The translations under genes and the position numbers were made by a program. Shown here piece by piece: positions 1-64,000 of a stretch of DNA of 64,000 nucleotides. Below the pieces are notes generated by a model. The model worked only from the letters and a program-made list of their open reading frames with translations, ran no database searches and had not been told where the DNA came from. The stretch's first letter is position 1, and every line of letters begins with the position of its first letter. This stretch comes from Owenia fusiformis (lineage: Eukaryota), in assembly GCA_903813345.2 (NCBI GenBank), contig CAIIXF020000001.1, forward strand, positions 18,848,001-18,912,000, read 5' to 3'.

Positions 1-982
1 AGAATTTCAAATGAATCCCTCAAACAGTTTGGCTGGAAACCTGTAGACAGCCTTGACAGACAAGATTTTAGAATGGAAAATCCAAAATGGGCACCTTAAC
101 ATTTACACAGAATGCCGAAAAACTAATCAGTTCTAAACTTTCATAGGTAGAAACATACCTGAGAATTTCAAATGAATCCCTGAAACGGTTTGGCTGGAAA
201 CCTGTAGACAAGATTCTTCGGGAAAAAAACTTGAAAAAATTGAAAAAAAATTAGAAAAATGTGAAAAAATTGAAAAAATAGAAAAAAAACTGGAAGAAAA
301 TTAGAAAACTCTACTGGGTATTATATAGGATAAAGCAGTTATGAACGGTCAGTTTGGATATGGAGTTTATCCCTCGTGATATATGCACATCTACCTTCGG
401 TCCCTCAGGTTGATATACATATCTCCCTCTGGATAAACCCCATATCCAAACCTCCCAGTACATAACCCTTATTTATAGTCAAACAAAATATGCTATTTTC
501 AGGAACGCATAACTCATTCCATATATGGAATGGAAAATCCAAAATGGGCACCTTAACATTTACACAGAATGCCGAAAAACTAATCAGTTCTAAACTTTCA
601 TAGGTAGAAACATACCTGAGAATTTCAAATGAATCCCTGAAACGGTTTGGCTGGAAACCTGTAGACAAGATTCTTCGGGAAAAAAACTTGAAAAAATTGA
701 AAAAAAATTAGAAAAATGTGAAAAAATTGAAAAAATAGAAAAAAAACTGGAAGAAAATTAGAAAACTCTACTGGGTATTATATAGGATAAAGCAGTTATG
801 TACGGTCAGTTTGGATATGGAGTTTATCCCTCGTGATATATGCACATCTACCTTCGGTCCCTCAGGTTGATATACATATCTCCCTCTGGATAAACCCCAT
901 ATCCAAACCTCCCAGTACATAACCCTTATTTATAGTCAAACAAAATATGCTATTTTCAGGAACACATAACTCATTCCATATA
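1..982. repeat. End of a ~161-bp satellite array plus a 457-bp tandem duplication
   Basis: GAATTTCAAATGAATCCCT recurs at 2 and 163. Block ~70-526 is repeated almost identically at ~527-982 (offset 457). The unit is homologous to the 162-bp array at 13840-14999. Confidence 0.9.
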
Positions 983-1864
983 TTGTCTACATCTTTACAG
1001 TTTTCACAAAGAGTACATAAATGTACCTTCTGTGATATATGAAAATTCAGTGACCTTTTTAAAGTACAAGAATGAAGGTCACATCTGGTAGGTCTAAAAT
1101 TCAAAATAACAGTTTTCAATGTGCACAGTTGGACCCGTGTGGATGTAGAACATGTACGGAATGAGTTATGTGTACCTGAAACTAACATGGGGGTCCAATA
1201 AGGAAGAAATTGAGATTTTTAAGCATACAGGTAATCATTGAATTCTGTTTCACTGTGGGACGAAATTCTTGCTCAATCACTTTTTCAACGCATCAATATT
1301 TCATTTATCAGAAATTGATCATATATTACAACCATCCTACTCCAAACATAAGCCACCAGAACTCACACCTCATTCGCAAGAAGGAAGGAACATAGTGGAT
1401 GAGATATCTGAGGCTCTGCATTCGGAAGGTGAAAGTCTACAAGGCCAAGGATATAGAATAGTATTTATTTACTCTGTTATCATTCATTTACTGTTCTCAT
1501 TTATCAGAACATCAATATATCATACCACTTCAACTTAACAAGGCCAAGGATATAAAACAGAGTTTATTTACTCTGTTGATAAAACTATGATGTTCTAAAT
1601 AAGATTTACATAATAGGCAGGACATTCATTTGAGAGATCTTATATTCTCTCAAGGTCAGGGTAACCAATAAGGTCAAGGTCAATCAACAGACATTCAACA
1701 TCAATGTTTATTGTTTTTGACTATTTTTTAAAGGCCTTGCGCACAGTTTGAATATATAGTTTGATCATTCAAACATGACTTTTCATTAGTTGAAAAACTA
1801 TTTAAACTCATTTGTTGAAAAACATGACTTTAAAAAAAGTTGTTCATCTCATTATTTTCAAATA

Positions 1865-2930
1865 TAGTAGCCGAGACAACACAAGTCCCAAGTCTGTATT
1901 TTTACTCTCATTTCTTCACTTTTAAGAGTTAAGTCATCATATTTTGCATGCATATTCCTTGAAGAAATCCTAACATAGAATTTTATTGGTTTCGATTATA
2001 ATTTATTTGTTAAAAATAGAGAAACATTTGATTTATATTGGTCCATAATCAGAATTATCCATTTTGTGTAACAAATGCAACATTTTGACGTCATTAATAA
2101 AAATTGAAGTTATAAATGATAGATACAATATGGTGCCTCTAATCTTATTGACAATAACTATCATCCTAGATATTTTTTGCCAGTCATCAGATCATGCATT
2201 GGAAGAGTACCCCAATGAGAAATGCATTCATTGATTGTGGTAAGCAGTGATTTGGCAAAACAGTGGTGGAGTCACACCATTATTTTGCCACATTTTGGTG
2301 CTTAATTTCCCCTTTAAGATCGTTTGTTACTACTGTGACGTCACAATATAGCATCTGACGTCATAATACGGGTACCAAATTAACGCACACATTACAAGCT
2401 TTAAGATGATACCAAATATTTCATCATTCATTTGATTAAAATGGTTACTGGAATAAGCCCAAAGGGTATGCCACTCCCCTACCCCATCCATTTTTCAGGA
2501 AATTGAAACACGCAAAAAATCTCAAATAATGCAGGCATCTTCAGGGGTCCTTTTTGGCCCCGTTTTATTTCAAATATCATGTTTCTGCATACCATTTTTC
2601 TCGGATATGTCTCAATTACCCCAAAATAGTTACACTTCTGTTGAAAAAGGAAACATGTGGTCAATTTGGAATTATTACACCAAAAGAAGTGATTTTTTAT
2701 ATAAAGTTAAAATAATGCATTTGTCGCTGAAAATGGCAAATTTTGATTATAGACCAATCAGAATCAAATGTTTCTCTATTTTCAACAAATAAGTTATAAT
2801 CAAAACCAATAAAATTCTATGTTAGGATTTCTGCAAGGAATATGCATGCAAAATATAGTGACTTAACTCTTAAAAGTGAAGAAATGAGAGTAAAAATACA
2901 GACTTGGGACTTGTGTTGTCTCGGCTACTA
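1865..2930. mobile_element. Non-autonomous DNA transposon (MITE) with ~200-bp TIRs
   Basis: TAGTAGCCGAGACAACACAAGTCCCAAG... at 1865 is inverted at ...CTTGGGACTTGTGTTGTCTCGGCTACTA ending 2930. The arms pair over ~1865-2066 and ~2730-2930. TSD ambiguous. Confidence 0.85.
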
Positions 2931-4288
2931 TGTATTTGAATTTCCCACCATTTTAGAAACATAAGTTTAGATTTTTAGATCATCAAAAACAAGCACTTAA
3001 CAATGAAAACACACTTTTTCTCTCATCCATTTTCAAATATTATTTTAACTATTCAACCAATTATTTTATGTATATATAAACTTTTAAAAAAAATTTCAAA
3101 ATTTGTGATATCACGACTATATCCTTTGATGTCATTCAGGTGGTAAAATAATAATTCAAAAGTTTTTTTTTTCTTATACATACATGTTCGAAATATGCGA
3201 AACTTTAAAAAAAGCAATATTGTTGGCCTATCTATCTAGTAGGTTGTCATGTTTTTAAATATTTATGTACCATTGGATTCATGCATTAATACAAATGAGA
3301 TTAGAACTGAGAAATGAAATGAGAATTAAAATCTTTAAATGTTTTTTCTCTGAACCACTTTTCTGCACTCATGAGTTAATTTCTCAGTTATTTTTTAACC
3401 TTTTATCTAAATGTTTTCAACACCAAATAGGTTAGGATGTACATATCACAAGATCAATGAGCCCTACAATGCAAATTGCATACTCACACGTTTTCAACGA
3501 TAACAGCTCATCCAAGCACACATACAACTTACCCGCCAGCTAGTCGCTGGTACATCACAGGAGTTACATTGCAATAAACCATGATGTTTTCAAAAGAATT
3601 ATGACAAATGACCATGCAATTTGCACCACAATGCCCATTGATCCCATTCGTGACACCCTCGGGAAAACTCATAAAACACCACGCAATTTACCCGCTCCAC
3701 GAGCCGTTCAAAAATGCAGTCTTAGCCAGCAACTAACTGGGTGCATGACAGGTACTATTCCAATGACTTGGAGATCAAATTGCAATCAAACCGGCAGCTA
3801 GCAATTGCATTCGATCGCGAGTGCTACCTGAAACACTTACCGTACATAGAACACTCTGTCATTGTGAAGCCTAAAACAGTAAGCGCCATCTGGTCGGTCA
3901 ATCAGTTGCTTAATGCTCTCTCCAATACTGAAACACACAACAGATATTCTCTGAATAGTTTTTAAATGGATCCTGCATGCTGGGACCTCCTGTTATCTGA
4001 GTGAACAACAGTCCATTCAAAGTTCATTCCTTGATAAAAAAAATAAATGAAACAATTTATCTTCAGGTTCTAATATACCATTTGAAAGTTTGAAATTGTC
4101 AGCTTTGAAGATCTGGTATGCTTATGCATTGGTGTCGGACCCCCCCCCCTTTCTCAGATTTTTTATATTTCAAACTGAGCCTAGAATTGAAAGCTCTAGA
4201 GCTAATTAAGTGAAAGTGTAATGATGACAGAAATGATACTACTGTATGTCAGTATCTAGTCTAAATCAAGCATAGAAGATCTCTCATA

Positions 4289-4858
4289 CAGGGTGGTAAA
4301 AAATGGAAACCCTGCATTTTCCTTATATCTTTGTCACTTTAAAAAGTTACTCCCTGATATTTCACACATTCCTACATCGTTCAATTTCCTACCACCCTAC
4401 CATATTTCATGAACATCAGACTGATAGTCACAATTTTACAGCAATTTGAATAACATGCTTCAGATTTGGCCATCATCGCGCTGTAGGCAAAACAGCACAG
4501 TTGTCAATGAGCCAAATGCATTCCTCAGCAGGTATGGCCTGAATGAAACAGATGATCTCACTTTTGAGGTTTGCAATTGTCCTGAGGTCATTCTCATATA
4601 TTCTATCTCTACCATATCCCCACAGGTAGGGACATTTAAGACGATGAGTAAAGGTTTCCCCACAACGCAATAGTGGCCACTGGGCATGTTGTTTAAAGTA
4701 CATTGTGACTATCAATCTGATGGTCATGAAATAAAATAGGCTGGTGGCAAATTGAATGATGTACAAAATTGTAAAATAAAATATCAGGGAGTTATTTTTT
4801 AAAATGACTAAGTTTTGAGGAAATGGTATTAGGGTTTCCATTTTTTTTGACCACCCTG
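4289..4858 (-). mobile_element. Tc1/mariner deletion derivative with transposase C-terminal remnant
   Basis: TA|CAGGGTGGT..AAAAATGGAAACCC ... GGGTTTCCATTTT..ACCACCCTG|TA. The minus strand reads YLWGYGRDRIYENDLRTIANLKSEIICFIQAIPAEEC, typical of the Tc1/mariner segment after the catalytic Asp (FLWGxLKxxVY...). Decayed. Confidence 0.85.
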
Positions 4859-5932
4859 TATTATATTTAATTCTATACCATGTATAGTTTCTCAGGAACC
4901 TATACAGTTTGTAAATACTTTGAAGAATAAATACAAAATGTATATTTTAGTAAAAGTCAGTTGTTTTGATATATATATATTTTTTCTGACATATCTTCAC
5001 ATTGCACCAGAGAGGGTCTTTTGAAAATTTTCTAGATCCCCCTAGATTGTGCCACAGCATTCGGCGCGCTTCATGCATGCCCCATCAACGCCCAAAAGTC
5101 ACCCCCTCCCTTGGCAAATCCTTTTGACACCCCTGTAATAGAGGTTCACTTGGAACAAAAATGTCTTATCTATCATTTCACTACCAAGAGGTGAATTAAG
5201 TTAATAACTTTTTATTCTGAAATATTAGTTTTGAAGTATAACAAAAAGGGATGATTTTAATTTTTACAGACGTGGACCGCCAAACATATTTCACAAAAAA
5301 GTTGAAGACTATAACAATATGTCACAACTCAAGCACTCATGGTAGTGACATAAAAAGCTATTCTTTGTTAAAAACTATAGTACAATGAAGGAGCCTATGG
5401 ATAAAAATATTGTCATATAAAATATACAGAGGTTATTTAATGGGAGGTTTTTGATACAGGGTATATCTGAGGGAAATACAATATATCTACCCGAGGGACC
5501 GTAGTGGCCGAGGGTTGATATACTGTATTTACCGAGGGATATACCCTGTATCAAAAATCGAGCATTTTATAACTGATTTATTCTATACTTAGTTACTTAG
5601 ATTATGAGGAATAATAGCCAAGTCGTCTGGCTCAGTATCTACTCCCTGTATTTGTGATATATCACCCGCTCACATCACATATCATATACATATTCCCGCA
5701 TGTTATTTACCTATAACGCTAAAGTATGGAATAAATTCTTATATGATACATGACGTCACAATAGCTAGAGTAATTGACTTACTGGTTTATATTAAAGTAT
5801 GTATGACCGCTAAAATCAAGAAACCCAAAAAGTTGTTTTTCTTGTCATATTAAAATCGTAACAAAGACCTCGATTTTATGATTTATGGCAAATATATGAT
5901 CTCAAATTTTATTCTGGCCATTGCCAAAGACC

Positions 5933-6299
5933 CACCCTGCGTGCAGAGTCTAGTGAACTACACTCTGCCTAGTAGAGACCATACAGTTTAGTAGCCCCGC
6001 CCCCACGACAGATACCGGTGACAGTTTGGGTAAATCACTTTTGACCTACGCGCTGACCTTCCACCAATCAGCGAACTTTAAGAAACATACGCCAAATGCG
6101 TTCTAATTAAATATGCGCATGTCATTGGTCAATTCTGTGCTCAACGATGACGTCAGAAGGAATGACCATATAAAGAACGTTGGTCAAATTTGGCCGACGA
6201 ACCCTGATTGGCGCGGTGAGTTCACAGGTTTATTTTAGCTTGAAAGAGTGAAGACGAAGCTCTCTTTTAAGAAGTGAAGTCAAACGAATGCAAAGGGTA
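5933..6299 (+). mobile_element. AcademH-type non-autonomous element, 367 bp, 9-bp TSD
   Basis: Termini CACCC...GGGTA. CCAAAGACC is duplicated at 5924-5932 and 6300-6308. Further copies at 26288-26552 and 45642-47088. Confidence 0.85.
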
Positions 6300-8173
6300 C
6301 CAAAGACCTCAATCGCAATGAGATTTCAGTCTTTTGACAATGAACAGAATAAAATTTATATTGCCCCATAAATCATAAAATCTTGGTCTTTATTCCTTAG
6401 GCTAATAAAAATGTCTAGATTTCAAATGTCTCTCTCATTATTTAGAATTCCCATTTTTATCACAAACGTGTATCAGTATCATATGTTTAAGAAAATGTAC
6501 ATATACAAATAGTTCAGAAGACAACAGAATCATTGATTTAATTCCTCACTTAAGTTACATAAACGTTTAAAATATATTCATATAATAATGAACTTATCTT
6601 TGATTGTTTGTGGTTTGGCTAATAAAATGTGTGGCCTCTTATATTTTGATGTAACTCACCAAGTTATTTTTGAAAAAAAGGCTGAAACTCGTTAAAAAGA
6701 GGACACAGGTTTATTGCACAAAAACTAATAAATCTGAAATAAACAAATGTCATTTATGTACAATGTGAATATATTTTTCCATATATTACAGCAGTGTGGT
6801 CATTTGATTCCTTATTTTTAGGTTTTATTGACAAAAATAAACCATTAAAATTGGAAGAGCATTTAATTGGCCCTCCCCCATCAAAAATAGTCAAGGATGA
6901 AAATTTGTAAATAGTAATACATTGATCAACCATAGTTAGTTATGTAATTCTAACCCATTTATACCTTGAGTGAAGTACTACATGTAGTATATGATATGTT
7001 TCCTTGACCTTGAGACTTACCCTTCACTGACCTATCAATATCTAAAGTTATGTAATTTGAACAAACTCTAAATACAGGGTGGGATAAAAATCAACACAAA
7101 AAATCAAGACGTTGAATGCTAAACAACAACTGCCAAACTGATTACTAACTGCCAAATAACAAACACCAACAACCAAACATCATCCACAAATAGTTGGAGA
7201 CTATAACAATATGTCACTACTCATTTTTAAATAATGTACATAGTATAAAAATCTTTTCAGTTCATTTCAACAATTTTTCTAATAATAAAAGTGCATTTTC
7301 AAGTTTTCTTAAAGATGGGTGCAGCAAATCAATTTATAAATGACTCATTGCTGAAAAGGTCAAGAAATCAAAAGTTTGACAACTGAGACAGGAGTTTCAC
7401 TAGAATTTTTCAAAACAGGCTAAATAAATGAAAACAACGGGCAAAATTAATGGAAATCATGAATTCAACAAGGAAAAGTTGAAAAGTTCCTAAAAACAAC
7501 AGGCGATTTTGTGAAAACAACTGGTAAAAATCGCCTGTTACCTGTTGCCCTGTGAGATGACTTCACAGACATTAAAACTGACAAACTTTGTTTTCTTGAA
7601 GATAAAGAACTTGTCAAATTTTTGCTCATTCTATTTTTATCCATGTTAAAATTGTTCTATAATTTATCTGATTAGTTTACAATTTTTCATTAATTTTTTT
7701 ATTAAAATTGGAGATATGGGAGTCTAAACTCGCATCTTGGTGTACCTAAGATGCAGTGCTTGCAGTTTCTTGAACTGGAATAAGAAGATGTTGTAAATAC
7801 AAACAGATATTAATTAGATGGAGTATATGAAAAGGGCCAATATATCATGCCTGAGTCACATTTGCTCTGATTCATTGACTGGCGCCAGGCCGACTGAGTA
7901 TTTTGTTCAAAATTATCTTCAGTTTTGAACAAAAAACTCAATCGGACGAGCGACAACTGATGAATCAGAGCAAATATGGCTCAGGCATTAGACACTCACT
8001 AAAATTGGTCAAAAACTTTTTTAATAGCAATTTCAGTTAGAGAGTGGAACATTTTCTTTTCACAAACAATTTTTGTGAGTTGAGTTGAACAACTGGCAAT
8101 ATCAGCTGATAATTGATCGAATTAAAGTGACAAATACACTTTGAGTGGGTTTATCACAATGATAAAAAGCGTA

Positions 8174-8846
8174 AAGGATAGGTATCGATATGGTGAACTG
8201 AATTCAACAATGTTTTTCTCTTAAACCAATTATTGAAAACACTCTGTAAAAAAACTTGGTACTTTATTTAATGTTGACTGATTGGCAACAATTTATTGCA
8301 AAAATTATTTATAAATATTTTATATAACTGTTCTTGTTAACATTTTTTATTTTTTGTTCCCTTCTAGCAATTCTTGAGAATGAAACAAAATGTCTTTCAA
8401 AACCTTGTTGGAACAAAATAGCATATACAACATTTTTTTAGACCTCTCAATATTACAGTTATACAAAGGAAATTTTGGTTGATTTTACAAAATGTATGCA
8501 AACAAAACCCCCGAAAATAGATAAAAATTAAGATAAACATTTTATTTCACAAACAAGATACTTTTTTAAAATCAACCAAACTTTCCTTTGTACAATTACA
8601 ATATTGAGAGACCTAAACACATTGTGTTTATGTTGTTTTGTTCCAATGAGATTCGGATAGATGTTTCATTTCATTCTGAACATATGATACCAAGAACAAA
8701 AGAAGTGTCAGATGTGTTTTCCAAAACAATATAGAGAAAAGGATATATATACGTTTCAAATTATAATGTTACCATCCAATAGATGACCATTAAATTGACG
8801 ATGTGTAAAATGTTCACAAAAGTTCACCATATCGATACCACTCCTT
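8174..8846. mobile_element. Degenerate MITE (possibly Kolobok-type)
   Basis: GGTATCGATATGGTGAACT (8181) is inverted at AGTTCACCATATCGATACC (8821). A second internal inverted pair lies at ~8400-8490 / ~8565-8650. Confidence 0.6.
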
Positions 8847-10508
8847 TGGTCTTTTAAATATTTGTTTTTTTTAATTTTTGCTACTTCTAGAATAACATAC
8901 CAATAACCTCATTTCATGCATCTTCGCACACTCGGTCTTTACTGCTTTCACTATCTTACCAGCTGAAATGAGGTTATTAGTATTATCACCACCTACTGTA
9001 TAACATGAAATATTGCTGTGGATATAAAGTTGCCGATTGCCGAATGTAAAACAGAAACGGCAACATAAAATTCGGAAATATAATTTAGTAATTGAAGATC
9101 GATCTTAGTGGGCGATAATATGGTAGTTGTCTAACGTGTGTCAACTTACCGTAATAGGGTAATTTTCTAACCAGTATCAACTTACTATACTTTAACAAAA
9201 ATCATAAATAAAATACGATAAAATCGAAGCTTTATTCCTCAGCATTACAATTACAATAAAAAGTTAATAATAAAAATGTTGCAGTTAAAATGCATGCAGT
9301 AAATTCTACAAAATATTAAAAGGATTGTCATGTTAAAAAGTTAAAATGTCAGAAGATATAATTGTATCCAAGTGCTTTGGAAATCCCAGTATTGAAAGTT
9401 TTTAATCCCGATATTAAAAGTTTTTAATCCTGGTATTAATTGTCCTGAGTCTATCGAATGCGGGTATTATGTGAATAAATCACTCAAATTGTCACTCATA
9501 ATGTCAGGATGTCAGGTTTTCTGAGTCAGTCAAATGAAGGTGATTAAAATTCAGTTGTAAATCAAAATTATATTCGGGGTGTTAACCATCAATATTTTAT
9601 TTGGCTTTACATTTAGGGGTGTCAGGTAGGCAAACTTTTATTCGGCAATAACAATTTTAATCCAATTCGGAAAATAAAGCACCCGGATTTAATACATGTT
9701 ATACAGTATTTAAAACTAAGTATAAACTCATAAAATATAAGCCTTTTAAACTAGAACTAAATACCCCAAGAACATGCAGGCCTCACAAGATGTTGATAAT
9801 GTTAATTCATTTCCTAAACTGTTACATATGAAAGTAAATGACAACCTGAAGATATGTCCCTAATACTTCTCTTTACACATACAATAATGTCAGATTCTGG
9901 AATTTTCAGGTATGTCATACATGAATCATCATTATTAGGAGTGTGACAGAATCCCAAATCATGATGGCCATGATGCAATAATGCTTATTATTACCACCTT
10001 GCCGGGCCAGTTCTAGGGGTTTTAGTGCTAGTTTAGAAGGCATTCATTTTACTATATCTACCTGAGCAATATGTGATGCCTTCGACCCTCGGTCCAATAT
10101 TTCACTATATTGCCCTTCGAAATGACGTTATTGTACTAATACATTTCTTAAAAATGATTTGCATCATCTGTGAGGACAGTCACATATTACCTATCAATAA
10201 CTAAACAAACCCCAAATGACATAATATTTTGATTATTCTCTGAGTGGATGGATGATATTTTTTTGGCTCACCCTGTAATGTCTAGTTTCTTCTCCAATGC
10301 CTACATGTGTGAAGTATATTGACCGATGCTGGGAATATAATTTTCAAAGGTTCTACAGCAACTCTAAGATGATTGGATACAACAGAGTTAGTACCATGGT
10401 AATTTACCAATCACAGTCATTCAAATTGAAAGTGGCATTCTTTATGAGTTTAAAGATGTACATGTATTCTGTATTATTCAATAAACCTTGAGACAACATT
10501 CAAGTGAA

Positions 10509-13500
10509 ATGATATGGGAAGTTGCTGCAATTCTTCTAGGATTTATTTTTCTCAAATATATTTGGGACCATAGAATAGGAAGGAGGAGATGTAAAATTGC
10601 AGGACCACGTGGGCTTCCTCTAATAGGGAATGCACTGGAATTTATGCAAATATTCCCATTTGATCAATTTACATTTTGGAGACAGAAATATGGAGACATT
10701 TTTAAAATTCAATTATTGAATAAAGATATAGTGATACTAAATGGAGATGCGGTCTATGATGCCTTAGTGGGTCAATCTGATGACTTTTCTGGGAGGCCTG
10801 ATATACCACGATTGCAGTTGTTTAACGATTGTGAGGACATCGCCACAAGAAATCCCGATAATAAATGGAAAGACTACAGAAAAATATGTCATCAAGGATT
10901 GAGACAGTTTGGAAAAGGGGTTGCACATATAGAAAAAATAACAATGCATGAGATAGAGGATTGTATAGCTAAATTTGAGGCGCAGAATGGCGCTTTTAAT
11001 CCCAACATTGATATATACAGATCGGTTACAAATATCTTAATGATTATGGTAAGATCATATTGAGAAATAATACACAGATATTTTTCTGAGAAAATACTGT
11101 TTCAGAAATCTGAAAGTTAAGACAATGCCTGAATTTTTAACAATTTATTTTTACAGATTCTGGGTGAAAAGTTGGACAGCTCAGACCCTTTGATTGATAA
11201 GCTGGCGCAATGTCAGGAAACACTAGACCAAGCATTTGGACCAAAATATCTCTCACTGGATATCATTCCATGGATACGATACATCCCCGGTGTGAAAACT
11301 TTCTCAGGATTCAAGGACTCAGTTGCATCAGTCCACAAAGTGTTCAGTGATATCATCAAAGAAAGGAAGGTATGGGTTGGCACCAGGGGATTTGAGGGGC
11401 TTCAGTGAACACTTATTAACCCCCCCCCCCCCCATAATATTAAAAAATTTGTGACAAATATGAAAAACATTTCTGGGAGCAGAAATCTTAAATTCTCAGC
11501 AAACCCCTTAAATTTTCAAAATTATTCTTATTTGTTCTCAGCAAAACTAATCAATCGTTAAGAATGTTAGTTCGTAAAACAGGCAAACACTGTTTAAAAA
11601 TTGAAAAACTAATAAATATATGAATATGTTACTTAGATGCAGTTGCTAGATGGACAAGATAAGGCTGAGGGAATATTAGACATGCTGCTTGCTACACAGG
11701 AGGAGAGGAAGGGAACTGACAAAAACATATCAGACAAAACAATGAATGGTCTCATTCAAGATATGGTTATCCCAGGTAAGGCAACTAAAGAATAATATTG
11801 ATTCGAACATGACTGTATTTATGCCTTCTATAAACTGTGAACAAAGTCAATGCTTCAGCTGGGTTACATTCGAGATTAATTCCCCTGCTCTGTACTAAAT
11901 GTTTTGTTCAGTGCACTCATCCCCCTCTCATCTGCAAAATGGCAGGGAGAAATAGTCCAGAGCCAAAATTTTCTATCGGAGCATTTGTAAACCGTAATCT
12001 CAATAATTTCAATAACCAGAACAACGGCAACGCCAAGGCGTAGCGAATCCCATCGAACAGCTATGGATGGCATTTTTATTTTTACAAACAAAGTATATAG
12101 CAAAAATGGCCACCGTCTACCAAAAGTGTCATTAGACCATTTGCCATACTTATAGTATTCACATACCAAATATGAACAAAATCGCTCCACTACTTTTCGA
12201 GTTATAGTAAAATGCGTTAAAATGGCGGCCATTTTTCAAAATGGCCGCCTTCTACCAAAAGTGTCATTAGACAGTAGTGTGCCATGCTTACAGTATTCAC
12301 ATACCAAATATGAACAAAATCGCTTCACTACTTTTCGAATTATTATAAAATACATTAAAATGGCGGCCATTTTTCAAAAATTTTTTCAAAATGGCCACCT
12401 TCTACTAAAAGTGTCATAGGATAGTGTGTCATGATTTTAGTATTCACATACCAAATATGAACAAAATCGCTCCACTACTTTTCGAGTTATAGCGAAATAC
12501 GTTAAAATGGCGGCCATTTTGAAAAATGGCGGCCATTTTGAAAAATGGCCGCCTTCTACCAAAAGTGTCATTAGACAATGTGCCATCCTTATAGTATTCA
12601 CATACCAAATATGAACAAAATCGCTTCACTACTTTTCGAGTTATAGTAAAATAGGTTTAAATGGCGGCCATTTTTCAAAATGGCGGCCATTTTTTAAAAT
12701 GGCCACCTTCTACCAAAAGTGTCTTTAGACAGTGTGCAATGTTTATAGTATTCACATACCAAATATGAACAAAATCGCTCCACTACTTTTCGAGTTACAG
12801 CAAAAATCGTAAAATAACGCGTAAAGGCCGCCATATTTCAAGATGGCTGCCATGTACTCCTTTAATATCTACATTTCTAGCTTTATTAATGTCCTATATA
12901 ATTTTTTTACATCTAAAACATATTGCTATTACAGTTTTACATATTGCACCTAAATTACTGTAAATTCGGCACTAAAATGGCCGCCATTTTGAAATGAGCG
13001 GCCATTTTGAAAATCGGCTTTCGAGCAGAACTTCTACCCCCAAAGGGTATATGTGTACAAAATATTAACAAAATCGGGCCAACGGTATTTGAGTTATTGC
13101 CCGGACGGACGGACGGACGGATGTACGTACGGACGGACGGACGGACGTACGTACGGACGGACGGACGGACGTACGTACGGACGGACGGAGGCGTTCCCTA
13201 TATCCCTCCGAACTTCGTTCGATGGGATAATTATCAATGTAGTAGATATGCGTGAAACCAATAAAATAGGCCCAAATGTCAATAAAAAACTTAAGCCAAA
13301 CAGCTGAACGCTTTACCGGAAGTAGAAATGAAAAAGTGGAAATGAACATCGAAATTGATGATTTTGCAATATTCTGGTGAGTTTTCATGTTCGAATCGTA
13401 ATATAGAACTCAGAGCAGGGCTACTAGTTTCGAATACACCCCTTAGGTCTTTTGAACCCCTCACTCCCTTCGATCGTTCGGGGAAAACGTTTGTGCCTTA

Positions 13501-16500
13501 GACCTGCGGGTGTATTCGGAACTAGTAGCCCTGCTCTTCGGTCTATATTTCTTAATTAATTTCCTCAAATCACTGAACTATCTTTTCACTAAACTGTATT
13601 TTCCGAGCTTTCTGTAACTCCTGCTAACTTTGTCAAGTTAAGATACTACTACAGTAAAACTTTAAATGTTTAAAAAATAAGCAATTAAATGACTATATTG
13701 CAACAGTATATGAAACAAGGCACAGGCGTGAACAATATCGTACCTAAAACACAGCATTGTGGTCTTGTTGACCAAGAAAGCAAGATGGCCGCAGAAAAGT
13801 TAATCAGCTCTAGAACTTATCACTGTGTAACATTTGAACGGTTTGGCTGGAAACCTGTAGACAAGTCTTGAAAGTGAAGATTTTAGGACGGAAAATCCAA
13901 AATGGCCACCTTAAAATTTACCCAGAATGCCCAAAAACCAATCAGTTCTTGACGTTGATATGTAGAAACATCCCTGAAAATTTCAGATGAATCCCTCAAA
14001 TGGTTTGGCTGAAAATCTGTAGACAAGTCTTGAAAGTGAAGATTTTAGGAATGAAAATCCAAAATGGCCACCTTAAAATTTAACCAGAATGCCCAAAAAC
14101 TAATCAGTTCTTGACGTTGATATGTAGAAACATCCCTGAAAATTTCAGATGAATCCCTCCAAAGGTTTGGCTGGAAACCTGTAGACAAGTCTTGAAAGTA
14201 AAGATTTTAGGACGGAAAATCCAAAATGGCCACCTTAAAATTTACCCAGAATGCCCAAAAACTAATCAGTTCTTGACGTTGATATGTAGAAACATCCCTG
14301 AAAATTTCAGATGAATCCCTCAAATGGTTTGGCTGAAAACCTGTAGACTAGTCTTGAAAGTGAAGATTTTAGGACGGAAAATCCAAAATGGCCACCTTAA
14401 AATTTACCCAGAATGGCCAAAAACTAATCAGTTCTTGAGGTTGATATGTAGAAACATCCCTGAAAATTTCAGATGAATCCCTCAAATGGTTTGGCTGGAA
14501 ACCTGTAGACAAGTCTTGAAAGTGAAGATTTTAGGACGGAAAATCCAAAAAGGCCACCTTAAGATTTACCCAGAATGCCCAAAAACTAATCAGTTCTTGA
14601 CGTTGATATGTAGAAACATCCCTGAAAATTTCAGATGAATCCCTTAAATGGTTTGGCTGGAAACCTGTAGGCAAGTCTTAAAAGTGAAGATTTTAGGACG
14701 GAAAATCCAAAATGGCCACCTTAAGATTTACCCAGAATGCCCAAAAACTAATCAGTTCTTGACGTTGATATGTAGAAACATCCCTGAAAATTTCAGATGA
14801 ATCCCTCAAATGGTTTGGCTGGAAACCTGTAGACAAGTCTTGAAAGTGAAGATTTTAGGACGGAAAATCCAAAACAGCCACCTTAAGATTTACCCAGAAT
14901 GCCCAAAAACTAATCAGTTCTTGACGTTGATATGTAGAAACATCCCTGAAAATTTCAGATGAATCTCTCAAATGGTTTGGCTGGAAACCTGTAGACAAGC
15001 TGAAAAGTGAGACGCCGCCCGCCGCCCGCCCGGCCGCCAAGCTGACTACAATATCGTACCTTTTGTTAGGTACGATAAAAATAGAAACATTGTACAAGGT
15101 CCAACTTTTGTATATTTCAGATAGTTTCTATTTTTACATACCGTATACTGTTTCAATATGGTCCTTTGATTGCTTATTTTTTAGATTCAACATTCTTCCA
15201 AACATTAAAAATTTTGCTGTAGCGGGAACAGGGTTGACCCTTGACCTATCTTTGATTCCAACTACAACAAACCCTGTGTTGCAATTCTTATGCCTTCATA
15301 TTATCGTATCATTTCTAAAATGAAGCCCTCCGATTGGTCAGTTATTGTGCTGTATCAATCTGTATTGCTAATGAGATTATCCCCATTGATCATCTCTGTA
15401 GCAATACAGATAATATTGGTACGGAGGGGACAATCTCAGTAACAATACATAGAATACAGAATATTTCCCAGGGGTTATCTCCTTAGCAAAATGTATCGGT
15501 TCAAGATCACACAATAAACACGTTATAGATTGATTTGAAGTGCAATACAGAATATATTGTGCTCTAAATATTCTGTATTGACACTCAATTTCATCTCATT
15601 CCTATACTAGACTACGCCCCACTCTGATAATTGTAACTCCTTCCTTACATGAAAGGTTACACATTCCAACCTATTTCAAACCATCTGTATGATGATACTA
15701 GACACTTTCTGGGTAGTTGGACTTTCTATAGGGGTGGCAGACGGCCCTCGGACCAATTTATACCCCTACCCCCAAAAAACCATGGGGGTACTTTAATACC
15801 AGCCAATAAAAAGAATACTAATGCATGCCAGATATTCATTGTTTTATATTGGGTAGGGCATGTTATGGTTAGTAAGTGCCAAAAATTTCCAATCTCTAAC
15901 TTATATGGTTAGCATAGAAACAGTATTTATATCTCGAAATATTCTCAATTTGACCCCCTCCCAAATGTGTCCCTTTGTTCTCAAAGTGAAATATTTGCAA
16001 ATCTGTTTGGATTTTATGGCTGCTACTTTGTCAAAAATTGTATCAATATGTATATTTTAACATTTAAACGCTGAAAAGTGTTCATAATGATCCTATAAAT
16101 CAATAATATTTATCAAATATAGTCACACATAGCTGCTTTTAGGGAAAAGTGGGCGTGGCACTTTTTGGTACGCGTGTACTTGTTGCAGCATTAAATGAAA
16201 AATACATATTATACTAATAACAATTGACATTTAATTAGCATCTACTTATGTTGTGTAACATTGTAATATGTTCATTATCATTATTAGACACTTTAAATAT
16301 TTTATATAAGTGTTATCCTGACCCTTCCCTTTATCCCTACACCCTTCAAGGTGGGCATTACCAATCGTGTAAAGTTAACATTTCTGTTTGATTTATTTTT
16401 ACCATAGACAAGGTACAAAAGCTTTACCATGAGTACTGACCTTATTAGGTGCTAAACTGATGAATGGATAGGTAGATGGCAGCACTTATGCTGGTTGGAC

Positions 16501-19500
16501 TACACGCTAGCATCTACCATAGACACATATTGATTTACCATATTTGTTATTTTGGATTAAAGTAAAACTGCTTTCGCACCAAACTTAATGAGATTCAGAT
16601 TGTGTTTGAAACTATATGATCTTCAGATTTTGTGTGAACCTTAAATTCATGACAATCAAAAGAATTCAACATTTAGGAAGTCAACATTAAGATTATTAAC
16701 ATCGTCTCAATGAGAATTAAGTGTGACCTTTTTCAGAAAGTTAAAGATCATAGAAAATTGAACATAATCAAAGTTCCTCAGTAGAACATTTAATCTCCTA
16801 AAATCACATTAAAACTATATCAGCAATATTTCCAAGCTAAATAGTATAAAAATTTCGATCACATCATTTGCAATGTTTTCATTATTCGATAGTTCAACCC
16901 TATATGAATTATTGATGATTTTAAAAGTGCAAGGAATCTAAATGAATCAAGGAAGCCAGTGATATGTATATGCCTTATTAATTGTTGACTTATACAATGA
17001 AATAGATTTAGATGCAAGTAGAAATAATTTTGCTTTACATCATTAAAAATTCAAAATTCAGTCAAATAAGTGATATCATATTTGAAATCTTCATGAAGAA
17101 TTACATTTCTTCATGCAATAAGTTAACCTTTTAGTGAGTAGTTGTGACTCATGTAATCATGCACTTATACAATTTGTCAGTAAAAGTTATTTATCCTATA
17201 CTTAGTGTTATAGGTAAATAAAATGCATGAATATAATTGATACCTTAGATGAGTGGGGATATACATGTACTGCATATCCCGCTTTATCCCATACTTGGTC
17301 GTGTTTCAGGTACATAAAATAGGTTTGTAAAAACTTATATTTTCATCAGCGGGCAGATATAGCTTTACATTCTGTTGCGAGCGGGCAGATATAGTATATC
17401 TGCCCACTCCGTCATAATCGCCCTTGGGCAGATATATTATATTTGAATCGGGATAGTTCCAATATCCTGAACCTCATATAGGATAATCTCTATGTATCGC
17501 CAGGTTTATCACCCGCTCAGTAATCCCCTGCAGGAATTTCATTCTGTGCAATTTCTCATATTTTCGTATATGATAAATAATTTTGGTTACAAGGTATAAC
17601 CCTTGGGAAATACAATATTCTACCCTCAACCCCTCGGGGAGGTATATTGTATTTCCCTCAGATATATTGTATTTCCCTGTATTAAAAACTTCCCATTAAT
17701 TAAACCTCATATATAATGCACACCATTTGAAGTATAAATCAAAACTATGAATTAGTGATATCCATGTTTCTAACGAAAGCATGAATTTGAAAGAAACAAA
17801 CATTCTACTCATATGGTATAAAGATATTACCAGTTGTGTCCATTTTAGATTTGATTGAAGAACTTCATTAGAGGCAATTTTAAAATTACAATATATTAAA
17901 AGAGGCTCTGTTGCTTAGATGGGAGAATCAATTAGCTGCATTGTTCAGTTTATGACAAAATTGATGTTTAGTGTTACTTTCATGAACACCCATCCTGTAA
18001 AATAGCATTTTGAATCCAGTAGTTTGTATATCGATGAATTAGATAAGGCATTGTCGAGGAAAAATATCCAACAAGATTACTAGTTTGCTCATGAAATTAG
18101 GCATACTTTAACTTGAAACAATTTGTAACACTCAAATTTTGGGGTTTGGAGATCAAAGTAATAATGATGAAAAACAAGCAATTTTAAAATATTTAAATAT
18201 TTAAGATTTTTGTTAGCCTTTGTTTTGTCTGTTTTATTCTCAAATAAATCATGGTCATCAATTCTATTGTTACATAATCATCATTTACCAATTTTAAAAT
18301 TAAATATTACTGGTTAGAGAATGTGATTTCTTACTTTAGGTTATATTTATATCCCGATTTATATGTATAATAATAATTGATGAAGACGAATAGAGATTAT
18401 CCTCTATGAGGTTCAGCGTATTAGAATTATCCCGAGGCCAATATAATATATCTGGCCGAGGGTCGTAGGTCCCGAGGGAAGATATTTTCTATTGGCCAAA
18501 GGCCTTAGGTCCTGGGGGAAAAAATATTATATTCGCCAAGGGATAATCCTAATAGCATGAACTGACTATAGGATTATCTGTTTATCCCATATCAATCTTT
18601 CTTATCTGGTTCACATTGTTCAATTGGCCAGAGTTAGAAAGAATACAACCACATAAATGTATTCATGACTAATTTTGTTTTCTTGACCTTAGGAGGATTC
18701 TCCTGTTTTTTAAGTATTCATCCACATATTCTCGAATCATTGATTATTAACGTATTAAGTATGCTACTTCCCTCATTGCTAATCATACACAAATGATGAT
18801 TATGACTTAGTGGGCAGGTGTAATATATCTGCCCTCTCAGGCAGGGACATTAGCTATATCTGCCCGCTGATGAAAATATAAGTATTTATAAACCTGCTAT
18901 ATGTATCTGAAACATATCCAAGTATGGGACAAATGTATCTACTTTTTTTGATTGCATACACTAAACAGATTTGTTTAGGAATTATATGAAGTATTTCAAA
19001 AACATATACCGAACCACTATTGAAGGATCTAGGAATCATTGAAAATACAGCATATCAGAAACATGTGTAAATTGTTTATCTTGCAATTATTTTGCTAAAT
19101 ACTAATAGAAATTATACTGTACCTTCCAGAGAATAGCTTTTTTGTTAACTATGAGCCAATGAATGAATGGATGCATTTTATTATAACTGCAAAATTATGC
19201 TCTATGCAATTCATACGAAAAATAAATTTTGCCATATTAGAATCAAGTATAATCTTTAATCCATTGGATAGATCATGCATTGACTGATGTTGAGGTATTG
19301 ATAAAAGAAGTGTCAAAATAGATTTTAGTGTTATGTATTAGGCAAAATATTAGGAAGGGTATAAATGGTCTCCAATCTTTCTAGTTTTGAGTATTACGTC
19401 TTCTTGCTTTGATTCAAATTATCCTCGGTCACTATTTGTAACCCCTCCCTCCTTCCCCATTTAGGCCATGGATATGAAGATGATTTAGAGGTTATGTGAA

Positions 19501-22500
19501 GGATACTAGGGAAGGGTTAATAGCCAGAGTTAAATTAGTTCATTTAAGTTTAATCATAAATGTTATGCAATTCACACTAGCATCAAATATCATACCAAAA
19601 GGATTGAACTGTTTATTACTTTTCAATTGCAGTAAACATGGTAAAATGGTTCTAAATATTGAACATTGTTGAACAAGCATAGATGACTTGAATAGCTCTA
19701 GATGACTTGAACGTATCCATTCATATTCTAGGAACAAGTCAATGAATAAGTAAGACTTGACTCTTGACAGGCTTAAAAGACCGAGGACCCTATAAGACTT
19801 AAACTAAAAGTTCATTTGACCATTGATGACCTACCTATGATAGGGAAGGGTCAGGATAACACATGTATAAAATATTTAAAGTGTCTAATAATGATAATGA
19901 ACATATTACAATGTTACACAACATTAGTAGATGCTAATTAAATGTCAATTATTGTTAGTGTAATCTGCATTTTTCATTTAATGCTGCAACAAGCGCACAA
20001 GTACCAAAAAGTGCCACGCCCACTTTTCCCTAAAGCAGCTATGTGTGACTATATTTGATAAATATTATTGATTTATAGGATCATTATATCAACTTTTAAG
20101 TGTTTTAATGTTAATATAGATATAATATTACACATTTTGACAAAGTAGCAGCCATAAAATCCAAACAGATTTGCAAATATTTCACTTAGAGTACAAAGGG
20201 ACACATTTGGGAGGGGGTCAAATTGAGAATATTTCGAGATATAAATACTGTTTCTATGGTAACCATATAAGTTAGAGATTGGAAATTTCTGGCACTTATT
20301 AACCATAACATGCCCTACCCAATATAAAACAATGAATATCTGACATGCATTAGTATTCTTTTTATTGGGTGGTATTAAAATACCCCCATGGTTTTTTGGG
20401 GGTAGGGGTATTAATTGGTCTGAGGGCCGTCTGCCACCCCTATAGAAAGTCCAACTACCCAGAAAGTGTCCAGTATAATCATACAGATGGTTTGAAATAG
20501 GTTGGAATGTGTAACCTTTCATGTAAGGAAGGTTGCATTTCTAGAGCACTTCTACAGAATGGCTTACAGTCTATACAGAATTTCTCAAGCCCAATATATC
20601 CTGTATTGCCCTTCGAATCATTTGATAGCTTATAATATCATAATCTGATATGGTATGGTTTCAGATCCTTTTAGAGAAAATATATTTGAGATGGTTAATA
20701 TGGATTTTTTCTGCTTCATCATTAGCACCCTTGGTATAAGCAGCTAACGAAAATTGACTGGTACGGGTCAAAAGCTGGACTGGTACGGGTTAACGGTTTT
20801 ATTTGAATTTAAAACAGCCATAACTTGCTCAATATTGACTTCCTCGTGTCTAATTTGAAATATATGATGCCTCCCGATGCTTTTAAGTACCCCAATTTTT
20901 TACAGATTTTTAAACGGACCAAAACTCTCTAAATGCGCATTTATGCTCTTTTTTCTCGAGAACGACTGTCTCATTTTCACGATAACTTTTATTTAGTACT
21001 TCTAACATATAAGATCTATTTTTCCCCATCAAGGTATGATGTAAATGACATGCTATTTACATCTTGTGAGTTTCAATGACGCGCGTTTGATTTTATAAAA
21101 AATGCCAAACACAGAATTTCATCCTGCTTGCAGCGAGAAGACGGACCGGTTTGGGGCAATAGAACCGGTCCGTCTTCTCGAAAAGAGCATAAATGCGCAT
21201 TTAGAGAGTTTTGGTCCGTTAAAAAATCTGTAAAAAATTGGGGTACTTAAAGTGTGCGCCAAAGTTTAAAACTGCGCAGGCGCACCGCTCTCGCTGAACT
21301 ATATAAAGAGATTACCAGGTACACGATTCAGAGGTAAGCCAGGAAGGCGAACGATCTTCGTCTCGTGATGATTTCCCATATAATCGTAACCAGGGAAGTT
21401 TCACCATTGAAATTGAAAATTACTATTAGATATACTTTGTAGATGTTATTTATGAAGATATTTAGTGTTTGCATCAATCAAATGGCTCATTTTGAACATA
21501 TAAAAAGTATTTGTGTTTTGTTTCCCAGGGAATTGTATTGTATGTAGTACACACATAAATAGTGTACATTATACAGTACTTGAATAGCCTGGTTTATATA
21601 ATATTGAAGGGCATGCTGATTACATGCACATGAGTACATGAATGAAGGCCTAATATTGATATACGTAGCTTGCATACCTAAATAAAAAATAAACTCTTCT
21701 AATCCCCTAATGTAAACACGGCGGTATACGTAGCCCGATTTATTGGGGACTTTAAAAGCATCGGGAGGCATCATATATTTCAAATTAGACACGAGGAAGT
21801 CAATATTGAGCAAGTTATGGCTGTTTTAAATTCAAATAAAACCGTTAACCCGTACCAGTCCAGCTTTTGACCCATACCGGTCAATTTTCGTTAGCTGCGT
21901 ATACCAAGGGTGATTAGTATATTTTAGTATATTTAGGATGTTTATGGGTAAATTGATAAATGTATTTATAAATAAAACATTTGTATTCATTGAATGTATG
22001 TTTTTGTTTGTAACTTGAGTATTTTTGGTTTTTAATTCAAGTAGCCTCGTTTGTTATCTTTTCTTATACAGTGTATGTATGTATCTTATACCAAAATACA
22101 TTTAAAAGTCGTTAAAATCATTTCTCAATGACACATTTGTTTACAAACAAATTTGAGGCTCATTTTGTATATGTAGCCTTGTTTCTGCAAGTTAGTATTT
22201 ATGAACACAAAGTCATTTAACATACACACACTTAAGAGACTTGTATTTTATATTTTTTATATTTATTTAAGTTTCATTTTATTATTCACTAATGTACAAA
22301 TATTAATTTGCTTTCAGCAATAACTCATGGGTTATATGCAGTTTTATCACCCCTGTATATATAACTCTCGCTTTAAGGGTTAATTTGTGTGGTGGGCATC
22401 TTTTTAAGGTTACAATTATCAATCTAATGAGTAATATCTTTCTATTACATATGGATATTTATAATTTAGGGTAGAATACATAGATTGTGTTGAATGATAT

Positions 22501-25500
22501 TGAAATGACATTCACATTTTTAAATTTGTTTACGAAAATCTTGCAATTGAGGTCTCCTTTATGAGTTATTGACCACAAAGATGTGGGATTTCTTTACTTT
22601 ATCAACCATACCTTTTTATTTTACTGGACTATTTACTATATTCTACTATGAGATGCATTTCCTGTCACATGACTTAAACACACCTCTTCAGAGGTTGTTT
22701 GACCTGATTGTATAAAGTACAAGGTGGGACAAAAAATTCAAACATATTTTATTTTTTCTATTTTGGAGCTTAAGTTTTCATTCCTAGAAAGATTTGTAGA
22801 TATATGCTACATAATCATTTTTTCAAAATGAATCAAGTTAGCTCATTCATTCATTTTAGTTTGATAGTGTAAAAGTTTATCCGAAACATTAGTATAAGAT
22901 TTCCTTTTCTATTTGGATTAATTTCTGAAAATATTTCACAAAATATTTAGCAGATACTGCTCTGTGGAGCAATCAATGAGAACACCTTAATTTTGGTTAT
23001 GGGTTAAACTTTTCAGTTGCAGACTCTGGAGGTGTGTTCTCCCATCACTTTATTTAGCATTTCCATGTGTTCGGTATATTGCTAACATCTCTGAAGCAGC
23101 TATTTTGTAAAGTGTTACTACACTACTAATCCAGATATATAAAAGACATGCTGTTCTCATATATCATAATAACATTTTATTCAGACTGTCTAACCTTGAG
23201 CTGTCAACTGTTTGTTACAGATTTTTTATTTGATTGCCTTTGTGCACTTAGACACACAACTCAGGATTGTTTTGATTTTAGACAATACCTGGGTGTTTTA
23301 AAATTTACAATATAGAGCAAGTTAACCTAAAAGCAAATATGATTAAAAACAGCTATATATATTTCAATCATCTGAATGAATTATTCCCCCTCCTGAAGGA
23401 CAGAGGAACAGCTGCTAATTCTGATAGTATGTCTAAGTCTGTGTTGTTGTTTAAGGATTTAAGCCCTTGACTCAGAGCAATGTGGAATGACCATTCCTTG
23501 AAGGTGTTGCCTTCCAAAATTTGAACGAGATGTTAATTCTAGGAAACAACGCCTGAAAGGAATGGTCATTACACAATGCATTGAGTCTTGTGCTTAAATT
23601 CTTTTCACACATTCTAAAATATTTTCCTCTGTGTCACTTAAAAGATATAAAATCACCAAAAGAACGTATTTTCAATGAAACTTTTTGCAAGCGTCAAATT
23701 GGCAAAGCAAAGAGTTTAGTTCTCACCATAACGACAACCATACAACAAATGTGTTATTGGTTATTTCATGCACTGCTGTGTGAAATACTGTGTTTGGATT
23801 GACTGGAGTCAGACATACTTTGCCTAGCTGTGTGTGAAATTATGATTAAAACCCAACACATGAATTCTTGATTTTTGTTGATTTTAGGAATCAACACAAC
23901 TTCTGCTGCATTGAAAAGCATGTTAGCATATCTGGTTGTTCATCCTGAAATTCAGCAAACAATTCAACAAGAGATAGATAGTGTTCTTGGCAACAGGTTA
24001 GATGTCGCTTGTATAGTAATATGGTGACCTTAGATGGTCCAAACTTTCTAGCACCTATTTATTTCATCCAGGCTCTACAAGGGATTTTGAACTTTTAATT
24101 TAGTAGCCCTTCCTTGTCTTATTCCAAATCCCATTTGTCCAAATAAAATGTCTTCTCACTATTTATGATTTAAAAGTTTTAATTTGATCCATCTACTCAA
24201 CAGGTCAAATGAACATCATTTTAAATATTCATATTGCTGCAAAACAGCATATCTTCATAATTTTATGTCTTGCATCACCAATGTGTCAAATGTTCACCTT
24301 CACATTTCCACACTGATTCAAATGAACATGAGCAGTAATTTTATGTACATGTATTTCACCATCATTACTTATGCATGGAATCAAAGAAAACTGACCCAGG
24401 AACACCTCATCAAAGGAGTCATCTGATCTATCACTGAGCTGCATGGGTGGACTTTCGAGACATTTTATTTTGCAGTAGAAAAGGAATGGAAACATAAGTC
24501 TCAAAACTAATTCACTTTTTCATTCATCTTTTAGATGTCCCTCTATTAAAGACAGGTCATCAATGCCATACACAGATGCATTCCTCTTAGAATCCCTGAG
24601 ATACATGTCCCACTTGCCTATAGGTATCCCTCATGCAGCCATAAGGGATGTCACCATAAAGGGACATTTCATCCCAAAGGGAACTCAGGTAAACCCTCAT
24701 TGATTATCTCAACCCCAAAAAATCATATAGTAGTTGCCCTTTAAAACATATAACAATATCAGTTATTGGAACACTGAAAGATGGCAATACTATCAGATGT
24801 GAAAGAGTTGGTATATAAACAGACCTGATAACACTGCCATCTTTAAATCAATCCAGAACCCCAAAATAAGTAAGTACATCGATGCAACACCACAAATGAG
24901 ACCAAAATGAATATAACCTAATAAATCATAAATAACTACCTGTATATGGCTATTTCTAATACGGGTCATGAACATGTATATTATAGGTTTGGTTATATCT
25001 CTTCGGTCTACACCATGATGACAGATTTTTCCCTGACCCCTGGAGCTTCACCCCACAGAGATTCCTTGATAAGGATGGAGGCTTGATTCCTCCAGACGAA
25101 CGGAAACTGTACGAAATTTTCAGAAAAAATTCCATTTTGTAAAGCTAACATAAATTCTAAAGTATAACTTGTCTTATATAAAGCTAAGAAAAATTGTAAG
25201 TTATCTAAATCTTGCGATTACATAAAATCTTACCATTACCAAGCATAGCAAGACAACTACAATATTTTGAATGCAATAAAAATCAACAATGATATGCTCC
25301 TCATGAATGAACAGTGTCAAAATCAATTAAATAAAATAACTGAATGAACATTTCAATTTCAGACTTCTACCATTTGGTGCTGGGCGGAGAGTTTGCCTCG
25401 GAGAACAACTTGCCCGGATACGAATGTTTCTTTTCATAACAACATTTCTTCAAAAATATACTTTCCTCCCTGAGACCCCTGATAACCTGCCTGATTGTGA

Positions 25501-25573
25501 TATCAAGAACGGGACAATGGGGGCGGTGATGAACTTAAAGGATTATAATATACGGTTAGAGAGGCGAAAATGA
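10509..25573 (+). CDS. Cytochrome P450, clan 2 (CYP17/CYP1/CYP2-like), 7 coding exons, 495 aa
   Basis: Exons 10509-11048, 11157-11369, 11637-11775, 23888-23996, 24535-24688, 24987-25108, 25363-25573 (1488 nt, GT-AG, phases consistent). Motifs: N-terminal anchor plus [10 protein letters not shown] hinge, WKDYR (WxxxR), I-helix DMVIPGINTTS, ESLR (ExxR), PQRF (PERF-like), heme [10 protein letters not shown]. Confidence 0.95.
11786..13553. mobile_element. Hairpin-ended non-autonomous element hosting a nested HINE
   Basis: GATTCGAACATGA (11800-11812) is inverted at 13385-13397, followed by a long terminal stem-loop at ~13400-13549 (CAGGGCTACTAGTT..AACTAGTAGCCCTG). Boundaries approximate. Confidence 0.55.
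12013..13232 (-). mobile_element. Helentron-associated interspersed element (HINE; DINE-1/CvA-like) with internal tandem repeats
   Basis: Subterminal IR ATCCCATCGAAC (12047-12058) / GTTCGATGGGAT (13217-13228). Small palindrome ACGCCAAGGCGT (12030-12041). About 5 repeats of ~140-155 bp, a (GGAC/GTAC)n microsatellite at ~13103-13189 and a terminal hairpin at 13201-13229. Confidence 0.8.
13713..15081 (-). mobile_element. HINE carrying a 162-bp tandem array
   Basis: Subterminal IR TATCGTACCTAA (13736-13747) / TTAGGTACGATA (15066-15077). Hairpin at 15052-15077, GCC/GCCC microsatellite at ~15014-15038, AACAAG end. Confidence 0.82.
13840..14999. repeat. 162-bp tandem (satellite-like) array, ~7.2 copies
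   Basis: GGTTTGGCTG starts at 13840, 14002, 14164, 14326, 14488, 14650, 14812 and 14974, an exact 162-bp period. Confidence 0.97.
15639..20532. repeat. Pair of ~690-bp inverted repeats (15639-16330 and 19842-20532) enclosing 3.5 kb
   Basis: CCTTCCTTACATGAAAGG...CCTGACCCTTCCCT is reverse-complemented at 19842-20532. ORFs 15649+ and 20522- translate to nearly the same peptide. Confidence 0.9.
20726..21912. mobile_element. Transib-type (CAC..GTG, 5-bp TSD) palindromic element with TTAA-flanked central inserts
   Basis: ATTAG|CACCCTTGGTAT...ATACCAAGGGTG|ATTAG with ~160-bp arms. Inner segments 20887-21246 and 21251-21751 are each bounded by TTAA. Confidence 0.8.
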
Positions 25574-26287
25574 TTATCTAGCTCAATACCAATGAAAACA
25601 CTATATTGCCACTCATACATTTAACATTAAATACTGCATGTTTTTCATATATCACAGTCACACTGAAATTTTTTGTACATTAACATCAATGCAGCTAGGT
25701 ACTACAAGTAATACATGTATTTAATTGACTCATCAATGAATCAATGTATCAATGAACTGATCATGTCAACAAATTGCTAACTGACAGTATTATATCTTAA
25801 GAAGGACTACATGTACTATATAATATACATTTGTGTATTTTAGTTAAGTGGGAAAGAAATACCTATTTTTGTAATTACTGTTATATAGTCATGTGGAGTT
25901 GTAATAAATATGTTATAAAATAAATTTTTCTTAGGAGATTTTTGACGAAATGTTTACATTAAATGTATAGAATATAGACCTAAAACTAAAACTTAGATGC
26001 AATCCTTAAAATGATTAGATGCAGTGCAACATAATTCTCTCATGATTTTCCACATGACACCATTATACTCATACACTTTAGTTAAAGCCAATGTAGCTGG
26101 GTAAATGTATGATGATGGATGATAGTACAGTAAAACCTGCGAACAAGGAACACTCTCCGATCCTTTCATTATTACTAAATGCATTCACAAATACTTTATC
26201 ACAGGTTCCTTCATTTTACTATGAGTTTAACTTAAAACTACCTAGTATGCCCAGGATACTACCACAATCTAATGTTAAATCAAAATT

Positions 26288-26552
26288 TCACTTTTGACCT
26301 ACGCGCTGACCTTCCACCAATCAACGAGCTTGAAGAAACATACGCCAAATGCGTTCTAATTAAATATGCGTATGTCATTGGTCAATTCCGGGCTCAATGA
26401 TGACGTCAGAAGGAATGACCATATAAAGAACGTCGGTCAAATTTGGCCGACGAACACTGATTGCTGCGGTGAGTTCACAGGTTTATTTTAGTTTGAAAGA
26501 GTGAAGACGAAGCTCTCTTTTAAGAAGTGAAGTCAAACGAATGCAAAGGGTA
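26288..26552 (+). mobile_element. 5'-truncated copy of the 367-bp AcademH-type element
   Basis: Near-identical to ~6035-6299; ends GCAAAGGGTA. Confidence 0.88.
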
Positions 26553-27609
26553 TTCAATTTACAATCTAACTGAAAAACATGGACAACTTTAAATTTATTA
26601 TGAAAATATCAAAGATTTAAGGTATACACTCACACATATGAGTTGGATTTACACTAGCAAGCTAAGACGTCTTAGCTAAAACGTTTTAGCGTTAAAACGT
26701 TTTACAAATGTAATGTAAATCCAGATTTACTCAAGAGCTCTCGGCTAAGAGTGCTTAGCTAAAGCTAAAGCGTTTTAGGACCCTAGTCATAGCCAAGACG
26801 TCTTAGCGTTAAAAACAATTTACAAGCGAGTGAAAGCGTTTTTTTTTGTGTTGCGTCGAACGAAACATTTGAAACTTTCCATTTACATAATTCGCATGGT
26901 CCTTTATTTTGTCTTATCCCTTGTTCCCAATATCATCCCATAATTATTGAGACGAACTTATTTGCCTGGCGATTTATCATAATCCTAATTTATGCATAAA
27001 ATCTTCCTGCTCTCTTTCATGCTTTTAACAATGCTGTCTTTAAAACATATTTTTCTGACACCGATGTATTCTTTAGTACAAAGTCGAGTACAAAGTATCG
27101 AAGCGGGAAAGGAATAGCTATATTGACTGAACCGTCCTTCAACCAGTACTGAACTGCTTTTTTCATTTTACATGTATACCTACCTTGGTTGGGCCTGAAA
27201 AAAATGTTGAGCCAAAAAAGGCCTTGAGGCCCCAAAAAGTTATCCTCGTATGATGTTATTTGTTGTTATTTTTTCTGATTTGGATATTTATTTTTTCTTA
27301 TTTTCTTGCATACGAGGGTCATACACACTCACCGCATCTATATTGCGGGAAATGCTTTCCTGGCCTGTCTACCCAGAAAAAGACAGAAAATCAGATAAAA
27401 ATAAATAATGTGAATGGGCGATAATAAGTGAATACTTACTATTTTGAAAGTTTCTCAAAGAATGCTTTCGTTTCCTCGTCTGTTAAGGGTCTCATACTGA
27501 AGGCGCAGTAACTAAAATTCGATAAGACGTCTTTTGAATAGTAGTCGATCTATGTTACAGCAGTAAATTTGTTTTTAATGCAAGATATTTATTTATATTT
27601 TTGGAGCAC

Positions 27610-27665
27610 ATTTCCCGGAAGCGCTAATGCGCAGAATCAGTGACCTAGAAATGACGTCACTTTGA
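27610..27665 (+). promoter_or_regulatory. Putative promoter of the SVBP-like gene
   Basis: CpG-containing patch with ETS-like CCGGAAG (27615), TGCGCA and a full CRE TGACGTCA (27652-27659), ~360 bp upstream of the ATG. Confidence 0.45.
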
Positions 27666-28014
27666 CATTACCTGAGTAACGGCTATGTAAACAACATGGA
27701 GTTATCTGTATATTTCAGTATTTGTATACACTTTTGATTGAGTGATAATTGCACACGAATATTCTATATTTTGAAATATAAATGCATGCCTCTACACTAA
27801 ATACTCATTGTGACAACCGTCAAATCAAATCAAAAGTTATGTATAGCAAATGCTCCTAAGCTTGGATCTAAATTCTTGAATTGGATGTCTGTCAAATCAT
27901 TCATTGAGATTAATTGAGTGACAGGTCTACAGGAGGGGCTGAAGATGGAATGTGGGTGATTGGATTTACACAATTGAAATCCATGATATATAGACGCGTT
28001 GTTATACTATAACA

Positions 28015-30626
28015 ATGACAGTTCCCGATGTGATATCCCGAGTTGCTGTCATGAATATCGGACTGCCTAATTCAAGAACAGAACTACCAGAGTCATCTGG
28101 ATACAGAAGATTCCATAGTGCATCTAGTCATCATTCTGTTCTACTCCAAGAAGACCAAAGTGGGCTGCAACCCATTTCAATAAGCGTTCTTCCTTTGCAT
28201 AGACCTCTTAGTTATGATTCACTCCAATCTTCAAATCACCAAAGGGTACCACCTGAATCAAATATTCAAAAAGGTTCATTGACTGGAGCTGAAGAAGCTG
28301 ATATAATTCACCAAGCCCTAAATTTGAATAGGTTTAAAATTGTACCACCAGTAGAAATCAAGCCAAATGATGCAGTTATAAAACAGAATGCCTGGGAAGG
28401 GGATGATTATTTCCAAGCATCTGTTCAAGAAACAGGAACAAAAGATGAAGGTATTTATCAAAACAATATTTGAGAATCATATTAATAATTTATCATTTAT
28501 ATATATACTCATACTGCAAGAGTTTTGCAATATTCTGTGTTCATAATATATCCCAATAATCATGGGCTTTCAACAGATAAATAAATTAATTTAGTTTTAA
28601 CATATTATGTTTGTTTTTGAAATCTTGGCATTCATTTTTGGCTAGTGTTTATAATCATTAAGACATCAAGTTTAACTGATAGAAAATTCACTTTCAGATG
28701 ACTCATGGTCCATTTCTACAAAATCCAAAAAGAAGAAGAAAAAGAAAAGAACCAAGTCAGCTAAGTGCAAGAAAAATTCCAAAAAGTCTACAAATAAAGT
28801 TGATAAATCACACAAACACTCCTCAATTGATAATAACTCATGTAATGGAGGACTTACACTTGGTGTGGTTGCCGCTGCTGCTCCGGTAACAAAAAAGACC
28901 CCTCAAATATCTACTACTCAACAAATAAAAAAAGTAAACCACAAAGTTCAGTCGAACACTACTGAAGAACCTGAAAAGGGCAGTGAGAGATTATTAACAA
29001 ATGAGAGAATACTCAAACCCCAACACTCTCTATGTCTTCCCAAAATGTCAATGTATCCGAGTGCTTCCCCGAGACTTTCAAAATCTCAGAGCAATAGCGC
29101 ATATAATAGCTCAAATTCATCAATGCTTATAAGATCTCAGGATAACCATGCACATGAAAAGCTAAAGGTGATGAAGGTCTACTTATCAGATAAGCAGTCC
29201 AATACAATAAAATTGCTAGGGTTGGATTTACCTTGTGCTCCTCCAGCTACACCAATGCCAGGTGAGAAATAGAGGTTATACCTTGGGACATTGGAGGGAG
29301 GGGTTGTATATTGGGTTTATCCTTGGGACGATATCATGTCAGGATATATGTACATGCATAGGATCTAACAATATATATTGCAAAAAATTGGTTTAATTTG
29401 ACAACAGGCATTTAATTTGAGGAATTTGCCATTTCAAGATCATTGGGGTTATTTACTTTGGGGATAGATATATCAATTTACACTACATATATGAATATTT
29501 TAACTAATGAGTAGCATCCAGCATATGCCCTACAGTGCATCAATACAGTTGATTTAATTAGGATTAAGGTTGGCCAAGTTAAACTAATCATGATTATGTT
29601 GATAATTAGATGAATATCTGTCATGTAGCCTTGTATACAGGCATCAGCTAGACCTACCTTAATTTACATCTTTCCACAAAGTTAATTGATTTGCATGTTT
29701 CTGTTCTTGTAGATCAACTCTGTCGCTATGAATACATCCCCAGTATGACTGATGTCAGGGTAGGTTGTCCTTTTAAATAATGAAATCTTAATTAACAATA
29801 ACAGTTAAATCAGTAGAGTATCCAGATACCTACCATAAAGTTAAGGAATTCTACATCTATTACGTCACCTCCACAAGTAGTCTCCAACTTTTTTGTGGAT
29901 GGTGTTTAGTGGTTGGTGTTTAGGATTCAGTAGATGGTGTGCAGCATTCAGCAGTCAGTGTCTGTAACAAATGGAAGGTTGTGACATTTTGCATATTAAT
30001 GCCTTGTTGATATTAATGACAATCACCTGTAGTCTTTCTGTTCCCATTTGCAGTCACAAAGGGCCCTCAAAGTACGTCTGAACACTTTGGAGAAGATAGA
30101 GGGCCAGAGAAAGGCAAAGCAACGTGCAGAGCAAGTGAAACAGGAGCAACAGAATCGTAAAGATCAACAGATTGAACTGAAGAAGTTTCAGAGACTTCAG
30201 GTATGTTTATGATGATTTATGATTCCTCATCTATGGATGGCTTGTACTGATCAAGAGAACTCTATAAAGTTGTTTATCCTTAGAAATACCTAAATCATGA
30301 AGTGTGACCATGAATTTCAGTTTTGAACTTGCCAAGCTGCTTAATATATGATACTTTCAGAGAAGAGGAAGTCTGTGATGAATTTAATAAATCGAAAATA
30401 TTTTGGTGTAATATGATGAAATTAACAGATTTCCTTGAAGACTTTCTATACATAAACATGTATATTCGTATTTCATTTTATCTTGAATGAGAAAGTATTT
30501 GAGAATATTGTTTGCTTTTAGATTTACGCCCTGAATAAAGTTATGACAGAATTTGAAAACAAGAATTTTGAAGAGTTCTGCAAAGTCAAAGGACTGAATA
30601 CCTCATGCAAGAAATCAAAGAAATGA
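28015..30626 (+). CDS. SVBP: 432-aa low-complexity protein with C-terminal SVBP/CCDC23 motif (SVBP-like, orthology unproven)
   Basis: Exons 28015-28450, 28698-29261, 29713-29759, 30054-30200, 30522-30626 (1299 nt, one open frame, GT-AG). The C-terminus [30 protein letters not shown] matches human SVBP [30 protein letters not shown] (recalled from memory). Lys-rich tract SKKKKKKKRTKSAKCKK in exon 2. Confidence 0.8.
29858..30008 (-). mobile_element. Short (~130-170 bp) HINE-like dispersed repeat
   Basis: Reverse complement begins AACAAGGCATTAATATGCAAAATGTCAC, as at 41497 and 58695. Confidence 0.6.
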
Positions 30627-31291
30627 AATGCCCATGTTGGAAATGCATGATGTGAACCCCATGGCCTCATTGTGACAGAGCTACAGGGATTAACTACTCT
30701 ACCTAACTGACATATGGCTGATGTATTCAAGGACTGCTGTTAAAACTGATGGTACATGGGTACAATCATATAACAAATAATATCATTTAAAGGAAAGCTG
30801 ACCCCAAATATTATTTATGCTGCTGTATCTTTTATACACAATACTTACTACCAATTTTAATGAAATATTTGGGTCGGTGATAGATAAATCATTTAATATA
30901 GAAGATTGTCATATCGAGCTACTTTCATTCAAAATGGCCGTCACACAGCTTACTTTAGTATTGCAGGTATTGGAGAAAATGCAAGATACTGTATCATAAT
31001 GTGTAACGCGCAATAATGTGTAACTCTAAAATGTGTAACAATAATGTTTAACCCCAAAATGTGTAACAATGAGTGAAGTGGGTAGTCAGTTGGCTGTTAA
31101 TACAGTACCAAATGAGGAAATATTTGAGTTTACTACTCCAATTCTCTCATTAAGACACAGTCTTAAAGTACTTTCTTGAATCCTAAATGTACTGGATTTT
31201 CCAATAATTGGTTGTGATAAACAAACATAATAAGTGTGATACAACATGCAGTATAACTGCAAATGTAGATCTTGAGGAATAACCTTTTTAC

Positions 31292-31355
31292 TAGCCTTGC
31301 CCAAGTCGGTATTTTTTTAATCAAGATAAATAAGAGACCGGCTTGGGCAAGGCTA
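31292..31355. mobile_element. 64-bp AcademH-type mini-element with 9-bp TSD
   Basis: CCTTTTTAC|TAGCCTTGCCCAAGTCGGT...ACCGGCTTGGGCAAGGCTA|CCTTTTTAC (TSD 31283-31291 and 31356-31364). Confidence 0.85.
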
Positions 31356-34300
31356 CCTTTTTACAAATAACTAGATATTATCCAAAAATAACTGGAATAC
31401 CAGAACCAGAATATAGTTGAAATAGGTAAAGTTCCTAATGGATGTGATGTGATACATTTCCAAATTTAGAAATCAGTATGTGCTTCTTACTAGATGTTAT
31501 GTATTTTTATAATTTTACACTTTGTACATGGCCACATTTCAATGTTAGAATATTTTAAATCATTAATGGCTCAAGAATCCATATTTTATATGGCCAATAC
31601 CCATAGTGTTAAGATGGTAGTTGAATGTGAGTTTTCTAGATGTGATATCAGTTTAGCCTGAAAGCCATGTCAGATTATCATACTTTATTAGCTGAAGCTC
31701 AATTAAAATTTTTGACTCAGTCGGACAAGAGTAAGTCACCAAGCCATAAGTCCCCAAGCTGAACAACTTTTATAAAGAGCATTTTTTAAAAGGTATTCAG
31801 ATCAGTATGGGTTTGCTCTAGGAATAAAGTTAATAGTTTTATGACTTATTAATTATGATGTGAAAACTTCTTAATTATGATGTGAATATTTTTCAGATTT
31901 TTGCATGAAACAGCTGATAAACATTTTGTACTTGTTGTATTTTCAGATGAAGCATTAAGAGGTTTGATCCTTTTATAATGTATAGCTCTTGCTTTTACAA
32001 ATTGCATAATATTGTTATGTTTGTTGAACTCATTTTTTGTTTTATATGATGTATACTGTGCAATATTTAGAAATAAATACATTTTATAAATAAAAAAAAC
32101 GATTGTTATAATGTTACGATGAAATAATCGGAACGTAAGCCACCAGTAGAAGTTATTGTTTACAATATTTTTAACTCTTATGCCTTGGTGAATAAGTCCC
32201 ATTGGCAAGTCTCATTTTTCAATTATTATATGAGTTTGGACATTTTTCCATCTTCAATAACTTCACTTCGTGTCAAGGAGATCAGGTATCTCAAATCTTT
32301 GTTCAGAAATACTAGAAAATGGCAATATGGTGGTGACATAATAATACTTACAATCATCTATTAAAACAGAAAATCCAGGCATATAAAAGCCAAAAACTGG
32401 TGAAATATCTTTCCAATTCATTCCCGAATTATTCCAAATTTCATCTTTTATATTTGAATAAGTTGTACTTCAAAAAGATATCAAAATTATCAAATTGCCG
32501 TTTTCTTGACCAGAATACACTCACTGGGGGTCATGCTAAAAAAACAGGATAGTATACGAAATACATGTTTAAACTATAGCACCAAGCTTTCAAACAGTAG
32601 TATCCATTACTTTGGTTGAAAATAAAAAAATAGATTTTTAAGAAAAATACAACATCAGGCAGCCAATTTTGGACTTAAAGGACAACTGAAATAGGTTTTC
32701 TAAACTTGCAGCTACAAAAATGCGGTTTTCTTCATTGTAAGCCCAACGTAGAGTTCTTGCGTTAGCCATTAAAAAAAGAAATGTTTGATAACTGTTAATG
32801 GTCATTAATAACGTAATAAAATTAACTGACCAATCAGATTGGCCCCCACGTGATAAGTAACGTCATACATAATATATGGTTTTAATTTATTGGTTCCTTG
32901 GTAATCACGACGACACGGCAACCATATGATTGTTGTGGAAACAAATAACAAAACATCTTGGTATTATGATGTCATGATTTAATGGACCAAAATGGGGCAT
33001 GTGGGGACTAGTGAGAGATCACGTGGGGGCCAATAACGTCACAACCTATTCGGATATTGGTTATTAAGCAGCTATAACGATCGTTAGAGTGAAATAATTT
33101 TCACAATACTGATGAGAAAACATATGCAAATACATTTATCAAAAAATTATATTGATTCCTTTAGGTCAAAAATACCATTTCATATCTGCTTTAATGAGTT
33201 TCAAATGGTGTGGAGATGCCACTAACCCTAAACTGGCACTTAAAGACACATTTTGGAGGTTTGAATTTGAATTGAACCATTTGAATTTGAAGGATTTAAA
33301 TGTGGTACCAATGTGTAGACAGATGGACGATTTGAAGATAACAAACAATAGGCCAACAGCTCCTAATACATTGATAAAGTGAGCTTCAATCTAAAGTAGA
33401 GGTAAAACATGGTTGGATTTTCTTAAACATGTTCTTCAGGTTGGATTATCAAATCACAATCTTTTTACAACCTTTAATTTACTAAACAGGATTTGATTGA
33501 AATATAATTTTCATTTTGAGGATGACTGGAGAATGATTGGCGTTAACAGAATTCACCATTGTACATTGTAGGGCACTCAATGTCTTCTTTTCAGACAATT
33601 TAACTAAGAAATGACAAAAAAAGATGAGTGTATTTCACCCACTTTATTAATTTTAAGATTTCACATGTAACACTTTAACAAACATAGTCCAGGATACAAG
33701 CCAGAAAACCATTAGCACTTTAAGCTGAAGCTAAGTGCCTTATAAATTATAAACAGATCTTCGTTAGGTATCTAGCTTCTATGCAGGACTAAGAAAACAT
33801 AATCAACAAAAATATCAACTTTGGTATTATCATAAAAAAATTAACCTTGAAAACAATCAATTTTAAATTCAAATTGTGATATTCATTTATAATTACTTCA
33901 TCAATTGGCATTTCTATAAAAAAATAGGATAAAACCTTTTAAATTATTTAACAATTGTGACTCAGAGTATTTTGATGGAAATATTGTACTTGATATGGAA
34001 CATTACAGTATTAAGCTAGTTAAATCCACTTGAATGAATGTAAGTTGATATTTATCATAGAAATATTAATAAACTTCTGTGAAGTACACAATGAAACAAC
34101 ATTTAATATGATGATTTATATATGTTACCTTATATACAACTATTTCCCTATACAGTGTACATATATAAACTAAACAGGTATAGTTGACATTTCCCAAATT
34201 TGGAAAAGATCTGTATATTTGAGTTTATACCAGCCAAAACCATTTTCAAATAATCAAATAGGTTTTTGAGAATAAAATAAGTTGATAATAGCCAAGATAT

Positions 34301-35294
34301 TTTCAAACAGAGATAACATCAACTATTCCCAATTCACCTAATTTATATTCATGGTTAACACCAAAATATTAAAATATACAAGCTGTAAGCTATTCACCAG
34401 GTAAATACAATCTTAGAGTGGACCTAACAAGACAGTCCCCAGTGGATAGTCAGTAACACTGAACTTACTTGGCTTTTATGTAATGACATAAAGATTGTAT
34501 TTCCTGGTGACCAAATGATTGCACTATTATATACATAAATCCAAATCTTCATGGTTATGTGGTTTGAACTTCATCGACAAGATCCGATGATCATCTTTAC
34601 TTATTCATGATTTTTAATTTTATATTGCATCTTGTCATAACCATATATCATTCCATTATTAACATATCGGCTTCTGGCATATATACCCTTACTGCAATAG
34701 TTTGATCTTGGCATGATCACATAAACCAAATGGTCATCTAACTCTTAAAGAGGGGCTGTCTGTTTTTTGCAAGTTTTGAGCAAGAGCAAGTCTTTGTACT
34801 ATTTTAAAACATTTTTTCAATGCATAACAGCAAAGTGCTGATTTTGAAGTCTTTGAGAAGGTTAGTCAGTTTTAGTTTAACTAAGTCAAGCCTACAATTT
34901 TTATTAATTTGCATAAAAATGTTACAGACAGTGTCTCTTTATTTTTTGCCTTTGATTTTTCCTGTGTATAATTTAGCATCCATGAACCAGGCTCCTTATA
35001 TACATATAATCAATTTGACAACTTAGTTTATTTTGTTCCTTCATCACCCCAAATATTAACATACACTCCTAATCCACATTCACACCCAAAGATTTTTGAA
35101 TTTTAATTACGTATTATAAGAAATAAGACGATTTTGATGCTCAACGTCTTGAATATCATACTTCCTAATGGTTGTTAAATTTAATAAAAAAGTCAAATGT
35201 CAAATTTTAACTGAAGTTTTATCTCCAAGAAATGTTTGAAGAAAGTCTATTGTAGTGTAACAACTGTAGAAAGAAGAGAATGGTTCTGTTTTGT

Positions 35295-38200
35295 TTAGCT
35301 GTTAGTGTAAGCTGGGGGAGGGGGGTTGGCAGGCTGGTCCACAATGTCCTCATATTTTGGTGGCAGCAACATCTGAAAATAAATCCATTAAAACATTCAA
35401 TGAAGTTAAAAATACTTGAAAATCTCACTCCTCGTATATAAGCAGACTACATAATTTGAGTCTTACATTGAAATGTTACTATTCAATGGCACTGATTCAC
35501 AAAGCTATATTGTTTCTTTCAATTGTTTCCCTTACAAGTGTTTATATTGAAATTAAATGACTCCTTAAAATTGAGAAAATAGCACCTGCTTGTTTGCTAT
35601 TTCCATGCCCAATGAGAAGCAGGTGTAAATTGGTTCAAAAGGAAAGAAAATCTGCATGCTTTTTTAGTAATATGAACTAAAATATTTTCAATGGGTATTC
35701 CAACACTTAAACTTCATCCTTCCACTCATAAAATATTTTTGCATTTTTTACATATGTTTTAGGATATCAAGAGTTCCTACACTGTTTAACTGTTCAAAAA
35801 CCCTGACATTTTTGGCCTTTTTGACTTAATTTTAAAATTCCCTGACATTTCCAGATCTGGAAAAATAAAACATTTTCCTGACATTTCCAGATGTGAAGGA
35901 ACCCAGATATCTATACAAACTTACCTCGCCACCTTCTTCATTTCCATCAAAGTAGTGATTGACTGCCTCTGTGACTTGTTTCCTGGTGAGGAATTTATAG
36001 CAGGCCCAGACCATGCCGATCAGATAGGCCTTGATGAAGAGTGTGAAACAGAAGAAGACCGCAACAATCAGACACAGCCATTCATTGTCCATCTTCAGCA
36101 ACTCATCCTTGAATGGCAACTCCTAGAGAATAAATTATTATAATTAGCCTATAGTTTTCATTTCAAAAATGATCTAATAATATAATGTAGTTTTGACAGA
36201 GCTGTAGGAAAACGAATGATAATATACAAGTTACACAAAAGATTAGTTACCTAGTCCGGTAACAGTGTAGAATGGAGTTGTATGTAAAACATGAAGAGGT
36301 AGTGTTAGAAATCATTTACTGAAAATAAACTGTATTGCTGGATAATTAAAATTGGTTGCACTAGGTGTGCTCTATATTTCTGTTAATCTTTTAATATTTT
36401 ACACTCTATTCATGATTACCTGCATGCTAATGTACTGTTTCACATCTGGCATATATGTGAAGTAACCCACTACACTGAGCACAGTCAGACAGAATGCGAA
36501 CACTTGTACACAGAAGAATGGCATCAGATAACTGGGTCTTCCCTGAAATAAACAATGAAGTAATGAAAAGATAACAAGGAAATGTTGATTTACTAGTCTT
36601 GAACCAGGTGTTTGGTCTTCCCATTTTCCAACAATGAGCTGTGAGGAAGATGGGGTTGAATGAACACTAGATTGATTTAAAACTGGTGATTATGCATAAA
36701 AAAAATTAATTTCTACATAGAACCTTTAATCATGTCAACTATATTACATTTACACATATCAATATGCATATCAAGTTAAAAAAAACTTTCAAGGATATGA
36801 TTTTACCTTAGCAGCTCCATAGACTAACATTGCAGCAAACGCCAATGAGATGAATGTGATCAAGAAAGCAACAAACACATCCTCTGAAAAAATATATAAT
36901 GAGTACATTAAGGAGCACAATAGCAAAAAGTATGAATCTATGTCAATTTAGTAATATACAAGAAATTACAAAAAACAATTAGTATAGTAGGAACAAGGGG
37001 TTCCCATGCACCCATAAGGTGTGAATAAGTTACATACATTTTTGTAATCCCTAGGGTGTCTATTTAATGAATTCATTTGTTAACATTGCCAACTAATGTC
37101 CCATAGTACTTTTATGGCGGCATTCAGTTACCATGGTTACGCATCTTTAGACATCTTACCTTGGTATCTTAAATCATTTGTAGCTCTGTCATTATTTGGT
37201 CTATAGAAATGATATTGGTACCAAATTAAACCTCGTTAAATTTCCAATAAATTTCTGATATTCAATTATGCAAATTATCTAATTTGCATAAATTATGACG
37301 TCATCAATCTATTTTTGGTTCAGAATTTCCAACTATAGCAACGTATCTATTAGAACTGAGGCCGTATGGCAAAATTTCTGAAAGGTTTTGTCCTTTATTC
37401 TATTAGTAGAAGGTATAAGCAAAATAAAAGTGAAAACAGATTCAAAATTGAATCAGTATTACGAAAGTTATGTAACTTTTGAGGCAGCTATCGTGAATGT
37501 CATTATTTGACAATAATATACATACGTCTTACCTTGGAGTCTTGAATCAATGTAGCGTCGCCATTATTTTGTCTATAGAGATGATATTGGTATCTGATTA
37601 AACCTTATTAAATTTACTATATGGTTACAATATTAAGTTATGCAAATTAGCTAATTTGCATTAATTGTGACGTCATCAATCCATTTTTTGTTCAGAATAT
37701 TGTAGTATAGCAACATTCTATTAGAACTGAGGCCGTATGACAGAATGTGTGCATAGTTTTGTCCCTTATTTGATGAGTGGAAGATATAAGCAACATTAAA
37801 GAGACAACAAATCTTCAAAATTGGATCAGAATTAACAAAATTATCCAGCTTTGGAGGCAGCTACTGTGAACGTCATTGTTTGACAATTATAAAAAGAACA
37901 TTAAATTAACAAAAAAAGTAAGAACCATAGTTGTTTCAATCTTATTGAGTAAAAATGTGCATGTATTGAACTGAACTAATAAGTATGTGGAAAGGTTACA
38001 TGCATTTTGACTATCATTCACAGGGGTCAAAACGGTTATCTCGACCCTGTATATTAAAGATCCAATCTTATAATTTACCATGCACTTTCAATGATTCATA
38101 TAAATAGTATACATATAGTCTGATTTTCATCATATTCTTGATTCTTAAAGCATCTGAAGTATATAGCATGATTAGAAGTGAAGATGATTCATCATATGGT

Positions 38201-41200
38201 TTATGTAATATTTCTAACATTTCAGATGCTATGGTAACATCACTTGATAATGAGGTTTTTACATTTCACGTTCTTAATGAGTTAAAAGGAAGTTATTCTC
38301 CCTTTGCTTTAGAGATAAATAGTCGCATGAATTTGTTTAGAAAAATTATAACTTAATTAATTTAACTCCCCCCCCCTGACAGCCCCCATATTTGAAGATT
38401 TTGGGGAAACCTGGCAAAATACATTAATTATTAGGTTTCAGAAGCTATATGATGGCCCCCAGTGGCCCCAAGAATCTATACAGGGGCCCCAAGTGGCCCC
38501 CAGAAGCTATACTGTGCTCCCCAGAAGCTATATGTTGGCCCCCAGAAGCTGAATAATGGCTCCCAAGAGCTATACAGTGGCTCCCAGAAGCTATACAGGA
38601 AACCCTGTGGCCCCCAGGAGCTATACGGTGGCGCCCAGAAGCTATACAGGGGCCCCCAGTGGCCCCAAAAAGCTATACGGTGGCCCCCAGAAGCTACATT
38701 GGGGCCCCCAGAAGCTATACTATGGCCCCCAGAAGCTATACAAGGGCCCCCAGAAGCTATATTATGGTCTCCAGAAGCTATATGGTGGCCCCCAGTGGCC
38801 CTCGGAAGCTATATGATGGCCTCCAGAAGCTAATTAGTGGCCCCCAGGAGCTATACAGTGGCTCCCAGAAGCTATACAGGGGACCCCAGTGGCCCCAAGA
38901 AGCTAAACGATGGCCCCCAGAAGCTATACAGGAGCCCCAAAAAGCTACATGATGGCCCCAAGAATCTATATGATGGCCCCCAATGGCTCCCAGAAGATGT
39001 GAAGGGCCCCCAGTAGCCCCTAGAAGCTATACGGTGGCCCCCAGTGGCCCTCATAGGCTATATGATGGCCCCCAGAAGCTAAATAGTGACCCTCAGGAGC
39101 TACATGGTGGTTCCCAGAAGCTACACAATGGCCCCAAGAATCTATATGGTGGCCCCCAATGGCTCCCAGAAGCTATAAAGGGCCCCCCAGTAGCCCCTAG
39201 AACCTATACGGTGGCCCTCAGTGGCCCCGAAAGCTATATAGTGGCCACCAGAAGCTATACAGGGGCCCACAGTGGCTCCCAGAAGCTAAACGATGGCCCC
39301 CAGAAGCTATGCAAAGGCCTGCAGAAACTGTACTGTAGCCCCCAGAAGCTATACAGGGGCCCCCAGTGGCTCCCAGAAGCTATAAGATGGCCCCCAGAAG
39401 CTATGCAAGGGCCCGCAGAAACTATACGGTAGCCCCCATAAGCTATACGATGGCCTCCAGAAGCTATACAGTGTCCCCCAATGGGCCACCATATAGCTTT
39501 GGGGGCCACCGTATAGCTTCTAGGGGCTACTGGGGGCCCTGTATAGCTTCTGGGAGCCATTGGGGGCCATCATATAGATTCTGGTTGCCATCGTGTAGCT
39601 TCTGGGGGCTGCTGTATAGCTTCTGGGGGCCATCGTATAGCTTCTTGGGGCCACTGGGGTTCCCTGTATAGCTTCTGGGTGCCACCATATAGCTCCTGGG
39701 GGCCACTAATTAGCTTCTGGGGGCCATCATATAGCTTCTGAGGGCCACTGGGGGCCACCATATAGCTTCTGGAGACCACAGTATAGTTTCTGTGGGCCCT
39801 TGTATAGCTTCTGGGGGCCATCGTTTACCTTCTGGGGGCCACTTGGATCCCCTGTATAGATTCTTGGGGCCACTGGGGGCCATTATATAGCTTCTGGGGG
39901 CTTCTGGAACCTAATAATTAATGTATTTTGCCAGGTTTCACCAAAATCTTCAAATATGGGGGCTGTCAGGAGGGGGTTAAATTAAGTTATAATTTTTCTA
40001 AACAAATTCATGTGACTATTTATCTCTAAAGCAAAGGGAGAATAACTTTCTTTTAACTCATTAAGAACGTGAAATGTAAAAACCTCATTATCAAGTGATG
40101 TTACCATAGCATCTGAAATGTTAGAAATATTACATAAACCATATGATGAATCATCTTCACTTCTAATCATGCTTTATACTTCAGATACTTTAAGAATCAA
40201 GAATATGAAGAATATGATGAAAATCAGACTATATGTATACTATTTATATGAATCATTGAAAGTGCATGGTAAATTATAAGATTGGATCTTTAATATACAG
40301 GGTCGAGATAACCGTTTTGACCCCTGTGAATGATAGTCAAAATACATGTAACCTTTCCACATACTTATTAGTTCAGTTCAATACATGCACATTTTTACTC
40401 AATAAGATTGAAACAACTATGGTTGTTACTTTTTTTGTTAATTTAATATTCTTTTTATAATTGTCAAACAATTACGTTCACAGTAGCTGCCTCCAAAGCT
40501 GGATAATTTTGTTAATTCTGATCCAATTTTGAAGATTTGTTGTCTCTTTAATGTTGCTTATATCTTCCACTCATCAAATAAAGGACAAAACTATGCACAC
40601 ATTCTGTCATACGGCCTCAGTTCTAATAGATATGTTGCTATACTAGGATATTCTGAACCAAAAATGGATTGATGACGTCACAATTAATGCAAATTAGCTA
40701 ATTTGCATAACTTAATATTGTAACCATATAGCAAATTTAATAAGGTTTAATCAGATACCAATATCATCTCTATAGACCAAATAATGGCGAAGCTACATTG
40801 ATTCAAGACTCCAAGGTAAGATGTATGTATATTATTGTCAAATAATGACATTCACGATAGCTGCCTCGAAAGTTACATAACTTTCGTAATACTGATTCAA
40901 TTTTGAATCTGTTTTCACTTTTATGTTGCTTATACCTTCTACTAAAAGAATAAAGGACAAAATCTTTCAGAAATTTTGCCATACGGCCTCAGTTCTAATA
41001 GATATGTTGCTACAGTTGGAAATTCTGAACCAAAAATAGATTGATGACGTCATAAGTTATGCAAATTAGATAATTTGCATAATTGAATATCAGAAATTTA
41101 TTGAAAATTTAACGAGGTTCAATTTGGTACCAATATCATTTCTATAGACCAAATAATGACAGAGCTACAAATGATTTAAGATACCAAGGTAAGATGTCTA

Positions 41201-44200
41201 AAGATGCGTAACCATGGTAACTGAATGCCGCCATAAAAGTACTATGGGACATTAGTTGGCAATGTTAACAAATGGATTCATTAAATAGACACCCTAGGGA
41301 TTACAAAAATGTATGTAACTTATTCACACCTTATGGGTGCATGGGAACCCCTTGTTCCTACTATACTAAATGTGATGTATAATGTTAATTTTACAGCTGA
41401 TTATATAGGCCTTGAATATAATGCTCTTTGTAGTTTAAACTTAAGAGATGAAGTGTATTGCATCAATCACGTGGTAGGGATTTTGACAAAATAAAAAACA
41501 AGGCATTAACATGCAAAATGTCAACACATGCCATTTGTTACAGATGTCGAACACCGACTGCCAAACATTGTCTGCAAAAATGTTGGAGGATACAACATTA
41601 TATCACTTGTGGTGGTGACATAAAAATTAGGCTGTTAAATTCTGTAACCTGGAAACAACCCAAGTAAGTCCATTTCAACACACTAAAACCTAAGTGAACA
41701 TTTTTTGCCAGGAATAAATTTTCAGTGTTGGTTGGTTTTCGCTACAGAGGGGTAATACAGAAGTCAGTAGAGTATGTGCAGGGGAAGGGTGTCTACTAGA
41801 TTCAGATGTTCGCTAGAGAGAGGTGTTAACTAAGACAGCTTTTACTGTCAAATAATTAAGTCAAAATTATGATTAAGGGGAATATGAATTTCAAAACTCT
41901 TCTCCCAGGCCAATGGTCTATGTCAAAATCCCAAACAGGCCTCTAGGACAATACTGCATATCAAAATCCAGAGCCTCTCTCTGCCTGTGGGGGTTCGCTA
42001 ACAAACCTTTGAATATACTGTTGAAAACCTCATACTTTTAACAATCACATGATGACTACTAACAGCTGATGAATCATAAAACCAATAAAACTGATCAATA
42101 TTCAGTGCAAAATAATAACATTGTTGTCATTGATTTTATGGTAATACTAATAATACAAAGCTTAGACAGATGAACAATTTTGCCAATTTTACACTGATCA
42201 TGTCAAAGATATGAAAACAGACATGCATTACAATCCAACATTCATAAACACCTAAAATCCATAAACACCTAAAATCCATAAATCACAACAGACTATACTT
42301 TAGAAATAGAGTAACATATTGTTAAAGGAATATTCCTTGCCAAACCATCTCTCTCCTCATATGGTAGCTATAATCATATATATGCTTGCCATGTTTAGCA
42401 AAACACGCAAAATGGTTTGATATGGTCAAATTTGATCACTTAGAAATGTGATGCTCAATTCCAGTAAGCTGCCATCTTTTAAAATTTCACACAGGAAGTG
42501 ATGTCATAGACTCTCAACTTTGCATATAGCATTAGGTGAGGAGCTATTAAGAATTACAAAACCAGCTAAATATTCTTTTTCAACTTTGTATCTTATTTAA
42601 TCCTTCTGAAAATCTCTTCTTTTATTCTAAGTTGACAAGCCCTGAAAATATTTTTGCACAGAAAGTAATGATCACTTGTCTAGAAGTGATTTTGTGCTAC
42701 TTTCCTATACTGTTATAGGCAAGGTTATAGAAGTTGAGAGTTGATGACATCACTTCCTGCAAGAAATCTTAAAAGATGGCAGCTCACTGGAAATAAGCAC
42801 TTTTAAATGATCAATATTGACCATATTAAAACATTTTCCCATGTTTTGCTAAATATGGAAACTACATATATGATTATAGCTACCATATCAAGAGAGAAAG
42901 GCTCTGGCAAGGAATATTCCTTTAAGGCAATGTTCTACAATGCCTCAACCTTAATTTCAATGTAAGAACAAGTTATACAAGACCTGACATTTGATATCAT
43001 AGATGTATATAACATTACTGTATCAGCAATTTAGCCTACTGCTACATGTGTATGACGAGCAAAAGTATTTTTGGTATAAAAGAATTCCATTCCAGCGTTT
43101 TGCACTGTCAACTTTTTCACGGGACTTGCTCTGTTTACAATCAGAAATTAACTAATATGAGAAGGTAAGGAAACTTACCTTGTGTCACCTTCTTCCTTGG
43201 AGAGAAAACAGATGACCAATTATCATTGAATAGATATCCATCATCTTTCTTGCCAAGAACTATTTTGTCTTTACCAATGTCTAACATTTCTTCAGAATCC
43301 CCAATGGAGTTGCTAGCTGAGCTATCATCCAGTCTTGGTGGCATGTCTCCTAACTGTAACTTAGGGAATTGTTGGTCAACTACATTGGTCTGCCAAAGGG
43401 TCTGCTCGTTGTATTTCTCAAGGACATCAGGGTGGATGAGAAGCAATGCTAGAGAAGCCATAACTAGGATGTGCCCAAACTGGAAAATATACAATGATAA
43501 CTTTTTACATTATCATACTTACATAGTTATAATATTAGGTACGAAAAATTTCGAACGGAATGCGTGACATATACGTAATTCGCGTGAAAAGTCCGAACGA
43601 AATGTGTACATTTTTTTCGGCGTTCGTATTTTTGCTGTGTAGACGATCTTTTTTAGAAATTTTTCTACAGAAATATTTTTGCTTGACAATTACCAGGTAA
43701 AATGCGTATTTGCGTGACATTTTCTGTCACGCAAAAATAACTGGCGTGACTTCAAATTCTTCAGCAAATGCGTGACAAATACGCAAATTGCGGGACAGTT
43801 GACAGGCCTGTGGTATGTATACCGTATTCTCTGTAATTACCGCCCACTCTCTAATAAGCGCCCACCCCGCTTCACAAAGTTCAAGAAACATCGAGGAATC
43901 ATAATAATCCATAATGAATGAAGGAATTGTTCTTTATCGGCATTCAGAAATTTCAAAAGCTACTGCGCAGATGTTCTGCGCATGTCAAGGTCGTGAACTT
44001 TCTGGTTTCTTTTTAATGTTTCTCGACTTTTACACGACTTTTGCACGAATAATGATGATCTCTCATCAAATTAGAAATAATGTATAACTTTAGATCGATA
44101 TCCAGCAGTCTCTAGTGGAAATATTGAAGGTAATCAGCGATAATGACAAAGTGGGCGTGCCGGAAATAAATTAGACATAGACGGGTCTTCAACCACTGTC

Positions 44201-47200
44201 AATATTGTCTAAGCGATCTTTACCGTATTCTCTCCAATAACAGCACTTGTCATATTATTATAAAAATATGTTGAAGAAAATGCATTCTTGTCAAGAAAAA
44301 TTGCCATACATGAAATTCCTCGGGATTTCTGATTTCTTTCATACATGGGCGCTTATTAGAATGGTCTAAATAATGTATTTTCAATTTTCTAAACGCCCTG
44401 GGCGCTAATTACAGAGAATACGGTATGTATATAGCAATAAAAGCCTTTAAACCAATAATTGGAAGATGGAGAGGAGTGGTTCTATCTTTATATGAGTCGT
44501 CATAAGTGGAAATACCCGAGAGGTTCACTTTACATGGAGTCTATGAACTCTGAGATATTGCCCCTCTAAGTCGTCATTTAAATAATTACAGGGTGTCAAA
44601 TAAGTCCTGCCCCCCCCCCCTCTACAGCCAAAACCAAGATAATTGGTACCAAGTGTGATATATCATTGGAAAGGTCTTCCAAAGTTACGTTGATTGGCAT
44701 ATATCTGACACATGTCAATCAATTTCACAAATTTTTACATTGTATCAATTGAGGTGACCATATGCCTAGAAACATGGCAATTTTGCTTATTTGGCAGGAT
44801 TTTAAGAATCTGGTATAAGAAAGGTCAAGGGACCAAAAGATGACTAAATATGTTTATTGCGATGAATTTAACCAATTTCTGGATAGGGTTAGATGTGTAG
44901 AAAATAGAGGTTTAAGGAAAGTGCTGAAAACCTTTTTGTAACAAGTGGAATGTGAAAAATATTAACTTTTTGACATATTTCTGGGGTCATATCCTTGTCA
45001 TTTTGATGCAAAAAAAGCTACTTAAAGGAGGGCACGTTAACTATAAAAGACATCATAAAAATATAGGTAAACTTCATCCAAAATACTTGAGAGTTGGTAA
45101 GTTTACATAACTTTGGATGATCTTTCCAATGGTATATCACACAAGGTACCGTCTGTTAAGGTTTTAGCTGTAGCAGGGGGGACGGGACTTATTTGACACC
45201 CTGTATATGAAAATGTTACAGATTCAATATGTTTCACTCATAAAAATGATCTAAAATTATGTGATACTTATGATTATTTATCTTGTGCTAAGACCATCTC
45301 AGGCTCTGGTTTTGCAGACCTCCTATAGAACTTTATTATTTTTCAAAAGTTGAAAAAAATCAGCTCTAGCTCTGCATATATTTCTTACCTCGATCGATTT
45401 TAAACATGAGCCTGAATATTCCTTTAAAGCCAAAAACGGTATTTAAACCAGCCAGTTTTTGAAAATGTCCGCCATCAACTTCAGAAATCATTTCCGAGTA
45501 CAGTTAAATAGAGACATATAAAGGCATTACCCAATCCATTGAAGGTACATTTGGTTTCTTTGTTAGCTGGTTACATTACCGAAATGAGGTTACATCAAGT
45601 TTCTTTGATACGAAGATATCCTCACAATGTAACCTCACTTGTACCCTTTGCATTCGTTTGACTTCACTTCTTAAAAGAGAGCTTCGTCTTCACTCTTTCA
45701 AACTAAAATAAACCTGTGAAATCACCGCGCCAATCAGTGTTCGTCGGCCAAATTTGACCGACGTTCTATATATGGTCATTCCTTCTGACGTCATCGTTGA
45801 GCCCGGATTTGACCAATGACATGCGCATAGAACGCATTTGGCGTATGTTTCTTCAAGCTCGCTGATTGGTGTTAGAAAGGTCAGCGCCTAGGTCAAAAGT
45901 AATTTATTACCCAAACTGTCACCAGTACCCGTCGTGGGGGCGGGGCTACTTAACTGTAATATGGTCTCTACTAGGCACAGGGTTCGAACTTAACTTTTTA
46001 GACTGGTAGTGAAAATAGTTACCTGACATTTTTTCTAGGTAACTAAATTCCAAAGTAAGGTAGTTTTTTTACCGGTTGAAAAAATTTCGATAGACACAGT
46101 TTTCCTTGACACTAAAAACAAATCTATCGATCTGTTGATCTCAAGTTTATTATAGTTTACAAAATAAACCCTCCCCCTTTAATATGACATTAAAATAAGA
46201 TATAAAAAGAACTGGATCATACAGGACTATCCTTCTTTCCAGAATGATAGATATAGATATATTTGCCTGAAAAAATAGTATTTTTCTGACTCAAAAGTAA
46301 ATAGAATTAGCTTTAAAAGACCTTAGAAGAATGTTTCAAGTCAATCAATTCAGAGAAAAGATGTTGTCTTATGAGAACATAAACATTGGTAGTCATGTGA
46401 TCAGACCAAATTATAATAGACCAATCATGTTGTTTCAACATTCAAATTTAAATTTCCCACTATAATAAACATTCCTAAGTGGCTCAAAGTGAAAGGTCAA
46501 CCTGCTTAATTTATGCAGCTGTTGCGTTTGAAAGTTTCCCTCCCCAAGATTTTATTTTTTTTATTTCAAATCTACATTGTGAAATGGGAACTGCAAACTT
46601 TATTGAAGGGGGTATGCTTATTGAAAGCAATTACTAGTATTTTTCTCAATAGATGTCTCCCTCACTCACTAATCAACAGGAAGTTAGCAATCTTCAAAAA
46701 GTATCTTAATAATACGGTGATTTTACCTGAAAATTGCCGATTTTTAAGACTTTATTTTAGAAAAATAAGAAAGTGTATGGTAAGTAAACACTTTATCTTA
46801 TGTTTTGAGAAGTTATAGCCTAAAAGCTGAAGTGAAAGAGGACGAAAAGTGCCAAAGAAAAAATGTTTTATCACGGCAGCATATTTTCATTCTCAGCATT
46901 TTTTCAATTGAGAAGTTGAGTTGACGATCGTATAGAGATCTTCCCATAAACCAGGAAACTGTTTTCGTTACTTGGGCATGTTGCTAGGTAACGATTTGAG
47001 AAAATGGAGGAACGAATCGTTACTTCCGCAACGCTAATTTCGAACCCTGAGGCAGAGTGTAGTTTAACTAGACTCTGCACGCAGGGTACCTCACTTGGTA
47101 AATCTTGTAATGTACTCAGAAATAATTACCAAAATTAATGGTGGACATTTTGAAACAGTAGCCGATTAATGATTGGATACCTGTGCCATTTGAGACAGTC

Positions 47201-48773
47201 TCAACTTTTTGGGCTTTGAAAGAACATTTAGCATGGTGTTTAAATTGACTGAGGTTAGAAATATGTGGGTACCTAGCAACATTATTTTTCGACTTCTGAA
47301 ATATAAAGTGTGGTTCTATTGTATACAGGCATATGACCAAAATGTAGATGTTATTTACTCACTTCGAGAGCCATGTTAGATTTTGAAACTTATGGCTCTC
47401 AAACGGGGAAATGGACAGCTGAATAATAGTGACCTTTTAAACACAAATTAAGTCGATCAGCTGCCTACTTTTGCATCATTATCATCCTTCCGTGCAAGTA
47501 TTGGAGCGCTGAAGTACTTCCTTTTCGATCAAAACTTGTAATTGTTAGTCGAATAAATGTTTTTACTGCCAAATTCCAATATGGCATTTTTTGCTCGGAC
47601 ATTTCCGTGAATCTCCAGAGGTTGTTCGAACCTAATCATTCTCAAAATTCATTTCGTTCATTGCATATCTTGCTCCTAGCAAACCCCCATATTGGAAATG
47701 GGTTGAAAAAACATTCACTCGATGAACAATTTACAAGTCTTGATTGAAAAAGAAGTAAAGTGGGGGACAAAAATAAATCTCAACCCTCAAAAGTTGTCAC
47801 AATGAGCTAAATTCTAAGTTTCATGTCTCAAACTCTCCCAAGTGGTAGAAAAATAATTCCCATCCACTTTAAGTAGCACAATAAATGAATCCAAAGCCTC
47901 ATACCTGCAAATGATGGATAAATCCCTACCAAATCGGACTAATGTTTTCATGAATCGCCATGTTTGTGATCCAAGGAGGATTGACTCCCAGAATGCAACA
48001 TCAAGTAACCTTATTTATTCGTGACGTATTTCAAAACGGCGGAATGGCATTTTGAAAGCTGACACGTGTCATGTTGCATTCTGGGAGCCAACCCACATTG
48101 CGGCGTAATCTGGCTCCAAAATCACCTCAACATTTGAAGAGTCGGCATTAACATGTGAATTCCACATCAAATTTTTAAGTTCTTATTTGTCATTATGGAC
48201 ACAAATTCCACTATATCTGGACTTACTATGACAGAGAAAATAGAGCACTGAATACACTGAGGTAAGAATTTATTACATATGCGACAACATGTAATTTCCA
48301 TAGGTTTTGTAATTCTTTATGCCCCCCACTGTATTTCAGCGCTCCAATACTTGCACGGATTGATGATACTGATGTAAGACACAGTTAGAGACCAAAAGTA
48401 AGCCGCTGAAATCTTTATTCATATTTTAAAGGTCACTATTATTCAGCTGTCTAAGTGTGCCGTGGGAAAGCTATTGTATCAAAATTCACATAGCTTTCGC
48501 AGGAAGTAAGATGTTATGAAACCCAATGTATAAAATAAGAAGAATGAAACCAGTCCACGTATGGTGTGTCAACAATCTGAGATTTCTCAAATAGCCTATA
48601 ATGTCACCAACACTAAACTCGTATGCGTTATACAGTTATTTAGAATTACATTGAGTTTAAAAGATGATATTTACCAAGATAAGGATTCCCAACAAAATTG
48701 TCCCAGTCCGAACATGACAACAACAACAGCATCTGTACTGTTTGGGGTCATCCTTCTCGAACTTCAACCGCAT
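35295..48773 (-). CDS. LAPTM4: Lysosomal-associated transmembrane protein 4 (LAPTM4A/B-like), 6 coding exons, 291 aa
   Basis: Minus-strand exons 48773-48675, 43479-43179, 36883-36807, 36542-36420, 36122-35925, 35372-35295. Motifs: RCCCCCHVRTGTILLG, LMPFFC, IKAYLIGMVWACYKFL, and C-terminal PY motifs LPPKY and PPPAY. Confidence 0.93.
36980..41368. mobile_element. Academ-type foldback element, 4389 bp, ~1.46-kb TIRs, 3-bp TSD
   Basis: AAT|TAGTATAGTAGGAACAAGGGG...CCCCTTGTTCCTACTATACTA|AAT. Arms 36980-38444 and 39901-41368 are nearly identical. Each arm contains two diverged ~373-bp subrepeats (starting 37154 and 37527 in the left arm). Confidence 0.92.
38440..39905. repeat. GC-rich minisatellite (~21-bp unit GGCCCCCAGAAGCTATAnnnT, 10-bp subunit GGCCCCCAGT) switching strand at ~39482
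   Basis: CCCCAGAAGCTATA repeats run on + up to ~39480, then appear as TATAGCTTCTGGGG from ~39490 to ~39900. Confidence 0.95.
41497..41625 (+). mobile_element. Short HINE-like dispersed repeat
   Basis: AACAAGGCATTAACATGCAAAATGTC...TCACTTGTGGTGGTGACATAAAAA. Related copies at 58695-58866 and 29858-30008(-); ends only at ~5300, ~7190, ~49940 and ~63125. Confidence 0.65.
42326..42921. mobile_element. Kolobok-type MITE (TTAA TSD)
   Basis: TTAA|AGGAATATTCCTTGCCA...TGGCAAGGAATATTCCT|TTAA; the arms pair imperfectly over >200 bp. Confidence 0.85.
43822..44423. mobile_element. Tc1/mariner-pogo-type MITE (TA TSD)
   Basis: TA|CCGTATTCTCTGTAATTAcCGCCCA ... TGGGCGcTAATTACAGAGAATACGG|TA. Confidence 0.85.
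44589..45203. mobile_element. Tc1/mariner-type MITE (TA TSD)
   Basis: TA|CAGGGTGTCAAATAAGTCC ... GGACTTATTTGACACCCTG|TA; the arms extend imperfectly to ~110 bp. Confidence 0.88.
45642..47088 (-). mobile_element. Full copy of the AcademH-type element, interrupted by a nested insertion
   Basis: CCTCACTTG|TACCC...GGGTA|CCTCACTTG (TSD 45633-45641 and 47089-47097); reverse complement of 5933-6299. Confidence 0.9.
45978..47049. mobile_element. hAT-like element with 5-bp TSD, nested in the AcademH copy
   Basis: AGGCA|CAGGGTTCGAACTTA...TAATTTCGAACCCTG|AGGCA. The empty site CTAGGCAGAGTG is present (reverse complement) in the 5933 copy. Confidence 0.88.
47356..48508. mobile_element. Old MITE with degenerate long TIRs in LAPTM4 intron 1
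   Basis: Inverted pairs ACAGCTGAATAATAGTGACCTTT (~47415/~48450), CCGTGCAAGTATTGGAGC (~47490/~48358) and CTCCCAGAATGCAACAT. Confidence 0.7.
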
Positions 48774-50729
48774 CGTGAATTTAAATAGCTTTTTGATGTC
48801 TTCAATAACTTATGTGTAATACGTTGGAATAACAAAACAGATCTAATTCGTTTATGAAGTCAAATTCGTAAGTTTCTTTCTTTTGTTTTTCTTTTCCTGC
48901 AAAATTTCCAAAATGGCTGATTATTTGAAATGACGTCATGATCATGTTGTATATCAGTACGCGTAGATTTTCAAAGTAGATGATCACGCCAGTTTTTTAC
49001 TAAATGCAAGTGAGATCAAGTGAGCTATATAGTTCAATAAGTTCTTAATTCATATAAAATGATAATGTGATTGATCAATTTAATGCACTATTTACAATAT
49101 ATTCGGCACTACTTTCTACTCCCTAGAACATAGGTCCTCCCATCTTTCTTCGAACTCCTATGCAGTGTCTCGGTATATCACTGCACGGGAGTTCGATCTT
49201 TCTTTAGAAAAGAAAACCAATAGATCTATTACACACATTCATGGTGTTAGTGAAGTAGAAAAGGGGTCCACAGTCCTGAAGAAATACAGGGGAAAGCAGT
49301 GAACACAAAGGCCAAAATCAGTATAAACAAACATAACAAAGGGAGTATCAGATCGAGCAAGCAATCTTGACAAAACTTTTTCAATTTTAGAATACAAAGT
49401 TGCCGCCCAATTCCCCTGTAATTTTAGTACCATGTAAATGAATACCATAAGTAGTACATGGTAATATTGTAAGTCTGCCAAATCAAATAGCTGCCAAATG
49501 TTAAAAACATCAAATCCGCCAAAATAAGAAGCACCAAATTAAGTAGAAGTACAGCATTTTGGGCTCTCAGATCATCATTCTTTGTTGACATGTCTAATCT
49601 ATTTTCTAAAAATAATTTGCAGTTTGCACCCATTTACTCATATCATAATAGGCAACCCAATGCTCCTATGATACATCTAGTAGACAATCCTATGCGCAAA
49701 ATGTAACTTAATCGTTTATCCCAAACCTGTCAATTCAAAGCCTTAGTTTTTACAAAAAATCAGAGTATCAAAGTATGTATTTATGTAAATGTATCCTTCT
49801 GGTCCAAGGGTATTTCACCTGAATTTAAGCATAAATGAAGTCCTTTGAAGAACATGTCAATGGTACAAATTCGATTTCAATAACCTCCAAAACATCACCC
49901 AAGCTAGTTAATCTCTTAAAAGTTACCAGTGTTTGATTACAATATCCTTAAATTGTTGTGGTGGTGACAATAAAAATGATGACATGAATGACAAGTTAGG
50001 TTTAGAAACTGTATTTTGCCTTAGCTGTTATATGATCATCTTTGAGTGGCAAACATGTTCGTGATTTATTTCTGATATATGATTAATCTTAATACATGCA
50101 GCAATTAAAACAATCAACAGAAACTAATAAATATAGTTGGCTATTATTTATTTGTCAAATAACATAATGATGATTACATGTAGATTACAATGACTATAAT
50201 AAATAAATATGCTAATTAAGTAAACATTTACTTTGGAAAGTACAGGGCTCAGTGAAAATAACATCTGCACTACAACGGGTTTCAAAACAATGATATTATA
50301 TCTTTTTTATGGCAGACAGTGAAGCAAAGTTTGGAGTAAAGGATAAAGGTCTTTTACACTTTGTAAAATGCTTAAAAATCTAGTGTGATTATTCATCTTG
50401 TTCAACTGAATAAACACTACAGTAGCCAGTTTTCATGGAGTCCAAATATTTTAAGGAGGGATGTTATTGCCTATTTTACTGACCATGTGTTACAATGTGC
50501 GATGATGAAACTGGAATGACTTTGATGTGTATAAGACAAAAATTTTGACCAAACTTTTGCCAATTTCTATGAAGAGAGTCATAAAAAGGTCAAGAAAGTA
50601 GGCTAGATTTTTGGAAGATATTTAGATTAACTTCATGCGATACATACACACAGTTCTTAAATGATACTAAATATTTTCTGAATGAAACTAATACAGGAAT
50701 CTTGTAGTTGTACATGTACAGTAATACAA

Positions 50730-53700
50730 TCAAGTATACATCATTTCAGCCATTGAAGACATACTTTTAGGAATATAAACAAAATCTTCAAAATAATATG
50801 CCAGTTCATCTACAGACATTTCATCTAGCCTTGCTTCTTGTGAACAAGACCTTGTATGTGTCCCCGTAGGACTGTTTCCTGGGCTTTGTCCAATTTCACT
50901 TGGGGTATTGCCAGATGTGTTTACTGCATTGGGAAAGACAAGAGTTGGTTTATTAGATGCTTCATTCAGATCGCAAGATTTTGTTTTGTTGAAATGATCT
51001 TTAGATGCCAGGTTATCTGTAGCAACACTACTGAAATCAGTTGGATTAAAAGATGCACCAAACACACTTGATCTTGGACATATTGAATCTGTAGGACTTT
51101 TTGATTTCTGACGCGACATTGCCAGCTTGCTCGAAAACGGTGCTAATTTGGATTGCTTTGCCTTATGATATTTTAGACGAGCTGATCGAATCACATTACT
51201 CCTGTCCTTTTCCCGGGTTATTTTCAAGCGTGCCTCACGAATGATGCTAGTTTTTGCACTTGGTTCACACTTGCACAACTTTGCATAGTTGAGTTCTGGT
51301 GAAGCGCCAGACGTGATGATAGTTTTGTTACAATGACATGACTTGTTACTGCATTTTTCCTCAGTGAGAGTGAGTTTATCTATGCGTGATAAAGGGTAAG
51401 GGTCTGATTTACGCTTAGCTGTTCCACTCTTTGCCTTGCCTAAAGGTGGAGATAATTCCCTCTTGCTACTAAGTGCTGGCTTCCTGCAAACAAAGACAAA
51501 GTTTAGTATACAAATACATGTATATATTTATATTTAATTTATTTAAACTTATCAGGGAAGTTCTCTGACTTTAAATTGCATGGCCACATTCACTATTCAG
51601 TAGGATATAATGATTTATTCAAATTCAGTAACAACAGGCCTATCAGTTCACAATATTTGAGAAGAAGTACATAAAAATATCAATGATTGCCAAGTTAAAA
51701 TATAGTATTAAATCATTTCATATTCATTAAGATCAACAAAATTTAGATGGATATAAATATTTTTAGAGAAGATATATAGCCACCCATTTAATCTTTTTTA
51801 TATAACAAAACCTGCTATTATTCCCTCTATCATGAAGCAGTTACAATGGCACTACCACATTAACAGTGGAGACGATTAGGTCGTTTAACGTTTATTACGA
51901 CAATTGACGTCATTGTGCGTTAATTGCCAGGTATCGCGTTGATTGACTTACTTCAAATTCAAATTGATTTAGACGTTATTTTCGTTGCATTTCATTTCAG
52001 AAAAATACTTTTTGGTGATATTTATACATACAGATAAGCTTAAATTTTTAATTATTTAGCATGCAGAAGAACATAGCTTCACTTCTTTCTGTTTCAACCA
52101 GGCTTTTAGAAGCAGAAACACTATAGTATAATCATTTGAACAACTGACGATCAAATATCAGGATGGCTTATTTTGCGGTAAACACACGCAAGAGAGGCAT
52201 CTGGGACATGTTTATTACAATTTGGGCAAGATGTTTTTACTTTTATTTGAAGCATTGGATAGATATCTTCAACTTCCATGTGGGAATTGTGTTTTCTATG
52301 ATGCAATATTTTTTTATAAAGCAATAATGAAGACGTTGTCGAAATATGGAGTCGCGACTCCATTAAAAAGTCGCAAGGACTCTATAGCATAATCATCACA
52401 GTCTCATTGCTTCGCCAATGAATTTCTATTATGGACAAATTGTGTTGGTATATTTTATTGAACAAAATTAGATTTCCATATTGATGATGAAATTAAATAC
52501 AACATTTTGAATGTTTCATCCTAGAACGGGCCCGTATCGCCGATTTCTCCCGAGTGCATCTGACTAAAATAAAGTCCACTTCAGAATTTAACGAAATATC
52601 ACAATTAGAAGAAAAAATATAAATTTGTTCTTCATATTTATGATGATAAGAACGTCTTTTATCATGTCCTTGAACAATTTTAATGATTGTTTTTACATTT
52701 AATATGGAATTTAATTTTTTTGAATTTAATTTTTAATTATAGTAATTGCTGAATATACGTAACACTGCGAGTCGGATCCAATTCATAATTTATGATAATG
52801 ATATACAGGTTAAAAGTCAGTAGGTCAGACGATTAGCCAATGAGGGTAGCTCAAGATTTATAAGTATAAACATTTAGAAGCTTTAGATGGGGTCTTCCGG
52901 GGGCCCGGTCCGGGGGTCTTATTCATGTTCTTATTTGCAGCAGAAATCTACTTCGATTTAATAATTAATCAATCTTTTAATCAGTATATCGCAAATATGT
53001 ACTACTAGTTGAACATCACATGTCATATGTTAAAAATTGTCACCTCAATTCACGGGCTTTAATCTAGTAAAGGCTAAAAAGACAAACTATCTGGGGAGTG
53101 CAGATAGTATCTAGCCGATATCGTTCTTGAAAGAGGTCCGTGATTTCAAGACGTAAGTCTGCCAGTTATGAATCGAAATACGCGTAAATAAATTATACAG
53201 CTGTTTATAATTTATAATAGACGCTTTTTATCTATTCTCACAATTTCAAACATTGACAATTTCATGAAGAAGTACTAATGAGGTAGGTACATTTCGGCCA
53301 GTTACCTTGGTAATGGGCGATAATAAAAATACGACCTAGCCCGTACGACAATCAACGTTCCCACACGTTGATTATACGATTACACATCAATTGACGCATC
53401 AATTGATTACACATGCGCAATTGAAAAACATAGAACGTCAATTAACGTAGTATCCGTCAATCAAATACAATGACGTTAATTGACGGGATAAACGTTAAAT
53501 GACCTAATCGTCTCCACTGATTAATATTTGACAATTTCCTCTTTTAAAAGTAATATTCATCTCCTTTCTGACATGAACTGTATATTTTGAATATTACTGT
53601 ACAGGCCCGTAGCCAGGATTTACCAGGGGGGCGGCTTTACCAAGGGAGGAGTTTTTGCCGAGGGGAGGAGCTTTTTGACAGTTTTGGTAAAAAATCATGC

Positions 53701-54427
53701 AAAAAATGCTCAGAATGATGAAGAACTAGATGATTTTGAAAGAATTTCTGGCCAGGGGGGGTGCGCTCTCTCCAGCCCCTCCCCTGGCTACAGGCCTGCT
53801 ATATACTCACTTTGTGTGTCTTGTCCATGGAGTAACAGGATCGTGTTCACTCTCTTCGAACAGCCTTGGCTTTTTCCTGGAAACATAAAGAAAGTCCTTC
53901 TCCTAAACTGTAGTAAATGGAATACAATGGATATGAACATTTAACTTTTTGCAATCCAGATCTAATAAGTTGATGATTTGCATGTATTACAGGTAGGTTA
54001 TTTTTTTAAGTTAATTATTGAGGAAATCTAATGGCAGTGCACGTACATGAATTGACACCTGACCATCACTTAGTAAGTAAAGCACTAACAATACTTTTGA
54101 ATAATAAGTAATAATAATTGTCCTCCCCATAATTGAAAAAGAGGGCTGCACCAACTTGAAAATCAATTTCTTCCCAGTTGAGAAAGTTGTTAAACAATGT
54201 GTAAAATAAGAATATTATGACCAGTTTTTGAGAGTCAATCTGGTTGATAAGAATTTTACAGGTTGGGATGAAATCAGCGAAAGAACAAAGTATATTCTGA
54301 ACTTAGTCTTTACTTACCATTCTGTGTCTACCTTGAGCTGTTTGAAGGCACTTTGTAGAACACTATCACAATCTTTTTCCTCAGCAACATCAGTTGATTT
54401 ACCCATGTTCCTGCTTTTTTGTTTCAT
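50730..54427 (-). CDS. OSER1: Oxidative stress-responsive serine-rich protein 1, 3 coding exons
   Basis: Exons 54427 (or ATG 54406)-54318, 53876-53811, 51483-50730. N-terminal LQSAFKQLKVD and C-terminal SCSQEARLDEMSVDELAYYFEDFVYIPKSMSSMAEMMYT* match the two conserved OSER1 blocks. Confidence 0.92.
51864..53519. mobile_element. Non-autonomous DNA transposon, CAG..CTG termini, 5-bp TSD, in an OSER1 intron
   Basis: ATTAA|CAGTGGAGACGATTAGGTCgTTTAACGTTTAT...ATAAACGTTAAAtGACCTAATCGTCTCCACTG|ATTAA; TIR ~60 bp. Confidence 0.85.
53602..53798. mobile_element. Short GC-rich hAT-like MITE
   Basis: CAGGCCCGTAGCCAGG ... CCTGGCTACAGGCCTG; no clean TSD. Confidence 0.6.
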
Positions 54428-56834
54428 ACAGCATTACTGAAATATAATCAAGATAAAAATCTAAATTATTCACCAAGTTGCTCCCAATTAATGCAGTGCT
54501 CTCCCCACATTGAAATCTCTGAGGCGCAGCACCTCCATGTATTTTGTAAAACAAAATGCTCCTCAATGCAATTAGATGCGCCTCAAAAAATGTTACAATA
54601 AAGAATAAGAAAATTCAAATATGTTGCACAAAAATTACAAAATTGTAAAATGGAGCACAAAAACTACAAAATCATAATATGTTACACAAAAACTTACAAA
54701 ATACTAAAATGTTGCACTCATAAAACAACAAAATCCTCCAAATATAAAAATCCTGGGGAGAGCACAGAGGTTATCAAAAGTTTTATTTTGCTTTGATTTT
54801 GTGACCTGTGGTGTTGCAAGCACATCCAAACATTAAATTGATATAATTTTCAAAAATCTATGGAGATTTGCTGATTTAGAGAACTTTGTGTCGACTCTCA
54901 ACCATCAAAAATCACGAAATATAGGAAGAAATATCTGCGGTAGGATTTAGCATTAAAAGTTTAGTTGATAGTTTCCCCACACATGTGTTAATTAATATGT
55001 GCAATCAAACCAATGAACTATTGAACTTGTCAAGATTTTACAATCACGTGAAACCAGTGTGAGACAAGAACCAATCAGTTGTTTATCACGAAGTTGCCAT
55101 GCTCACGATAAACCATCTGTCCGCCGCAGTGATATGTTGAAGACTAGCACTACAGGTTGCAATTGTTTCCCCAGATGGGCTCACAGATCCGGAGCCAAAT
55201 CCAGTCCTATTGGTAGTAGGCTCAAAGGATAAATGGGAAGATAAGACAAAAATGGTACATCAAAAAAATGACCACCCAAAAATATGACCCTCGTACTGAC
55301 CTTTACTTTTTCCATCTGTCAGACATTGATTGATCAATATTTACCCTGTAATCTCTACTTTATGTATTAGTTTGAATGGTTGCATGATATCAATCACACT
55401 GTTAATCGAATTTTCCCGGGACATTTATTTCAAATTTTCAGAATGTAAAGATAATGGAGTGCTTCAGTAATTTCCAGCAATGTCCGATGTTGTTCGTCTC
55501 TCAAATTACGTCACTATTAGCAACAAGTAGCCAATGAAAGTAAAGATCGTGTAGCCTAACAAACCGTTGTTATTGTTTCTACAGGCTTTTAAAGATACGT
55601 CATGGGGTTTCTCGGTAATCTCTGATGTGACGTCATCCGGAGTGGCGTCATATTCACAGAAAAGACATTTGACTTCGGGAATAAACATTGGAACAACGGA
55701 AATAGCCGAAGCACTCCATTAAATATACGCTAGCTTATTTTATGCTTTTTTCAACAGACGCTTTCTTGAATGTGTGGCTTTACAACAGTACGCATCGTTT
55801 GAGGTATGACATGTGATATTTAATGATAAACTGACTCCAAAATCAAGGAAATATACATTTTCCGAAGATTTCGTGTCTTATCCTTGAGTGTATTTATCAG
55901 TTTATTGAGCCTAGACACCATAGAGGTAATCTGGCAGAGGTCCGTGGACGGGCTAATGAAGATGGCAACTCTTATAACAAAGTTCATGTGTTAAATCCAT
56001 AGATCCCGGCCAGATTCTTTTGTAGTAGAATCAGTAGTCTAGCTCAATAATATTTCCTCAAGATGAGACACCTCAGAAAATTTCAAATTTTAAAATGACG
56101 ATTCTGGAGCCATTTCTGAAAAACATGAGACAAATCATACCTCATTCGAAGGGTCTTGTTATTCTTTACCTTTTTTATCACCAATGGCCGTTATTCAAGC
56201 AATACTGCGTTGATAAGAGGCCAAAACAGTGATATTTTATCGCCGGACTCTTGTCTGTCCAAATCTGAATGTTGCTCCCGTGGTTCCAGAAATGTGACGT
56301 CATCATTACAATGATATTTGGACACACAAGAGTCCGGATTTCGTGAAAAATATTCGCCGTATTGAAAGTCAAATAACTGCATCCATAGGTTATTTACTCG
56401 AACCAAACAAGTAGAAATAGAAAGATGAAGATCTCAGCTATAAAATAAGTGCAAAATCTGTCACGGGGAAACAGGTAGCTCTACCATTTTGTATAAGGAA
56501 CGTTTTGAAAGGTGGTCACTTTTTTTTCGAAATTTTCCAATTTAGTGTCGTATCTTCTATATTATTCTTTGAGCCTATGATCCTACTACAAAACGATCTG
56601 GCCAATATCTGTGGTTAAATCTGTGATTCACAAGTTATTTTTAATTTTTCATCAAAATTGACCTGTTTTTTCCAGAATCATGATCGCGTGAGAAATTCAA
56701 AGACCAATAACTTTCAAGATTACGCATAAAAAGTTAGAAAAATGATTCAGTTTGAAATTATATTATGTGGAAATGTGTTTGGTATGTACTTTATTCATTC
56801 ACTTTCGCTATTTGTTAAGATATCGGGGAAGAAG

Positions 56835-56895
56835 TACTCACTATTTTTTGTTTTCTTCTGACGCCATGGCCGCCATATTATCTACTGACGTCATT
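56835..56895 (-). promoter_or_regulatory. Putative OSER1 transcription start and first exon
   Basis: On the minus strand: CRE TGACGTCA (56886-56893), YY1-type AATATGGCGGCC, then a strong donor TA|GTGAGT at 56842/56841. A good acceptor lies at 54438-54437, just upstream of the CDS. Confidence 0.55.
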
Positions 56896-57526
56896 ACACT
56901 AGACGAAACACAATTTCCCCGGGAATATGAGTATGCTTATGACCTTATCATCAGGCTTATCATACACCCTTGATTTTTTTCAGTCAGTCTGGTGAGTCAT
57001 AAAGTAAAATACTGTACAGTACATGCAGTCCAATGACAGATACTTTTCCCAAAGGGGTGCCCACAAAGGGGGAGGACCCCTTCATACTATGGAATGGAGT
57101 TGAATTACTATTCACAAGATTTTTTGGTCAGTAAGCCCCCCCCCCTCTCTGTATGAGCCTATATGGCTATTTGCAAAGTACATCTACCTAATGTCATCTT
57201 CAGGTCATTTTGGTCAACAACATGCTGCACCTTAACCTTTACATCGTCATTTTTTGGTTTATTTGATCTAATAAGCCACTGTAACAGACATTGTTGCTTA
57301 GTATCCCATTGATTTATTGCCTGATAACACTGGGGACAAACGTTTTGCAAAACACGTAATGCAATGGCGTCCCAGGTAATAACAATTTTGATAATTGATC
57401 ATTCTAGAATAGCATGTCAGCAGCTTGAGTTTTTTACATCAAGGGTTACTGTCTGTAAAATCCCAGTGGCCGAGGTCATCTCTTGATCACCCTGGAGGTG
57501 CATGTCACAGACCAAAAAAGATTTAA

Positions 57527-58517
57527 AGTGCCTGATAAACTATAAAATGCGCATGCGTCCAGGTGTTGATAAACTATAAATAGCGAAAACCCAGGGTTTG
57601 TCATCACAAGGTAAGCCAGGACGTGTTGAGCAAACATCTAGTGTTGATATTGAATTTACATGTAGCCAGATAAGTTTCCTTATTGAAATTACATATAGTT
57701 ATTAGCAATACTTTGTAGGTAATAATTAATAAAATATGAGTATACAAATATGAGAGAAATTGGCCATTTCGAACCTGTTGAAAGTTTGTGGCTCTCGGCT
57801 ACACCGGGGAATTTACTTCCATGAGTACAGACACAAATGTGGGGCTCCCCAAGAGGTACGCGAGAAGGTGACCTGGCATCAAATGTACGACTAAATGCTT
57901 CTATCGAGTAGATAAAAGAACGAATACGACAATAAGTTATTGCAAACGACAATTCCGAGCATTCATCTCAATGAAGTATTTTGAAGCTGTGAAGAAAATA
58001 TGATTTTTGTTTTGAAACATGGATTCAGATGAACGTAACTTCATTCTGACAACTAATCAAAACTGAACAAAATTGATTATACGTAACAGACGATTTATTG
58101 TTTTATAATGTTTTGATCGGCTAAACGAATGAAACCAAGAAATTATGACATGTAAAATGGCAATTTTGAAATGTAAAATTTAAAAGTGACAAACACAACC
58201 TCCCTATCCACTCTTTATGAGCCCTAATATGTACATGCAGTAGTGTACAGCTTATTATCACACTACTGGGCTTTGTATTCTAAAGCTTGTTGTTTTTAAT
58301 AACAAGTACTGTTGCACTCGACGTAAATGTTTTGTGTGTGCGCAGTCAACGATAATCCTTGTTTTATCCCGGTTATATGACCTCGGCAATTATAACAAAA
58401 CCGTACTAAACGAAAAAAACGCAAATAAGAGAAAGCTTTCACACACATATAAAAAATGAACTAGTCTAATCCGCCAGTATAAACTCTGTTATATACGTAG
58501 CCAGGTCGGGCGCACAC
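57527..58517. mobile_element. TTAA-flanked (Kolobok-like) element related to 21251-21751
   Basis: TTAA|AGTG...GGCGCACAC|TTAA. Shares AGGTAAGCCAGG, TATACGTAGCC and the GTGTGCGCC end motif with the insert at 21251. Confidence 0.45.
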
Positions 58518-58694
58518 TTAACTACCTTCCTCCAGGAATAATAATATTTGTTGTGTAGAATGTGAAAGTTTTCAGTTGCTATCTCATTTCTAGTGTTCAT
58601 TTTTAAGAAAGGGGTAATGAAGACTAGATACAAGTGGAGAGTAAGTTTCTAAAAAATTTTGATCGAAAAATTCTCACAATTAATTCTTATTTTG

Positions 58695-58866
58695 GACAAA
58701 GCATTAATATGCAAAATGCCATCACCAGCCATTTGTAACAGTCGCAAACCGCTGAATGCCAAACAGCAACCACTGAACACCATTCCAAACACAAATTACC
58801 GAACACTGTCAACAAAAAAAATTGGAGACTATAACAATATGTCATCACTTGTGGTGGTGACATAAA
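58695..58866 (+). mobile_element. Short HINE-like dispersed repeat just downstream of the PIGW stop
   Basis: ACAAAGCATTAATATGCAAAATG...GGAGACTATAACAATATGTCATCACTTGTGGTGGTGACATAAA. Confidence 0.65.
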
Positions 58867-59016
58867 GAAAAAAACTGAAACATTGGCATAATTCTTATTT
58901 GTCTAGATTGAGCGTAAGGACTCACTATTAAAATTATCCAAAAATGGATATTTATTGGTTTTAAAATACAATTAAAAGTACAACTAACAGTAATTCATAG
59001 TCTGTTTTATGGTTTT

Positions 59017-62000
59017 TTACCAGAATTTCACTGTAATATTAAACGTATGAAGAAACACTGAGACAGCAGAGAGCAGAAACATATAAGCTGTTATCACCAT
59101 AAATGCAGGAATGTCCGCCATAAATAATGTTTTAATTGAAAAATTCACTGCCCCAGTAAGGAGATTGGCTAATAGGAAATAAAAGAGTCCATTTCGGTTG
59201 ATGGCTGTGAGCAGACACTGTTCATCTAAAATATGTTTCTCATCTATTGCTACATCCCCAGCATTCTTTCCTGGAAACAGATGCAAAATAATCTTATTAA
59301 ATTGCCAAGTTTCGAGTATTCAATCAGAATAAAGTAAAGACTAACTCATAGGGTGCATAATTAACTCAAATTCTTGTTTTATGGGCCAGGTCAAAATGGA
59401 CTAAACAGATATATTTAACAGATATTTTACCAAAATGCATATATAGACAGGATTCCAAAAGGTGATAAACGTTACATAACTTTTTTAAGATGGCCACTGT
59501 TTCAGAAATTGTGAGAATATGATATATTAACTAGTCACATTAAAAAATCTGATGACCCACCTGAAGCTGTAAGTGTTGGATCTGGAATGGTTATCTGGTA
59601 TATGAGATCTGCTAGTAAGAAGCTGCCAAGAGACTGAAGGTTGTACGATACCTGTAATAAGTCAAGTAAGACTGATTGGATATAGGAGTATTCCATGCAA
59701 ACATTTTGTAGTCTTTATATGGTTCAAGACATTTTCAGTAAAATAGAGCATCGGTCAATGAGTTACATTAATAATCATTTCAATATTGGGGTGGAATATT
59801 CATTTAATTACTACAATGTAGAATGCAAACATACCTAAACCATTGAGCTAAGCTCTTCTTTCAGAATCAAAATCATGTTTTAACACATCACTAAAACACA
59901 TTACCATAATACCCACTATTATATCAGCATATTTTATATAGTACATATATGTTTGAAATGTGCATGTGCATTCCGTACATATTGCTTTCAAATTCCGAAA
60001 CTTTTAACAACACTAATTGCCTTGTCTGGACCATCCAATGTTTGTCTAGTGTAATTTCATAGCCACTGCTCAAATAAAAATCAGAAGCCTGAAATAAAAT
60101 ACTAACCATCCAGATGACAAATGATATATTTGCCATCCTCCTAGAGATTGGCTCTATGTGTCTGTCACATACAAAATACAACCCCCAACTAAGGAGGTCA
60201 AGTAGAACAATCTCCAACAGCAGCCACAGCCAATCCTTTAGACGCTCTCTGCAACAATGTAATGTTTTCATTCATTTTAGCATGCACTATCTTTAAAAGC
60301 ATTAGATAAACCATGGGCTTTCAACTAGATAATTGAAAGACCGTGGATAAACCAATCATCCCACAAGCACATAATTAATGCATCGGTGCATTTCAAATAT
60401 TTTGCATTTGTTTTATTCTGAGATGAAACTGATATACGTTTGCAATAACTTATTGTACTTCTTTGCATTGACTTGAATTCAGCATGACTTGTGAATGATA
60501 TTTCTATTAATTTTACACCGGATCATACATTGTTTAACACTAAAAATGTGATCTGGCTAAGAGTATTAAGCAATGATACATATTAAATAATTTCACCTTG
60601 GCTTGAAGATATGTCTTCCAATCTGAACTCCGATGCAGTAGATAGCTAGGTAACCTAGACATGATGAGATACCTTCCCTGTTAGCATTCAAAAATCCTTC
60701 TCTGGAGTCTGAGCCATCACTTCCATGCAGGATGATGTTACGGAGGCCAGTGAACTCCAAACAGTACTGATAGACACATGTAATGAGAATGCCTAGAACT
60801 CCACTCCACACTGGAGAGAACAAAGTAAACACAACAGTGGATAAAACCTGAAAAGAGAAATACTGGCTGTCACTTGGAATTTATATTGAACTACTGTCTA
60901 TATAGTAATGAGTTGACAGTATTTAGAATAGATCATGATGTACTGACTTAATTCTCGAAATCGTTGTTCCCTCTTCAAAAGAGAAGACGCGAAAATCTTT
61001 CCTTATAAGGGCAAAATATTTCCCATGATGCAGTTCGCGGAGGAACAAATTTATACTTCCTTATTTTCCCTCATAGGTTTAACATGGGGATTTTCACACC
61101 TATTTTTCAAACGATATATTCGTTCATATTCCCGTACGAGAGTACTGAAAAAATTATTAGAAACGATTGATCTCTCATTAATCTTAATATAACAGCTATT
61201 TTTTTCATTGTATTAATTCATAGCGTGGTGAAAACGATGATTGAAAAGTGAGAAAATATTCCGGAAGAGAAGGTCACGTGATCAGTAGACTAGTCGCCAT
61301 ATTGGAAAAAACAATTCCATTCGACTTTCAATACTTTCATGCCAATCTTACCGCACTACAAACTGCGACATCGATGCAACAACTGAATAAAAGTATTCAT
61401 CTTCAAATTACATTATAGAGTTACGTTGAAAACCCACAAACAACTGAGCAGTAGACCAAAGAAGACGCGTCGCTATTATATAGGTCAATCTGTTAGTGGT
61501 CCGAAAGAAAATCTATAGTACTCGTTTCCAAATTTTGTTGTTCATTGTACAATCTTTTATTGATTAAACTCGGTATACTGACTATTAAAACAATGACAAA
61601 GAAGAATACTTACGATGGTGTCATTGTTTTATTTAGCGTGCGGGTGTAAAAACAAAATTGAGTAATTAGTTTGATTTAGAACTTTCGTGTCACGCAAATA
61701 GCTACGCGAAATGCATAGTGGGAAAATATTGACCAATCAAATTTTGTCCTTTTTGAGTGCTTTTTCAGTGCATATTTGCGAACGTTCTGATTCAAAGAGC
61801 GAACCGCGAAAAGGAGAATTCTTAGCAGTCTAAACTACTTCCTTGAACTTGAACCTGTGGCCTCCTTTTTTCATTGGACAAATTGAGCATACATACTAGG
61901 CTTATTCATAAGGAGATACTGGGAAAGGCAAATGGAAAAAAGACTGTGCTATTACAGAATTAGAAAATCAAGTCAAAATATTATCACATTTTAGGGTTTC

Positions 62001-63540
62001 TGAGAGATTAGAGATATTTTTCAGTCTTGGTGTGTACAATCACAAAATCAACTAGAAGTGGCTACTACAGTACCTTTACAACAGCCAATGTAAAGAAAAA
62101 GTTCCAATGGACCCCATATTCTGATACATGTTCCTGGTAATCTGTTGACTTCACTGACAACAATCTCACCAAGCCCAGAAGTATCAATGGACTGCATGAC
62201 TTGATGGACCTCAGCAAACTTGATAATGCTGACCCCACTGAACTGAAATAAGAGATGAACATGTACATGAAAAAAAACATCAAGCGTTTGCTTTGAATGG
62301 CAACTTCATGACATGATCTAAGGAAATTTAAGATGACAAACACTCTTGAAAATTTAGATTAGACATCGAAGAACAATTATGTAAATAAGCTGTGGTAATA
62401 AAATTCAAATTGTTAAAAATCATTAATTGACGGAACTACATTATAGCCAATTTTACATGTTATAGATGATTCGAAGTACACATTGATTGTTATTTTTTTC
62501 TTAAAGTTAAATTCCCTGGTTAAACTGCTGTTTAATATTGCCTCAAATAATAACAAATGAAAAGAGTACATTAATTTGAACAAGCACCTACCTATGTTGG
62601 TCATGTTTTCCTTTGGCTTCCCTGCTAACAATGGCGTTAGATATCACAAAAGCTCCGACTCCGACATCCATTAATCCACTTCCATATGTTTCTACTTTGG
62701 CAAATCTCCGTGGGTATATTCTAAAATCCACTGCTAGAATTGATATGGCAGTAGCAATGTTTACATAAGCCCTAAAGCCTGAGATGAAGGGCCTGTGTGC
62801 TGACAATTTCTTATTTAGAATGTCCAAAGTATTTGTGATTGTTCCTCCATTCTTAGAAGTCTTGTAACTTGTGATGGAGCGGGAAGCTATGAGTATTCCT
62901 AATATGAACATGAGCAATGTTGTAAGAATCTGTGTTGTGTGGTCTGCCAGCAGAGTGAAGCATAGCTGAACTGGGAGGATTAGCATGGAGAAGTCAAACA
63001 ACAGCTTCAATCTAAAAATGATATGTAATGTTGCCGATTATATAAATGTACTATAATATGAACAATTATATACTTTCTTTTACTTTAAAACTTATCATGA
63101 TATTAAGTTTATAAAAACACAGTATAATAATTTGTCACCACTTCGTGGTGGTGATATTGAAAGAAATGGTAGAATTGGCTGATTGTTTCTGAAAAATGTT
63201 TTGAAGAATATAGTATTATTAAAGCTATCATGATTATTGTATGCATGCGTGTATATATGTACTCATATAAGGATTGGCATTTTCACAGCTACTGTAGGGC
63301 TGCATATTACATCAGCTTCCAATTATTTCCTCATCAAAAACACTTGTAGAACATTTAAAAAACTTACCCTATAAATGTTTCTGATAGCTGTGATATTCCA
63401 AACCATGCAGATGCAACATCTCTTAGTAGAACAGCAATTGGAGCAGTTGTAACAACCAGGGCAATCTCCCCTACACTTGTTCCAGTACAGTTACTCACAA
63501 ACTCCTCCTTCAATTGCTTGTATAGTGCAGCATCAGCCAT
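59017..63540 (-). CDS. PIGW: GPI inositol acyltransferase PIG-W (GWT1 family), 7 coding exons, 499 aa
   Basis: Exons 63540-63368, 63011-62592, 62242-62074, 60847-60597, 60248-60107, 59651-59561, 59270-59017 (1500 nt). Motifs: [91 protein letters not shown]. Confidence 0.96.
60940..61832. mobile_element. Degenerate TIR element in PIGW intron 3
   Basis: CpG-rich block with imperfect inverted ends: AATTCTC..CTCTTCAA / TTCAAAGAG..GAGAATT and AATATTTCCCATGATGCAGTTCGCG / CGCGAAATGCATAGTGGGAAAATATT. Confidence 0.5.
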
Positions 63541-64000
63541 ATTGAGTTAAAGATGATAGTTTAACTTTGAGCCTTTTGCATTATTCTTTTTCTGATATCT
63601 AAAAAAAGTATATAACATGTACAAGGTATGTTCAAGCCTTAAGAATCACTTCATTGAAAGATATAGGAATTGATGTCATTCATTTCCATAGATGACTTTT
63701 TATTTGTTTGGCTATTGACATCAATTCTAATGAAACTCATCATGAGTCAAGTGTGTCAATCTTTTACAGAGATAAATTGTTGCAGAGCGAGTCATTTAGC
63801 CTGTGCATCAATCAAACCTAAAAATAAGCAATCAAAATACCACAGTAAAATTAAAAGTAGATGGAAAAATACATTCATATTTTCAATGCAAAACATTTGC
63901 ATATTTTGGATTGCCTGTGGTTTTGCTAACATATGAGTGATCTATTATATTTTTCTTTTTTCTTTTCATAAACTTTGCCCAGTTTAAGCAGTTTCACTTT

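Follow-up and report, generated by a model that had tools for sequence, protein, structure and literature searches.

A probable ordinary SVBP (CCDC23) gene of the long, non-vertebrate form in Owenia fusiformis

Binding and activation of vasohibin have been shown for human small vasohibin-binding protein (SVBP, CCDC23) and, to our knowledge, every functional or structural study of SVBP has used the 66-aa vertebrate protein. In the window analysed here, a stretch of 64,000 nucleotides from Owenia fusiformis (contig CAIIXF020000001.1, positions 18,848,001 to 18,912,000, forward strand), a preliminary description had placed an SVBP motif at the end of a protein of several hundred residues and had read it as a giant paralog or isoform. 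The locus therefore raises the question whether a special, enlarged SVBP is encoded here or the SVBP gene itself in its usual shape. The evidence favours, with a probability of about 0.85, a single ordinary SVBP gene belonging to an invertebrate of lophotrochozoan type, in the long version found in most animals other than vertebrates.

Gene model and transcripts

On the plus strand, between 28015 and 30626, five exons join into one 432-aa frame (1299 nt, that is 432 codons and TGA) with no internal stops, four introns that are all GT..AG, and exon-start phases of 0, 1, 1, 0 and 0 for exons 1 to 5; upstream of the ATG at 28015 lie in-frame stops. The previously proposed splicing of five exons into a 432-aa frame holds after one-base corrections at two exon edges, as does the remark that the gene escapes open reading frame scans, its small exons concealing the SVBP part, whose motif runs over the boundary between exons 4 and 5. 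The features, in positions of the window, are the following.

27913..28014, plus strand: 5' UTR, minimum extent; contig record 10 of run X6 begins at 27913 and continues unspliced into exon 1
28015..28450, plus strand: exon 1, from ATG to GT donor; aa 1-145 and the first base of codon 146
28698..29261, plus strand: exon 2; aa 146-333 and the first base of codon 334; rich in Ser and Lys, with a net charge of +23
28727..28774, plus strand: K/R tract KKKKKKKRTKSAKCKK; aa 156-171; 14 K/R in the best 20-aa window
29165..29260, plus strand: conserved block KVMKVYLSDKQSNTIKLLGLDLPCAPPATPMP; aa 302-333; precedes the Pfam SVBP domain
29262..29712, plus strand: intron 2, phase 1, GT..AG; joint present in X6; position common to many relatives
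29713..29759, plus strand: exon 3, 47 nt; aa 334-349, DQLCRYEYIPSMTDVR; in-frame ATG at 29745
30054..30200, plus strand: exon 4; aa 350-398, starting SQRALK; predicted charged helix, 61% E/K/R/Q, leading into the SVBP core
30522..30626, plus strand: exon 5 and TGA stop; aa 399-432; putative vasohibin-binding core of SVBP
30627..31200, plus strand: 3' UTR; at least to 30824 on a spliced contig (X6 record 11), probably to about 31200

All four introns are present as joints in transcript contigs of X6, a run regarded as RNA by guess, the evidence being its spliced joints. Contig record 10 joins 27913-28448 to 28696-28884, and record 11 links 28903-29259, 29711-29758 (48 letters), 30053-30198 and 30520-30824; the two contigs do not overlap, with a gap of 18 nt (28885-28902) that falls within exon 2. 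Besides X6, the joint of intron 1 (28448|28696, cut +2) is carried by two raw RNA reads of run X22 and that of intron 3 (29758|30053) by one, while the joint of intron 4 (30198|30520) is found in X6. Sequencing runs had been picked by share of words and species label, and those on record as RNA are of very low coverage, X22 reaching about 0.5-2x and X23 having zero reads on the gene. The X6 joints and the X22 reads corroborate that the upstream exons are linked to the SVBP exons, and the SVBP gene at 28015-30626 is real, spliced and expressed.

Transcription of the gene starts between about 27618 and 27913. At the other end, X6 records 12 and 13 cover 30795-31200 and the first AATAAA or ATTAAA lies ~1076 nt past the stop, the position of the 3' end being only approximate. 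RNA of a neighbouring gene on the minus strand ends at 27616-27618, and its first open reading frame (27439-27549, minus strand) has no Pfam matches. Rfam gave no matches at gathering score on the whole window.

The SVBP domain at the C-terminus

Exon 5 alone, although only 34 aa long, matches PF15674 (CCDC23/SVBP) with 36.1 bits (E 6.3e-9, gathering score 27) over profile positions 36-58 of 63 and reaches the human SVBP chains of the PDB with E about 2e-5, so that this match is beyond chance and the profile search upholds the membership in the SVBP family that had been claimed from the motif. Counted on the printed alignment, 16 of 21 residues are identical between window aa 399-419 and human SVBP residues 39-59. 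The Pfam scan addressed the window protein as exon pieces rather than as the joined product; exons 1, 2 and 4 gave only sub-threshold chance matches (SIN1, SPATS2-like, DUF819, DUF4551), exon 4 alone being without CCDC23. In the long SVBP family, exon 4 nevertheless aligns to the N-terminal half of the Pfam-matched region, and four orthologs cover PF15674 profile positions 1-60, a stretch through which the window protein aligns with them without gaps. A family profile (A1) finds the 66-aa human chain with E 9.4e-15, human residues 5-61 corresponding to profile positions 43-99. The columns EIYALNKxMTxxExxxFxxF, which align to the ordered helix through which human SVBP contacts vasohibin, vary little or not at all among 52 relatives; the window protein has them except for a Q in place of the E before IYALN. 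Judged by these alignments, the last ~60-85 aa of the window protein appear to form an SVBP domain.

Human SVBP, known as a 66-aa chain from PDB entries 6j4o, 6nvq, 6ocf and others, shares the core of the C-terminal helix with the window protein, but profile positions 1-38 (PCAPP...YEYIPS...SQR) and the ~320 aa ahead of them are missing from it, and it corresponds only to the last ~60 residues of the long family. Its Met1 lies near profile position 39, immediately after the SQR block. In the human complex the ordered SVBP residues are, according to PMC6642083, only 26-60. By analogy with the human protein, the window protein would likewise bind and activate vasohibin.

The long form across non-vertebrate phyla

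A profile search among proteins of 185-2000 aa yielded 72 matches of 239-637 aa (median 454), 58 of them with at least 400 aa and every one with PF15674. They come from seven phyla, namely molluscs, annelid, brachiopod, echinoderms, hemichordates, cnidarians and sponge, and several already bear the UniProt name "Small vasohibin-binding protein". Small size (~66 aa), which the window protein with its 432 aa does not have, is consequently not a defining property of the family. Against a profile of 52 long SVBPs the spliced product scores 263.8 bits, aligned over aa 30-426. Its best BLASTP matches are proteins of Mytilus and Ostrea (E about 1e-45) with about 40% identity over aa 185-426; the highest identity, to Mytilus, is 59% over 125 columns, and close relatives were not found. 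In the gene tree, which broadly tracks taxonomy, the window protein stands among lophotrochozoans.

A search of 1.84 billion representatives with only the C-terminal ~65 aa of exon 2 brought up 20 relatives at E <= 0.001. Only four of these are full-length (239-545 aa), and all four carry PF15674 at the C-terminus. Another 14, by reading of the sequences, are unspliced gene calls broken off just past TPxP and then G, as in a read-through of the window's own intron 2 (PMPGEK); reading into a GT donor at this point indicates that the phase-1 position of intron 2 is shared between these relatives and the window. When exon 2 was compared with proteins of 329-2000 aa, none of the 884 candidates examined scored, and the species' own protein was not found; probably that protein is absent from the collection, or low-complexity words crowd out the relatives.

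Examples of long invertebrate SVBPs are those of Patiria miniata (XP_038061613.1, 524 aa), Capitella teleta (ELT94353.1, 452 aa), Lottia gigantea (XP_009060506.1, 239 aa), Pinctada imbricata (FSP39_024853, 432 aa) and Magallana gigas (435 aa). In common with the window protein they have a variable N-terminus, the K/R tract, the KVxKVYLS...PCAPPATPxP block and YEYIPSxxDIRSQR, followed by the long charged helix, the SVBP core and, at the level of the gene, the intron after TPxP. Database entries of long SVBPs are automatic annotations, either "uncharacterized" or misnamed as PRRC2C-like, mst101(2) or PH domain-containing. A literature search, part of which was swamped by papers without the term SVBP, found no paper on invertebrate or long SVBP. 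Long SVBPs thus turn out to be already common among invertebrates in databases, which takes the novelty from the locus as first described, with no paper found that describes them.

These data bear directly on the proposal that the locus is a lineage-specific giant paralog or isoform, existing beside a normal short SVBP and directing vasohibin to a special location. The length of the product, 6.5 times that of the 66-aa human chain, suggested such an exception, but in the seven phyla the long form is the rule (72 of 72 with PF15674, median 454 aa). No named species among the long hits shows a second gene locus; where a species has several entries, they are isoforms of one LOC. The 11 hits obtained at 56-184 aa are all, as read from their sequences, fragments of long forms or incomplete gene calls. 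The agreement of the tree with taxonomy and the joints listed on the gene, which are only the four constitutive ones, likewise speak against a paralog or isoform, and we consider this proposal very improbable. Vertebrate SVBPs were not among the hits at 56-184 aa; that SVBP is short in vertebrates is taken from the PDB chains and from general background.

The binding partner shows a compatible distribution. According to PMC4866520, vasohibin ranges across animals from placozoans to humans but is missing in nematodes and hexapods, which is consistent with the taxa that have long SVBPs; the co-occurrence of vasohibin and SVBP is in this way drawn from that literature rather than from the Owenia genome.

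Conserved features upstream of the SVBP domain

Ahead of the Pfam domain the family has three features in common, namely a tract of K/R, the block KVxKVYLSxKQSG...PCAPPATPxP...YEYIPSxxDIRSQR and a single long helix. Immediately in front of the SVBP domain, at aa 302-358 of the window protein, lies KVxKVYLSxKQSG...PCAPPATPxP...YEYIPSxxDIRSQRxxKxRL, which aligns across phyla, with PCAPP and neighbouring columns invariant or nearly so in 52 sequences and the YEYIPSxxD motif of exon 3 conserved as well. The PCAPPATPMP motif that had been noticed ahead of the SVBP motif is indeed there, at aa 324-333. The K/R density of KKKKKKKRTKSAKCKK, 14 in 20 residues, was reached by none of 200 shuffles. Of 53 proteins examined, 38 have a tract with at least 10 K/R in 20 aa, and its median distance from PCAPP is 169 aa; the window's tract, 168 aa before PCAPP, fits the family placement of about 155-205 aa. 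The remaining 15, mostly proteins of less than 330 aa, lack a strong tract, which means either that the tract is not universal or that these gene models are truncated.

Further upstream the picture is different. Against the family profile exon 1 scores 1.7 bits, a value reached by 23 of 299 shuffles, and similarity is undetectable; its first ~145 aa, not detectably conserved, are best described from sequence comparison as a fast-evolving N-terminus. As the reversed N-terminus still scores 9.4 bits against the family profile, the N-terminal signal is partly compositional. What is conserved from cnidarians to echinoderms and molluscs is the stretch of ~50 aa before the SVBP domain together with the K/R tract ~170 aa further upstream.

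In the structure model of a relative, P0047, which is dominated by one long helix, the N-terminus has a pLDDT of about 50, the equivalent of the conserved block forms short strands (pLDDT 69-88) and the equivalent of exon 4 lies within one helix of 77 residues (155-231, pLDDT 96-98). Foldseek of this model against the PDB returned no match at E <= 0.001 (best E 1.7), and residues 100-165 of P0047, the conserved block, had no usable match in the ESM Atlas. Composition bears out that the N-terminus ahead of the canonical SVBP part is long, of low complexity and rich in Lys and Ser; that this N-terminus is also disordered, as was stated, draws on the composition of aa 1-300 and on the low pLDDT of the N-terminus in the relative, and on these two only. 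Coiled coil was considered as a label for exon 4 and dropped, with 61% E/K/R/Q, few hydrophobic positions and a continuous single helix in the P0047 equivalent; a charged single helix would fit better.

The in-frame ATG at 29745, within exon 3, had been pointed out as a start for a protein of SVBP size, and it does encode Met345 and a product of 88 aa. One could imagine that this product, arising through leaky scanning or from a promoter inside the gene, is the functional one and that the 344 codons upstream are dispensable, as its extent resembles that of vertebrate SVBP, with human Met1 at about profile position 39, and as conservation of exon 1 is undetectable. As a start, however, Met345 is poorly conserved, the position being Leu in 32 and Met in 20 of 52 relatives, and few parts of the family are as well conserved as the block immediately ahead of it, the K/R tract also keeping its position. 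In X22, exon 2 is covered to a depth of 2.13 and the 3' end to a similar 1.99, and no pile-up of read starts is listed for intron 2 or exon 3, at a coverage too low to speak against a minor short transcript. Taken together, we regard it as highly unlikely that the 88-aa protein is the functional product, and return to the full-length protein.

For the full-length protein, the vertebrate VASH-SVBP structures and the strong conservation of the core suggest that the C-terminal helix would insert into vasohibin and thereby stabilise and activate the tubulin detyrosinase. More speculatively, the long charged helix could act as a rigid spacer, and the small conserved block beside it could provide an extra contact with vasohibin or tubulin. 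For the K/R tract on the putatively disordered arm, our first choice is an electrostatic affinity for the acidic surface of the microtubule, the alternative being a nuclear localisation signal. The latter would leave the gene and its vasohibin-binding core as they are, but would make the tract a classical signal which carries vasohibin into the nucleus, holds it there or serves a nuclear role independent of vasohibin; six overlapping K-K/R-x-K/R matches at aa 156-162 and the conserved position of the tract are in its favour. The acidic tails of tubulin, though, are bound by basic stretches of disordered regions as well, and in vertebrates it is, according to PMC9750192, the disordered regions of VASH1/2 that tune microtubule binding and set the microtubule behaviour of these enzymes. 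We rate the nuclear reading as rather unlikely, even if sequence alone does not separate a nuclear from a microtubule role of the tract.

On the preferred reading, that of one ordinary long SVBP gene, vertebrate SVBP (66 aa) may be a shortened derivative which kept the helix alone. A further-reaching idea, which we put forward tentatively, is that the ancestral animal SVBP was a protein of ~450 aa whose folded block and K/R tract targeted or tuned the detyrosinase, at microtubules or in the nucleus, and that this arm was lost in vertebrates. If this were true, the job of the arm may have moved in vertebrates to the disordered tails of VASH1/2, and most animals would regulate tubulin detyrosination via a part of SVBP that has so far escaped study.

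At this locus, the outcome is the clean annotation of a correctly predicted SVBP gene. Since long SVBP entries are already in databases, some of them automatically named SVBP, the long form is an under-described fact rather than a discovery made here. The long SVBP gene has a product of about 450 aa with two conserved features outside the Pfam domain and, should these prove to work on vasohibin or microtubules, they would offer a handle on how detyrosination is targeted in most animals and on why vertebrates manage without them.

Gene model and transcription of the SVBP locus

The gene for the small vasohibin-binding protein (SVBP, CCDC23), partner of the tubulin detyrosinase vasohibin (VASH1/2), extends over 28015-30626 on the forward strand and consists of five exons separated by GT..AG introns. 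Spliced, the exons amount to 1299 nt, that is 432 codons and a TGA with zero internal stops, and upstream of the start ATG stops are found in the same frame. This reproduces the five-exon, 432-aa frame of the preliminary description, open throughout, and all motifs cited there were located in the product, which includes 52 Lys and 51 Ser among its 432 residues.

Exons and landmarks of the window SVBP
28015-28450, + strand, exon 1
28698-29261, + strand, exon 2
29713-29759, + strand, exon 3
30054-30200, + strand, exon 4
30522-30626, + strand, exon 5
aa 156-171, KKKKKKKRTKSAKCKK
aa 324-333, PCAPPATPMP
exon 4/5 junction, spanned by the SVBP motif quoted in the preliminary description
29745 (Met345), in-frame ATG, product from there 88 aa

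Four sequencing runs (X2, X6, X22 and X23) were aligned to 26000-31500, with X22 being RNA on record and X6 consisting of contigs taken by guess to be RNA. In X6, record 10 connects 27913-28448 with 28696-28884, and record 11 is spliced from 28903-29259, 29711-29758 (48 letters), 30053-30198 and 30520-30824, so that all four introns are removed at the predicted positions. The two records do not overlap, the 18-nt gap between them falling within exon 2, and the proposed linkage of the exons is borne out with two of the joints recurring in X22 reads (intron 1 in two reads, intron 3 in one), in which depth over the gene is ~0.5-2 and the first mate is always on the minus strand. X23 has zero reads on the gene, and X2 covers the introns without joints, which suggests DNA or unspliced RNA. 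In the sampled runs the gene is expressed at a low level; depth over exon 2 (2.13) is close to that at the 3' end (1.99), and no read-start pile-up is listed at intron 2 or exon 3.

Neighbouring gene, repeats and other frames of the window

A neighbour gene at ~27288-27655 on the minus strand is transcribed in the direction leading away from SVBP. Its reads, at a depth of ~47 and with plus-strand first mates, stop sharply at 27616-27618, so that the two genes are arranged head to head and no more than ~300 nt separate this read end from the first covered base of SVBP (27913). The neighbour's first ORF (27439-27549, minus strand, 36 aa), starting MRPLTDEETKAFFEKLSK, had no Pfam match and presumably resembles the NIP7 N-terminus.

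Depth is very high over 26184-26551 in each of the four runs (contig depths adding up to as much as ~477,000 in X2; 288 raw reads on one strand and 178 on the other in X23), and at 26288, 26503 and 26552 hundreds of reads continue into unlike sequence. This suggests a dispersed repeat that is transcribed, with no match in Rfam. A second high-depth repeat, 29864-30047, lies within SVBP intron 3 (contig depths adding up to ~17,000 in X2; 42-49 raw reads, first mate mostly minus strand); numerous variable joints and indels inside it, at 29888-29966, suggest a repeat family whose GGT-rich core varies. Elsewhere, overlapping open frames of 110-152 aa on both strands of 38453-39671 are built of repeated units (PQKLY / PEAI / PRSYT...) and look like a tandem repeat open in several frames rather than a gene. 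The longest open frame (265 aa, Ser/Lys-rich, no Pfam match) is probably a large exon.

Other frames of the window
10485-11063, + strand, cytochrome P450 exon (PF00067, E 6.6e-18)
50730-51527, - strand, longest open frame
62588-63037, - strand, GWT1/PIGW-like exon (PF06423, E 6.1e-38)

Identity and distribution of long SVBPs

The SVBP assignment is upheld by exon 5 alone (34 aa), which matches PF15674 (CCDC23) above its cut-off (E 6.3e-9; 36.1 vs 27 bits) and human SVBP chains at residues 39-59; exons 1, 2 and 4, scanned singly against Pfam, gave sub-threshold chance matches only. When exon 2 was queried against all 1.84 billion representatives (E <= 0.001), 20 matches were obtained, nearly all of them in its final ~65 aa. 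Full-length proteins account for four of them (Patiria, 524 aa; Capitella, 452 aa; Lottia, 239 aa; one Logan protein, 545 aa), all four terminate in the PF15674 domain, and the three named ones carry the UniProt name 'Small vasohibin-binding protein'. By sequence reading, 14 of the 20 are unspliced gene calls, in which the match ends directly after TPxP and a G follows, as expected when a phase-1 GT donor is read through; the remaining two extend through YEYVPSMxDIR and break there. Read-through of the window's intron 2 likewise gives PMPGEK, and the exon structure is therefore common to these relatives as well.

Profile A1, built from the last ~104 aa of four relatives, matches, with positions 43-99, residues 5-61 of the 66-aa human chain (E 9.4e-15), so that human SVBP corresponds to the last ~60 residues of the long proteins, and nothing in the human chain corresponds to A1 positions 1-38 (PCAPP...YEYIPS...SQR). 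A1 found 72 matches among proteins of 185-2000 aa, of which only the 7998 candidates with most words in common were scored; every one of the 72 has a precomputed PF15674 domain, lengths are 239-637 aa (median 454), and 58 are of at least 400 aa. Where a species has multiple entries, they are isoforms from one LOC each.

Named sources of long SVBPs
Molluscs: bivalves, gastropods, one chiton
Echinoderms: sea stars, urchins, brittle star, crinoid, sea cucumber
Hemichordates and cnidarians: three hemichordates; corals and Nematostella
Others: Capitella, Lingula, the sponge Oscarella

Vertebrates, arthropods and nematodes are absent among these named sources. Vasohibin itself is reported across animals, placozoans to humans, and as missing from nematodes and hexapods (PMC4866520); trypanosomatids are described as having vasohibin without SVBP (PMC11761321). 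Among proteins of 56-184 aa, A1 had 11 matches, by sequence reading C-terminal pieces of long proteins or truncated calls (among them three exactly the Asterias C-terminus, three coral pieces, and oyster- and mussel-like pieces with read-through N-termini); vertebrate SVBPs fell below threshold in this search. Individual entries vary: the Acropora cervicornis entry, probably a merged gene model, combines SVBP with a Cdc42-like GTPase (PF00071), the PCAPP block is skipped in isoform X2 of Dreissena, and caenogastropod SVBPs (Nucella, Babylonia, Littorina) have just 265-274 aa and no strong K/R tract.

Aligned over aa 30-426, the window SVBP reaches 263.8 bits with a profile built from 52 long SVBPs, its best BLASTP partners being Mytilus and Ostrea (E ~1e-45, aa ~185-426, ~40% identity). 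The conserved C-terminal part also served for a 45-row maximum-likelihood tree, compiled without near-duplicate rows of oysters, corals and isoforms. The tree recovers echinoderm and hemichordate subclades, cnidarians and bivalve groups, places Oscarella oddly on a long branch, and puts the window SVBP among lophotrochozoans, where its pairing with Capitella is weak (90/83, not starred); identity in the tree set reaches at most 59%, to Mytilus. Such a picture is typical of a single-copy ortholog whose lineage has no close relative among the collected proteins.

Conserved features of the extension and their possible roles

Many columns are invariant across 52 sequences in the stretch that precedes the helix, the conserved block (window aa 302-358, KVMKVYLSDKQS...PCAPPATPMP...YEYIPSMTDVRSQRALKVRL). 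The basic K/R tract farther upstream reaches 14 K/R per 20 residues in the window protein, equalled in none of 200 shuffles, and a tract of at least 10 in 20 is found in 38 of 53 proteins, at a median of 169 aa upstream of PCAPP; the 15 without it are mostly <330 aa. Residues 1-295 reach 16.5 bits with the family profile (0/300 shuffles), a signal that is partly compositional, since the reversed sequence still scores 9.4 bits, and aa 146-295 score 9.2 bits (0/300 shuffles). For exon 1 alone (1.7 bits, reached in 23 of 299 shuffles) homology is undetectable. The extension outside block and K/R tract is fast evolving. By a rule of composition only, mean hydropathy of aa 1-300 (0.404) lies below the charge-hydropathy boundary (0.431), which fits a disordered region.

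An AlphaFold2 model of a 244-aa relative (P0047; 57% identity to the window over the conserved part; 52-row alignment) has pLDDT ~50 at residues 1-110, 69-88 in the conserved block (residues 111-153; short strands and a helix turn) and 96-98 in a single 77-residue helix (residues 155-231). In the human crystal, SVBP is ordered only at residues 26-60 (PMC6642083). Neither Foldseek with this model nor an Atlas search with the conserved block gave a match. Since exon 4 of the window has 61% E/K/R/Q and few hydrophobic positions, the coiled coil predicted previously is better replaced by a charged single helix, as we infer.

The C-terminal helix would bind and stabilise vasohibin as in the vertebrate complex, in which SVBP is described as stabilising two VASH2 helices (PMC6642083). 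The adjoining block might make an additional contact, and the K/R tract, on a disordered arm, might bind the acidic microtubule surface; in vertebrates, the microtubule behaviour of VASH1/2 is reported to be set by their disordered regions (PMC9750192). Alternatively, the K/R tract, with six K-K/R-x-K/R matches, could be a nuclear localisation signal. The in-frame ATG at 29745, from which an SVBP-sized product had been envisaged, is present, but its use as an internal start is unlikely, Met345 being Leu in 32 of 52 relatives and conservation being strong just upstream.

The locus is, on these similarities, a further member of the known SVBP family. Public databases already include the long form, some entries being auto-named SVBP and others misnamed (PRRC2C-like, mst101(2), PH domain-containing); with 72 long PF15674 proteins deposited, the supposed novelty is removed at the database level. 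A literature search, partly swamped by unrelated papers and with supplements outside its scope, returned no paper on invertebrate or long SVBP. The ancestral SVBP may have been a long protein that had two conserved features besides the Pfam domain and of which vertebrates would retain the helix only, a point which appears under-described and is testable.
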